Below are positions 1 through 64,000 of a stretch of DNA of 64,000 nucleotides, one piece after another (position 1 is the stretch's first letter; each line of letters opens with the position of its first letter). The DNA comes from Prasinococcaceae sp. CCMP 1430 (taxonomy: Eukaryota; Plantae; Prasinodermophyta): assembly GCA_013416795.1 (NCBI GenBank), contig RQSC01000015.1, positions 383,141 to 447,140 on the forward strand. The letters are read 5' to 3'. Under the pieces are notes generated by a model, which had not been told where the DNA came from, made no database searches, and worked only from the letters and a program-made list of their open reading frames with translations. The position numbers were made by a program, and so were the translations under genes.

Positions 1-107
1 CCCGCTTGCGCGCCGCGCCCGCCCGCCCGCCCGCGAGCCGCGAGCGCCGAACGCTGCTGGCGGGCAGCCACAGGTGCCGCCCTGCGCCGTGCTCACTCCC
101 TTAGCTT

Positions 108-1397
108 GTGCCCTCTCCGCCCATGGCTGACCCTTCCCCCCACATACACACCTTCAAACGCACTTCACCGGACCCATCGCAGGTCCCCGCCGCTCGCGCC
201 GCGCTCGCGTCGGTGTCGACGACGCGCGGCTTCACCGCGTCGGCCGCCGCCGCGCAGCCCGAGCCGCATGGCGGCAAGCTCGTCGACCTGATGGTGAGCG
301 CCGCGAAGCGCGATGAGCTCATGGCTGCTGCCGCCGGCAAGTCGATGGAGTGCTCGGACCGCAACGCGTGCGACGTGGAGCTGCTCGCCGTGGGCGGCTT
401 CTCGCCGCTCGAGGGCTTCATGGACGAGGCCGAGTACGACAGCGTGGTGGACAACCACCGCCTGCAGAACGGTCTGCTCTTCGGCCTGCCGGTGGTGCTG
501 GACACTGACAGCGAGGACCTCAAGATCGGCGACACCGTGGCGCTCACCTACAAGGGCCAGACCATCGGCGCGATCGAGATTGGCTCGAAGTGGGAGCCCA
601 ACAAGGTGAAGGAGACCAAGCAGTGCTATGGCACCTCGGAGCTCGAGCACCCGGGCACGCTCATGGTGGCCACCGAGCGCGGCAAGTACTACATCGGCGG
701 CAAGGTGTACGGCTTTGAGCTGCCGACGCGCGAGTTCGATTGCCAGACGCCTGCCGAGGTGCGCGAGATGCTGCCCAAGGACAAGGACGTCGTGGCGTTC
801 CAGTGCCGCAACCCGGTGCACCGCGCGCACTACGAGCTCTTCACGCGCGCCGCGCACGACGAGCGCGTGGGCCCCGACGCGACCGTGCTCGTCCACCCGA
901 CCTGTGGCCCCACCCAGGGCGATGACATCCCGGGCGACGTGCGCTACCGCACCTACGTCGTGCTCAAGGACCAGCTGAACGACGAGAAGATCCAGTGGGC
1001 GTACCTGCCGTACAGCATGCACATGGCGGGCCCGCGCGAGGCGCTGCAGCACATGATGATCCGCAAGAACTACGGCTGCACGCACTTTATCATCGGCCGC
1101 GACATGGCTGGATCCAAGAGCTCCATCACCGGCGAGGACTACTACGGCGCCTACGACGCGCAGGACTTCGCCAACGAGATCGCCGAGGAGCTGGGCGTGA
1201 AGACCGTGCCCTCGCTCAACGTGGTGTACACCGAGGAGGAGGGCTACGTCACCGCTGACGTCGCCCAGGAGAAGGGCCTCAGCATCAAGAAGCTCTCCGG
1301 CACCAAGTTCAGGAAGATGCTGCGCGCGGGTGATGACATCCCGGAGTGGTTCGCGTTCAAGTCGGTGGTCGACGTGCTCCGCGAGGCGCAGAAGTAA
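108..1397 (+). CDS. ATP sulfurylase (sulfate adenylyltransferase), probably plastid-targeted
   Basis: Intronless 429-aa ORF. Catalytic motif FQCRNPVHRAHYEL, plus HPTCGP, PYSMHMAGPREALQHMMIRKNYGCTHFIIGRDMAG and LSGTKFRKML. The Ala/Ser/Arg-rich N-terminus resembles a transit peptide. Confidence 0.95.
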   Translation: MPSPPMADPSPHIHTFKRTSPDPSQVPAARAALASVSTTRGFTASAAAAQPEPHGGKLVDLMVSAAKRDELMAAAAGKSMECSDRNACDVELLAVGGFSPLEGFMDEAEYDSVVDNHRLQNGLLFGLPVVLDTDSEDLKIGDTVALTYKGQTIGAIEIGSKWEPNKVKETKQCYGTSELEHPGTLMVATERGKYYIGGKVYGFELPTREFDCQTPAEVREMLPKDKDVVAFQCRNPVHRAHYELFTRAAHDERVGPDATVLVHPTCGPTQGDDIPGDVRYRTYVVLKDQLNDEKIQWAYLPYSMHMAGPREALQHMMIRKNYGCTHFIIGRDMAGSKSSITGEDYYGAYDAQDFANEIAEELGVKTVPSLNVVYTEEEGYVTADVAQEKGLSIKKLSGTKFRKMLRAGDDIPEWFAFKSVVDVLREAQK

Positions 1398-1649
1398 GAA
1401 ATTTTTTGCCAGCGTAGACCAACGGAGCCTACTTGGTCGCAGTGCGTTCGGCGGGTCGCGCCACGCGCATGGCGGCGGCGCGGGCAGCTCGTGCGTCCTC
1501 TCTCGCGCGCATGCCGCTCCATCCCTCCCCCTGCACGCGCGCCGGCTGCGCCGCGCGGCGCCCGCACAGCGCGAGCTCGTCGGTCCGCGTGCGAGCCTGT
1601 TACGATTTTTCGAGCCATATTAAAATGAATGTGAATTGGCACCTGCGAC

Positions 1650-4319
1650 TCAGTCGACGTCATGCAGACCTGCGAATGGCTCTGGCGTTGGCCGTCGGCC
1701 GCACACGACGCTGAGCATGCGCATGCGCTGCGACCAGCGCAACTGGATATGCTCCTCGCCGCTCCTGAAGGGGAGGCGAAACTCGCCGCACGCGCTGCCG
1801 GCCTGTACCTCCAGGAGGTCATCGTCATCCATGACACGCACCGCCACGTCGTCCTTCGAGGCGATTTGCGGCAGCGTGAAGACCATCTGGTACTTTTGGG
1901 CAGCACCTGCGCCCACGGTGGTGCAAATGGGCGGCTCAAGGTTGGCCAGGGCCACCGGCTGCTGAGCAGGAGCGCTCACGTGCGCACTGGCGTCCTGCAT
2001 CGGCCCGCCAGGAGCAGCCTCGTCTGTGGCCGCCCCCGCAGCGAGCGCCAGTGCCACACCGCTTTCCACTATGCTCGCCGCGTTGCCCTCCTCGGGCTTG
2101 TGGTTGGATGCGCCGGTGCACACGAAGCCGTTCTGGGCATGACCGTCGAGCACGGCGGGGATGGTCACCAGGGGCTTGGGATTGGCGATAGCTTTCGGTA
2201 CGGGTCTGCCACCCATGCCGTCGCTGTCTGAGCCTGTTTCAATATCGTCGCTGCTGCTCAGCGTCATCGCCCCAAGCGCGTCGAAAGCGGCGTCGAATGC
2301 CATCGACACGGCGTCGATGCTGCTTGCGGAGTCGCCAGAGCCAGAGCTCGAGTGCGATGCCCGCACCGGATCGCCGCTCGGACCGCAGCCGTCGCCACCC
2401 TCGTCGTCGCTCGAGCTGTCGAAGTCGCTCGGCACGTCCTCCGCAAGTGGCTCCGGAACCTCCTCGCCCGGGACGAGCGGCGCGTGCCGCCGATTCGCTC
2501 GCTCGTAATAGAGCATGTACGCGTTGATCCTGCGCACCTCCTCCCAAGAGGAAGTGCGCACGCGCGAATCGTCCACCTGGTACCACTGGCTTCCGGCTTT
2601 GACGTAGGCGACGTAGTGCCCACCGAACGACGAGCCCATGTGCTCAACCACGGCGTAGAGCGAGTACTTGGCGCGTGCGCAGTCCACGGGCTGGATGTCG
2701 CCGGCAGAGAGGGGTCGCTTCGTCTCTCCATTCGCATGGCGAGCCTGATCGCTGCCCTCGCCTTTTCGCGCCTCCGCCCCCGCCTCGGCGCGCTTGTCGC
2801 CCCCGCTGCCAGCGCTGTCACCCCTGCTATGACCACTGCCGCTGCCCCCAACGCCCTCCGCGTTCACGCGCTTCGAAGCGGCCACGCTGCCGCCGCTGGT
2901 GGGCCCCGCTTGGAAGTAGCTCATGTAGGGCGCCAGATCGAGCGTCTCCGGGTATGCGACCTTCGCATTGTTCTTCCCAAACATGCTCATTGTGTAGCGT
3001 TTTAGGCCCACCACGAGCACATTGGGCGCGGTATGCACGCTCAGGCGCTTCTGTGCACGTACGAGCGCGTTGCACTTGTCGCACTTGTACTTGTTTTCGC
3101 CGTCGAGCCACTCGGGGGCAGTGAAGTGTCGCAGCGCCTTCTCCAGCGTGGTTGTCTTCGACCCATTCGCGAGTTCCACCGCGAGGTCGAGGAAGTTTTC
3201 GTATCGATCGCTCACCGCCCCGCACGCGCAGCACGCGACGCGCGAGCGCGTATAGCCACCAAAGATATGGTGCAGCGCGGTGGTCTCCGCCTCGCGCTCG
3301 CGCAACCGCTGCTCGCCGCCGTGCGGCTCGAGCATACACTTGAAGGCCGCGTACAACAGACTGCGCACGAACTCGTGGGCGTCCTCTTGCCGCCCATACC
3401 CCATTGCGCTCCCGAGCGCACGCACGCGCTTACAGAGCGCCGCGGGCGAGACCGCCTTCGACGATTCGACGCAACTCCGCACGTGTCGCTCGAGCTCGCA
3501 CGCCGCGCACCAGCTCTTCGCGCCACCCCCGTTGGCCTCTTTCCCGCACGACGACGAGTGCGCTGCTGATACGCAGTACGCCGCGAGCGGCCGCGTGGCC
3601 GCGAGCGCCGACAGCGTCGCATTGGCGTAGCACGAGTTGCCGACATTGCGATGGCCGACCGGCTTTGCCGCGGCCGGAAGTGCGCGCAGCTCGTCGCCGC
3701 CCCGCACGTAGGCCCCGTACGGCTCGAGCAATCGCGCCGGCCGCCGCATGACGCTGCAATCCTCCCGCGGACGCGGCGGCTGCGGCGACGAGGGCGGCCG
3801 CGCCCGCCGCCCGGGCTTCCCCTTCGCAGCACCCGCGGCGTCCGCGGCGTTCGCGGCCGCCCTCGCCCTCGCCTTGGCGAGGGACTTCTGCGCCTTGACG
3901 GAGACGCACTCTGCCTTGTGCCCGGCCTTCCAGTGCAGAGATTGGCATTTGAGGCTGCAGTAGCGCACCGCCTTGCACCTGGAGCATCGCTTCGTCGGCG
4001 CGGGCTTGCCGCATTGGGCGCATGCACCCGCGGCGTTGCCTGCAGCGCCGCTGGATGCCCGGCTACCGTCGGCGCCGGCCCCCGCGAGCACCTCCGGAGC
4101 GGGCGCCGGCGCCGGCGCCGCCTCGCTGGCCTCCCCAGCTTGGCCCCCTGCGGCCACGCCACCCGCATCCGCATCCGCATCCGTCGCCGCCGTGGGTTTG
4201 CACTCGCCCGACGCGCGCTCTTCGTCGCATGCAAAGTGACGAATCAAACCGCGGCTGTTCGCGCGCCCGCAGCGCGCGGCGCGCTCGCCGGCCGCTCCGA
4301 ATACCCTATCTGTGTGCAT
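1650..4319 (-). CDS. Ubiquitin-specific protease with zf-MYND (plant UBP15-19-like) and a C-terminal CS-like domain
   Basis: MYND finger CAQCGK..CSRCKAVRYCSLKCQSLHWKAGHKAEC; Cys box GHRNVGNSCYAN; QEDAHEF; His box YAVVEHMGSSFGGHYVAYVK. The start at the in-frame ATG 4319 is inferred (the ORF is open to 4814). Confidence 0.9.
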   Translation of the reverse strand: MHTDRVFGAAGERAARCGRANSRGLIRHFACDEERASGECKPTAATDADADAGGVAAGGQAGEASEAAPAPAPAPEVLAGAGADGSRASSGAAGNAAGACAQCGKPAPTKRCSRCKAVRYCSLKCQSLHWKAGHKAECVSVKAQKSLAKARARAAANAADAAGAAKGKPGRRARPPSSPQPPRPREDCSVMRRPARLLEPYGAYVRGGDELRALPAAAKPVGHRNVGNSCYANATLSALAATRPLAAYCVSAAHSSSCGKEANGGGAKSWCAACELERHVRSCVESSKAVSPAALCKRVRALGSAMGYGRQEDAHEFVRSLLYAAFKCMLEPHGGEQRLREREAETTALHHIFGGYTRSRVACCACGAVSDRYENFLDLAVELANGSKTTTLEKALRHFTAPEWLDGENKYKCDKCNALVRAQKRLSVHTAPNVLVVGLKRYTMSMFGKNNAKVAYPETLDLAPYMSYFQAGPTSGGSVAASKRVNAEGVGGSGSGHSRGDSAGSGGDKRAEAGAEARKGEGSDQARHANGETKRPLSAGDIQPVDCARAKYSLYAVVEHMGSSFGGHYVAYVKAGSQWYQVDDSRVRTSSWEEVRRINAYMLYYERANRRHAPLVPGEEVPEPLAEDVPSDFDSSSDDEGGDGCGPSGDPVRASHSSSGSGDSASSIDAVSMAFDAAFDALGAMTLSSSDDIETGSDSDGMGGRPVPKAIANPKPLVTIPAVLDGHAQNGFVCTGASNHKPEEGNAASIVESGVALALAAGAATDEAAPGGPMQDASAHVSAPAQQPVALANLEPPICTTVGAGAAQKYQMVFTLPQIASKDDVAVRVMDDDDLLEVQAGSACGEFRLPFRSGEEHIQLRWSQRMRMLSVVCGRRPTPEPFAGLHDVD

Positions 4320-4876
4320 CAAACCCAAACTTGTAAACCTCAACCCCCGGCCGGACGCCGATTCCGCGCCGCTCGCCACGCGCGCGCACCGAATCGCGGC
4401 GCAATCCGGCCAAACATTTATGGTATAACATATAGGGTCTGTTATGTACGTCAATGACGAACTCAATCCGAATAATTTGGTTTGGGTTGGGTGCGCTTCC
4501 CCACCCAGCCTCATCTGCGCGCGCGCGCGCTTTACCGCCACGCGCGCGCGGGCCGCCGAGTGCTGCTGCGGGGGGGAAGGTGGGGGGGCATGCGGGGTGA
4601 TGGCGGGATCGCGCGGGGTGAAGGCGCTGCGCGCAGGGCGGCGCGGCGCGGGGCGGCGCGGCGCTCTGAGGGTCTCGCCCCCATCCACGCACGCGGGGGA
4701 ACCCTTGCAATGGAGGAGGCGGCACGTGGTGCAAGTGAGAGGGGGGGGGAGGAGGGGGGGAGGGCTGAGGGAGGGGCGACGAGCCGCTGCCGCCGCGCTC
4801 CGGCGGCGTGCCACAGAGCGGCCGGCGCGCGCTCCGCAGAGCGCTCCGCGGAACAGGCGCGCCGCCGCCGCGATCC

Positions 4877-5938
4877 ATGGACGCGAGCGCGCGCGCTCCC
4901 GCGCCCGAGCGCCAGCGCCCTCCCCCGAACGCCTCCCCTCGCGCCCACAAGCACGGCGCGCCGCTGATCAACGCAGAGCCCGCCATGGACTGGGTCGAGG
5001 AGCGCGCGCGGGGGGTGGATATGGCCGTCCGCGCCTTCGGCTGCACCATGGGCATGACGGGTCGCTGCCTGCTGCGCGCGTGCGCCGACAGGCGAGGTCG
5101 AGCGCCCCACGCCGCGGCCGCGGCCGCAACTCAGACCGGCGATGCACACCTCCCAACCTACCACACAGCTAAGGCATCGCGCATCGCAGCAGAGGACCGC
5201 CCCCCAACGCGCCCGGTCGGCGACGGCGGCTTCATGCGAGACGCGCGCGAGCAGTGGGCGCCGGCGATGTTCGACATCGCTCGCGCGCAGCTGCGCGTCC
5301 ACGGCAGCGAGAACCTGAAGGTGAAGCGCGCGGCGGTAGGCCGACCCGATCGCGCAGAGCCGTCGGGGCTCGTGACCGAGGAAACCGGCGCCGTGTTCGT
5401 TGCCAATCACTGCTCCTTTATGGACATCCCTGCGTGCTTCGCGAGCATTCCCGGCGACATCCGCTTCGTCGCCAAGAAGTCGATCTCGTACATTCCGCTC
5501 GTGGGCAGCGCCATGAAGACCGCTGGGATGGTCTTCGTGGATCGCAAGCGGCCCGAGGAGGCGATCGAGGCGCTGCGCGCGGGCGCAGAGCAGATGCGCG
5601 GTGCCGCCAACAACATCATGGCGTTCCCCGAAGGCACGCGATCCGACGACGGCTACGTCCGGGAGTTCAAGAAGGGCGTCTTTCGGATGGCCATCGACAC
5701 GCAAAAGCCTGTGGTGCCGTGCGCGCTGGTGGGCACGAGCGACGTCCTGCCCAAGACAGGGCCGTTGGGACCCGTCTCTTTCAGGAGGAACGGCACGGTC
5801 GAGATGGCCTTTGGAAAGCCCATCCCCACCGAGGGGCTCACCCCAGCAGACGTCAACAGGCTCGTGGACGAGGTGCGGGCGGAGGTGATTCGATTGCACT
5901 CGAACCTGGGCGGCAAGGGCGCGGCAGAGGCTGCGTAG
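4877..5938 (+). CDS. 1-acyl-sn-glycerol-3-phosphate acyltransferase (LPAAT/PlsC family)
   Basis: Motifs FVANHCSFMDIP (NHx4D), FVAKKSI, FVDRK and FPEGTRS. First in-frame ATG is at 4877. Confidence 0.92.
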   Translation: MDASARAPAPERQRPPPNASPRAHKHGAPLINAEPAMDWVEERARGVDMAVRAFGCTMGMTGRCLLRACADRRGRAPHAAAAAATQTGDAHLPTYHTAKASRIAAEDRPPTRPVGDGGFMRDAREQWAPAMFDIARAQLRVHGSENLKVKRAAVGRPDRAEPSGLVTEETGAVFVANHCSFMDIPACFASIPGDIRFVAKKSISYIPLVGSAMKTAGMVFVDRKRPEEAIEALRAGAEQMRGAANNIMAFPEGTRSDDGYVREFKKGVFRMAIDTQKPVVPCALVGTSDVLPKTGPLGPVSFRRNGTVEMAFGKPIPTEGLTPADVNRLVDEVRAEVIRLHSNLGGKGAAEAA

Positions 5939-5990
5939 CGCGCGTAAATGCAAAGCTTTACTACGAAGGCCGAGGACGCTCGCGCGCTCC

Positions 5991-7890
5991 TCAGCGCCCC
6001 GCCTTTCCCTTCCCCCCTTGGCTCTGCCCGCTCCTCGAGCCGCCCCCACCCTTGCCACCACGACGGCGGCGACGGTTGCCGACGTCCAGCTGTTTGCGTC
6101 CGCCCGCGCGTTGCCGTTCGAGTGTTGTCATCGCAATGGTTGGCTCGGCCTTGGGCGCAGGCAGGGTCGCGAGGGCATCTGGACGCGTGGGCGCAGGCGC
6201 ATGCGTCAGAGCGAGAGGGAGCGAGCAAGCGAGCGAGGGCGCGTCTACAACCATGCGGGGGCGAGCACGTGCCGCATGGCCTGGCGCACTCACCAGAGAT
6301 CGCCCCGCGGAGCTCGCCGATGCCCACGCGCTCCCGAGCCGACGTCAGGACGCAACGAAACGGCGCCCGGCGCATGCCGGCGTCGCCACCGTCTGAATCG
6401 GCGCTGCCGCCCTCCGTGTTTGCGTAACGCAGCTCGGCCTCATCCGTGGCGCCAGCCTCCAAGGCGGCGGCGATCTGTGAGCGCATCACAGCACGGGCCG
6501 GCGTCGGCGTTGGTAATGGGGATGGGGCGGGAAGAGGGCTCCTGGTCAGCACCACAGCACGCACAGGCGAGCGAGGGGCGCTCACTACGGCGCGAGACGC
6601 GCGCCTAGAGCGCGATTGTGACCCTCACCTCTGCCGCCCTCTCATTAACGCCCTCGACGTCAGTCTTGTTGAGTGCAACCACGTGAGGCCGAGCGCAGTA
6701 CTCCGGGTTGTACATCCACAGCTCCCTGCGAATAGCGTAGTAATCCCCGAGCGGATCCTGAGCGGAGCAGTCCACGACGTGGAGCAGCACGCGCGAGCGC
6801 CGCAGGTGGCGTAGGAAGACGCGCCCGAGGCCCTTGCCGACGTGCGCGCCGGCGATAAGCCCGGGTAGGTCCGCAAGCACGGGCGGACGCTCCTGTACGC
6901 CCTTCTCGCCTCCGCCCGGCGCACCCGCCCCGCCGGCCATGTCCGACGACGACGAGGCCGCCGTCGCACCGGCAAACGGGTTGAAGGCGAACGGATCGTC
7001 GAAGCCGCCGCCGTCGTCTGGGGCTCCCTCCTCCTCCTCCGCCTTGCTCTCGAGTATCCCGAGGTTGGGCACGAGCGTAGTGAACGGGTACGGCGCCACT
7101 TCAGGCGAGGCGGCGGTGGTGGCGGCGAGCAGCGAGCTCTTTCCCGCGTTGGGCAGCCCAACCAGCCCCACATCGGCCATCACGCGTAGCGTGAGGTTCA
7201 GCGACCGCGCCTCGCCGTCGAGGCCGCCCTTGACCTCCTCGGCGACGCTTGAGTCGTCGTCGAAGACGGCGTAAACGCCCTTCTCCTCCTCGGCGCGGCG
7301 GCTCCGCGTGTCGCGGCGAGCCCTACCCTCGCGCGAGAGGCGACGGTACGAGTGACCACCCTGTCCGCCCGACGCAACTACAAGGCTCTGACCTACTCGC
7401 AGGAGGTCACCGAGCGGCGCCCCGCTGCCCGCCGCGCGCACGAATGTGCCCGGCGGCACTGGGACCCGCACGTCGGCGCGCGAATCCTCTGCGAGCTGCA
7501 CTTCCTTGAGCGAGCGCGGCGTGCGCGCCTTGTTGCGCGCCGCGCCGCGGTCGGCGCCCTTCCCGTTGCGCGCTTTGAAGCTGTCCTGCCTGCGCAGGTG
7601 CAGCAGGTCGTCATGCGCCGCCGAGACGTATAGCACGACGTTGCCGCCGCGTGCGCCGCGCGGCAGCTCCTCGTCGCTCCCCAGCTCGCCGGGGGCAAAC
7701 GCGGCGCCGTCGCCCCCTCGGCCGGCGCGCACGTGCACAGTCGCCTCGTCAAAGTACTTATGCGGCTCGGCCTCGAGCGCGCTCTCCGACACTTTGTCCT
7801 GCTGCTTGCCCCCCTGCCCCTTCCGCTTCCGCCGCGGCTTGCCGCCGCCGCCCTTGGCGGCCGCCGCGGCCGCCGTGCGGCGTGCGCGCC
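5991..7890 (-). CDS. Obg-family GTPase (plant OBGC2-like); 5' end lost in gap; exons <7890-6629, 6474-6294, 6178-5991
   Basis: Obg fold HKYFDEATVHVRAGRGGDG; G1 GLPNAGKSS; G2 PYPFTTLVPNLG; G3 DLPGLIAG; G4 NKTD; G5-like TSARERVG. The GT-AG introns 6628-6475 and 6293-6179 keep the frame. Confidence 0.9.
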
Positions 7891-8018
7891 NNNNNNNNNN
7901 NNNNNNNNNNNNNNNNNNNNNNNNNNNNNNNNNNNNNNNNNNNNNNNNNNNNNNNNNNNNNNNNNNNNNNNNNNNNNNNNNNNNNNNNNNNNNNNNNNNN
8001 GGGGGGGGGGAAGGGGCG

Positions 8019-9546
8019 ATGGAGGACGCGGGCGGCGCGAAGTCGGAGGAGGCGGCGTTCTTCGAGCTCTTCGTGCCGGGGCGGCTGTGCCTGTTCGGCG
8101 AGCACTCGGATTGGGCGGGGGCGCACCGCCGCGACAACGCAGGCATCCGCCCGGGGCGCACGCTCGTCGCCGGCACGCAGCAGGGGCTCTTCGCGCGCTG
8201 CCGCAGGCTCAAGGAGAACGTGCTCAAGCTGACTTCCGTCCGCGAGGATGGCACACTGGAGGGGCCCTTTGAGGTGAGGCGGTGCCGGAAGAGCGGCTCG
8301 CGAAGTGATCCCGCACGCACGCTAACCAGCCGACTCGGGCCCCGCGTCTGCACACAACCCGCTCTCGGCAGGTCCCCCTCCATCCACATGCCCTCCTGTC
8401 GGTTGCGCAGGCGGGTGGCTTCTGGTCCTACGGTTGCGGAACGGCGTACCACCTGCTCACCAACCACCGCGTGGGCGGCCTGGAGGTGCATAACTACCGC
8501 ACGACGCTGCCCCTGCGCAAGGGCCTGAGCTCGAGTGCGGCCTTCTGCGTGCTCATCGCCAAGGCCTTCGGACTGTGCTACGGGCTGCACCTCACCACGC
8601 GCGGCGAAATGGAGTACGCCTACCAAGGCGAGATCACCACGCCCAGCCGCTGCGGACGCATGGACCAGGCGTGCGCCTACGGCTCGACGATGGTCACCAT
8701 GACGTACGACGCCGACCTGCTCCATGTGGAGCGCCTGCGCGTCGCGGCGGACCTGCACCTGGTCCTCGTCGACCTCTGCGCGGCAAAGTGCACGACGACC
8801 ATTCTGCGCGAGCTGCAACGCGGCTTCCCGCACCCGGCCGACGACGTGCAGCGCGGCGTGCACGAGCTGCTGGGCGCCACCAACGAGCGCGTCGTGGCGC
8901 AGGCCGAGGCCGCACTGGCAGCCGGCGACCTGGAGACGCTTGGCGCGCTCATGACGCACGCACAAGATCGGTTCGACGCGCTAGCGGGGCCCGCGTGCCC
9001 CGAAGAGCTCGTCGCACCGGTGCTCCATCGCACTCTCGCGCACGCGGCGCTGCATCCGCATATACACGGGGCCAAGGGCGTAGGTTCGCAGGGAGACGGC
9101 ACGGCGCAGTTCCTGTGCAAGGTCAGAGCGAGCGCGCGAACGCTCTCGCCTGCTCCTGGGTGCACGTGCTGCGTGGGCGTGCGCTGACCCGCGCGACTTT
9201 CGGCCCCACCCCGGCCGCGCTTGCTACTCCCGCCGCGCTCCCGCCACTGCCACTGCCGAACCGGCAGTCAGCAGCGGACGCGGAGGCGGTGTGCGAGATC
9301 ATTGAGCGAGAGCTCAGCATGAAACCGCTGCGTCTAACAATTGCGGCCAACTTCGAGCACGTGGGGGAAGTCCCCGAGTCGCCGCACAACCCAGGCCCCG
9401 TGGGTGTTGGGCCATTCGCAAACGGCGGCGGCGCGCCCGGCGACGAGCCGTACCACCCCGACGTGTCTAATGACAGCGCCTCCAAGGTCGAGGCTCTGCA
9501 GGCAGAAGTCGCAAGGCTGCGCGCAGAGCTCGCCGCCGCGCGGTGA
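8019..9546 (+). CDS. GHMP-superfamily sugar kinase (galactokinase-like); exons 8019-8273, 8411-9121, 9268-9546
   Basis: PGRLCLFGEHSDW (GHMP motif 1), LPLRKGLSSSAA (ATP-binding motif 2), CGRMDQ and GKGVGSQGDGTAQF (motif 3). Two phase-0 GT-AG introns. Confidence 0.88.
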
Positions 9547-9784
9547 CACTTGTGTGACCGCCATCGGGCGTCGCCGCGCGCGCTGCTGATCCCGAGCGCC
9601 TCGGCAATCGCATGTACGTGTACACCAAATATATTACGTTGGCTCATTTAGCACGCCTGCGCGTGCATGGGCCCGCGCGTGCTTGGCAGCGGCCGCATAT
9701 GCAGCGTCCGCGCGAGGCCGTCGGCCTTGAGGCGCCTGCCCGCGTGCATTCCAGCGGCATACCCACGCGGCGCATCTGCTGCGT

Positions 9785-12700
9785 TTAGAACCATCCGCCG
9801 CGCTTGTGCTTTTCTGCGAGCTGTTTCGCGAGGTCGGCGAAGTTAGCGGCGTCCTGCTCCATCTCGGCCGTCCGTTGGTCGATCCGACTGAGCTTCTCGC
9901 CCCGCTCAGCGAGCCGGTCGCGCGCCTCTCCTAGTGCCGACTGCAGCTCGCCCTGCTAATGAGCGCGCGTATAGTCAGTGAGGGCACCGCCATGGCTTGT
10001 CTCGTCGCAAATGGTGCGCGTCACATAGTTTGCGGCAATCATGCTGTGCCTGCATCTGCAGCGCGCCGCGATGTTCGCATGCGCCTCGCATCTGATCGCG
10101 CGGCCGCGCTCTCACCTCCTTGTTGATCCTGGGCCTGCCGTACGCCTCGCGGATCTCATCGGCGCTCTTGTTCTGCCCCCCACGAGGATTAGCGCGCCGC
10201 TCGCGCTCCTGGGCATCGAAAAGCTCTCTCCGCGCCGATGCCTCAGCGGCCTTTGCCTTGGCCTGCGCGCTCGCCTCGGCGCGCGCGGCGTCAATCCTCT
10301 TCTGCAACTTTTTTGCCTCGGCCTCGTCGAGAGCGGTGGCACCCAGCACGTCCGCGAGGTCGCCAGCAACCACAGCGGCTGGCGGCGGATAAGCTCTCGA
10401 CGTCGAAGCAGCGGCAGCCCCGGCGCTCATCTTGTCCTTGATGCGGCCGAACAGCCCGCGTTTGGCCTTTGCTGCCGCCGCCGCGGCCATCTCCTGGGCG
10501 TGCTTCTCAGACGCAGCCTCTGACGCGCGCCCCTGCGCCGCCTGCGCCGCCTGCGCGATGGCCGTCGCGGCAGCGGCCTCGCCTGCCATGCCCGCCTGTG
10601 CGAGCTGCGGGTCGAAGGCCCTCTTGCCGTTCAAATCAGGCGCGGCTGCAAAAATCTCGAGGACGTGCACGCCGTCCTCAGGCGTAGCGAGCGCAAGCGC
10701 TCCCGTAGTGGCGTCTAGACATGTTGCGTCCATCGGCGCAGGATCGCCGTGTCCGTTCAACTCGCAGAGGCCCACCGCGTCCGCAAACGACGAGGCACCA
10801 AGAGGCCTCATGCCTGGCATGGAAATCAGCTTCAGCATCCCCGCCTTGCTGCGAGCTACGATGGCCCCGCCCGCCGACAGCGAGAGCGATTCAGGCGGGC
10901 AGACGGCGCCCGCCCACTCCCACACCTCGCCTTCCTCAGCGGCGCACTTGAATAGGGCGGAACCCTTGTCCGCGATTCCCGTCATCTCTTTCGCAGCGTA
11001 CAGGCGAGCGGTGTTGTGTGACACGACGACCACGAAAGCTGGGTCGGCCGTAGCCTCGTCCGTCGCCTCGGACCTCGGCGTCGCCCCGGCCGCACCATCC
11101 GCACCCATCCATGGCAGGCTCGGCACCGCAGCCCGCGCGGCCATTGCTCGTCCGTCAGCGTCGAGCACTTCGAGCGTTCGGCCGACCCCGCTCGCTTTCG
11201 GTGTGATGGTGCCAATGAGATTCTTTCCCTCCTCTTCGACGCCAATGCAAAACGCGGTGCCGTCAGCCGCGAGGGCGTAAACGGCAAGCGCGCGCCTCTC
11301 CTCGTCGACGAGGTTGTGCAGCCTGTCGCTCGCGGCTGCCGCGGGGTCGTGGGGGCTCGCGTCGTCGCCGTCGCCGATGGGAGATTTCGGAGTGGCCGCG
11401 CAAGCTGGCTGTGGCGCGAGGCGCAGCGACGCCAGTCCCTGCGTGCCGCACTGCGAGCGAAAGAGGATACGCCCAGCGGCCAGGTCGGTCACGGCGAGTA
11501 AATTCGCATCGTCACCGGTCACAACGATGCCGGCCGCACCCCCCACTGCCGCGCAGCGCACCGCCCTCTTGTGCGCACTGATCGACGCCACGTACTGAAA
11601 GCCCGGCATGGCAGTGACCTCATCCTCGTCCTCCTTGTATGCGGCTGGGCGCTCCCCAGCGACGTCGTTGGCGCCGATGTGCACGCGCGTAAACAGACGC
11701 GCGTCGTCGCTGTACACGAACACGCGCACGGCACCGTCCTGGTAGCCGACCACGAGGATGCCGGAAACAGGGCAAAGCTGTAGGCACGTCACCGCCGCGA
11801 GGTCATCCATGCCGACGTCTGCTGTGTTCGGTGAGCAGGCAATGACCCTGCCGTTGGCATCCCAGAAGTTGAGCGTGCCATCTCGGTGGCCAGTGATGAG
11901 CAGCCTGCTGGCCACGACCGCGGCGGCTACCGACGGCTGCGGTGTCAGCGCCCCTCCTGTGACTGGCCACGCGCCCCCGCTGGGGAGTTCCGGACAAGGA
12001 AGGCCCTGGAATTCGCCCGCATCGGCAAGCGCCTCGACACTCAGCCCGCATCCGCCCTGCGTCCCGTCGCAGTGGCACATAGCAAGCGCGGTCACGGGCG
12101 ACGCCAGCGCGGGCAGCAGCGGGACCGGGATCTCTGGCTCGACGGCAGCAGCAGCATGCTCAGAACCCTCGCTGTCTGTGTCGTCCTCGCGCAAGGCCGC
12201 GACTGCCTCGCGCTGTCCCGGCGTGAGGGGCTCCAGCACGGGGTCCAAAGCGGGCTTTGCCTCGGGTAGGGCAGTGGTCGGCCCCTCGTCGTGCACGTGC
12301 AGCTGCCCGCCCTCCGTGAGCGTGATGATGCTTGACACCGCTGCACAGGCCGGCAGGCCGCCCGGCCCTGGCCCCGGCTCGGAGACAACTTCGAAGTCGT
12401 TGACGTGCCCGAACCACACGAGCCTGTGGGGCGGGGGTAGCGCAGGCGGCAGGAGGGTCCGGACGGGCGCGGGCGAGGCGGGGGGGCTAGGGCTGCCGCT
12501 GGCCGCGCTGGCCACGGCGGGGGGCGGCGGGCTCGCACAGCCGCCATCCGCGGCCACGTGATCGCCGAGCGCGATGGGGACGGCGGTGATGGCCTCCATC
12601 TCGTCCTCTGGCTGGCCGCCAAGGCAGTACAGCCAAGCCACGTCGGCTCGCGACGCGCCCGCGGCGCGCACGGCAACGACGGGGGCGCAGTGTCTCGGCA

Positions 12701-13733
12701 CGGCGCCTGCATGCAGCGGGACTCGCCTGAGCGGGGTGGCCGGCGTCGGCTCCGCCAGCACCGGCGCCATTGCGTCCGCCATGGACCAGAGCCACACGTC
12801 GCCGGCTGAGTAGCCGGCAACGGCGAGCCCCGCCGTCCCATTTGGGACCCAGTCGGCGTCGGTGAGGTGCAGCGTGCGCGCAAGCGCGGCGAGGCGGTCC
12901 AGCGCGTCCTGGTCGCCGGACCGAGCCCCCGCGATCATGGCCTCCGGCGGGGGTGGGACCTCGGCTGCGGCCTGCGGCCGGCGCGCCGGCAGGTCCCACG
13001 ATATGAGTGAGCAATCCGCGAATGCGAGCAAGAGCCTGCGCGCCTCGGCGCCCGGCTGGGGGCGGATCGCAACGAGCGCGCGCCTGCCGCCGAAGCCATC
13101 GCCCTCCACCTCGTCGCCGCTGCTCTTGCCGGCGCCAGTGGCCTCAGCGTGCGTGACGCAGTAAGGCAGTAGTCGCACTGCGGGCGGCTTCGGCTGCCCC
13201 GCCGCGCGAGCACCAGTGTTTGCGCCGCCACCACCTGCCGTGCCGGCCGCGCCGGTGGCCATGACGGCGCCGCCCCGTGCCTCGACGACGCGCAGCGTGC
13301 CGTCGACGCAGCCCGCGTAGAAGTATGGCTTCCCGGGCGCCCCCGCCAGCGAGACGATGTCCGCATCGAGCTCGATGCTGGCGTGCCTCTGCAGTGAGCA
13401 CAGCTCCCACACGTCGAGACGCCGTGCGCCCACGGCGCCGGCGAGCAGCGCGCTATGGCGCGCGAATGCGAGCTTCCTCACTGGCTCGGCGGACCCGGCG
13501 AGCAGCCTGGCGTCCACCCCCTTCTGGGCGTCGCCGAAGAGCTTGACGACGCCGTCGTGGGCGCCCACCGCGAGCAGGCGCTGCGTGGGGTCGTGCGCTA
13601 CGCACGTCGCCCTGCGCGGCGCGCCGGTGTGCGCCGCGCCGCGCACGCACACGTCTCCCGCCTCGGCGCCGCGCCCCTCGGCGAGCTGCGCCGTGTCGCG
13701 CTGCGCCACCTTGCGCCTGAACGCCGACCGCAT
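9785..13733 (-). CDS. Tomosyn/Lethal-giant-larvae-like WD40 protein with C-terminal R-SNARE motif; exons 13733-10116, 9952-9785
   Basis: N-terminal TCVAHDPTQRLLAVGAHDGVVKLFG is typical of Lgl/tomosyn. A hidden last exon encodes GELQSALGEARDRLAERGEKLSRIDQRTAEMEQDAANFADLAKQLAEKHKRGGWF*, an R-SNARE helix with zero-layer Arg. Intron 10115-9953 is GT-AG. Confidence 0.9.
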
Positions 13734-14769
13734 CGCTGGAAAAGGCGCGGCGCGGCGGCGGCGCCCCACCTGCCCTCCGGGCGCCGCCGGCTGGGGCTCC
13801 ACACATTCATCCGAAGCTACGGCCGATGTTCCCCTGCCCCCCGCGTGCCCACCCGCTTTTCCGCGCGCGCAGCAGAGCTGTTCGTTCGCGCCGGCGGGCG
13901 TGCGCGCAACAGACCAACTCTAAGAAGCTTCTCCTTGTTACACTGCCTGATGGCTGACTGCCAGCTGATGGCTGACGCAGGCTGCGGACTGCCGGCTCGG
14001 ACTGGCTGGCTGACTGACCGATGATTTAACCCTGCATTCCGGATTTCCGATCGGTCGGATCGGCGGCGCGTCCGAAGCGTCCCCCGGCCGCATCCGTGGC
14101 TGGGTGTACTGGCTGGCCGGCTGGACGGGCTTGCTGGCGTCCGGCGTCGGACGGGCCGCTGACTGGCTGACTGCATGCGCTTGGGTGGGGAGGAGCGGCA
14201 TGCGGCGATGCTTGGTTGGCACCTGCTTGCTCTTGGTTCGTTCGTGCGGTAGGGATGCTCGCGTGGTTGGCGGCGGCGCGTTCCCCCTCGCGCGCGCTCG
14301 CTGGCGATCGGTGGGTCGGTCGCACGGGCGAACCAACCGAGCGCGCGCGAATTTCGAACGCTCGCAGGCAAGCTGTACGCCGCCGCAGCGGCTGCGGCGC
14401 CAGCCAGGCCGGGGCGCCAGCCGACAGACGCCAGCGCCGGGGAACGGGCGGGGGCGAGGCGCAAAGGGTGGAGCATGCGCGATGGGCGGGTCATGGGTGG
14501 GCGGCGCGGGGGGGGTTGGAGGTGGGGTTGGTTGGGGACAGCGACAGGGAGAGGCCTGAATGGCACCGTCGGGAGCGGGGGGGCGGACGATGCATGGGGG
14601 TGGGGGTGAGCGCCCGGCCAGCGGTGCGGCGCGCTCCCACACCCCGCCGCGCGAGCAGCGAGCAGCGCGCGAGCGGGGGCGAGGGGGAGCGGGCCTGGGA
14701 GGCCCGCCCCGGCGGGCCCCCTCGCTCCCGAAGGGCTAGGGGTGGCGTGGGCCGGGGGTGGGTCGGTAG

Positions 14770-17700
14770 ATGGGTAGTAGTAGAGGGGGGGGAGGGACTG
14801 GCGTGATGCAGTCGCCGGGGAAGCCCGAGCGGCTGCTCGCCATCACAGTCGGCGTCGGCGGATGCTGCTCAAATGCGAAGGAGGTTGTCATCCCGTACGT
14901 GGACAGAGCCGCAGTTGCGGCGGACTCGGCGGAGCCTGGGGGGCAGTGGGCGGACGCCGTCGTGCCCAGAGGCAAGCACGTCCAGCTCTTTGCCGTGCTC
15001 GGCAGGGGCGGCGGCGGCGCTACCGCGGTCGAGCTGCGCGCGGCATGGCGGCTAACCACGGCCATCGGTGCGTCGCGAGTGAATCTCGGAGGCAGCACGG
15101 ACACCCACTTCAGCCTGCCGGGCGACAGCAAGCGCGGCGCGCCGCGCGTGCGTCTGCAGTCGCGCGGCGCCGCCGCCGCCCTCTTCGATGCGCACGAGCA
15201 GCTGCTCCCACGCGCAGACGCGCTCGTCGCCGACGCGGCCAGGCATCGCTGCTGCGTGGACGCCACCGCCGCGCAGATCGACGCGGAGGCACTGCTGAGG
15301 TACCAGGGCGCCGTCATCTGCCTCGGGCCCGACGCCGTGCAACAAGGCTCGGCTGGAAGCTTCCACGCTGAGGTGGAGGCGCACGCACTGTGCGCGACGG
15401 CAATCTGCGTCTTCTTCCCAGCGCACAGGGCAGCCGAGGTGCTCGCGCTCTCGCCCGCGGATCAGCTCACGCCCACCAAGGTGCGCGCCCGCTACCCCAG
15501 CACGCGCGCGAACGCGCGAGCATGCTGCGCTCGGATGCGATTGCTGACTTGTGCGCACATGGACCCTCGTAGGACGGCGGTGGGTCGTACGGCGCCTCTG
15601 TAAACGCGTCTGCGCCACGCGGGGGGGGAGGCGACGAGTACATCGACGCGAGTTGCGACCCTGCGCGCCCAGCCGCCATGGGCGGCGCGCCCGCCGTCGG
15701 TGTGGTCCGCTTTGGCTTCGAGTGGGCGACCGCGCGCGTGCGGGTGCGCGTCGAGCACGCCGGCACAGCAAACAGGTCCCTGAGCGTGCTCCTGCAGGGC
15801 ATGGCCGACGGTGGGTGCTCCATTAGCGCCATGGTGGCCAAGCTGCTCGGCACGCCACCACCTGGCGTCGGCGCCGATCAGCGACTCCGCACGGATGTGG
15901 TGCCCCCCGGCGAGGACCGAACACAGTCACCGATGTCGCTCATGGCGGCCTTGGAGGGTTCTGCCAGCGCCGAAGACACCCACGTGGCGCTCATGGCGCC
16001 TGTGTCCGACGTGCGTGAGGAGGCAGCGCGCTACACTGCGTTGCTCGCGCGTTTGCTGGAGGCGGACGATCGTCCATCCGCATTGGCCGCGCGGCTGGCA
16101 GCCGAGGGCGTGGCGGAAATTGCATGCGCGCGAGTGATTGCATTGAGCCCGCAATTCGCGCAGCGCGCGGAAGCAGCAATTCAAACCGCAGACAAGGAGG
16201 TGGCCGAGGCAAAGGTCGACGAGGAGACGGCCAGCCCCGCCAGCAGTAGACACGGGGAGGTGACGGCGCTGGGCGCCGCCGGCGCGACTGCGAATCATGC
16301 AACTGATGGTACGGGCGAGGGCTCCAGCGACGCGTCGGAGAGCCAGGCACCTCTGCCGGAGGAGCACGCTCCCGCAATGGAACCCGGGCGCGTGCCAGAG
16401 AATGCGGACTACGCCGTTGGCGGCGGCGCTGGGCACGGCAGCAGCGCCCGGCCGCTCCCTACGCTGTCCCTGTCGAGGACGCGTCCGGGCGGCGCAGCGT
16501 CGACGCCCGTACCGCGCCTGGCGCTGCCTCAAAGCTCTGTACCAGAGGCCTCGGCAGGTCCACTCACACGATCGACGCGGCGCACGATGTCAACTGATCG
16601 ACGACGCGCAGAGCTGCCGAAGGGCGCCCGCACCGTTGCTGCGCTGAGAGCAAGTGCTGACGCCCCGAGATTGTCCTTGGGTGCGCTGCCGACGCCGCGG
16701 TCGTTGAGCTCCCATCGATCGCTGTCGCTCTCGCAACGCGGCCCGGCGAGCGCTAAAGAAGAGCTGTCGGCCGTCGCTCGGCATTTAGGCCGCACGCAAG
16801 CCGCAGCGGCGCTTGCCGCTGTCGCAGCCAGCCGCGTGCCCTTCGTTGGTAGTGTTTCTAGGAGCGGTGGTGCCAGCTATGCCGCTGCGACGCCCGCGCG
16901 GCCGGCGCCGACACGAACGACGCCGATGGGGGCAAGCTCTGCGGGACCGGTGATTGCTCGGCCCGTGGCTGAGAGCTGGCGCATCTTCTGTGACTCGGCA
17001 GTGTACAAGGCAAAGGTTGCTCTGTTGCGAATCATCGCTGTGCTCCTGCGTGCGCTGGACGACGGGCATATGCCCGAACATCACGAAAACGCCAGTGCAT
17101 CGAGCGCTTTCCTGCCAACACTCGCGTGCGTGGTCTTGGCCGATTGGGACCTGCTCCAACGCCGGGGAGGGCTCGCAAATGCGACAGCAACATTTCGCGT
17201 TGCGGCGTGCTCGGTGCTGGCGGCGTATCCCGCAAGAGCGATGCCCATCCCTGACGATGCAGCGACGGGACTAATCGCGGCTCCTGCCGTTGCCCTCGCC
17301 GGCGTCCAGGTCAAGACCGCCGTGGGAGGGCATGCTGCAATCGCTTACGTGCAGCGTCTTCTTGGGCGAATTCTGACCACCACCGGCTCGAGACGCACGG
17401 CGAGCGCCATCAGCGGCGCTAACAGTAGTGCCGGCGGCCGAGCCGCCAAGGACAGTGGCGTCATGTCCGCCGTCCGCTCAGCGCTGATTCTTCTCCTGGA
17501 AATCCTGCGCGCGTGCCCTGGTGGCCGCGTCAAAAACTCCGAGGAATCACAAGGTCGAAGCGTGCGTGCGAGTCTCGCGAGGGAGGCCCTTGACCGCTGC
17601 AGCGATCACTTGCAGAAGGTGCGGCGCCTCGTCATGGAGTCGCGACGGGCAGAGAGCGCGTCAGGCCGCAAAGCGGCGCCGCTATACACCCATACAGCAG

Positions 17701-20700
17701 CCACGCAAATGTGTGCAGCGCTCGTCGGGATTTACGCGATCGCGGCAGAGCGAGGTGACGAGGGCGACGAAGTTGACGCCTCGATCGCATCGCTCCACTC
17801 AACACTCGTCGCTACGAGCACCAACTTTACATGGCTCTGTGAGTGGGGGGAGGCGATTCTGGTGCCTGAGGCTACCGACGCGCTGCGTGCCAGCGTTGAC
17901 GCTTGCGCGCCCATAGCCGCGGCAGCTATGGATGAAGCGCGTTGCGACCTGCTCAGATTGCTGGCATCCCTCGCCGCCGTGACTGCAGATGACCACGCCG
18001 ATGGAAAGGGCCGGGGGGGCAGGCGATTCGTGGGTGCAACACCGCGCGAGCGCGGCATGGTCTCGGCCAATTGGCTGTCGCTGTGCACTGCGCCGAGCAG
18101 CTCACGCGAGGCGGGACTGATCACGCGGGCGTGCCTGGACGATCGTCTCTCTGCGAAAGTGCGCGCGACCGCGCTTTCGGTCGTGCGTACCGTGTTGGTG
18201 GCAGGCATGCTCAAGACCGACGAGCCGGCGGTCCAATTTTGGTCCGAGGACCATTTCGTGAGATTAGCCAGAGCGTACCTTGGCAGCACGGCGGACGAAT
18301 CAACCGCTAGTGCCGCGGCTGAGTGTGCAGCTGCAGCAAGAGTTCTCACATCGCTTTCGAAGTCATCGCAGGCGGCAAGGCGAGCGTTGCTGCATGTGCG
18401 CTGCGTGGACTTCTTGGCAACCGAAATCAGTGCCGAGTTGGAGTGCTCTGCTGGCGGAGGCGCAGGCGGGCCATTCCTTCCTGCAGGGCAGCACTGTGGT
18501 GACGCGATCGGTACCGCTCGCGCAGCGGGGAACTGGAGTGTGCAGGTGCCCTCGCTTTCGCTGCCGCCACAGGGGTCTAGAGCCGAAGAGAATGCCCACG
18601 CCTCAGACAGCGACATAGACAGCAGTGATGCTGGCTGCGAGCTCTGGACGCCGACACCGCGGAGCGACCGAATAGTCATCGGCCGCACGGCGACGGCGGC
18701 GCGCCCACCACCGCCATCGATGCCCGCGCTCGGCCTCGCAGATCGGGCCAACGGCGGCGCTTCTCCCGAAGGCGCCAGCGCGAACGCAGTCGCCGGACGC
18801 CCGCCGCAAATTTCGCTCCCCCCATTTCTGCGTGGGCCTGACGCTTACGCAGACCTCGGCAGCGCATCACTACCACCGTCGCCGCCCTGCGCGTCGGTGC
18901 CATCGTCGCCCCCTCCTTCGCCGCCTCCGGCGAACAGCGGCAGCGATGCTGGGGACGGTGCCGAGGGCGCTTTTCGGTGTCGGCCATCGAGCGTGTTGGA
19001 TTTGTTTTGGAGCACGCAGGATCCCTTCGTTGCCGACGAAGAGAGCCTTCACGGCGACGTCGACGGAACGCAGGCGCATCTGTCGCCCATCCAGGCGAGC
19101 GTTCGTGGCGCGGAGGCGCAGCGCAAATCGCAAGAGAGCGAGGCGTCTGATCATTCGTACGATGATGGGTGCGAGCTGTATGCCGAGACGCCACGCAACG
19201 AGCGCTTCGTCATCGGCGCGTCGACCACAACGCCGCCAGCGCTCGCTCTGGCCGCAAGCGAGCATGGACTCACCGGTGGTCGCGCGGCCGCGCGTGCGCC
19301 GACGCACGGGCACGGCGTCTTCACAGCGGCCGACAGGGCGGGTGTGCCCGCGCAGCCTCTTGCCTACGCGCCCGAGCCCGCAAGCGGCGATCTCTACGGC
19401 GTGGCCCGCTCCACCAGGCTACTGTACGCGGATATCGACCTGCATGCCACACTTTTGGAGCTCTTGCTCGTGCTACTCACAGCTCACGACTCCGATAGCA
19501 CGGACGGCACGTCGGTCGCGGTCGCGGAGGGGACCCGCCTCTCGCCGTGGTACAGCTCGCAGCTTCCTGTCGAGGCGGGTCAGCCCAATGCGCCGTACCT
19601 GCTGCACCACCACCTGCACCACCCGATGAATGCGCCAGTGCTACCGCTGGTCAAGAAGGCGGCGAGGGGGCTCGGCGGGCCGGCTCTGCGGCTGCTCAAG
19701 CTCTGCGAAACGGGCAGCTTCCCTGCGAGCCGCTACGGGCGACTAGAGCGCCTGTGGCGGGGGGAGAAGTCCTCGGTCTTCTGTGCTCAGCGCAAGCCCG
19801 ATGGCGTGGCCGACAGCGCCGCGGATGACGACAGCTGGGCCGGCCAGCTCACCGCCCTCAAGGTGATGGAAATGCCGCGTTCTGTGCACGACCCGTGCGT
19901 CGCGTACGACGCGTACAGCGAGGTCAGCGTGCTGCAGCACCTGCAGCAAAGCAGCGTTGCTCGACATGCGTGTGCGCTCCTTGACTATGGCGTCGGGCGT
20001 GATGGATACTACATCGCCATGCCCATGTAAGAGGCATCGCTTAGGCAATGGCGCGCGCGCCACGAGGGACTGTATGGAGAGCTACCGCTCGTGCGGCGCC
20101 TGCCATTGTATATGCGCGTATACGAAGCGGCGCTCGAGAGCGTGGTGGCAGTTTGCGGCGCGGGCTCTGTCTGCCACTTCGACATCAAGGCGGACAACGT
20201 CCTGCTCGAGATGTGCACAGGCTCCACCGAGAGCGCATTCTGGGAGCCTTCGCTCGGACACGCGCCGCTGCCCTTCAGATGCGTGCTTGGGGATTTCGGC
20301 GAGGCCGTCGTGTTGTCCACAGATGGGCTGCCGTACGACTACGGCGACGACACCGTGGAGCGCTGTGTCACCATGCGCAATCGCGGCACGGAATACATTA
20401 AGGCCCCTGAGATGCTGCTCGTGGAGGAAGCGGCGCGTACGGACGCAGCGTCGTACGATCGGCGGCGAGTGGGTGGCGTCGGGCGCGCGGCAGACTTGTG
20501 GAGTTTGGCGTGCATGCTCTACGAGATCATCGCCAACGAGTTTCTGTTCTATGAGGCCGACTGGACACGTTTCTTCGCGCGCGCGACGACGGAGAAGTTG
20601 GAAGTGCTTGAGAACAGTCACCGCGATCGCATGGGGGGCGACGTCGCGCGTCCGCTGCAGGCCCTGCTCGAGCGCACGCTGGTTCGCGAGCCCTCGCGCC

Positions 20701-20798
20701 GCCCGAGCATGCGCGAGTTTTCCACGCGGTTCGCCGCGGCGCGGCGCGACGTGCTTCAGGCTATCGCCAGCTCGCGCGAGAATGTGCTCACCATCTGA
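14770..20798 (+). CDS. Very large helical-repeat/Ser-Thr protein kinase (~1900 aa); intron 15481-15572; in-frame TAA at 20028-20030 inside the kinase domain
   Basis: ORFs 14770-15603, 15678-20030 and 20091-20798 join by one phase-0 intron and one in-frame stop. Kinase motifs ALKVM, HFDIKADNVLL, GDFGE, RGTEYIKAPE and DLWSLACML. Confidence 0.8.
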
Positions 20799-20871
20799 CC
20801 CGATGGACTATTAATTAATACCGCGGCTTCACGATGCGGCCCAGCACGCGCCTCCGCCCCCGCCGCCCGCG

Positions 20872-22209
20872 TCAGTACGCCGACTGTTCGGCCTCGTCGC
20901 CAGCGAGAAACCAGAACGACAGCGCCAGCCTATCACGCGAGGTGGGGCGCACCTCGTGCTCCACATCGCGGCTGCGGAAGAGCACGAGCATATCCGACTG
21001 CGAGGCGTGTGCACGCGCGCCCAGGGGGAGCGGACCATGACGGATGAGCGGCCGCGGCAGCGGGGTCGCGAGGCGCAGCGTCAGTTGCGCATCTGAGAGT
21101 CCTGCGCGGATTCAGCGCCGGCCGCTGCTAGTGCGCCGCCGAGCGCAGGAGAGACGTACCTTTGGTGAGAGCGTCACGGGCTCGGAGTCGGCGTCGCCGC
21201 TACCTGGCGGGTACAACACGAGCTCGCCTCCGTCCGTCGCCGGGTCCCAGTCTGGGGGCGTTGCGTAATAGATTGCCGACACCAGTCGCGAGTCCGCGCG
21301 CGGCGATGCTGCGGTAGCGTCGAGGTGCCGCACGAACCCCTTTTTCCCGGCCGCGTACTGCGCGAGCATGGCCTTTGACATGTACTCGGACGGCTCGCGC
21401 AGAGGCAGCGAGGGCGCTCCCTGCCGCACCGCGCTGAGGACATGCGTGCGCAGCAGCTGTGTTGTCGCCGCGGCGAGCGTGCCGCCGGGGGCGACAACGC
21501 CACCGTCGCCCGCCTCAGCGGCCAGGGCGCCGGCAGGCGCGTCTGCCTCGTCGCGCTCATCACCGAGCAGCCACAGCACGACGTCGTCGCGCTGTGAGCG
21601 ATCGGCCGCCCCTGTGCGTTCCATCTCGCCTGCACTGGCGTCCGCGCCTCGCCGCGCGTCGAAGTGCGACTCGAGCGCCGCGCGCACGGCAGCCGCCTGG
21701 GGCGCACCGAAAAGCGCCTCGACAGTGGCGTATCCCTTGCCGCTGGCTTCGAGCTCCTTCGCTGCGGCTGCGACGCGCTGCTCGAGGGATGGCGTGGCAT
21801 GAAGTGTCCACGGCGAGGTCTGCCCCGGCTCTGCCGGCGCAGGAGGCGTGAGGTAGTCCGAGCGCACCCCCGCGGCGGCGGCGATGCGCGTGGGGAGGGA
21901 GTAGTGCACCATGCCCGCCTCCGCGCACGTGATGGCGAGCGCGACGAGCTCTCCGAGCGCTGGCAGCGCTTGCGCCTGTATGGCCCCCATTGCCTCCATC
22001 TCGAACGCGAAGCCAAGGTGAGGCGAGGCGTAGAAGCGCGAGTGCGATCGAGTCTCTGACGGGCGCGTGGCGAGCAGCCTCGAGATGGCGGGGGCGATGG
22101 ACGCGCCCCTACGCGCACCAGCGCCCGGGCCTCCCGCCGCCACCACCGCCGCCGCCGCGCCCTCGAGCTCCGAGCGCAGGCCGCGCGCGCAGTGCTCGAG
22201 CAGCGCCAT
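20872..22209 (-). CDS. 2OG-Fe(II) oxygenase (EGLN/prolyl-hydroxylase-like); exons ~22209-21160, 20997-20872; start uncertain
   Basis: GFVRHLD (HxD), RLVSAIYY..PPDW...GGELVLYP, and a hidden last exon SDMLVLFRSRDVEHEVRPTSRDRLALSFWF supplying the distal His and Arg. Intron 21159-20998 is GT-AG. Confidence 0.88.
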
Positions 22210-23312
22210 CTGGGCGTCAGCGTTTGGCGTGGGCGCGTCGCCGCTCGCAGCTGTAGCAGCCGCGACGCAGCGCGCGCGTGCGTAAAAGGGCGCGGCGCGC
22301 GCCCCGGTTCCGCGGCGGTTCCGTTCCGTGTTTCCGCCGTTTCGGATTCGCCCGGCGCGCCTCTTTCCTCTGCTCTCGCCCCCCACCCGGGGGCCAACGG
22401 CGGCTCGCCGCGGCGGCTGCGCGTTTCGCGCTCCACAAAGCGCGCGCGGGGAGCCCAACCGGCATGCGTCATTCCCCGCTTCGCTACTCCGCGCTTCGCC
22501 GAGTTTGGGTTGTTTTCCTCGCGACAAGAAAAGGTTTGATGTGCAAAGGTTTTCCGCGCGCGGCGGCGCGCCGGCGCAGCCGCGGCCGCGGCCGCGGCNN
22601 NNNNNNNNNNNNNNNNNNNNNNNNNNNNNNNNNNNNNNNNNNNNNNNNNNNNNNNNNNNNNNNNNNNNNNNNNNNNNNNNNNNNNNNNNNNNNNNNNNNN
22701 NNNNNNNNNNNNNNNNNNNNNNNNNNNNNNNNNNNNNNNNNNNNNNNNNNNNNNNNNNNNNNNNNNNNNNNNNNNNNNNNNNNNNNNNNNNNNNNNNNNN
22801 NNNNNNNNNNNNNNNNNNNNNNNNNNNNNNNNNNNNNNNNNNNNNNNNNNNNNNNNNNNNNNNNNNNNNNNNNNNNNNNNNNNNNNNNNNNNNNNNNNNN
22901 NNNNNNNNNNNNNNNNNNNNNNNNNNNNNNNNNNNNNNNNNNNNNNNNNNNNNNNNNNNNNNNNNNNNNNNNNNNNNNNNNNNNNNNNNNNNNNNNNNNN
23001 NNNNNNNNNNNNNNNNNNNNNNNNNNNNNNNNNNNNNNNNNNNNNNNNNNNNNNNNNNNNNNNNNNNNNNNNNNNNNNNNNNNNNNNNNGCTGCGCGGCG
23101 GCCTGGGGGCGGCACAGCGCGTGTGCGGCCGCGGGCGCGGCACCGGGACCGCCGCACGCCGCCGCCCTCGAAACCATCTGCGCTCCCTTGGAACTGCGCA
23201 ATCGCCGATACGGGCGGGGCGAGGCAGGGCGCGAGGCGGCGGGCGACCCGCCGCGACAGGGCGCGGGGACGCTTGCGCCGTGACATCAAGCCATAGCTGG
23301 AGCGCGGTGGCG

Positions 23313-24545
23313 ATGGTGAAGGTGGACGAGGCAAACAGGGCGCATGTGAGCATCGCCGTCCGCGGCACGAGGGCGGCGGCCGCAGCTGGGGGTGCGCCGC
23401 GAAAGAAGGTTTGTGCGCGCGCCCGCCGCTGCGCGGGTTGCGGCGACTCCCAGCGAACGCGCGCGCGACCCCGTCCGTTGCACGTCCCGAACACCGCGTA
23501 CTGCCGCGGTGCGCACACTCGAGCGCAAGGGAGGGCGCGCCGCTCTGCTACATACATCTGACACCCGCGCCTGCGTACTGCCGCTTCCGCCTCGTCACAG
23601 TCTGCATCAGGTGGCAAAATCGTCGCGGCCGCGGCATTTAATGTGGCGTCGACGAGCGCCATCGTGGTGCTCAACAAACACGTCTTCTCGACCTTCGCCT
23701 TCAGGTTTCCCATCCTGCTCGTGTGCGTGCACATGGCAATCACGTGGGCGGGCATGCGCGGAGCGGCCGCTCTGGGCAGGTTCGAGCTGAAGCCAGTGGG
23801 ATTCCGTGGCGCGTTCCTCCTGGCGGTGGTCTTCAATGGCTACAACCTGAGCTCGCTCGCCAACCTGCGCCTCAACTCTGTCGGCATCTACCAGCTCACC
23901 AAGATACTCATCGCCCCAGCGGTGATGGTGACAGAATTCGCCCTCTTCCGAAAGAGCACGAGCGCGACGGTCAAGGCAGCTGTCGCGATCATGTGCGCGG
24001 GTGTGGCGGCGGCGACGGTCACAGACGTGCAGGTGCACGGGGCTGGCCTAGTTGCCAGCGGGGCAGCCATCGCGGGCGCAACAGCGTACCAAATTTCGAT
24101 TGCGCGCCTACAGAAGCATTTTCACGCGAGCTCCAACCAGCTTCTCACCGCCTGCATACCCGCGGCACTGCTCATCGGACTGCTCATGACGCCCGTCGAC
24201 AGTCTGCTCACAGCAGAAGGCGAGGCGGCGCTGACGCCACTGCAGTGGTGGCGAAGCGAACACGCCACGCCGCAGGCACTCTTGGTGATCGCACTCAGTG
24301 GCGTGGCGGGACTGATGGTATCGCTATCAACGTTTCTCTTCATCGGCGTCGCCGGCCCTCTGACATACAATGTGGTGGGCCACATCAAAACGGTGACGGT
24401 GCTCACCAGCGGCTGGATCATCTTCGGTGACTACATGTCCACCCAGAAGCTCGTTGGCCTTCTCTTCACACTGAAGGGGATCATTCTCTACTCGGTGGTC
24501 AAGATGCGCGAGAGCTCGGCCGGGAAGCGGGTTACGGGGGAGTAG
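23313..24545 (+). CDS. Nucleotide-sugar transporter (TPT/UXT/SLC35E3-like); exons 23313-23408, 23601-24545
   Basis: Multi-TM protein: SAIVVLNKHVF..FRFP, NLSLRLNSVGIYQLTKILIAP-like segment, GPLTYNVVGHIKTV. Phase-0 intron 23409-23600. Confidence 0.88.
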
Positions 24546-24848
24546 GCAAGCACAGGCGCATCATCCCGGCCCGATTCATTCTTCAATGAAACGCAATGCA
24601 ATGCCCACACGGCACCCGCCCCCACCGCGCTGCGCTGCGCGCGCGCCCAGCCACGCACGCGCTGCTGCTCCCAGCGCGCGCATGTGCGCGCGTACACGGC
24701 CGGGCCGAAGTATATGTGGCGGTGCCAGCCACGCTAGATTACTTCCCGTCGGGCGGGGCACGCGGGCGCAGGCAGGCGACGGCCGCTGCCGCAGCGCGCC
24801 CGCGGGCAACGGCCGCATCGGCACGCGCCGCAGCCGCGAGTGCAGTCG

Positions 24849-27016
24849 CTATTGCCTGCTTCGCCGCGCGAGGACGACCGCGGCAACAGCGGCCGAGGCT
24901 GCACTAATGATCGGCATAATGGCCGCCTGCACCCACCAGGGCGGCGCAGCAGGCGCCTTGGCCGCGTATGCGCGCGAGCTCTGCTCGACCGCCTCCACCG
25001 CGCGTGTGAGGCGCTGCAGGAGTCCGCCGAGCTCGCGCTGACGCGAGGCCACTTCTGTTGCTGCGTGCGTCGCAGCGCCAAGCGCCTGCTCCCAGTCGGC
25101 GCCCACGCCACTGCCGGTCGCCGCGTCGTATCCGACGTTGGCCACGCTCGATGCCCTCGAGTGCGCCGCATGCACGCCCATTGAGGCTGCCGGCATCTTG
25201 ACGAAGCTCGAGCTGCTCTTGAGCCTCGTCAGGCCCAGCGCGGGCGACTGCTGCTCCACGCCCATGCCGGGCGCCTCGTGCGGCATGACTCCGTCCGCTC
25301 CGTCGCGAATTTCGCCGTGCAGGACGCGCGGAATGCCCACTAGCCCGGCCTGCTGCGCGAGCCCCGTGCCCTTGCGCAGCTCCTCGCTGGTGCGCTCCTG
25401 GAAGTCGTGCGTGAGGCTCTCCGCCTGCACCTCCTCAATGTACGAGCGCGGCACGTAGCCGCCCTGCATGTTCAGCGAGGTCGCCACCTTGTCTACCAGC
25501 GCGCGGTCCATCCCCTGCACCTGCACGTACACTCGGCCCTCGAGACCATCGATGACGTCGTACTTGATCTGGATGTCGTCGGTTGCCAGCGTCGTGGAAG
25601 TGCGCTTCATGATTACGGCGATCTCATAACCGAGCGCCATGAGGCCGCCAAGGATGCGCACGTTGACCTCGAAGGTGATGCGCGGGGCGATGATGAAGGG
25701 CCCATCGGTGACCCACTCCTCGAAGATGAGCGAGTAGCGCCCGTCCGTGTTGCGCATGCGCAGCCACGTCTGGCACATGTCGGGGTCTTCGCCTGGTGGC
25801 AGAAGGTAAATGTCGTACAAGTCCGTCGTGGTCGTCTCAATCTCCTGGCCGACGGTCTTGAGCACGCGGCGAGCGTCCTCCTCGGGCACGTGCGCGACGC
25901 TCTTGAGGATGTACGTGGGTTTTTGCAGCCCGCTGAACGGGTTGAAGTTGTTCGTGATGCGGATGTGCGCGGTCTGCAGGTCGGGCTCGATGAACGCCTT
26001 GTACATGGGGTACACCGTCTCGGTGATCTGCTGCACGATGCCCTCGGGATCCTGGCCGGAGCGGTGGACATCGCGCATCACGCGCTTGACCAGATCGAAG
26101 TGCACGCCGCCCGAGACGGACACGCGCAAGTCGAGGCTCTTGTGCAGGCGCGACGACAGCGCGTAGATGCCCTCCAGGCACACGATGCGCGACTCCGGCG
26201 GCTCCTGCGTGCGGTAGCCCACTCGCTTCGACGTCTTGAAGTCGTAGATGGGGACCTCTGTGGAGCGGCCCGCACGAAGGTCCTCCAGGTTCTTTGTCAG
26301 CGTGTCGTAGTCTGTGAGGCGCGGGTCATCGAAGTTGGAGTCGACCTGCCGTGCGCGCCGCCGCGCAGAGGTGCGAGAGAGCGGCGCGAGGGGGCGCGCG
26401 CGTCAGCATCGCCTGGCGGAACGCGCGCTGCCCGACGGCTGCGATCGCGCCCCGTCGCCGCTGCTGACCGGGCCGCCCGGCGCCGCGCCGCGCCGCGCGG
26501 CACGCACCACTTTGCTGCCGTCGTTGTACATGTCCATGGAGATGACCGCCACGCCCGGGATGAAGCTGCGGATCTTCTCGCTGAAGACCGTCTTGCCGCT
26601 CCCCGATGGCCCCGCGAGTCCGATCAGCACGACGCCGTCGTTGCGCGATGTGAGAAGCTGTGCGAATGCAGAGCGGGGAGGGGGAGGCGCCGTCAGCGAG
26701 CGGCGGCGCGCATCGCCGCGCCCGGGCAGCGCCGCCGGGGCCGGCGCGGCGCATCGCCACCGCTCCGCGCTGCGAATCCGGCGGGCCGGCTCACCTGCAC
26801 GGCGCGTATGAAGAGGAAGAAGCCCTTGTCGAAGGAGAAGACTTCGTCGATGGGCTTGATCTCGAAGCGGCCATCCTTGCGCTCGCGCAGGTGCAGCTTG
26901 TGCTTGAGCAGCGTGTGCCTCGACGGCGGCGGGCTGAGCGTGTCTCCCGCCGACCCCGCGCCGCCGCCGGCGGTCGTCGCCGCCGCCTCGTGCGAGGCGC
27001 GGTAGCCCGGCGGCAT
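24849..27016 (-). CDS. Uridine kinase-like + CYTH domain protein with C-terminal membrane anchor (plant TTM1/2, UdkC-like); exons 27016-26795, 26657-26508, 26345-24849
   Basis: FSFDKGFF, P-loop GLAGPSGSGKT, DSNFDDPRLTDYDTL, YDFKTSKRVGY, VHFDLVKRVMRD, CYTH segment WLRMRNTDGRY...FEVNVRILGGLMALGY, and a hydrophobic C-tail. Two GT-AG introns keep the frame. Confidence 0.9.
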
Positions 27017-27339
27017 GNNNNNNNNNNNNNNNNNNNNNNNNNNNNNNNNNNNNNNNNNNNNNNNNNNNNNNNNNNNNNNNNNNNNNNNNNNNNNNNNNNN
27101 NNNNNNNNNNNNNNNNNNNNNNNNNNNNNNNNNNNNNNNNNNNNNNNNNNNNNNNNNNNNNNNNNNNNNNNNNNNNNNNNNNNNNNNNNNNNNNNNNNNN
27201 NNNNNNNNNNNNNNNNNNNNNNNNNNNNNNNNNNNNNNNNNNNNNNNNNNNNNNNNNNNNNNNNNNNNNNNNNNNNNNNNNNNNNNNNNNNNNNNNNNNN
27301 NNNNNNNNNNNNNNNNNNNNNNNNNNNNNNNNNNNNNNN

Positions 27340-28759
27340 GCGGCGGGCGCGTGCGCGTCGGCTTCGAGGCGCTCGCGGCGAGGGGGTACGCCGGAGTGGC
27401 CGGCGCTGGCAGGCGCGTGGGGGTGGTGTCCAACCAGACCGGTGAGGGCGCTCGCGCGCCCGATCCGGCCAGCCCGCTGCGCCGCGGGCGGCCTCGCGAT
27501 TGCCTCTGAGCGCTGCCTGGCGGGCGCGGCCCTCTGACGGCGCGCACGCACCCGCGCTCGCTTCGCTGGCCGCGCCTCGCTGTCTCTCTGTGCTCTCTGC
27601 TCTGCTCTCTCTCTCTCTGTCACACGCGCGCGCGGCAGGCGTGCTCCCGGATGCCCCGGGCACGCACATCGTGGACGCACTGCACGCCGCGCCCGGCGTC
27701 AACCTTGTCGCCGCGTTCGGCCCCGAGCACGGCTTCCGCGGCGCCGGCCAGGCGGGCAGCGGCGGCGGCGGGCCCGGCCGCGACGCCCGCACCGGAGTGC
27801 CCGTGTACTCCATTTACGGCGCGGCCGGCTCCAAGCTCGAGGGGATAATTGCCAAGGCGGGCGTCGATGTGCTGCTCTTCGACATCCAAGACGTCGGCAC
27901 CCGCTTTTACACGTACATATGGTCGCTCTACGACGTGCTCGTCGCGGTGGCCAGCATGCGAGCGAAGCGGACCAAGGCCCCCCGCGTGGTCGTGCTGGAC
28001 CGCCCGAACCCGCTAGGAGGCATCCTCGTGGAAGGGCCCACGCTCGAGCGAGGTCTGGCGACCTTCGTTGGGCGAAAGCCCATCTGCCTGCGGCACGGCA
28101 TGACGCTGGCCGAGCTCGCGCTCCTCTTCAACGGCGAGTTCGTCGCTGCGGACGCCGGCGGGAGCAAGGCCGAGCTGGACGTCGTCCCGATGGAGGGATG
28201 GGCGAGGAACATGCTCTGGTCGGACACGCGCCTGCGCTGGGTGCCTCCCTCGCCCAACATGCCCACGCCCGCCACCGCGCTGATGTACCCAGGCATGGGC
28301 CTCGTCGAGGGTACGAACGTCTCCGAGGGCCGCGGCACGACGACGCCCTTCGAGGCGAGCGGCGCGCCATGGGTGGACGACAAATTGCTGCCAGAGCTCG
28401 CGAGCGAGCTCGCAGCGCTGGGTGCGGTGGCGCGAGAGGCGTACTTCGTTCCCACCTTCTCCAAGTACAAAGGCGAGACCGTGCGTGGGGTTCACCTGTA
28501 TCCCGCCGGCGATCCCGCCGCGTTCGAGGCGCTGCCGGTCGCGCTGGCGTACATATTGGCGATGCGACGCCTATATCCTGGCAAGTTCGGCTTCCGCGCG
28601 GACGGTTTCTTCGACAAATTGGCGGGCACGGCCTCCTGGCGGCCGATGATCGAGCAAGGCGCTGGCGTCGACGAGCTCCTCGCGATCGCCGCTCGCGAGC
28701 GCGACGAGTTCATCGAGGTCCGGCAGCGTTACCTCCTCTACAAGGACCGCGCGGCGTGA
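27340..28759 (+). CDS. namZ: DUF1343 / exo-beta-N-acetylmuramidase NamZ (YbbC)-like; 5' end in gap; intron 27442-27638
   Basis: RVGVVSNQTG, AAFGPEHGFRG, FDIQDVGTRFYTYIWSL, LDRPNP, RHGMTLAEL, WVPPSPNMPT, EGTNVSEGRGTTTPFE and FFDKLAGT are all characteristic of the family. Confidence 0.9.
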
Positions 28760-28810
28760 ACCTGCCCGCAATGGAAGTGTGGATGCAATGCATTACGCTG
28801 CGGCGCCCGC

Positions 28811-31800
28811 TCAGAACGACTGCTGCTGGGCGACGCCGCTGAGCGGGCACGTGCCGAACTCGCCCACCCAGGTGTTGAAGCTGCCCTTGTTCGCGCACGG
28901 CAGAATGGCGGGCGCCCCGGCGAGCGCCACCCGGACCAAGGAGTGGCTCTCCACGGGCGAGCCCGTGATGCAGCATTCGTCGCTGACCGCCTTGCACTCG
29001 TGGCACATCGCGGCCGCCTCGTACGTTTGCGCGCCACAGGACGCGCACGCGCGCGTCGGAAGCACCTGCTCGACCTGCTGCTGCATGCTCATCTCCAAGA
29101 CTTGGTCGCGCACCGCCTCGCGGTCGTCCTCGTTCTCGAGGTAGTGTGCCGCCGGAATCGCAAAGTCGAAGGGAATGTCGGTCTGCACGTAGTCGCTGTT
29201 GTCGAGCTCAAGCGCCGATGCGTCGGCGTCCTCGTCGATCGCCTCTGTGATGTCCAAGAAGCGGTTCAAGAAAACGAAGGCGCTCGAGTGGCGCCCCGCC
29301 TCCCTGCAGGCCATGCCGGCCTCCAGGAACGCCTTGTCCGCGGGGACCTCGCCCACGTATCGCAGGATGGACGTGCGCGCAGACGCCGCGATCGAACGGA
29401 GCGCCTGGGCCTTCGCGGGCTGCTGGGCGGCGCGCGCGGCGGCCACTGCGGCGACGTTCGCCCAGTGCGCGACCTTCAGCTTTTTCTCAAAGTCGGTCAA
29501 GTCGTTGGGGTCCGCCTCGGAGCCGCCGGCCCGCATCGCGCACATCAACGAGTAAAGCATGCCCTTCAGGTGCTCGAGCCCGTCGGTCGATCGACTGGAC
29601 AGGACCTCGCGCGCGAGCAGCCGGTACATCTCGTAGTGCGCCGGCTGGGCGGGGCAGCCGTTCTGAGCCAGCGCCGCGCACCCCCCGACGAAGTCCCCGG
29701 ACTGGCAGCAGTACTTGGCGTGCTTGAGCGCATACGCCATTGCCGCCTCGCCGCCCTGCTCCTTGGCCAGCTCGTGCACCTTGTTCCACTGGCCCTGCTG
29801 CGCGAGCACCTCGATCCCTGCGCTCACGTTGCCCTGCTGCATGAGCGCCCCGGCGTCGCCGACCGCCGCGAGCGCTGCCGCGTGCTGCTCCTCGGCCCAA
29901 CGCACCAGCTGCGGCCCGCCTGCCGTCGCCGCGTGCCGCGCGCGCTCCCAGAGCTTGGCGCGCAGGTACGCCTCAACGGCGTCTCTGTGCGCGTCGACGC
30001 CCTCGAGCAGCTCGCCCGCCTGCTCGAAGCGACCGATATCCGACAGCCGCCGCGCACACACCCCGACGACATCGGCCGAACGCTCCGGGGCCTTGTCGAT
30101 GCTCAACTTGCCCGCGCGCTCCCACGCCTGCTCGAGGAGGTCAAGATCGGAGCTGTGCTCCTTCGTGATGTCCAGGTAGCAGTCGATGGCGCGCGAGAAA
30201 TCGCGGCCCCTTTCCAGCGCTTGCGCTCGTGTCAGCAGCGACGCGGCGCTGGCGCCCGCCGCGCTCGTCCCCCCCCCGCCGCCGCCGCCGCTCGCCATCG
30301 ATTGCGCGAGCGCGGTGTGGATTTCGGCCACCATGCTCGGCGCGTAGTCCTCGGCGACGCGAATGGCGTCCTCCCACTTCGACGCATCGCGGAACATGTG
30401 CACGGCCATGTCGGGTCGCTTCCCCTTGAGGAAGAGCTGCTCGGCGCGCGCATGCTCCCCGGCCTCTGCCGCCACTTTGCCCTGCGCCGCGCAGATGTCC
30501 GGAATGGAGCCCGGGTCGTGCGATTCGGCCACGCGCAGCGCGCGATCCCAGTCCTGCTGGTGCACCCACATGTCGATGGCCTCCTTCGGCTTGCTGGCTT
30601 TCACGAATTCGCTCTCCGCCTCGTCGAAGCGCCCGTCGTCCTCGAGCGCCATGGCGTACTTCAGATGCACCTCAGGCAGCTTGTGATTTGCGCCGGCGGC
30701 GCGCGTAAGCTCGAACGCGTGCATGAACGCGCCGCTTTCCACCGCGTAGTCGATGGCACTCTCCATGAGTCCAAACTTGGTCAGCAGCTTGGCGCCCTCC
30801 TCGCCGCCTAGCGACACCGCCCACGCGTACGCCACCTGCTTGGACGCGCTTGCGCCGCCGTAGGCCTTGGCAACCCGGATGGCGTCGTCCCACCGGTCGT
30901 GCGTGCGGTACATCTGCACCACGCCCTTCCACTCCTGCGCCTCCAGGAAGTGGTGCTCGGCTTGCTTGAGGTCGCCCTCGCCCTCGAGCTGCTGCGCGAG
31001 GTGCAGGTGCGTCTCCGTGAGCAGGTCCTTGCGGTAGGTGCCCACCAGGCGCACCATTTGATCGTACATCTTCGCCTTCTTGTACATGTTGATCGCCATA
31101 TCCTGCTGCTTGACCGCGAGGTACATGCGCTCCGCCTCCTTGTAGCGCGCTGCGGCCTCGAGCTCGCGCGCGCGCCGCGAGTAGATGACGGACGCCTCGG
31201 AGTCACTCATATGGTGCACGGCCACGCGGTGCGCGGCGTCCCAGCGGTCGGCGCGCGTGTACATCTCCACGGCGTCAGCGGGCGCGCCGCAGCGCACGTA
31301 GTACCGCTCGGCGTCCTCGTACTGCTTGGACGCCTCGTAATGTCCGGCGATGCGCGCGAAGAAGGGTGTCGACACCTCAGCCGGCTGCTGCTCGGCAATG
31401 GCCGCCGCCTTCGCCCACTGGCGCGCCTCCAGCGCCGCCTCGATGGCCTTGATGCTCTGGCCGGCCTCGATGTAGTGCGACACGGCCTCGTCGGCGTGGC
31501 GCTGGCTCATCAGCCAGTCGGCCCACTCGTCCTCGAGCGAGACCACGTCCTCCGGGGACGTGCGGCGGCACAGCTCCACCACCTGCCGGTAGCACCGCCC
31601 CTCGCGATAGGCGCGCGCCGCGCGCCGCTCGTCCCCGAGCTCCTCGAAGAAACGGCCCGCGCGCTCGTGCATGCCCGCGGAGAGCAGGTTGGCGGCCACG
31701 TTCTCCAGCAGCTCGGAGGGGTACTGTCCGCTGGGGTTTTCCGCCACGGCCTGCGCTGCGCGGCCGGGCATGCCGGCCTTGAGGTACAGCGAGATGGCAG

Positions 31801-34159
31801 CGACGACGTCGCCCTCGGCCTCCTTGATCTCGCCGGCGCCCTCCTCTTGCCTGGTGTTCAAGAGCCACTGGTAGTGGGCGCGCTTGAGGCCCTTGAAGTC
31901 GGGGTGCGCCTTGGCGTCGGCCACATCGATGGCGTCCTTCCAGCGCTGCGCCTCGGTGTACATCTGGATGCACTCGTTGACCTTGCCTTGCTCCAGCAGG
32001 ACGGCCTCGGCCACCTTCCACTGCTTGTTGAGCACGGCGAGTCTGGCGCGCACGCCGGCGGCATCCATGCCGTCGCCGCCGAACTCGGCGGCGTGCGCGG
32101 AGGCCGCGGCGCGGGTTTCGCCGACGTACTTGGCCTTCGCCATGTCGCCTATAGCCGCAAAGCACTGCTCCGCCACTGGCAGGTGCTTTGACTCGAGGGC
32201 CATCTCGCTGAGCTTGAGCCACATGCCCTCTGTCTCCGCGTTCAGCTCGAGGGGCTCGAGCATGTTGATGGCGCGGTAGTAGTCCTTTCCCTCGACGGCG
32301 CTGCCGAACTCGATCAGCGCCTCGTCCAGGGCGTAGCTCACGCTCTGAATGGACTCGTCGACGATCACCTCCGTGCGCCCACCCGCGCGCTCGATGTCGA
32401 CCACCTCGCCGCGAATCGGGAAGACGGTCTTGGACTCGGGGGTCGCCACCGAGTACCACACGCACAGGTTGCCGCGGTTCTGCGCGACCACCACGTCCGA
32501 GTCGGGCACCCACTGGACGTAGCTGACGTAGTTGAGCAGCGTGTGGCGCTCCTGGTCGCGCAGGCCGTACATGTACAGCTGGCGGCGCTTGTCGCGGAAC
32601 AGCAGATGCGAGCCGCGCGGGTTGAGCTCGAGCCAGTCGATGCGACTCTCGTTGTGAACGGTGGCGACCGTGGTGCCTGACACGAAGTCCTGGATCAGGA
32701 TCGTGTGCGCGTCGATGAGGTACGCGATCATCTTGGTGTCCGGGTTGCCGCCGTGCCCCTTGCTCAGGCGCACGCTGATCAGGAAGGGGCTCATGTGCTC
32801 GGTGCGGCAGGTGCCGAGCATCTCGCTCTCCCCGTACTCGAGCAGGCAGAGCTCGCCAGCGTTGTAGATCATGCACACCGCGGGGTTGTCGAAATAGAAC
32901 TTCTCGGAGCCGGTCACCGCCCACTCGATCTCGCTCAGCTTGCAGCTCTCCAGATCGCCGAGCAGCAGGGTGGCGGGCGTCTGGGCGACGATGTATTGGT
33001 CAGGTCGCTGGGGGGCTGGCCCCTCCTCGCTGGGCTTCGAGTCGGAGTAGATGTTGATGCGCTGCACTTCGTAGCCGAGGTGCGACTTGAGCACGATGCG
33101 GCGACCGGTGCTCAGCCTCTTCACAATGACCTGCGAAGGGCTCACGTACGTGAACTCGAAGCGCCCCTGGTAGATGTGCCGGCGGGTGCCGGCGTCAAAG
33201 AGCTCGACGCCGCCGCGGAGGCCGCCCACGGCGAGGCGGCTGCCATCCGGGCGCCAGGTCATCGCGCTGATTGTGTACATGTTCTCGAGCACCTTGGAGC
33301 TCGCCTCGGACCACTGAGTGGCGTGCCCGCCGCCCGCGGAGCTGCGCGTGAACACGTAGAACTTGTCGAACGAGCCCGCGACGGCCGCGTGCCCGGTCGG
33401 GTTGAAAGCCGCGCTCCCGAACTCCGACGAGCCGGCAGGCTCGTTCGAGTAGTCGAAGGTGCTCAGCCGGGACCCTGAGGCCGTGTCGTAGAAGCTGACC
33501 TTGCCGTCGGCGCCCGCAGCGAGCACAGACGCGCCGCACGAGAGCGCGTACGGCGCGCACGAGTGCTGGAAGAGCTTGACCTCGCGCCCGCCCCCGTCCT
33601 CGAAGCTCAGGCGCAACACGGAGCCGTCGAGGTGACCGGAGAGGACGGCCGTGCCACCGTTGCTGGAGCACATGCTCACCACCGAGGAGCCGCCCGGGTG
33701 CTTGTAGAGCGAGTCCGACTTGTTCGTGCGCAGGGCGCCCATGCGCACCTTGCCATCGGCGCCGCCGAAGATGACCTCGTACGGCTTCGCCGTGAGCCAC
33801 GCCGCGGCGGTCACCGCGACGCTGCACTTGAACTTGTTGCAGATCGACTTCTTGTCCCCCCACCTCTCGCCGAGCTTGTAGATGAAGGCGATGTTATCAC
33901 TCTGTGCCACGAGCAGCTTGGTGCTGTCTGGCGAGAACGCGAGCCCGCGAACGACGTACGTGCGCGGCCCCTCGGCCTCGCGCGGCTTGGTGCCGAACTT
34001 GTCGCGCCGCTCGCCGGCGGGGTCGTCGAAGAGGTGAATGACGCGGTCGGACGTGGCCACCGCCAGGCGCATCGAGTTGGGCGACCACGCCACCGCCGTC
34101 ACCTTGTTGGATCCGTCCGAGCTCGGGGCGAGCGCGCCCTTGGCATGGCGCAGCTGCAT
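28811..34159 (-). CDS. IFT172: Intraflagellar transport protein 172 (intronless, ~1782 aa)
   Basis: N-terminus MQLRH...KVTAVAWSPNSMRLAVATSDRVIHLFD...RRDKFGTKP; SICNKF; FTYVSPSQVIVK; WLELN..GSHLLFRDKR; long TPR-like solenoid; C-terminal FVFLNRFLDITEAI and a zinc-ribbon-like CxxC region. Confidence 0.96.
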   Translation of the reverse strand: MQLRHAKGALAPSSDGSNKVTAVAWSPNSMRLAVATSDRVIHLFDDPAGERRDKFGTKPREAEGPRTYVVRGLAFSPDSTKLLVAQSDNIAFIYKLGERWGDKKSICNKFKCSVAVTAAAWLTAKPYEVIFGGADGKVRMGALRTNKSDSLYKHPGGSSVVSMCSSNGGTAVLSGHLDGSVLRLSFEDGGGREVKLFQHSCAPYALSCGASVLAAGADGKVSFYDTASGSRLSTFDYSNEPAGSSEFGSAAFNPTGHAAVAGSFDKFYVFTRSSAGGGHATQWSEASSKVLENMYTISAMTWRPDGSRLAVGGLRGGVELFDAGTRRHIYQGRFEFTYVSPSQVIVKRLSTGRRIVLKSHLGYEVQRINIYSDSKPSEEGPAPQRPDQYIVAQTPATLLLGDLESCKLSEIEWAVTGSEKFYFDNPAVCMIYNAGELCLLEYGESEMLGTCRTEHMSPFLISVRLSKGHGGNPDTKMIAYLIDAHTILIQDFVSGTTVATVHNESRIDWLELNPRGSHLLFRDKRRQLYMYGLRDQERHTLLNYVSYVQWVPDSDVVVAQNRGNLCVWYSVATPESKTVFPIRGEVVDIERAGGRTEVIVDESIQSVSYALDEALIEFGSAVEGKDYYRAINMLEPLELNAETEGMWLKLSEMALESKHLPVAEQCFAAIGDMAKAKYVGETRAAASAHAAEFGGDGMDAAGVRARLAVLNKQWKVAEAVLLEQGKVNECIQMYTEAQRWKDAIDVADAKAHPDFKGLKRAHYQWLLNTRQEEGAGEIKEAEGDVVAAISLYLKAGMPGRAAQAVAENPSGQYPSELLENVAANLLSAGMHERAGRFFEELGDERRAARAYREGRCYRQVVELCRRTSPEDVVSLEDEWADWLMSQRHADEAVSHYIEAGQSIKAIEAALEARQWAKAAAIAEQQPAEVSTPFFARIAGHYEASKQYEDAERYYVRCGAPADAVEMYTRADRWDAAHRVAVHHMSDSEASVIYSRRARELEAAARYKEAERMYLAVKQQDMAINMYKKAKMYDQMVRLVGTYRKDLLTETHLHLAQQLEGEGDLKQAEHHFLEAQEWKGVVQMYRTHDRWDDAIRVAKAYGGASASKQVAYAWAVSLGGEEGAKLLTKFGLMESAIDYAVESGAFMHAFELTRAAGANHKLPEVHLKYAMALEDDGRFDEAESEFVKASKPKEAIDMWVHQQDWDRALRVAESHDPGSIPDICAAQGKVAAEAGEHARAEQLFLKGKRPDMAVHMFRDASKWEDAIRVAEDYAPSMVAEIHTALAQSMASGGGGGGGTSAAGASAASLLTRAQALERGRDFSRAIDCYLDITKEHSSDLDLLEQAWERAGKLSIDKAPERSADVVGVCARRLSDIGRFEQAGELLEGVDAHRDAVEAYLRAKLWERARHAATAGGPQLVRWAEEQHAAALAAVGDAGALMQQGNVSAGIEVLAQQGQWNKVHELAKEQGGEAAMAYALKHAKYCCQSGDFVGGCAALAQNGCPAQPAHYEMYRLLAREVLSSRSTDGLEHLKGMLYSLMCAMRAGGSEADPNDLTDFEKKLKVAHWANVAAVAAARAAQQPAKAQALRSIAASARTSILRYVGEVPADKAFLEAGMACREAGRHSSAFVFLNRFLDITEAIDEDADASALELDNSDYVQTDIPFDFAIPAAHYLENEDDREAVRDQVLEMSMQQQVEQVLPTRACASCGAQTYEAAAMCHECKAVSDECCITGSPVESHSLVRVALAGAPAILPCANKGSFNTWVGEFGTCPLSGVAQQQSF

Positions 34160-35202
34160 GGCGCCCCCTGCCTCGCGCGCCTCGGCAGCCGGCCGCGCCC
34201 GCGTGCGGGGTGACGCGCGTCGCGCCGGGCACCCGGGCCGGGTCGCGCCCTGTGGCGCGGCCCCGCGGACGCGGCCGTGGACCCGCTCGCCCGCACGCCC
34301 GCACGCCTCGCCTCGCTTGGTCCCCCTCCTCCCCCGCGCCCGCGCATCCGCCGGCCGCGCCCCTCGCGCCCGACCAGAGCTCTCCGGTCCGTTGCGGTGC
34401 GGTCCGACCGCCGAGTGCGGCCGCGGGTGCGTTTCGAACTCTCGGTCGGTCGTCGGTCGGGTGGCCGGCTCTGGGAACCGGGGTCGTCGGCCGGTTCCCC
34501 GACCACCGCCAGGGAAGAATTCGAAAAGCGAGCGGGCGCGCGCGCGGCCGGATCCGACCGACCGAGGCGGCACTCCCATGCCGCTCTCTGCAACGACGCC
34601 CAGCCGCGGCCGTTTGACCGGCCGGCGGCGCGGCGCACGCGGAACGCGGGCGACCCACCTGCCGGACCGGCCGGCAGGCCTGGGCCGGGCGCATTTCCTC
34701 GCTCCCTCCCGGATCGACTGCCGACATCACGATCGGTCGTCGGTCGGTGTGTAGGCGACTCCGTCAGTCAGTTGGTCAGTCCGCGTCCCCTGCGTGCCTG
34801 CCTGGCTGGCTGGCGGCTGGCTGGCTGGGACGAGGAAACCCTCAGTGATTGGAACCTGAACCCTGGCCATCCCTGTCGTGCGTGCGCACCGCACAGGCAG
34901 GACGAAAGCGGCAGAGCGCGCTCGATCGAGCGCGGTCCGCGCAGCGAAGGTGAGCGCCTTCGGTCCGGTTTGAATCCGAGCGGAGGCGGCGTGGTTCCCC
35001 GACATCGTGAGTGCACGGTCGGACGCTCGCAGCAGATCGCGCGCGGCGACCGCGGGCGGCGGGGCCGCCCGCCCGCGGCTGGTGGGCCGCATCAGGCCGC
35101 ACAGCGCCGTCGCGCGGCGCGGCGGCCGGCTGCCGCTGGAGCACGCGGCCCGCCGCCCTCGGCCGCCGCCTCGCAGTCGCGCGTGCGCTCAGCGTGAGAG
35201 AC

Positions 35203-37873
35203 ATGGCGGGGGGAAGGGAGGACGAGTACGGCGGGTACTCGGACGACGACTTCGAGGAGGAGTATTCGGACGACGACTTCGAGGAGGACGACGGCGATGA
35301 TGCCGCCGTGGCTGCCGCGCCTGCGGCGCCAGCTCCGGCCGAGTCCGTCAGTGAGCTCGCCGAGGCGATGGCAGCGGAGAACGCCCGAGCGAAGGAGCGC
35401 GCGCTCGAGACGCAGCAGCGGCAGCAGCAGCAGCAGCCGCAGCAGCAAGGGCAGCGACGCTCGCAGCACCTGTATCAGCCCAACATGGCATACGCGCGCG
35501 CGCAACAGGAGCAGGCGCTGGCAAAGCCGCTGCCTCCTCGCGCAGCGGAGCGCTCGGAGGTTGCGCTGCCCGCGCAGCGTGTCGTCAAGGGCCTCCCAGG
35601 CAGCGGCGGAGGCTCCTCGGCCGGCCCCGTGAGCGACGCGTCGCGGGCGGCAGCGCGGCGTGTGGCAGCGCGCTGGGCAGCGCTCGCCTCGGGCGGCCGA
35701 CTGCCGCAGCTCGAGCTTTCGCCCCACGCGGAGGTGTTTGCGTTGGCGCCGCGCTCCGAGGCGGAGCTTGCCGCGCGTGGCAAGGGCGTGTACGCGCAGC
35801 GGCGCCCGGCAGGGACACAGACCAACGAAGAGGCGTGCGCGCCAGCCGAAAGAGAGGGAACCAATCGGCAAGCACGCCTCGGGCGCGAGTCGCAGACAGA
35901 GGACGTGCAGACGGCCACTGCGGTGGCGCAGGTACCTGAGGATGCGAGCGTCAAGACCGAGGCAGGCGCGCTCGGTACGCGATCGCCCGCGCGCGCCAGC
36001 GCCCGCGCGCCTCCCCTGTGGTCGATGCGTTCGCGCAGCGCTTCGACGAGTCCCCGCGGCCTGCGCACGCTCGTGCTGACGCGCGCTCCGCACGCGCATC
36101 CGCGCAGTGGATCCCAATGCAGTGGCGGATCGCTCGGCGCTCTCTCGTGGCTCTGGACGCGATGGCAAGAGCGGCGCAGACGCGCGCCCGCGGGCGACGC
36201 TGGGCTCGCTGGCGGGCCGCGGCGCGCAGCAAATGCTGCGCCTGAGCGCCTTCCTGCGACGCGCGGGACGCGCGGTGGAGGCGCTGCTGGAGGAGGGCGC
36301 CGGCACAGGCTCGGGTCAGGCGCTGGTTGTCGCCGGCGATGTTGGAAGGAGCGGGGTTTTCAAAATGGGCGCGAAAGGCAGTCTGTCGGCTGCGTGCGCC
36401 ACGCTGCGCTGTGCTCCAGATGCGCTCGCGGGCGCGAGGCGCGTGACCGACGTCGCGTACGACTCGCACGGAGGGGCGTTGCTCGTCGCATATAGCAGAG
36501 GGAGCGCCGGTGCGCCTTTCCTCCCCGGTGCTGTGCCCTCTCACATGGGGGCGGCCGCCGTGTGGGAGCTTCGCCGCCCGAGCGCACCCGCCCACCTCCT
36601 CTGCACGCAGGGCAGCCCGACGTGCGCGTGCTGGGGCAGCGGCGCGCAGGACCAACTTGCGTTCGCCGGCACAGACGCGGGCTCGGTGGTGGTGTGGGAC
36701 ACGCGAGGTAGCCGAGGCAGGGGCAGGGGCGGCGGCAAGGGTGCTCGCAACGGTGGCAAGGCTGCTTCCGGCACGGCCTCGCAGCCGGTGTACGTGTCTG
36801 ACTTCGACCAGTCGCGCAATCACGGCGGCGCCGTAGTCGCGGTCGCCGCGGCGACGTGGGGCGCCGGCGCGGGGGAGGCCGCCGGTGGCGGCGGCCTGCC
36901 TGGCGGTTCGTTTGCCATCGAAGCGGAGGGGGGTCGGGCCGGCGCCGGCGCAAGCACCGGCGCTGCAGGGGCGGGCGAGGCGGGCCCGGGTGGCCTGCAT
37001 CTGGTGACGCTTGACGAGCGCTCGGTGGCACACGTGTGGTCCGTGTCGGATGTAGTGCCTGACGAGGAGGCATCGGGATTTGCCGATGACTTTGGCCTGC
37101 AGCCGGGTGGTACGGCGCGGCTGGTGCGCGCGGCGACCGTGGATCTCATGCGCGGCAAACGCGCCGGGAGCCGCATGTCTACGGAGACGACGTCAGCCGT
37201 GTCGGCTTTGAATCGTCGACGCACATACGCCCTCGCGCTGTCGCCCGCCGACGCCAACGATTTCGTGGTGGCGTCGGACGGCGGCGTCCTTCTGCGCGGT
37301 GCGCAGTACGGCGCCCCGCCGCCTCCGCGCGCTTACGGACCTGCCACCTCTGCCACCGGCGCTGCTGGTGCCAGCAACGGAGCCGGCGCGAGCGGGGACG
37401 TGACCGCCGTGTCGTTCTGCCCGGCGATGGCATCGCTCTTCGCGGCGGGGTGTTCGGACGGCCGCGTTGCGCTGTACTCCAAGCGCGGCTCGGAGCCCGT
37501 GCGGGAGTGGGGAGACATCACGCGCGGAGCGCGCGTGACGGGCGTCGCATGGCTGCCCACGCGCCCGGCGTGCTTCGTCGTGCTGGACGCCGAGGGCTTC
37601 ACGCACCTCATGAGCCTCACGGACGATCCAGGCGGTCCCATTTGCTCGGAGCGCCTGGGCGCCGCCGACACCGCCGCCGAGGGCGACGCCGCGAGCGCGA
37701 CGTGCGTGCGATCGTCCGCCGACGGCTCCGGTGGCAGCATGCTGGCCGTGGGATACGACGATGGGCGCGTGGATGTGCACCTCGTGGCGCCCGCATTTGC
37801 CTCGAGCAGCAGCGTGGACCTCGAGGTCGAAGTGCTCGAGTCACTCGTGGAGGGCACGGCCGAGCCGCTCTAG
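35203..37873 (+). CDS. WDR60: Dynein-2 intermediate chain WDR60/DYNC2I1 (FAP163-like); exons 35203-35974, 36108-37873
   Basis: Acidic N-terminus, GTQTNEE..ESQTEDV (QT light-chain-binding-like motifs), RLSAFLRRAGRAVEALLEE, and C-terminal WD40s VSFCP..SLFAAGCSDGRVALY and VTGVAWLPTRPACFVV. Phase-1 intron 35975-36107. Confidence 0.87.
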
Positions 37874-37998
37874 AGGCGCGACGGCTACGCCGCGCGCGCC
37901 CCACGCGCGCGCGCAACGGCGCTGCGGCGGCGGTGTAAGATGCTGAGTATTATGCTGCGTGCGTTCGGGCGCCGCCCGCCGGGCCGCGCCGCGTCCAC

Positions 37999-39073
37999 CT
38001 AGGCGGAGATTTTGGGCGCGGCCTTGGGCACGCCCATGATGTCGCGGGAGTGCTCGTAGACGACGAAGGCGATGCCGATGGAGGGCCCGACTTTCAAAAA
38101 GTTTGGCACGATTCCCTTCCACAGCGCCGCGACCCCCTCCTCCTTGACGGTGCGCTTGAAGGCGTCCATCATGGACATGTACGCGACCTGCCGCTTCGGG
38201 GCCGCCCCGGCCGCCGCCGCGCCCCCGCCCCGGCCGGACTTCGCGGCGGCCTCCGTCAGGATGGTCTGCTCGGCGGTGTTGCCCTTCCAGCCCTCGACTT
38301 GCATTCGTCTCCTCGCGACGTCGAACGGGTACGCGAAGGTTTGGCCGACGCATCCCGCGAACGTTCCGGCCGCGAGCTTCATCCCCGTGCTGAGCTCGTT
38401 CTCAGTCTGGAGGCCGTAGTGCAGGCACGCCTCGTGCTTGAGGGTTTCGTAGACGCCGAAGTTCATCCCCGCGTACGGGATGACGCCGATGACGCTCGGC
38501 AGCCACCCCTTGAAGAGCGCCCGCACGCCCTCCTCGCGCGCGACGCTCACGAACGCGTGCCCCATGCCGCGGTACAGCGAGCCGCCCGTTTCCGTCTGCA
38601 CGCTCAGGCGGCCGCGCACCATGTCCAGCGGGTACGTGCTGCTCATGGCGACGATCCCCGCCGCGGCCCCCGCGACCAGGCGCAGCGCCGGCGTCATTTT
38701 TTCCTCCGCACCGGAGTAGCGCTGGTACGCGTGGATGAGGTCCTTGGCCTCCTCGAACGCGTAGAACTTGAGCGCGCTGTTGGGAAAGATGCGGATGCAG
38801 TTGGCGCCGTTCCCGCGGAAGTACCCCTTGAGGCCCTCTTTCTGGCCGATGGTCACGAGCGCGGACCACACCGAGGGCGGCTTGGTGTGCTGCACCTGGT
38901 AGAGGATTTTGAGGCGCTCGAGCGGCGCGACCGCGGTGCGCGACAGCGCGCCCGCCAGGCCGCCCGCGAAGAGGCTCCGCGTGACGGCGCTCGCCGACTT
39001 GTCCGCCCCCCCGGCCGCCGCCGCGTTGCCCTCTGCCGCCGAGGCGGCCGCAAGGCGCGTGGGCGACGCGTGC
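37999..39073 (-). CDS. Mitochondrial carrier, plant ADNT1-like adenine nucleotide transporter; 5' end in gap
   Basis: Three Px[DE]xx[KR]x[RK] repeats: APLERLKIL, YPLDMVRGRL and YPFDVARRRMQ. Also SLFAGGLAGALSRTAVAP and FKGWLPSVIGVIPYAGMNFGVYE. Confidence 0.93.
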
Positions 39074-40143
39074 NNNNNNNNNNNNNNNNNNNNNNNNNNN
39101 NNNNNNNNNNNNNNNNNNNNNNNNNNNNNNGTCCGCCTGTGGCGCCGCCGCGCGGCGGGCGGGCTGGCGCCCGCGCCACGCGCGCGAGCTGCGTGCAGGC
39201 GGATAATAAATCAAAATCTAAATCTGGGCCGGCAGCGCGCAACGGCGCGGGGTTTTGGTGCGCGATTGGTGCGTCCAATTGGTTGTAGTCAGCTGACCCG
39301 ATTCTCGATCGATCGGGACGGTATCGATCGATGGGGCGCTTGCGGGGCTGGGTGGGTGCCCGCCGATGGCGATGTTTGTTTGAACAAGTTTGGGTTTTTT
39401 TTTGCCTCCGTCGATGGACCGACCGAGGGCGGGAACACACACAAATCGGCCGGCGAGCCATCGTGGAGCGTCGATCCCCCGGCATGCGTCGTGAACCCTC
39501 GTTTGCACCCCCGGTCAAAGACCGTTTCTTTGGGTGGGTGGTCGGCCCGGGCGGGTCCCCCCTCCCCCACCCGCCCTCGCACGCCTGCCTGCCACCTCAG
39601 CGCGCTCCGGTGCTGCGGGGGGAGGGGATGTGGGGGGGGGNNNNNNNNNNNNNNNNNNNNNNNNNNNNNNNNNNNNNNNNNNNNNNNNNNNNNNNNNNNN
39701 NNNNNNNNNNNNNNNNNNNNNNNNNNNNNNNNNNNNNNNNNNNNNNNNNNNNNNNNNNNNNNNNNNNNNNNNNNNNNNNNNNNNNNNNNNNNNNNNNNNN
39801 NNNNNNNNNNNNNNNNNNNNNNNNNNNNNNNNNNNNNNNNNNNNNNNNNNNNNNNNNNNNNNNNNNNNNNNNNNNNNNNNNNNNNNNNNNNNNNNNNNNN
39901 NNNNNNNNNNNNNNNNNNNNNNNNNNNNNNNNNNNNNNNNNNNNNNNNNNNNNNNNNNNNNNNNNNNNNNNNNNNNNNNNNNNNNNNNNNNNNNNNNNNN
40001 NNNNNNNNNNNNNNNNNNNNNNNNNNNNNNNNNNNNNNNNNNNNNNNNNNNNNNNNNNNNNNNNNNNNNNNNNNNNNNNNNNNNNNNNNNNNNNNNNNNN
40101 NNNNNNNNNNNNNNNNNNNNNNNNNNNNNNNNNNNNNNNNNNN

Positions 40144-40295
40144 GCGGAGCTATTAAAATTAATAACTCTCAAACGCACCTTAGTTGGGATGATCAAACCA
40201 ATAAAGGAACGGTTTTAGGATTTGCAGCACGCTCTTCAGTGTTATTAAATATTAATGAGCTTTTAGTTGTTGAATTTTATTCACGTAAACTATAA
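40144..40295 (+). pseudogene. rps4: Plastid-derived rps4 3' fragment (5' part in gap)
   Basis: AT-rich. Translates ..HLSWDDQTNKGTVLGFAARSSVLLNINELLVVEFYSRKL*, and INELLVVE[YF]YSR is the plastid S4 C-terminal signature. Confidence 0.85.
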
Positions 40296-40367
40296 AAATG
40301 ATTTTTTTTTAAGGTACATTAAAGTAATTTAATGTATCTTAAATTAATAAAATTTATTAAATTAAAA

Positions 40368-40407
40368 AAATACTTAGTGTTTTGATAAGTCAAAACACTA
40401 AGTATTT
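40368..40407. terminator. Perfect 18-bp stem / 4-nt loop hairpin between convergent rps4 and psbJ
   Basis: AAATACTTAGTGTTTTGA-TAAG-TCAAAACACTAAGTATTT. Two smaller hairpins lie at ~40311-40340 and ~40344-40360. This is typical plastid 3'-end stem-loop organisation. Confidence 0.85.
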
Positions 40408-40458
40408 GTCCACGAATAGTCTAGGGTCAAAAAACGTTTACACCTAAATAATATAGAT

Positions 40459-40587
40459 TTATAACGAAGAACCTAGTCCAGTGTACGAACCATAAAAGAA
40501 GACACCCGCAAGTGTAATTGCTGCTAGTCCTGCAGCCGTACCAACAAGCCATAATGGGATTCGTCCCGTTGTACCAGTATTTGCCAT
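40459..40587 (-). CDS. psbJ: Plastid photosystem II subunit J, intact 42-aa ORF inside the plastid DNA island
   Basis: [42 protein letters not shown], preceded by an SD-like GAAGGA. Not listed in the ORF track. Confidence 0.93.
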
Positions 40588-40841
40588 ATTTCCTTCACGC
40601 CAGGCAGGGGCCGCGGCCGCGGCCGCGGCGCCGCCAACGGCGGCGTTGTCGCGCGGCGCGTGTGGCGGCGAGACGCCGGCGAAGCAGCAGGGGACTCCAC
40701 GGCACTCGCCACGTGACCCTCCCCACCGTCGACGTCGTCATAGGTTTCGAAAATTAAGAATCGGTCCGCCATCGGAGCCACGCGCGGGCAGTGGGCGCGT
40801 CGCGCGAAGCTCAATAGGGGGCGCGCGCGCCCTGCCTCGGG

Positions 40842-42595
40842 TCACGCGCGCTTGGCCTCCTCCCCCTTTGCCGACTCGCTGGGCACCATCGACAGCAGCG
40901 GCAGGGGCAGAAGACTGCTCATGCCACAGATGAGGATGAGCGTGCTCAGGTTGCCAAAGTCATCCTTGGAGACGCCGAGCGAGTCGGTGATCACGCCTCC
41001 GAGCAGCCCGCTCGACACGTAGCCCGCGTTGCAAATGGACATGAGCAGCGCGAACAGCGTGGCTTCGACGCCCTCGGGGCACACGCGCGCAGCGAGCACG
41101 AGGACGGGCATGAAGGCGACTGCGAGGCGAGCACGCAGGGGTTGAGTGTGCGCGGTGGGTGTGTGTGTGTGTGTGTGGGGGGGGCGCACACCTCGTCAGC
41201 TGCACGCAGGTGAAACGCGCGACCAGGAGTGCCGGGAGCGTGAAGGGGGGAGAAGAAGGAGGAGGCTCGGCGCCGACGCGCGCGGCGGCACGCACGCACC
41301 CTGTCCCACCACGGCGAGCGCGATCGAGTCCGCCACCGCGAAGACCTCGTTGGGCACCCCCAGCTGCGTGTTGAGGCCGTTGACGAGCACGAGCTGCGTG
41401 AGGCTGAGCGCCGTGCCCACCAGCGCGCTGTACAAGAAAATCTTGCGCAACGGCGTCCTCTGCAGCAAGTTGTTGTACAGCACGACGCCACAGAGGCTCG
41501 CGATGGCGGTGGCCAGCTGCACCCGCCCGAGGAACTCGGGCGTGAAGCCCAGTTCCTCCGTCTGGAAGAAGAACATGGCCTGGGAGGCCTGCGGCGTCGC
41601 CTGCCACAGGAAGAGGAAGGCGGTGGGCGACCAGATGTCGCGCCGGCGCACCGCGCGCCACAGGCTGAGCGTCTGCTCCCGCGCCGCGCGCGCCGCGCCG
41701 GCCGGCGAGAGCCACTCGCCGGAGGCGCCGTCGACGCGCTCCTCCTCGAGCACGAGCGCGACGGCGGTCACGAGCAGCGGCAGCGCGGCCGTCACCGTGA
41801 ACACGAAGCGAGGCCCGTACTCCTCCACGAGGTGGCCGCCGTACAGCGCCGCGATGATGGAGCCCACGGCGCGCGCGCCCCAGCTGAGGCTCTGCAGCGA
41901 GCCCTCCAGATCCGGGTCGTCCACCTCGCGCACGCGCTCGACGACCACCGAGTCGACGACGACGTCCGCCATCGCAACTCCCACGTTGCTCAGCACGAGC
42001 CCCCCGATCACCGCGCCCTTGCCGTGCGCGAGCGTCGCCAGCGTCGCCCAGCCCAGGCTGCCCGCGACGCCGCACACTGCCATGTAGCTGCGCCGCCGGT
42101 AGCCCGCCAGCGGGAAGCTGTCGCTCACGAAGCCGTAGAGCGGCTTGATCAGCCACGGAAAGGTGCCGCAGCTCGTGACGAAGGCCACCTCGGCGGGCGA
42201 CAGCCCAATCTCGTCCTTGAGGAAGAAGCTCACCGCCAGGTTGGAGAGCCCCACGACCCCTGCGCGCAGCGGAGCGCGCGGCAGGGAGGGTCAGAGACGG
42301 CGCGCCCCTTTTGGTGCGCGCGCCCGCGCGCGCTCGCAGACGCGGCCGCGCGCTCGCGTCCGCGCGCGCGCGCGCACCCTGCACGAAATACACGAGCGCT
42401 ATGGCGAGCGTGTCAGCCGACGGCTCCACCCCGAAGAAGAGCGCGCGCCCGAGGCGCGTGAAGGACGAGTCGGAGCGCCGCAGCAGCGAGCGCTCCGCTG
42501 GTGCTGCGCCGTTTCCGTTCGCCCCCGCCCGTGCGCCGTCGGCGGCCTCCGCGTCCACGACCTCGACGCGCACGCCGCCGTCGCGGCGGTCCGCG
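40842..42595 (-). CDS. Folate-biopterin transporter (BT1/FBT, MFS); 5' end in gap; exons <42595-42378, 42259-41300, 41119-40842
   Basis: FFGVEP...[88 protein letters not shown]. Two GT-AG introns keep the frame. Confidence 0.92.
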
Positions 42596-42901
42596 NNNNN
42601 NNNNNNNNNNNNNNNNNNNNNNNNNNNNNNNNNNNNNNNNNNNNNNNNNNNNNNNNNNNNNNNNNNNNNNNNNNNNNNNNNNNNNNNNNNNNNNNNNNNN
42701 NNNNNNNNNNNNNNNNNNNNNNNNNNNNNNNNNNNNNNNNNNNNNNNNNNNNNNNNNNNNNNNNNNNNNNNNNNNNNNNNNNNNNNNNNNNNNNNNNNNN
42801 NNNNNNNNNNNNNNNNNNNNNNNNNNNNNNNNNNNNNNNNNNNNNNNNNNNNNNNNNNNNNNNNNNNNNNNNNNNNNNNNNNNNNNNNNNNNNNNNNNNN
42901 N

Positions 42902-43907
42902 GGCGGGAGGCGCGCGTGGCGGCGCGCGCCGTGGCGGCGGCGGCGCCCACCGGGGTCGAAGCGCTCGCGTCGTGCGACATCCCGCTGCGGTTCGACTCGG
43001 CGCCCAACGTGCACGTGGCCGTGTACGGCGTCATCCACTGCACGCCGCGCGGCGAAATCGGCGACGCCCTGCTCGCCTCGCAGGCGGCCGCGGTGGTCGT
43101 GGAGACGGCCGCGTCGCCCGCGCACGGCTCCGAGCGCATGGCGACGATCACGCTCGAGGAGGCGGCGGCCATCGACGAGCCCTGCGTCGCCAAGATGTGC
43201 GCGGGGTGCGCCATGGAGCTCTCGAGTCGCCAGCAGTCCCTCGGCGAGCAGGCCGGCGCCGACGCGTACGCGGCCGTCCGCGCCAACATGGGCGGCGAGC
43301 AGCTCGCGTACGTGACCGCGTGGCTGAGCGGCGCGAAGCTCGTGTTCGGCGACCGCCCCAAGAAAGAGACGTGGCGCCGGCTCATGCGCGTGGCGACGGC
43401 GTCCTCCGCCGACGCCTGCTTCACCGCCGCCAACATCGAGCGGTACTACGAGGAGATCCTCCCGCAGCTCTCGGACGCCGCGCGCGAGGCCGCGACGGCC
43501 GCGCTCGCCGACGACATCTGGCGCGACGTCGCCATCGTGGAGCGCGACGTCGTGCTGCTGCACTCGCTGCGTGAGGCGGCCGAGGCGGAGGAGAAGGCGG
43601 CGGCGGCGGAGGGGCGCGACCCGCGCCCCGTGGTGGGAGTGGTGGGCGAGGCGCACGTCGAGGGCATCCTCCGCCACGCCGCCGCCACCGCCGTCGCCGG
43701 CCTGCCCACCGGCGGCGTCATGCTCGCCGCCGACGGGCTCGAGCCGCTGGCCCCGCTCGTGGGCGACGGGGGAGACGGCGACGGGGGAGACAGCGGGATG
43801 GACGGGGAGGAGGCCCTGGTGGCGCGCGCGTGCTTGGAGATGGTCACCGCCATGAGGTGCAACCCGGAGTGAGTCCTCTTTCTTTTTTTTGCAAGCGCGC
43901 GCGCGCG

Positions 43908-43947
<40 letters not shown>

Positions 43948-44595
43948 CGGGGGGGGGGGGGGGGGGGGGGGCTGCGGATGCGGCGTGAGACGAGTGCCGC
44001 GCGGAGGAGATGTGGCGCGAGACGGGTGGCGCTCGCGGCGCGGTTGCCGTCGCGCCTGCGCGCTGACCGGGCGCTGCGCTCGCAGGGTGGTGCAAGACAT
44101 GATGGACGAGCTCGGAGACGTCATGGAGGGAGAGCCCGGGGCGGACGCCTACGCGGGCGCCTTCTGGCTGTGCGTGGCGCCGAGAGCGCGCGCCGGCGCG
44201 CGACGCGCGCGTTCGCGAGCGCGCGCGTGCGTGGTCGGCGCTGACTCGATGCGCGCGCGCGCGCGGCGTGCGCGNNNNNNNNNNNNNNNNNGCGCAGCTA
44301 CGGCGCGGCGCTCCCCGGGTGCGCGGCGGGCCCCGCCTCCCTTCCCCCCGCGCTCGCCGACGAGCTTCGCTCGGCCTGGCCGCGCGGATCCGACGCGGAC
44401 GGCCTCGAGGAGTTGAGGGCCCTCCGACCGGGGGCGGGGGGTCCCGGCTACGCCCAGGCGCCGGAGGACGTCGGAGGGGCGCGCTGGGCGGTGCCCGGCC
44501 CGCCGTGCGAGGCCGCGGGCGAAGAGACTGCCGCTCGTGAGGGGGGGGACGCCGAGGGGGGCGATGGCTCTCCCTTCGTCGACGTGACCGTGTGA
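42902..44595 (+). CDS. TraB-family (TraB/PrgY/GumN) protein; 5' end in gap; exons <42902-43868, 44086-44169, 44298-44595
   Basis: VYGVIH, GGEQLAY, LVFGDRPKKETWRRL, IVERDVVL and VVGVVGEAHVEGI. A GA|GTGAGT donor at 43869 bypasses the apparent stop, and two further phase-2 exons give an open frame to 44595. Confidence 0.75.
43909..43971 (+). repeat. 63-nt poly-G tract (one C) inside an intron
   Basis: Seen directly, preceded by a T-tract and a (GC)n run. Confidence 0.9.
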
Positions 44596-44862
44596 GCGCT
44601 CCGGACATACAGTAGACTATAAATGTATCAAGCATTTCACAGGATTGCCGTAGCGCCGCGTGCGAGTGTGGGGGGCGCCCTGCCCGCCTCTAGCTAGATC
44701 AGAGCGCAGAAGAGGGAGTCGTCTCGTTCGTGTGCTCGCTCTCCCTCCTCCTCCTGCTGCGCAGCCGCAGGAAGAGGAGGGCGGCCACCACGGCGGCGGC
44801 GGCGGCGCTGGCGGCGGCGATGCCGCCGGCGCTGTGAGGCGCGGAAGTCCTTGGAGACGGGC

Positions 44863-45056
44863 TCGGAGGAGGAGGAAGCGGTGGTGGTGGTGGGCTCGGA
44901 GGAGGCGCGCTCGGAGGGGGCGGGCTCGGAGGAGGCGGGCTCGGAGGAGGTGGGCTCGGAGGGGGCGGAGGAGGCGGGCTCGGAGGAGGCGTTGGGGGGG
45001 GCGAAGGAGGCAGACTTGGAGGAGGCGGGCTCGGCGGAGGCGGGCTCGGAGGAGGG
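44863..45056. repeat. 15-bp minisatellite (GGGCTCGGAGGAGGC-like units)
   Basis: Repeated GGCTCGGAGG core; reads as GSEEA on + and SEPAS on -. Confidence 0.8.
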
Positions 45057-45412
45057 CGAGGGCCAGCGCTGGCGGATGCAGCGGGGAAAGAGTGCTCTTA
45101 TTGGGAGCGCTTTGGCAGAATGCATTCGTTTTGACCTGGGCTGGAGGGCGAGGGGCCGACTGCAATTCGCACGTAAAAATGCATGGGGACAGCGGACGGC
45201 GTCGAGCGCCGTTATTATTATAGGGATCTGCGGCTAGGTAAAACGCATGCGGCGGGTGCGGCGGCCGGCGCGGGAATAAGCGCCTCGCGGGCGGCATTTA
45301 GGACCCGGGGGCGGAATTAAGGTCGAGGGGTGGGAATTAAGGTCGGTCCGTTACGAATTAGGATTGGCGCGCGCGCCGGGGGTGGNNNNNNNNNNNNNNN
45401 NNTGGACTGGAT

Positions 45413-45505
45413 ACTAGGGTCTAGGGTCTAGGGTTTAGGGTCTAGGGTTTAAAGGGTTTAGGGTTTAGGGTTTAGGGTTTAGGGTTTAGGGTTTAGGGTT
45501 TAGGG
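45413..45505 (+). repeat. Interstitial telomeric array: 6 variant/mixed units (ACTAGGG, TCTAGGG, TTTAGGG, TTTAAAGGG) followed by 7 perfect TTTAGGG
   Basis: Counted directly from the sequence; TTTAGGG is the plant/green-algal telomere repeat. Confidence 0.97.
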
Positions 45506-45544
45506 TCGCCGCCGCGCCGCGCGGCCGCCACGGCGCTCTTCGGC

Positions 45545-46213
45545 ATGGGCGGCGGCGGCGGAGACGCCACGCCGATGATCTGCATCGACTGCGGGTACAT
45601 CTACAAGGGGGACTTCTCAAAGGAGAACTTCTTCACCTACAAGTGCCCGACGTGCGGCGTGGGCAAGAACAGGTTCAAGAAGGCCCCGCAGTCGCAGGTG
45701 TGCGGCGGCCGCGCGAGGCGCCGGCCGGCGCCGACCGGCTCGGCGCGAGCGGCCGCCGCGAGCGGGGCCTACCCGGGCGCGCGCTCGGTCAAGGCAGCGG
45801 TCGTCGCGGCGGGCGGCGAGTGGCGAGGGACCGTCATCGGCGTGGGAGAGGCCGCGGCAGGTGAGGTTGAGGCCGAAGAAGGGCTGGCGATTGGAGGATC
45901 GGGCGTGGGCGGCGCGCTCACAGCGCTCTGTGACGCGGCCGAGCAGTTCGCGGCGGCCTCGAGGCTTGCGGCGAAGGTGACACAGACCTCCGACGGGGGC
46001 GCCTCCGTGCGCACCGCGCGCGCCGCGCACGTCAAGGGCGGCACCAACATTCTGAGCTTGCTCTGGGTCGACTCGGTGCACGTGCTCGCGCTCGCCGTGG
46101 CGCTGCCCTCGGAAGAGAGCGCAGCGCTCGCTGACACGGCCAAGGCCGAGGCGCGCCTACAACCCGTACTCGAGGAGCTCAGGGAGGCGCTCCTGCCGCT
46201 GGCCGAGTACTGA
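45545..46213 (+). CDS. Rubredoxin-like domain followed by an uncharacterised alpha/beta domain; gene model uncertain
   Basis: ICIDCGYIY...YKCPTCGVGKNRFKK (two CxxC). A possible donor (CAG|GTGTGC) lies at 45698. The upstream in-frame RRAAATALFG looks like the end of a transit peptide. Confidence 0.65.
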   Translation: MGGGGGDATPMICIDCGYIYKGDFSKENFFTYKCPTCGVGKNRFKKAPQSQVCGGRARRRPAPTGSARAAAASGAYPGARSVKAAVVAAGGEWRGTVIGVGEAAAGEVEAEEGLAIGGSGVGGALTALCDAAEQFAAASRLAAKVTQTSDGGASVRTARAAHVKGGTNILSLLWVDSVHVLALAVALPSEESAALADTAKAEARLQPVLEELREALLPLAEY

Positions 46214-46237
46214 GCGGCTGTGGGTGCGCCTGCCGCC

Positions 46238-47302
46238 ATGTTCGGCCACCCCGGCTTCCGCATGATGGACCCTGGCACGTGGACGCCGTGGCAGCAGATC
46301 GGCATTTCGTACTCGCTTATGCTCATTCAGCTCACGCTCTCGTCCTCTCTCATCCTGCTCAACAAGTGGCTGCTCTCGAACGCGGGCTTTCACTACCCGA
46401 TCATTCTGAGCAGCATGGGGATGCTCTTCAGCTCTGTGGCGTCGTTCGTGTTGGTCGACGTGATCAAGATCGTCACCGTGCCTGAAGAGACGCGGCAGGC
46501 GGCCGATGCGCGCTTCCAGCTGACGCGCATGAATCCTCTCGCATTCGTAGCGGCCATCACGTTATCTACTGGGAACTACGCCTACATTTACCTCTCCGTG
46601 AGCATCATCCAGATTCTCAAGTCATTTACGCCTGTTCTTACGCTGCTGTTGCTCGTCGCGCTGCGTATGACCTCGCCCACCCACAAGCTCGTCGCGAGCG
46701 TGAGCATCATCACCGTCGGCTGCGCGATCGCCGCGTGGGGCGAGATCGAGACCGCTGGCGCGACGACCCTCTTCGGGCTGCTCGTATTCTTCGCCAGCGA
46801 GTGTGCCGAGTGCTCTCGAGTGGTGATGCTCGACTTCCTGCTGCGTGGAGAGAGTGGGTCAAAGATCAAGCTGAACGGTCTCACCACCCTGTACTACTTG
46901 GCGCCGCTGACGTTCATGTGGTGCCAGGTGTTTGCCTTCTTTCTCGAGTGGCCAAAGTTTGCACAGGAATCTGGCTGGCAAACCTTTGCGATGCATCCTG
47001 GTATGATGCTCGTGGCGGCGACGATGGGCTTCGGTGTGAATCTCTTTGCCTTTCTCACCATCCAGACCGCGCGCGGGGGGAGCCTCACCTTCAAGGTCGC
47101 TCAGACGGCCAAAAATGCACTGCTGGTGTGGTTGTCTGTGCTCATCTTTCACAACGTCGTGTCGCCACGCGTCGTGCTTGGCTACGGCATCTCTCTCGCG
47201 GGATTCCTGTGGTACACCGTGCTACAGGCCAACAAGCGCTCCAAGGAGGAGGAGAAGCAAAAGTACGCGCGCGTGCCCTCACAGCAGGATGTTAAGAGCT
47301 GA
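46238..47302 (+). CDS. Sugar-phosphate/phosphate translocator (TPT) family transporter, intronless
   Basis: LILLNKWLLS..FHYP, GNYAYIYLSVSIIQILKSFTP, TTLYYLAP, GVNLFAFLTIQ..SLTFKVAQTAKN. The ATG sits in a GCCGCCATG context. Confidence 0.9.
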   Translation: MFGHPGFRMMDPGTWTPWQQIGISYSLMLIQLTLSSSLILLNKWLLSNAGFHYPIILSSMGMLFSSVASFVLVDVIKIVTVPEETRQAADARFQLTRMNPLAFVAAITLSTGNYAYIYLSVSIIQILKSFTPVLTLLLLVALRMTSPTHKLVASVSIITVGCAIAAWGEIETAGATTLFGLLVFFASECAECSRVVMLDFLLRGESGSKIKLNGLTTLYYLAPLTFMWCQVFAFFLEWPKFAQESGWQTFAMHPGMMLVAATMGFGVNLFAFLTIQTARGGSLTFKVAQTAKNALLVWLSVLIFHNVVSPRVVLGYGISLAGFLWYTVLQANKRSKEEEKQKYARVPSQQDVKS

Positions 47303-47481
47303 AGCCGCTGCTACCACACGTGCCAGCTTCTGTGCTCCCACCAGGACCTTTGTACTTTAAAAATGTCTATTGAACATGCATGCGGGCCACCGCCGAGGTA
47401 CCCTCCGCCTTTTCGCCGCAAGCGTGGCGGTCTCTGTATCAGGCAGCTTTCCAACGTGGCGTGGCCGGCTCTCGTCGATGG

Positions 47482-48648
47482 TCATGCGATGGCGAAGCGC
47501 CCAATGCGCAGAGCCACACGGGTAGGCGCGCCTCCATCACTAGCCGCATCGCCTGGCAGCGCGCGTGGCTCCAGGGCGCAAAGCGTCGCCTCCTGCACCT
47601 CGTCTCGATCTAGGCGCACGCGGACGGCCGGGGCGCGTCGCCAGCTCATCCCGAGCGCGGGGTTTTGCGTCTGGCCGGGAGCGCTGTCGCCTCCGCCAGC
47701 CCCGCCGCCTCCGCCCACGACGTGATTGGTGCACAGCACCGAGACTTTCGTGCTGCCCCTGCACGACGCCAGGCGCTTCATCGCCGCCTCCATCTGCGCC
47801 ATGACCGCGTGACCCTGGCCCGACCCCGCGCCGAGCACCGGCGCGAGCAGGGCGCCCGCGCTGTCCACCACCACGAGCTCCAACCGAGAGAAGAAGGAGG
47901 ACAGGGCGTCTGCTTCGGGCGGCGGGCCGCTGTTCGGATCCTCTTGCGACCCCTGCGCGCCATCATCAGCGAGCGTGCCCTCGGCGCTGGCGTTGGACGT
48001 CGCCACGAGCACTTCGTCTAGCAAAGCAATGGCCTCGTGCGCTGAGTGCACCCTGAACAAAGCGACCGAGCTCAGCGCGCTGCTCTCCGCTCGCCTCTCG
48101 GCGTCTGCAGCCGGTGCGGTCTGGGGTGGTTGCGGCGCCCGCCCACCATTGCGCACTCCCGCGAGCAGCTGGGCCATCCGTCGTGCCGAGAACGAGTTCG
48201 CAGAGTCGACGTACACCACGCTTGCGCCCCGCGCTGCGGCGGCCGCGGCGGCGAGCATCGCGAGCTGCGTCTTGCCTGTCGCGCTGCCGCCGCAGAGCTC
48301 GGTGAGCGCACCCCGCCGCAGCCCCCCACCCAGGAGCGCATCGAGCGCGGTGCAGCCCGTCTTCGCTCGCCCGTCGCCCAGCAGCTCGCTCGCCGGCCGC
48401 GGCGGGGGCGGCGCATCGCCCGTCGCCTCGAGAGCGCGCAGGATCGCCTCGAGCGCTCCTGCCTCTGCCGCGTCCAGCGACGCACCCGCATGCCTGGATC
48501 CCACGCCGCCCCCAGCCCCGGCGGACGAACGCGCCTCGCACCGCACGTTCGCCAGGGCGACGTCCGCGGCACCCCTCACGCCCCTCGCCTCCAGCACCGC
48601 CGCCTCGCCTGGTGCGACGAGACCCGCTGCCTCCATGCGGGCGAGCAT
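47482..48648 (-). CDS. RAD51D: RAD51 paralog D-like
   Basis: TGCTALDALLGGGL, Walker A GGSATGKTQ, YVDSANSFSARR, Walker B LVVVDS, CTNHVV and PALGMSW. Confidence 0.85.
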   Translation of the reverse strand: MLARMEAAGLVAPGEAAVLEARGVRGAADVALANVRCEARSSAGAGGGVGSRHAGASLDAAEAGALEAILRALEATGDAPPPPRPASELLGDGRAKTGCTALDALLGGGLRRGALTELCGGSATGKTQLAMLAAAAAAARGASVVYVDSANSFSARRMAQLLAGVRNGGRAPQPPQTAPAADAERRAESSALSSVALFRVHSAHEAIALLDEVLVATSNASAEGTLADDGAQGSQEDPNSGPPPEADALSSFFSRLELVVVDSAGALLAPVLGAGSGQGHAVMAQMEAAMKRLASCRGSTKVSVLCTNHVVGGGGGAGGGDSAPGQTQNPALGMSWRRAPAVRVRLDRDEVQEATLCALEPRALPGDAASDGGAPTRVALRIGRFAIA

Positions 48649-48809
48649 GGCTGCCGGCGGGCGGGCCGGCCGGCGCCGCCGGCGCCTACGCACAGCACCA
48701 GCCTGCCCCTCTTGGCCTCCACACGGCCCCTCTGGCGGTGGGCACGAATGGCGGGGGTGGGGGCGCCGCACCGCAGGAGAGCGCGGGCCCACTTCTCTAC
48801 TCGCAGCAA

Positions 48810-51800
48810 ATGGTTGGTGGCAGCATGCCGTCCACCCAGCCGCCCATCGACGCTGGGGGCGCGGCGGGCAGCGGGCACGGCATGAATGGCGCGCCCGCCC
48901 CCCTGCCGATGCAAACGATGCCGCAGGTTCAGCCGCAGGTGCTGTCCACTTCTCCTCCGGACGCGAGCTTTCTGCTGCGGCAACACTCTGGCAGCCTGTC
49001 GGAAGGGGCCGGGGACGGCATGGCGGCGGCGTTTTCTGGGCTCGGTGGGATGTTGCCGACGCTCGACGCCGACATGGCCACGATGCTGCTCGGAAAGAGC
49101 GTGGCTCCGCAGCAGCACACGAGCGCGCGCAGCGCTTCGCACAAGCAGCCCGCGCAGCGCGTGAAACTCGAATCCCCGCTCGACGCGCCCGGGCGCGTGG
49201 CGACCGCCGCTGCGGCCGTGGGTGGGCGCGCCGTTGAGCCGACTCAGCCCGTCGACCCCGACGGCGTGCTCGGGCTCCGCTGGGTGCAGTCGCTCATGGA
49301 GATTCGAAACAAGAAACCAAGCGCCGGCGGCCCGATACGTCAGTGCGTGCGCGACGCCCTCGAGGCGGTGCCTGGCCCTCCCTCGGCGCTCGCCGACAGG
49401 CTAGCATTCATCATCACCCCAGCGGGAGGCTACAAGAGCAACTCGGCGGGACCCTGCAAGCGCGCCGCGTGTGCTGCGCTGAAGCAGTACCTGGACGACC
49501 ACGGTGTGGTCGAGGCCACGCCCGACAAAGCGGCGGAGCGCGCAAGCAAGAAGCGTGACGGCGTCGGCGGCGGAGGGCCGCGTCTGCCGCCGCACGTGAG
49601 CACCGCGCAGCGGAAGGAGGCCGAAATCGCCGCCGCGGCCGCGGCGTCCGTCCTGGGCGTCGAGCCGTCGATGGTCATGGCCGAGCGTGCCAAGGTGCCT
49701 CGCGAGGTGCACGTCACGTGCAATGGCGCCAAGGCTGTCTTTCGCACGGCCACGTGCGACGTGCGCTGCTTTTGCGGCGAGTGTTTCGGCTCAAAGCCGC
49801 TCATGACCCCGAGCGCTCTGGAGAAGCACGTGGGATGCGCGGCCAAGAAGTGGAAGCTCAGCTTCCGCGTGCGCGACCGCACGCATCCGAATGGCGCGCT
49901 ACCGCTTGGCGACTGGCTCACGAAACAGGGCGTCGACGAGTCCCTCTTTATCAACGTCAGCGGACTGACCGCCGCTGTCGCCTCGCAGAAGGTGAGTGTG
50001 CGCGCAGCACCCGACGAGTGCGCCTTGCGAGCCAGCAGCTCGCCAGCCGGCGCGCACGTGTCGTCGCCGTTTGCGAGCGCGCGCATGAATCTGACGCGCT
50101 CCGCTGCGACACGCACGCGGGCCGCGTAGATGGGCAACTCCAAGTACTCCAAGCTTGTGTCTGGCCTGAAGACTGCAGACACCAACAAGAAGTGGGGCAC
50201 TTTCGAAACCAACGCACCCACCGTGCCTGGCACCTGGCTGGCGAATCGATGCGGAGTGTGCGGCCACACAGAAGATCACGACAGCAACATGCTGCTCACG
50301 TGCGATGGCTGCGGCGCGACCGCGCATCAAAACTGCTATGGCAAGTCGTCATCGTTGCCCAGGGCGGACGGTTCCTGGCTGTGCCGAGCGTGTGCGTATC
50401 ACGAGGTTCGGGAGAACGCAGCGGCAGAGGCAGCGGAGAGGCTTGCTCAGCTCAACATGGCTCGCCAGGAAGCGCTGCAGGCGCGGCGGGATGCGCTCGC
50501 GGCCAAGATCGCCGCGACCAAGAAAAAGGCCGCGGGACAGGCCAATGGAAGCGGTGGCCCCGTCGGAGGCGCAGGTGGTGCAGGCCTGGGCCCGCTTGCA
50601 CGCCCGCCGAAGCGAGTGCGCGTCGCTGGCCCTGCTGGCGACCCCAAACTTCGCCAGAGCCTCCTCGCGCAGTCGAAGGTGCCCGCAAAGCCACGTTGTG
50701 TGCTGTGCCCCATCGAAGGAGGCGTGCTCAAGCCGACAACGCTGCGAGACACATGGGCGCACGTGCTTTGCACCCTCTGGGTCCCTGAGACCGTGGTGGT
50801 TGACCCAGACGAAGTCGAGCCGATGGACCGCATCCAGTACGTGCACCGCGACAGGTGGGGACTCAAGTGCACGGTGTGCAATTGCAGGCATGGCGCGTGC
50901 ATTCAGTGCCATGCGCCGAACTGCTTTGCGTCGTACCACGCGAGCTGTGCCTTCCTGGCCGGCCTGCCCATGGAAGTCAAGTCAGTTCGCAGGCCAAAAC
51001 CGCCCAAGACCAAGACCGCTGCTGCGAATGCAGCGGCTGCCGTATCGCTGCTCGTGCCTCTCGGCGACACCGTGACGGGCCGTACGTTTGAGATTTACTT
51101 CGACGGCGATGGCGTATGGTACACGGCTACGTGCCTGCGTGCGGACCCGCTCAACCACAGATGGGAGGTGCTCTATGAGTGCGACGGCGTCAAGGAGGTG
51201 CTCGATGCGACCAAGGCAGACAAGCAAGAGTTCCCGCCTGTCAAGCTTGTGCCGCTCGGAGGGGGCGAGGGGGTTGAGGGCGATGCCGATTCCTCGGATG
51301 AAGACGCCATGGACGTGGATGTCGATGCACCCGGCGCCGCATCGGAGGGGCGGGGCACCCCTGCGGCCCCTTACGTTCTGGCCGCGGCGGGGTTCGCGGT
51401 CCCCGCGGAAGGTGGCGCGTGCGAGCAGCCTGCGCGCGGCAAGAGCAAAGGCAAGGGCAAGGGCAGAAAGAACACTGTGGTGAGGTTGCACCCCGATGAT
51501 GACATGGAGGAGATCGTCGAGCTTGTCTCGTACTGTCCGCGGCATGCGCACCTGGGATCGGTGCCGAAAGACGGCGTGGCGACGGGCGGCATCGTGAGCT
51601 TCTGTGGCGCGGAGGGCGCTGCGGCGGTCGGTGGCGCTGCGCTACTCAAGGGAGCGTCGGCAGCAGCGGAGCACACGCTACGCACTATCGCCACGGGAGC
51701 TCTGGCTGACGCCAAGGCGCGGCTGGTCGCGTCGGTGGAACCCGACATGCTTGACACGTATCCGATGGAGGTGCAGGAAGAGGAGACCGGCGAGCACGCC

Positions 51801-52544
51801 GCTCGATGCTTTCCGTGGGGGCGGAGGGGAAGGGGGCGCGTGAGGCCGTGGGCAGGCGAGGAGCGCTGGCAGCGGCAGAGCGCACCTTACATTGTCGGCG
51901 GCCTGGGCCCGCACTCGATGAAGGAAAAGGCGGCGACCCTCTCAGGCATCGCCCCTAGGCTGGCGAAGGTGGCTGCCGCCGCCGCTGCCGCCACCGCGGC
52001 TGTGGGCGGCGAGGCACCGCGCGGCCCTCGCCCGCCCGAGGAGGTCTTGCGCCCGCACCAGGAGTCGGGGCTGGCACCCTCAGCTCGCCTCAGCAAAGCC
52101 AGCGAGGAGGGCATGGACCGGGTGACGTTTGGCAAGTCGCGCATCCACAAGTATGGCGCATTCGCCAAGCGCAAGATCAAGCGCGGCGAGATCGTCGCCG
52201 AGTACAAGGGCGAGTACGTGCGGGTGGCGGTGGCGAATGCACGAGAGCGCAAATACCGCGCGAAGGACATCGACTGCTACCTCTTTCGCGTTGGTGAGGA
52301 CGTCGTCATCGACGGGACGATGAAAGGCTGCGGCTGCAGCAGGCAGATCAATGCGAGCTGCGAGCCGAACATGTTCGCGCGCATCGTGGACTCGGAGTCA
52401 GGAAGGCGCGTAGTATTTAACGCGCTGCGCGACATCGAGGCCGGGCAGGAGGTCACGTACGACTACCGCTTCGACGAGGAGGACAGCGATGCCAAGGTCG
52501 CTTGCTACTGTGGCTCCGAGAGGTGTCGGGGCACTCTAAACTGA
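48810..52544 (+). CDS. Trithorax-type (ATX3/4/5-like) H3K4 methyltransferase: SAND/ULT-like, PHD, ePHD, SET, post-SET; intron 49992-50129
   Basis: VRCFCGEC..TPSALEKHVGCAAKKWKLSFRV; PHD CGVC..CDGC..HQNCYG..WLCRAC; ePHD CVLCPIEGGVLKP..WAHVLC..GACIQC..YHASC; SET KSRIHKYG..GEYV..YLF..INASCEPN..YDYRF; post-SET CYCGSERCRGTLN. Confidence 0.9.
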
Positions 52545-52809
52545 GGCGCGAACGACTCCCTGTGCCTGCCGCCCCTTCAAGTTCGTTCGCGCGCGACCTG
52601 AAACTCCGCGCACACGTGCGCGGGCCTAGGGACTCTGTAATCAACTTGCCGACATCAAGCCCGCGCGCTTGCGGCGCGGCCAGAGCGCGCGGCTCCACGT
52701 CCGCAGGTGCAACGTCACTGTGGTACATGCAAAGGTGGGATAACGCGCATGAAAAGGCACAACTTGTGAGGCAGCTGCTGCCGCATGTCCGCGCCAACAC
52801 TGCTCGCGC

Positions 52810-55800
52810 TCACTGAGTACTGCCTGCGGCCTCTGCGGCCGCACCGCTCAGGGGACCACCCGCAGCGGTCTCTGCGAGCACCGTCGGCGAGGGCGCGGTC
52901 GGCACCTCCGCGCCGCCGGCTTCAAGGTCGCTCTCGTCGCTGGCCTCGCGGTCATCCTCTCGTAAGTCGCCCTCAGCCGCCTGGGCGGCCGACTCCTCGT
53001 ACGCCTCCTCTGCGCCTTGCGACCTAAAGGACCTATTGAGCATCCTCTCGCGCCTCAGCTTGGTCTCCAGTCTCTCCTTCAAGGTCAGGGTCATGCGATT
53101 CTTCTTGTGCACGCGTGCCTTGGCCTCGAGCTCCTGCTGCAGCATTTTGTTGGCGTAGAAGGTCGCCTCGCGCGCTGAGGCCGCAGCCTCGGCCTCTCCA
53201 AGATGCGAAGCCTGCTCGGCGGCCACGCTGCTCGCGGCGTTGTGACCGTCCACGATGCAAGTGTCGAGGCGAGCGCGGTCGGGTGCGGTCGCCCGGACGC
53301 CCTCGGCTTCGAGCTCGGCTTCGATGTCTTGCCAGACCTCCCCGCGGCGGAGCGCCGCATACGCGCGCACACCAACGAGCGTCGCTCGTTGTGATGGGGC
53401 CAAGTACGATAGTTCCGCATCATCGAATCCGACAAAGACAGCGTACACGCGCATGAGCAGATCCACCGATCCCGCGGCGGCCGCGATGGCGGCTGCCCCG
53501 GATGCGCCAATGCCGAAAGCGCCCACGGCACCACCGCTCGCGGGCGAACCCGCCGCGGAGCGCGACGCGCTGCCCGGGCGCGAAGAGGAGCCAGTGCTCG
53601 CCGCCGCGCCGTACACACCAATCGCAGCAGGTGGCCTCGCTACCGCGAGAGTGGCGTCGCCCGCCAGAGGCTTGTCAATCCCCGCGAGCGTTCCCCCGTC
53701 GTTGCGCATGCCACGGACGCTCTCCTCTGCCTCCCACAACGCCAGCACCATGTGCGCCGCCGAACGGCCTGTGCGCTCAGAGCGCCACGAGTGGAAGAGC
53801 TCGCGCGCGGGTGCATAGCCGAGTACGTCGGCCAGACACGCCAGCGCAAGCGGGGCGTGCTCCGCAGCGCCTGCCTCAAGCAACGCCAGCAACGCCGTGA
53901 GGCCACCGCCGGCGACGAGCCGCGCGAGCGAGCGGCGCTCGGACGCGACCGCAGCCCAAACCAGGTCGATTGCAGCGAGAGCGCGCGCGCTGGGCAGCGT
54001 CGCATCCATTCCCGTGAGCACCGTGAGCTCAGCCGCCAGAAGCGAAACTCCTCCGGCTGCACGAAACCGCGCACGCGCATCTGCCGCCGCCGCGCGCACT
54101 GGCGAGCGGCAGAGCCTCGCTACTAGCTGTGCTGCCTGGCGCCTCTCGGTGTCCGGCGCGGCAACAGGGGCACCGGCGCCGCTGCCAACGCTGCCACCCC
54201 CAGCGAAGATATCGAGCGACACCTCCACAGCACCTGCGTCGACTAGCGGTAGTGCCACGTCGTCAATCGCCGCCAGCGCGCCCAGCAGGCGCATCCCGCT
54301 GCCGCCTCCACCCGGCTCGGCGGCGCGCGCTGCGGTCGCCCGGATGGCAGCCGCAGGCGCGCCCGCCGCCAACACCTCCGCTGTGCAGTGCGGTGCGAGA
54401 GCGCAGAGCGCCAGTGCGGCATCGCCCGCGAGCGCTGCCAGCTGGGGCGGCGTCAGCGAGCCGTCACACCGACGCGCGGGCGGGCTGTCTGAGCTCAGAT
54501 ACGCCACCAGCACGCGCGGCACCAACGATGTCGCGACGGCCTCACGACATGCCACGTCGCGCCTCGCGAGGGCAGTGCAGAGGCTCCACGCCAGGGGTTT
54601 CAGCTCGAGGTCGTCGTCGTCGCGAGTAAGACAGCACGACGACAGATCCGCGTAGAACTCGGATAAGGAGTCGCCCTCAGCCAGCATATTCGCGCGCAGC
54701 GTCGCCTCCGGCGCCGTCGCGGCCACGAGCGCGAGGCGCAGCGCACCGCTCTCCCTCAGCGCCGCGCACGTCGCGCTCGCCGTCGTCTCCGTCGCGCTAC
54801 GCCGCGCATCCAAGTCTGCGGCGTCCTCATTTGCGTTCACCGCCATGCCCCGTGGGCTGTTCGCGCCCCCCTTGGCCAGCAAGCCCATGATAACGAATCC
54901 CTCATTGCGCAGTTCCTTGTCGCGACGGCGGAAGCCTGCACCGGGCTGCGCGAGCAGCGCCCCCGACGCGAGGCGCACGGCGGCTGCGCACACGGAATCG
55001 TCGAGCTCGGCGCTCGCGCCTATCGCATCCACCGCATCGGGTCTCCCCTCGACACGCGCGAATGGGGCCGCGTCCAGCAAATTCCACAGCAGCTCAGCGC
55101 CCATGTAGACGACGGACGAGGACACGTCAGGCGCCTCGTTGATGAGCGCGGCCACCGCGCGCACGGCTCCGGCCGCCGCAGCTTGGCGTGCGCTCGGCGC
55201 ATGGTATGAGAGCTGCAGGAGCGCGTCCACCAGAGTCTCGCAGAGCGACCCATCCGCAACGCAACGCGCTCGCTCGCCGCACACGGCCGCCCGCAGGCCA
55301 CCCGCGAGGGGTGCGGCGATCCCGGAGCGGCACACGGCGAGCTGTGACGTGCAGTACAAGCGCGCATCGGGGCCTGCGGCCGCTATGCCGTCGGCGACCA
55401 CGCTGGCCTCGAGTGCCTCCGCCGTTTCTGTGGGCGAATCACCGCCCGGGGGACGCGTGCCGTATCCGCTCGCGATGTTGGCGACGGAGCCGGCGCACGC
55501 GCGCAGCAGCGGCGAGAGCGCGTGGAGCTCGTCGACCGACGCGCTTTCGAGTCCCTCGAACACTTCGCCCATCGCCGTGAGCAGCTCCGCCACTGCCGGC
55601 AGGTGTCGCAGGTCGTCAGTCGCCGAACGCCGCACAAACGGCGCCGCTCCCAGCGCGTTCGCGAGTCCCGCCACGCCGCGCACCAGTGCGCCACCGCCTC
55701 GCTCGGGGCCCGCCCGCACGGCACGCAGCGCAGCGCTCAAGACAGCCGTCACCGAGGGCAGCTCCTTCACAGGGAATCCCTCGCGCGAGTGCACGCGCAC

Positions 55801-56220
55801 CAGCCGTTCCATCGCGGCCGTCTGTCGCGGAACTATCGCCGGGGACGGAGACGGGGCGCCGCTCCCACCGAGCGCGAAGAGCGCCTCGAGCTTGGCGTAG
55901 TCAACGGACACGGGCGAATTTGGGCGTGGGAGCGTTGCGAACGCGCCGCTGACCGACGCCGACGTCGCCCCTGTCCCAACCGCACTCCTGCACAGGGTGC
56001 CCGGCGCCATCGTAACGCCGGCGGGTGCCCCCCCCGCGAGCATGGCCAGCGCGTCCATCTCGCCGAGGCCGGCCATCCCGTCGCCCGCCCTGTGCTCCAA
56101 CGCGCCCGTGGCCGCCGTGGCCGTGCCGCCAAACGCCGCAGCGGCGGAGGCATGCGCGCCAGCGGACGCGCGCGCGTGGACGACCGCGGGCGGCGACGCC
56201 GACACCATTGCGGGAGCCAT
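52810..56220 (-). CDS. CFAP69: Cilia- and flagella-associated protein 69 (ARM-repeat), intronless
   Basis: VDYAKLEALF..EGFPVKEL N-terminal pattern, GFRRRDKELRNE, GGLTALLALLE, and C-terminal GEVWQDIEAELEAEGVR..D..R..EATFY resembling CFAP69. Confidence 0.8.
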   Translation of the reverse strand: MAPAMVSASPPAVVHARASAGAHASAAAAFGGTATAATGALEHRAGDGMAGLGEMDALAMLAGGAPAGVTMAPGTLCRSAVGTGATSASVSGAFATLPRPNSPVSVDYAKLEALFALGGSGAPSPSPAIVPRQTAAMERLVRVHSREGFPVKELPSVTAVLSAALRAVRAGPERGGGALVRGVAGLANALGAAPFVRRSATDDLRHLPAVAELLTAMGEVFEGLESASVDELHALSPLLRACAGSVANIASGYGTRPPGGDSPTETAEALEASVVADGIAAAGPDARLYCTSQLAVCRSGIAAPLAGGLRAAVCGERARCVADGSLCETLVDALLQLSYHAPSARQAAAAGAVRAVAALINEAPDVSSSVVYMGAELLWNLLDAAPFARVEGRPDAVDAIGASAELDDSVCAAAVRLASGALLAQPGAGFRRRDKELRNEGFVIMGLLAKGGANSPRGMAVNANEDAADLDARRSATETTASATCAALRESGALRLALVAATAPEATLRANMLAEGDSLSEFYADLSSCCLTRDDDDLELKPLAWSLCTALARRDVACREAVATSLVPRVLVAYLSSDSPPARRCDGSLTPPQLAALAGDAALALCALAPHCTAEVLAAGAPAAAIRATAARAAEPGGGGSGMRLLGALAAIDDVALPLVDAGAVEVSLDIFAGGGSVGSGAGAPVAAPDTERRQAAQLVARLCRSPVRAAAADARARFRAAGGVSLLAAELTVLTGMDATLPSARALAAIDLVWAAVASERRSLARLVAGGGLTALLALLEAGAAEHAPLALACLADVLGYAPARELFHSWRSERTGRSAAHMVLALWEAEESVRGMRNDGGTLAGIDKPLAGDATLAVARPPAAIGVYGAAASTGSSSRPGSASRSAAGSPASGGAVGAFGIGASGAAAIAAAAGSVDLLMRVYAVFVGFDDAELSYLAPSQRATLVGVRAYAALRRGEVWQDIEAELEAEGVRATAPDRARLDTCIVDGHNAASSVAAEQASHLGEAEAAASAREATFYANKMLQQELEAKARVHKKNRMTLTLKERLETKLRRERMLNRSFRSQGAEEAYEESAAQAAEGDLREDDREASDESDLEAGGAEVPTAPSPTVLAETAAGGPLSGAAAEAAGSTQ

Positions 56221-57431
56221 GTCGACTCAGCCAGCGCGCCCGGTCACCGCTCGACAGACGGGCGCGGGCGCCCCGCGGGCGCCCGCCCACGCCGCGTTGG
56301 GCGTGCACGGGCGCGCAGCCCAGTGCAGCGCACCGACCCCCTCGCGCGAGGCGCTCGCCTCCCCACCCCCTCACCCCTCGCCTGCTCCCAATTCCCCCGC
56401 GCGCGCGAGGCGCGCGGGGGCTCGCGCGCGCTATGGCTCCCGCCTTCCGGTGCGTCCGTTCATCCCCTTCCCTCGCCGGTGGCCCTCCTTCAGCCCCACC
56501 CCACGCCTCCGTCCCCTCCCGCCCCCACGCACCCCAGGCGTTTATCCCTCTGCCCCCCCCCCCTCGCGCTGGCGCGCGGGCGCGGACGCCTCGCCCGCGC
56601 CCGCGCCCGCACCACCAAACCAATTCAGGCGCCCGGCCGCGGCCGGTCGGTCGGTCACTACTCACTCATCGCACCGCTCGCTCGCCGGCCGCAAGCCAGG
56701 CCACCCGGCCAGCCGGTCCATCCAGGGCAACGCCGCGCGCGCGCGCGCGCTCGGGGAACGCGCGCCGGTTCCCGTTCCGGCGCGCGCCACCACACCCAAA
56801 CCGCGGAAGAACCCAGCACAAAATCCACCCAAAACATCATCACAACGCATCAAACGACAGAGTATGCACGCGCACACGCCCCCGTCATCCGCGCTTTTTG
56901 CACGCCTCGTCAAAGAGCTCGCGTCGTCGTCCCTCATCACTCACCATCACGCGAAGCGCGTCGTGCGTGTGCTCCACATGACTACACCGTGGGTCAATGT
57001 GATATTCATTCAGGTGGAATGTCACACCCATTTTGACACATCAACAGGCGTCGTGCGTCGTGCGTGTGCTTGTGCTCGCAACTGTACGTAGGTTTGGGTT
57101 GGATGGGGTTTTGGGGGGTTGGAAAGTTTATTAGGGTTATGCTTTTTTGAGGGTCCGCAGCGGCGTCCGTTTTCGCGCGCGGCGCGGCGGCGGGGGGGCG
57201 CGGTGGGTGGCGCCGCCGGCGCCAGGCGGTGGCGGGGGGGGGTGTTGGAGGGCAGGGATCGGAGCGAGAGGAGGGGCGCGGTGCCCTTGCCGCTGCGCCC
57301 CGGGGCGCCTACGCGCCAGGCGCGCACGGCGCGGCGTGTGCCCCCCGGGGAGAAGGAGACTTGGGCAGTGGTGGTGGTGGTGGTGGTGTGTGTGTGTGGG
57401 GGGGGGGGATAGGGGGTGCTAATTAGCAGCG

Positions 57432-58198
57432 ATGGGCAACGCCGCCGAGCCGGCGCCGCAGCGCGTCGGCGGCGCGGGCGACGCCAACGCGGACGACCGC
57501 GAGGTGCACTGGCGCGACGTGGCGACCAAGCGGGAGCAGGACCTGACCGAGGTCAGGGAGTTCGTGCCAAGGTGCGCGCGCGGCGCCGCTCCCGAGACCC
57601 CCGCCCCCATCCACCAACTTTTTCCCCTCGAACATTCGGCCCCTTTTCACCAAGGAAAAACAAAAAAAACGCCAGCTGGGGCGAAACGGACGCGCGCGCG
57701 CTGGGGCGGGGCCGGCACGCCGGATGCGCCCCCCCCCGCCGCGCGGGGTCCCGCCTCCGCGCGCCACGGAGCGGCCACGCATCAGAAAACGTTCAGATGT
57801 GCGCCCCGCCGCCGGTTGGGTGGGGCGGACGCACGTGCGGCGCGCGCTTGGGGACGGGATGGGGCACGCGCGAGCTCCGCAGCGCGGCGCGGCCCTCCCC
57901 AGTTTTTTTTTTTTTTGTGGCGCGCGTCTGTTCGCGCGGCACTCCCGCGGCTCCGCGGCGAGTGGCGGCCGCGCCGGGCGCCGTGCCACGCCGCTGGCCG
58001 CGTCGCGCCGACCCATGCCATCGCATCGATCGATCGCTGACGCCACCGGCCTCGATCCCCCCCCCCCACCCACCCCACACACACCACCACTTTCCCCATC
58101 GCCCTCCCTGCCCTGCTTCGCGCAACAGCGACGACGAATCCGAGTCGGACGTCGAGTATGAGGAGGAGGAGCCCGGCTGCCGTTGCGTCGTGCAATAG
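57432..58198 (+). CDS. 69-aa two-exon microprotein with C-terminal CaaX box; exons 57432-57571, 58129-58198
   Basis: Phase-2 donor AG|GTGCGC matches the phase-2 acceptor after a pyrimidine-rich tract (CAACAG|C). Product: MGNAAEPAPQRVGGAGDANADDREVHWRDVATKREQDLTEVREFVPSDDESESDVEYEEEEPGCRCVVQ*. Confidence 0.7.
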
Positions 58199-58837
58199 GC
58201 CATGCGATGCGGCGCAGGTGCGAGCGTCTCCGGAGGCGGGTGGCGAGGGCGGGGGACCCGGCGCTCCCCGCACGCACGGCGCTTGCAAAGTGGATGGGAT
58301 GGGAGCGACGCCAGCGAGCACGCGTTTGCGGCCCGGGCTCGCGTGCCGACGCATGCGCCGCGCTGCAGCCGAGCGGCTCCGCTGCGCGCGGCGCGCTCCT
58401 GCGAGGCGCATGCCGACTCCCGCAGCGTGCGCTGCCCGACGCGGCGGCAGCGCGCGCTCGAAGCTCGCGGTTGGGACGCCGCCCATCTCGCGTCGTCGCG
58501 TGGGACTCAAAGACCTCTCGGCTGGCCATTGCCACGCCGGGACGAAAGTAATAATATCGCTTGGACGCGCTAACGGAGCGGCTCGCCGCTACCGCCAGCA
58601 CGTGCGTGCGTGCGCGCGAGCGCAGCACGCGCCCGGACAGCGCCCGCCCGAACGTCGCGCGGGCGCACTGCGCTGGGGCGCCTGGGCATGCGCAGCCCAG
58701 GCACATCGCGCACGTGTTGCGAAGTGCAAAGACGTGGCCGCAATGAAGCGGCCGGGCCGTCTCGCTGGACGCGCGCCTCGTGCGCGCGATTTGGCACGGG
58801 CCACTCCTCGGCACTGACACACAAAGCTCTTGTTCGC

Positions 58838-60297
58838 TTACATTCGCTGCCGCATGTCCTCCACGCCAAGCTTGAGCCACTCCGGCGCGTACGGCCCGAG
58901 CGTCTTGGCATTACGCATGAGCACTTGCTGCAGCTCGTACCACTCATCGGTCCCCGGCATCGCCGTGCGTGAGCCAGCCTGCATGAGCAGCGACGCGTCG
59001 CCGCCGGCCCCGCCGTGCACGAGTCCCTGCGTGTCCACGGCCGCCAGCGCCGCGCCGCCCAATGCCGTGAGCTGCTGCGCCTTTGACGTCTTGACGTACT
59101 CGAAGAAGGCCTTGACTTTGTTGCGGTACGCGGCCTTGGCAAGCTCGTCCGCGTCGAAGTCGATGTGTTCGTTGCAGTCGAGCACCAGCGCGGGGACGTT
59201 GTTCAGCAGGTCGGGAAGAGAGGCGTTGTCGTTCCCGAGGTACAGCACGCTGTCTGCGATGTCCGACGGCAGCCCGCTGTTGCCGGCGCCGAACCCAGCG
59301 CCGGGCGACACGGCGAGGCGCTCGTAGCCCTCGGGCACGCCGCCCGCGGGGAAGAGCACCTGCCTGCGCTCCCGCTCATTCCTCGAGTCCCTGAACCACT
59401 CCTCGTGCTTGTCGTGCAGCCCCTGCAGGTACTCGTGGCTGACTCCCGCCTCCTCGCTGCGGCCGCGGTTGGCCAGGCGCTGCAGGCACGTGTCGGGGTC
59501 GGCGCGGAGGTAGATGAAGGCGTCCGGAACCAGGCCCGGCATGGCCGACACCATCGGGTCGAACCACGAGTCGTAGAGCTCCAGTTCCATCTCGTTCATC
59601 CATCGCGCCTCGTGCACGGCGCGAACGAAGACCATCCGGTCCGAGAAGACGCTGCGCTCGAGCAGGCGCAGCGGCTTGGCGCTGCTGGCGCGGCTCTTGC
59701 TTTCCTGCAGCGCGCGAGTCACGAAGACGTAGTTCTGAAAGGTGTACGCGTAGCGCTCGGGTTCGTCGTAGAAGGCGTCGAGCATGTTGAACTTGCCCGA
59801 GCCGAGCGCCTGCCAGCTCTCAACGGGCTCGGGCACAATCTGCACGAGCTCCTGCAGCTCCACCTCGTGCCCCTCGAAGATCTTCTTGAGGAAGGTCGTC
59901 TTGCCCACCGAGATGTTGCCCTCTACGGCGAACGTGATGCGATCGGCGGCGGAGATGCCAGCGGAGAGCGTCCCCGCCTTGTCGGCCTCCTCTGCCTTGG
60001 AGGCGATGTACTCGGCAATGTTTCTGCAGTGGGATTTGTGCACGATGCCCACGTCCTCCGTGAGGAAGGACACCATCGTCCTCGTGTTGGCGCCGATCGA
60101 CGCGTCCGCGAAGCGCGCCTCGAGCGCTGCGATCGAATCCAGGCCCTTTGCCACCAGCAGGGCCTCGTTCTTAGCGCCAACGCCAGGGATCTTCTTCAGG
60201 TCGGTGGCGCCACTCGCGCCCCCCCTGCTACCACCCGCGCCCGCGGCCGCCCGTGCGCACGCGCGCCGCCGTGTGTGCGTGTGCGCACGCGCGCGCG
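58838..60297 (-). CDS. Deoxynucleoside kinase (plant dNK-like) with N-terminal HhH-like module; 5' end in gap
   Basis: DLKKIPGVG (HhH), P-loop VEGNISVGKTT, VPEPVESW, ERSVFSDRMVF, YLRADPDTCLQRL..RGRSEE. Confidence 0.93.
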
Positions 60298-60931
60298 NNN
60301 NNNNNNNNNNNNNNNNNNNNNNNNNNNNNNNNNNNNNNNNNNNNNNNNNNNNNNNNNNNNNNNNNNNNNNNNNNNNNNNNNNNNNNNNNNNNNNNNNNNN
60401 NNNNNNNNNNNNNNNNNNNNNNNNNNNNNNNNNNNNNNNNNNNNNNNNNNNNNNNNNNNNNNNNNNNNNNNNNNNNNNNNNNNNNNNNNNNNNNNNNNNN
60501 NNNNNNNNNNNNNNNNNNNNNNNNNNNNNNNNNNNNNNNNNNNNNNNNNNNNNNNNNNNNNNNNNNNNNNNNNNNNNNNNNNNNNNNNNNNNNNNNNNNN
60601 NNNNNNNNNNNNNNNNNNNNNNNNNNNNNNNNNNNNNNNNNNNNNNNNNNNNNNNNNNNNNNNNNNNNNNNNNNNNNNNNNNNNNNNNNGCTGCGGGTCC
60701 GTTCCGGGCCCGGGCGCCGCCGCCGCGCGCGCGCTCGCTCGCGCGCGCGCGCGCAGATTTTTTCACGCCGTGAAAAAGCGCCGCAGCGAACCCGCGGCAT
60801 CCGCGCGGCGCCCGAAGGCTCGAATGACACGCGCGCAAATTGGAACCCGTATAGAAGAAATGGATTCAACACGCTGGATTCCATACGGAGGGCGCTCCCA
60901 GCCCCCCCCGGGCCCGCCGTCAACCGCACGA

Positions 60932-61195
60932 CCCCGCCGAATAAAAAAAAAGAAAACGCGCGTAAAATAAAAGAAAAAGAAAAAAAGAAAAAAGAAAAAG
61001 AAAAAAGGGGTGAAAAACCGCTCGACCCCGCCGAATAACAAAGAAGAAAACGCACGCAAAAAAAGAATGAAAAAGAAAAAAGAAAAAGGGCGTGAATAAC
61101 GCTCGATCCCCGCCGAACGAAAGGAAGAGAGCGCACGCGAAAATAAAAAACAGAAAAAGAAAAAGAAAACAAGAGGGGGTGAAAATCCGACCGTT
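60932..61195. repeat. Three degenerate ~85-bp A-tract-rich direct repeat units
   Basis: CCCCGCCGAA at 60932, 61026 and 61108, each followed by A-rich runs and a GGG(C/G)GTGAA-like motif. Confidence 0.65.
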
Positions 61196-61331
61196 CGCTC
61201 GTGCGCGCAGGGCGGGGCCGCGGCGCCCCCCCCCCCCTTTTCATTCGGTGGGACGTCGAACCTTTTTCTCTTTTTTTTTCACATGTAAGTTTGACACATA
61301 AGAAACAGTCCAATTCCTCCCTTTTGTCTTT

Positions 61332-62271
61332 CTCTACCTCTTAAAATCTAGTTTTTGACAAGTTCGTCAACATCGACATTCAGGGGGCGGCGGCGGCTAG
61401 GGGTGGGCGCGTGTGAGGGCGCCCGATGGTTAGGGGGGCGCCATGGATGTTGGGAGAGCGCCTGCAATGCTCGTGGGACAGCCCATGTTTGCATGGGTGC
61501 CGCCAGGCGCTACACGGCGCCGCGGTGTTGTGGACCCAGAACTGTGCATCGAAATCTAATTTTTGACAGTTTGTCAACATGGTGGGCAGATGCCGGCGGC
61601 GGCGCCCATTTATCGCCCCCCCGGCCCGTTTGAGCGGCGACAGAGCCACTGTGGGGGGTTGGGAGGACGCCGCACGCGCGGGCCAGACTTGGGGGTGGGA
61701 GGGGGGGCGCTGCGCCGCGCTTGAAAAGTAAGTATCACTCGCCTCCCAAAACGCGCCCCAAAACAAATGTTTTACAGTTTGTGAACCCAGCATGCCCGTA
61801 TCAAAATACATTCAAATAGTAAAGTCAAAATGCATGTGGAAGAAAAATTTTGTTGGTAGGGACCCCTCTGTGGGCACGCGGGCGCGGCAGCACCAGCCCC
61901 CCCTGTGCCCAGGGACTGCGCCGGGGGGCGATACGCACCTCAGGGGCGTAGAACTGAGGCGCTCGCCGTGCCCTGGAAGGCGCCATGCCGCCCCCCCGAG
62001 GGGTGCAGCCCCTATGTTGACAAACTGCGCGTGCGCAAAATGGCGCCGCGGCATGGACCTCCAATTTTTCGCGCTGTCGCAGCTGCGGCGTGACTTGGCC
62101 GGCAGCGGCACCGATTAGTGCGCCGGAAAGCTCTGCTCGAGCGCTGCGCATTGAGCCTATTTTCGGGTCCGCATGAGGCCGACCGGGCGGGTGTCCGGGC
62201 CAGTAAGGGTTGATGTTGACAAAGTGTCAAATTTTAGATGGGTGTCAAAAATTAGATTTTAACAGGTAGTG
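61332..62271. mobile_element. Non-autonomous TIR element, CACTA/EnSpm-like (~940 bp)
   Basis: 27-bp inverted repeats 61334-61360 and 62243-62269 (25/27 identical). The right end reads CACTACC on the minus strand and the left end CTCTACC. Subterminal GTCAACAT/ATGTTGAC copies at 61366, 61573, 62014 and 62213. No TSD recognised. Confidence 0.65.
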
Positions 62272-62373
62272 CTCTTTTTTTGTTGCGGGTCCATTTTTTG
62301 CGACATTTTGGCGCCATTTGAAGGGTTTCAAAAAAATATAAGCGGGGCGGCAGAGCGAGGGCGCGGGGGAAAC

Positions 62374-64000
62374 ATGGAGGGCGACGATGGCTCCGGCGGA
62401 CGGCGCACGCCGCTCGCGTCGCTGACAAACAAGCGCGCGCGCACGCCCGGCGGCGCGGGGTCAGCGCTCAAGCCGCCGCCGAAGCGCAGCGCGGGCGCAG
62501 CGCCGCCGGCCGCGCCGACGCCCGGAGCGGCTGCTCTCGGCACTCCGGCGATGCTGGCGGCAATGGGCATCTTCTGCGACGGCGATGAGCGCATGCAGAC
62601 TGCGCAGCACACCGCAGACAAGGGTGCGTCCGCCGCGTGCGGCAGCATCGCCTACACGCACATGCCCGCGTGGGCGAGCGCGCATGGGTGTGGCCCCGCG
62701 GCCGGCGCGTGCTTCCCCGCGACTGCGCCTGACCCCTCGCGCCTACTCGTATTGACGCGCCACGCGTGCGACGACCGTGCGCGCGCAGACCGTGCTCCGC
62801 TGAGGGCTGCAGCGTGTGATTCGCCCATCCCGTCGATGGAGGTGTTGTCGACCCCATCGCCAAGCGCCAACGCCTCGGCGGCGTCATTCGCCGAATTGGC
62901 GAGCAGCTCGCATGTGCACGCCACGCCCGAGGCTGCCATCGGCGCGGCCAGCGCCGACAACATCCCCGTGTCCGTCGGGGGCGCAACGCCGGGCGAGTTT
63001 GAAAAGTGGCTAGGGAAGAGGCTGCGCTCGCTCGAGTTCGGCAGAGGTACGGGCGACGCTGAGGGGTTCTGCGTGCGCCGCGCGCGTCACTGTGCCCGCG
63101 TCGACGTCGAATCTTCTGCCATGGCCCTTTCTGACGCGGCACTGGCGGCGCATTTGCGCGCATGCGCTCCCGCGCTGGCACCCGCAGGCGACGCGAGCCC
63201 AGGGGCTGTCGCCGCCGCCGATCACGTCACCCTTGATGTGGCACCCGGCGCGCCTGCTCGTGAGGAGCTGTACCGACTCTTCCTGGGCGCGCGAGAGACG
63301 CACCGGCTTCGCAGCCTCGTCGAGACTCTCAAAGACGAGGAGCTCGATCTCGCAAGTGCCGAGGCCGAGGCGTCGCAGCAGCGCGCGCTTGAGTTCGCCG
63401 CCGCTGTCGACCGCGTGGAGGTGCTTGAGGAGGAGAAGGCGGGGCTTGCTGCCAAGGCGCTGGAGCTCGAGGACCAGCTGGCGGACGCCCGTTCGTTCTC
63501 TGACATGCTTGAGGCGGAGAAGGAGGCGGCAGATGATGCCAGGGACGAAGCAGCCCGCCGCGCGGACGAGCTGACCGCCGCCAAAGAAGAGCTTGCGGAA
63601 CGTCTGCACGAAGTTGACGCCGAGCTTTCGTCCGTCAGGATCGAGCTCAAGCGCGTCGTCGACGGCGAGGTATCGCAGCGCGCGCGAGCCGACGCAGCGG
63701 AGGCTGCGGCAGCGAGTGCGAAAGCCGAGGCCGAGTCGAAGCTCAGGCTCGCCGAGGAGGGGCTCGCGGGTACCGTGGCCGAGCTCGCAGGTACCAAAGC
63801 CAAGCTCGCCGCGGTGGAGGGCGAGCTCTCTGCCAAGGCGGTGACGCTCGACCGCAGTGCGGAGGCGCTCACCAGTGCGCAGGGAGAGCTGCAGCGGGTC
63901 AGATCCACCATGGAGGAGCTGACGGCGAAGCAGTCGGCTACCGAGGTGGAGCTTGACGAGGCCAAGTTCGACCTCGTGTCGAGCACCGAGGCGCGCGACG
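62374..64000 (+). CDS. Long acidic coiled-coil protein, 3'-partial; exons 62374-62623, ~62789-63046, 63188->64000
   Basis: Starts MEGDDGSGGRRTPLASLTNK. Two phase-1 GT-AG introns. Heptad-rich open frame (EVLEEEKAGLAAKALELEDQLADAR...) continues to the window end. Confidence 0.75.
   Translation, partial: MEGDDGSGGRRTPLASLTNKRARTPGGAGSALKPPPKRSAGAAPPAAPTPGAAALGTPAMLAAMGIFCDGDERMQTAQHTADKGASAACGSIAYTHMPAWASAHGCGPAAGACFPATAPDPSRLLVLTRHACDDRARADRAPLRAAACDSPIPSMEVLSTPSPSANASAASFAELASSSHVHATPEAAIGAASADNIPVSVGGATPGEFEKWLGKRLRSLEFGRGTGDAEGFCVRRARHCARVDVESSAMALSDAALAAHLRACAPALAPAGDASPGAVAAADHVTLDVAPGAPAREELYRLFLGARETHRLRSLVETLKDEELDLASAEAEASQQRALEFAAAVDRVEVLEEEKAGLAAKALELEDQLADARSFSDMLEAEKEAADDARDEAARRADELTAAKEELAERLHEVDAELSSVRIELKRVVDGEVSQRARADAAEAAAASAKAEAESKLRLAEEGLAGTVAELAGTKAKLAAVEGELSAKAVTLDRSAEALTSAQGELQRVRSTMEELTAKQSATEVELDEAKFDLVSSTEARD

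Follow-up and report, generated by a model that had tools for sequence, protein, structure and literature searches.

A candidate bicistronic locus of a TPT-family transporter beside a probable misjoin in a scaffold of Prasinococcaceae sp. CCMP 1430

Bicistronic nuclear genes whose two ORFs are translated by leaky scanning have been described in green algae, for example the TOM22-like and REX1S-REX1B loci (Gallaher et al. 2021, PMC7896298; Duenas et al. 2024, PMC11291117). The published inter-ORF distances have medians of 40-183 nt and the first ORFs have medians of 291-357 nt, while the 5′ UTRs of monocistronic mRNAs are also poor in ATG (observed/expected 0-0.47) (PMC11291117). The locus analysed here, in which an upstream ORF is followed by a gene of the TPT transporter family, lies in a 64,000-nt stretch of contig RQSC01000015.1 (hereafter the window, to which all coordinates refer). 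It resembles the green-algal loci in that a small ORF1 and a larger ORF2 follow each other on one strand at an inter-ORF distance of 24-50 nt, an apparently weak ORF1 start context is combined with a strong ORF2 context in a sister species with no ATG between the two starts, and ORF1 codes for a “pioneer” protein without annotation that is collinear with the transporter in a second species. By analogy, the features of the natural TPT locus seem to match those listed for curated bicistronic loci (PMC11291117). On the other hand, ORF1 exceeds the published medians with its about 500-530 nt, the ATG depletion lacks significance at the local GC content, and the ORF1-TPT pair is not among the described conserved pairs but is confined to two sister species.

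The two ORFs in the scaffold and the junction between them

The features of the region are as follows (“none” indicates that no strand is assigned).

45386-45402, strand none: scaffold gap of 17 N, directly left of the suspect stretch
45403-45506, + strand: telomere-like array (TTTAGGG/TCTAGGG)n; TRF period 7, 12.9 copies at 45415-45506
45511-45697, + strand: part of an internal exon from a small rubredoxin-like gene of plastid type (CIDC...CPTC), as seen from RNA contigs and homologues
45698-45747, + strand: first 50 nt of the intron of the rubredoxin-like gene (donor CAG|GTGTGC); L001 and X16 contig 6 are colinear to 45747, RNA departs at 45698
45722-45765, strand none: 13-nt GC-rich repeat CGGCCGGCGCGAG, 3.2 copies (TRF), containing the breakpoint 45740-45747
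45741-46213, + strand: ORF1n, the 3′ 157 codons and TGA of the putative natural upstream ORF, whose start lies outside the window
46214-46237, + strand: inter-ORF spacer of 24 nt, in which strains differ by 2 SNPs; the sister species has 50 nt
46238-47302, + strand: intronless TPT/NST-family transporter ORF of 354 aa (Pfam PF03151, orthologues, colinear RNA contigs)
45832-47366, + strand: single unspliced RNA contig (X1 record 3), in which 379 nt of ORF1n and its TGA are followed by the spacer, the TPT ORF and a 3′ UTR of 64 nt
47482-48792, − strand: convergent Rad51-family gene, whose RNA contig ends at 47416; synteny is preserved in the sister species

As it reads in the scaffold, the + strand contains a 222-aa ORF1 (45545-46213, with its TGA at 46211-46213), which is followed by the TPT ORF opening at ATG 46238 in the context gccgccATG. 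The initial annotation had reported that only 24 nt separate the TGA from this ATG, that the two ORFs share a frame and that the + strand is free of ATG in all frames between 45578 and 46237, and direct reading of the coordinates bore out all three ((46238-45545) mod 3 = 0). The ATG-free gap of 663 nt is the longest N-free one in the window.

Comparison with independent sequences revealed that the left and right parts of this stretch separate at 45740-45747. Two DNA-like contigs of the same organism meet the window on either side of this point: X16 contig 6 corresponds to 45508-45747 and is unlike the window beyond that, and X16 contig 8 (17.4 kb) corresponds to 45741-48600 and is unlike the window outside that range. 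The genomic contig L001, which represents the rubredoxin locus of a close relative, is ~96% identical over 45537-45747 only, and the wild, near-identical Tara scaffold L002 is 98.9% identical over about 45729-48674 and carries different DNA left of 45740. The junction was sought in X1, X4, X16, L001 and L002 and was found in none of them, and the left flank of the natural TPT locus was absent from the whole window. The breakpoint is situated inside the 13-nt repeat, 340 nt from the N gap and the telomere-like array. It is most likely that the junction arose by gap filling or as an assembly misjoin, and a strain-specific rearrangement is the less likely origin.

The first 45 residues of ORF1 gave sub-threshold scores with rubredoxin-type Pfam profiles (PF00301 / PF21349; 15.7 vs. 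23 and 21.8 vs. 26.5, respectively). The CIDC and CPTC knuckles are both in the fragment, and its homologues (123-184 aa, with N-terminal presequences), all of which align to residues ~10-65 only, have precomputed PF00301/PF21349 matches. The closest known counterparts are small plastid-targeted rubredoxin-like proteins of green-lineage algae, such as the 177-aa protein of Bathycoccus prasinos (P0003), which share the CxxC...CxxC knuckle pair at 45572-45697 with 61-94% identity; in contrast to these, the window has an internal exon fragment only, with the presequence and the C-terminal exon missing, and this fragment has no relation to the TPT locus. In the RNA contigs, the rubredoxin exon is spliced at CAG|GT (45697/8): record 1 of X1 follows 45511-45698 with 0 mismatches and then reads GGAACTACTACGG... 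/ GGAACTACTACGGCGGCATGG..., and the bona fide metatranscriptome X4 continues past 45698 identically to X1. Upstream of 45511 the X1 RNA reads CGACCCGATGGCGTTCTCGGTGGGGAT, which differs from the telomere-like array of the scaffold. Neither these letters nor the next exon of the rubredoxin gene are present in the window. The array adjoins the rubredoxin fragment in the scaffold only.

Considering these data, we concluded with high confidence that the 222-aa ORF1 is a reading artefact composed of the rubredoxin exon, its intron and foreign sequence. Codons 1-51 would correspond to an internal exon of the rubredoxin-like gene and codons 52-67 to its intron, while the sequence from 45741 on would belong to a different locus, that of TPT. 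The misjoined frame is open by chance because stop codons are rare at ~72% GC. The pairing of a “rubredoxin-like ORF” with TPT in the initial annotation found no support, the rubredoxin piece being part of a separate spliced gene that meets the TPT locus in this scaffold alone, beside an N gap.

The natural upstream ORF and the transporter gene

The transporter identity of the second ORF was confirmed by its match to PF03151 (72.2 bits against a cut-off of 30, E = 6e-20, profile positions 12-290 of 291). With the plastid triose-phosphate/PEP translocator equivalog TIGR00817, it scored 47.9 against 317.9, below the cut-off; the sequence thus belongs to the TPT/nucleotide-sugar transporter family, as judged from its profile matches, and is not the plastid equivalog. 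Orthologues were found at 70% (sister species) and 55% identity, and ORF1 is missing from the transcripts of the latter.

The linkage with an upstream ORF, whose conservation in other prasinophytes the initial annotation had proposed as a check, is kept in one sister species, where eight contigs carry an ORF1 of 176 aa starting with ATG, a TGA, a spacer of 50 nt, the TPT ORF (70% identical) and the convergent Rad51-family gene. In the Tara strains, as in the window, the spacer is 24 nt, and the ORF1n region is 99% identical in the Tara scaffolds L002-L004. The offset between the ORF1 and TPT starts is 581 nt in the sister species (mod 3 = 2), that is, the two ORFs are in different frames. Readthrough of the TGA into a fusion protein, which the shared frame of the window had suggested, was ruled out by this difference, by the variable length and SNPs of the spacer, and by the TGA being retained in the RNA contig. 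Likewise, splicing does not remove the TGA in the X1 RNA contig. The GC3 dip in ORF1n had suggested a 63-nt in-frame intron at 45861-45923 (GTGAGG...CACAG), which was rejected on the colinearity of the same contig.

The ORF1 proteins of the two species are 34% identical (BLASTP E = 6e-4, and 2e-3 on rerun) in the ORF frame; no similarity was detected between the other frames by BLASTP and no colinear similarity between the DNA sequences. GC contents at the three codon positions are 0.76/0.61/0.85 and 0.86/0.66/0.87 in the two species, against a flat 0.65-0.71 upstream, and the codon-usage score of the ORF1 frame is the best of the six in both, with negative scores in the non-coding controls. 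Variation within the population was too low for dN/dS, the sister species having 5 variable sites in ORF1 and a single one in TPT. Word-based and exhaustive profile searches for relatives among 1.84 billion representatives returned only the two self clusters, that is, the two sister species, and Pfam, NCBIfam and PDB sequence searches gave nothing usable, the best result being a sub-threshold match to the “SCO4983 family” (E = 0.047). Metagenome contigs scanned with an exact 49-mer of ORF1 and for related loci with the TPT profile gave no match. From sequence comparison, ORF1n appears to be a conserved, lineage-restricted orphan ORF of ~170 codons and a candidate coding sequence.

The initial annotation had regarded the ATG depletion as a signature of polycistronic mRNAs. 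Its estimate of about 5 expected ATGs against none observed was reproduced by mononucleotide shuffling of the 660 nt (5.3 expected, P of none 0.005), but the signature did not withstand a first-order Markov null, with which 1.7-2.6 ATGs are expected in the part truly belonging to the TPT locus (P(0) = 0.07-0.17) and 1.3 in the sister species (P(0) = 0.27). Further ATG-free gaps of 625, 594 and 567 nt occur in the same window. The depletion upstream of TPT is therefore not significant at 74-79% GC. In the sister species, the two start codons are the sole ATGs in the 920 nt through the TPT start. Graded by the general rule of a purine at −3 and G at +4, which is not a species-specific consensus, the ORF1 start of this species (tgtgcATGc; T at −3, C at +4) is weak and its TPT start (cagccATGg; G at −3, G at +4) is strong; the TPT start of the window (gccgccATGt) also has G at −3. 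This contrast from weak to strong is known from the sister species only; the ORF1 start of the window species is outside the window.

Transcription of the locus and rival explanations

The most likely mechanism would be that a single mRNA carries both ORF1 and TPT. Part of the scanning ribosomes would initiate at the weak-context AUG of ORF1, and the others would bypass it, find no AUG in any frame and initiate at the strong-context AUG of TPT, that is, by leaky scanning as in the green-algal bicistronic genes. The argument of the initial annotation that the ORFs are too close for separate transcription units survives with the orphan ORF1n and the spacers of 24 and 50 nt, but not with the rubredoxin ORF as the first cistron. 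The principal RNA evidence is record 3 of X1, a colinear contig that runs from 45832 to 47366 across the stop codon, the spacer and the TPT start, although a contig is not equivalent to a single molecule and this one begins downstream of where ORF1 must begin. Two separate, overlapping transcription units, with a TPT start site inside or just after ORF1 and no need for bypass of an AUG, are the less probable but most serious alternative. Besides the late start of the X1 contig, it is favored by the second RNA set, X2, where the TPT contig (depth 24) begins at 46229, only 9 nt ahead of its ATG, and 45508-46228 is uncovered; this contig start could mark an internal TSS. The genome is also compact, as illustrated by the convergent TPT and Rad51-family 3′-ends lying 180 nt apart, and GC content alone accounts for the ATG-free state. 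Against two units, however, a spacer of 24-50 nt, conserved in the two species, seems too short to accommodate a 3′ UTR and a promoter, and one X1 contig covers the stop, the spacer and the start. Moreover, X2 also lacks a well-expressed exon, that of rubredoxin, therefore its coverage is patchy, and contig ends occur at GC-rich repeats elsewhere too (e.g., 48240-48399).

It is rather improbable that the upstream frame is untranslated and kept open only by the scarcity of stop codons, the TPT mRNA being monocistronic with a long 5′ leader of high GC content and no ATG. Such leaders, like those bearing uORFs, are ATG-poor and may contain an open frame ending tens of nucleotides before the main start, but the frame found here extends over ~170 codons with coding-type codon usage and amino acid conservation between species. 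At 74-79% GC, runs of this length without a stop are frequent, and the window contains numerous overlapping ORFs, yet the similarity between the species is confined to the amino acids of the ORF frame where the DNA is no longer alignable, GC3 periodicity and codon usage are coding-like as opposed to the true non-coding flanks, and the sister species has a clean ORF from ATG to TGA. In favor of a leader, the 50 nt that L002 adds upstream in the window species contain a TGA in frame and an ATG out of frame, but no in-frame ATG; L003 differs from L002 over its first 16 nt. The orphan status of ORF1, with homologues in two sister species only, no Pfam match and predicted structures of low confidence (pLDDT 43-45), also fits a leader, but its weak fold matches consistently fall in one superfamily, which speaks for a protein. 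Far less credible is a genuine 222-aa rubredoxin-domain ORF before TPT, be it in a bicistron or in a fusion by TGA readthrough, with the junction being a real rearrangement. That junction occurs in no independent data set, the RNA splices out at 45697/8, so 45698 onward is not read as codons, the fragment lacks the start and presequence of its own gene, and the upstream ORF and TPT do not have a common frame in the sister species. The contiguity of the scaffold (no N in 45403-47302), the open frame in common with TPT and a 7-nt microhomology at the junction, which fits a real non-homologous join as well, can be cited in its favor, but the stretch adjoins an N gap and a telomere-like array.

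Returning to the single-mRNA reading, we rate the bicistronic mechanism slightly below an even chance. The TPT locus is a candidate for the kind of bicistronic locus known from green algae, with an ORF1 other than the rubredoxin ORF. The narrower proposal, that leaky scanning on one nuclear mRNA yields both a lineage-restricted roadblock-like small protein and an NST/TPT-family membrane transporter in a marine picoalga of high GC content and in its sister species, is more tentative. The artefactual nature of the 222-aa ORF1 and the natural two-ORF bicistronic unit, taken jointly, are about evenly balanced between true and false.

Significance and the possible fold of ORF1

The junction is a caution that, in a scaffolded genome of ~70% GC, a misjoin by a gap can generate a plausible 222-aa “domain fusion”, which would mislead both annotation and comparative claims of a link between rubredoxin and a transporter. 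The natural TPT locus offers a clean test case of eukaryotic bicistrony outside the model chlorophytes; both species with the ORF1-TPT pair are abundant in ocean metagenomes, and RNA data from a culture seem to be available, as X1 and X2 bear the label of a named organism. If the reading is true, eukaryotic polycistrony would gain a gene pair that is new and evolved recently, and perhaps an additional algal lineage, and the transporter might have a functional connection to a regulatory module of the roadblock type. Its confirmation would show that the formation of bicistronic pairs can involve young orphan genes, and the orphan ORF1 would gain a testable partner.

Two AlphaFold runs on ORF1 gave models with pLDDT of 45 and 43. 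In the Foldseek search with the pLDDT-45 model, the best match was 3kye (E = 4e-3, TM 0.23-0.31), and all rows had E values of 4e-3 or worse with TM of 0.2-0.35. Unlike members of the Roadblock/LC7 - MglB - LAMTOR superfamily (PF03259 and relatives), ORF1 has no Pfam match (E<=10) and no PDB sequence match. Nevertheless, it shares with them a predicted order of helix, strand(s), helix, three strands and a C-terminal helix, and the modeled fold may be roadblock/LC7-like, which we regard as a lead and not as membership. This superfamily accounts for about 45 of the 50 best Foldseek rows, and Robl_LC7 is also carried by the highest-ranking feature-based Atlas cluster.

Probable composite structure of the rubredoxin-like ORF

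The initial annotation had placed a rubredoxin-like ORF (ORF1) ahead of a TPT transporter ORF (ORF2) as a candidate bicistronic (leaky-scanning) or readthrough locus, and its coordinates proved exact. ORF1 starts with the ATG at 45545 and runs for 222 codons to the TGA at 46211-46213; 24 nt after this TGA, gccgccATG at 46238 opens the 354-codon ORF2, which ends at 47302, and the two ORFs share the same frame within the window. No ATG is found on the plus strand in 45578-46237; of all ATG-free stretches without N in the window, this one, at 663 nt, is the longest. The assignment of ORF2 to the TPT/NST family was confirmed (PF03151, 72 bits vs the cut-off of 30), while its TIGR00817 score (plastid triose-phosphate translocator equivalog) was far too low (48 vs 318). 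In ORF1, sub-threshold rubredoxin-type zinc knuckles lie in the first 45 residues and the rest resembles nothing. Its homologues, including a Bathycoccus protein and one with 93% identity, are 123-184-aa proteins with N-terminal presequences, and they align only to residues ~10-65 of ORF1.

Features of the region:
45386-45402, scaffold gap of 17 N upstream of ORF1
45403-45506, (TTTAGGG)n-like/TCTAGGG telomere-like array directly upstream of ORF1, adjoining the N gap
45545-45697, exon fragment of a rubredoxin-like gene within ORF1 (X1/X4 RNA)
45698-45747, intron of the rubredoxin-like gene within ORF1 (L001, X16)
45741-46213, part of ORF1 from a foreign locus (L002, X16)
47482-48792, minus strand, Rad51-family gene convergent with TPT

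Public contigs were compared with the 45508-48600 stretch of the window. The culture data set X1 was identified as RNA because its contigs are spliced relative to the DNA. Its 555-nt contig matched 45511-45698 exactly and then continued as GGAACTACTACGGCGGCATGG...; the same continuation was found in X4, a true metatranscriptome, and therefore the rubredoxin exon ends at 45697 with the donor CAG|GTGTGC. The next exon, which would encode ...QSQ|GNYYGGMAAA, was absent both from 45508-48600 and from the entire 64-kb window, so the intact gene either sits at another place or did not enter the assembly. Upstream of 45511 the RNA reads CGACCCGATGGCGTTCTCGGTGGGGAT in place of the telomere-like array, and this sequence was not found in the window either. 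Apart from a 21-nt repeat match, 45699-45831 had no RNA coverage. The true rubredoxin-like gene (loci 45511-45747 of the window and 924-1316 of L001, a genomic contig of a relative) is spliced and well expressed, with an X1 contig depth of about 50, and its N-terminus in the RNA is MAFSVGM....

The DNA data diverged from the window in the same region. Among the long DNA-like contigs of this organism (X16), one covers 45508-45747 and another (17.4 kb) 45741-48600, and both run on into sequence unlike the window. L001 is about 96% identical to 45537-45747, including 50 nt of the intron, and diverges beyond, while the Tara Oceans metagenome scaffold L002 shows 98.9% identity to about 45729-48674 and is unrelated left of 45740. 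The breakpoint falls within 45722-45765, a GC-rich tandem repeat with a 13-nt unit. Since the RNA, X16, L001 and L002 all part from the window, ORF1 is very probably a composite of an exon fragment, an intron and a foreign locus, the frame of which is open by chance at ~72% GC. The proposed unit of a rubredoxin-like ORF and a transporter is not supported, and the finding was partly an artefact. As the stretch adjoins an unclosed N gap, the join is likely a gap-fill or assembly misjoin rather than a real strain-specific rearrangement. The telomere-like array, which the rubredoxin-like RNA lacks, probably belongs to the same local misassembly or represents the contig end of the left-hand sequence; its G-rich strand points to the gene on the right, opposite to what a telomere capping that side would show. 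Upstream of the N gap, at 44853-45055, about 13 imperfect tandem copies of a 15-nt unit (GGAGGCGGGCTCGGA) generate long low-complexity ORFs on both strands.

The natural ORF upstream of TPT

To the right of 45741, three near-identical contigs from the wild (L002-L004) match the window, and in them the frame of the natural upstream ORF (ORF1n) is likewise open until the TGA that precedes the TPT ATG by 24 nt. Eight contigs of a sister species, the TPT orthologue of which is 70% identical, share a common order: a 176-codon ATG ORF, TGA, a 50-nt spacer, TPT and the convergent Rad51-family gene. The ORF1n sequences of the two species are homologous (34% identity over the full alignment; BLASTP, 37% over 59 aa, E = 6e-4), and the similarity is confined to the ORF frame; colinear alignment of the DNA is no longer possible. 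GC at the three codon positions follows a coding-like pattern (0.76/0.61/0.85 in this species, 0.86/0.66/0.87 in the sister) and flat in the non-coding upstream region of the sister (0.65-0.71). By codon-usage log-likelihood trained on neighbouring genes, the ORF1n frame scored best of six in either species, with +0.24 and +0.10 bits per codon; the other frames were not positive, save one antisense frame near zero in this species, and non-coding controls were negative throughout. Judging from the frame-limited homology, the GC pattern and codon usage, ORF1n is probably a real coding sequence. It is an orphan: a word-indexed search and a profile search run exhaustively over 1.84 billion representatives both recovered the two self clusters only.

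In this species, the only sequence available further left is 50 nt of L002, where a TGA lies in the ORF1n frame and an ATG out of it, and the first 16 nt of L003 differ from L002. Left of the 13-nt repeat, L002 1-50 reads SPSPPSS... in the ORF frame, L003 1-16 an Ala run. The N-terminal part may be low-complexity and polymorphic, or assemblies may generally have difficulty there; two scans of metagenome contigs for further sequence gave no match. In the sister species, a (CACG)n/(CA)n microsatellite (L005, 93-200) lies 140-250 nt ahead of the ORF1 start codon, and several short-read contigs (L008-L010) break there.

A roadblock/LC7-like fold is hinted at consistently but weakly. Robl_LC7 (score 0.90) is carried by the highest-ranking feature-based Atlas cluster, the predicted element order is compatible with this fold, and about 45 of the best 50 Foldseek PDB rows were roadblock, MglB, LAMTOR or LC7 (best E = 4e-3, query model pLDDT 45). 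A second model was no better.

Possible bicistronic expression and its alternatives

In the sister species, a short ATG-free leader precedes an ORF1 start in weak context (tgtgcATGc) by the general purine(-3)/G(+4) rule, no ATG follows in any frame until ORF2, the spacer is 50 nt, and the ORF2 start is in strong context (cagccATGg); the 920 nt of the longest contig (L005), through the TPT start, contain only the two start codons as ATGs. This five-feature arrangement resembles the design described for bicistronic loci curated in Chlamydomonas and Auxenochlorella, where mutagenesis showed leaky scanning (PMC11291117); polycistrony was first documented via Iso-Seq (PMC7896298). In this organism, one unspliced RNA contig extends from 45832, inside ORF1n, across the TGA, the spacer and TPT and ends 64 nt beyond the TPT stop, so at least 379 nt of ORF1n are transcribed contiguously with TPT at the contig level. 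These data show the collinearity and conservation of the pair and the contig-level transcription of ORF1n with TPT, and they point to a coding ORF1n. A single mRNA would then carry both ORFs, both would be translated, and scanning ribosomes leaking past the ORF1n start would reach that of TPT. We put forward this bicistronic reading tentatively.

The ATG depletion, the main argument originally offered for it, is not significant once the local GC content of 74-79% is modelled (1.3-2.6 ATGs expected, P(0) = 0.07-0.27), and further ATG-free gaps of 567-625 nt occur in the window. The X1 contig begins short of the ORF1n start, which also counts against bicistrony, as do the in-frame TGA of L002 in this species and the lack of the upstream ORF in more distant TPT orthologues. 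Separate overlapping transcripts for ORF1n and TPT seem less likely. The TPT contig of X2, a second RNA-like set of this organism, starts at 46229 with nothing upstream, as fits an internal TSS; however, the well-expressed rubredoxin exon is missing from X2 too, and elsewhere contigs also break at GC-rich repeats. That the upstream ORF is an untranslated leader appears still more improbable, given its coding-like signals. TGA readthrough was rejected, as the two ORFs of the sister species do not share a frame. Of the proposed bicistronic locus, two close ORFs conserved in the sister species survive as a candidate, while ORF1 as described does not. As a combination of a young orphan ORF and a gene for a TPT-family transporter, kept in two sister species that occur in ocean metagenomes, the pair is a candidate addition to the bicistronic genes already known from green algae.

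TPT orthologues and the 3′ neighbourhood

The upstream ORF is absent from more distant TPT orthologues, which are 55% identical and come from transcript-like contigs with a GC content of 52%. Three of the four contigs have an in-frame ATG further upstream that lengthens the N-terminus by a signal-peptide-like segment, and this hints at organisms where the transporter would enter a secretory or complex-plastid route. The hydrophobic extension MARCVVAALRILLLWSCC... of the transcript-like JGI contigs L013-L015 was missed by the gene caller. The 3′-ends of TPT and the Rad51-family gene are 180 nt apart (47303-47482). X1 RNA contigs end at 47366 and 47416, with about 50 nt between them without coverage; in X2 the TPT and Rad51-family contigs abut at 47301-47306, which suggests longer or overlapping 3′-ends in that set.
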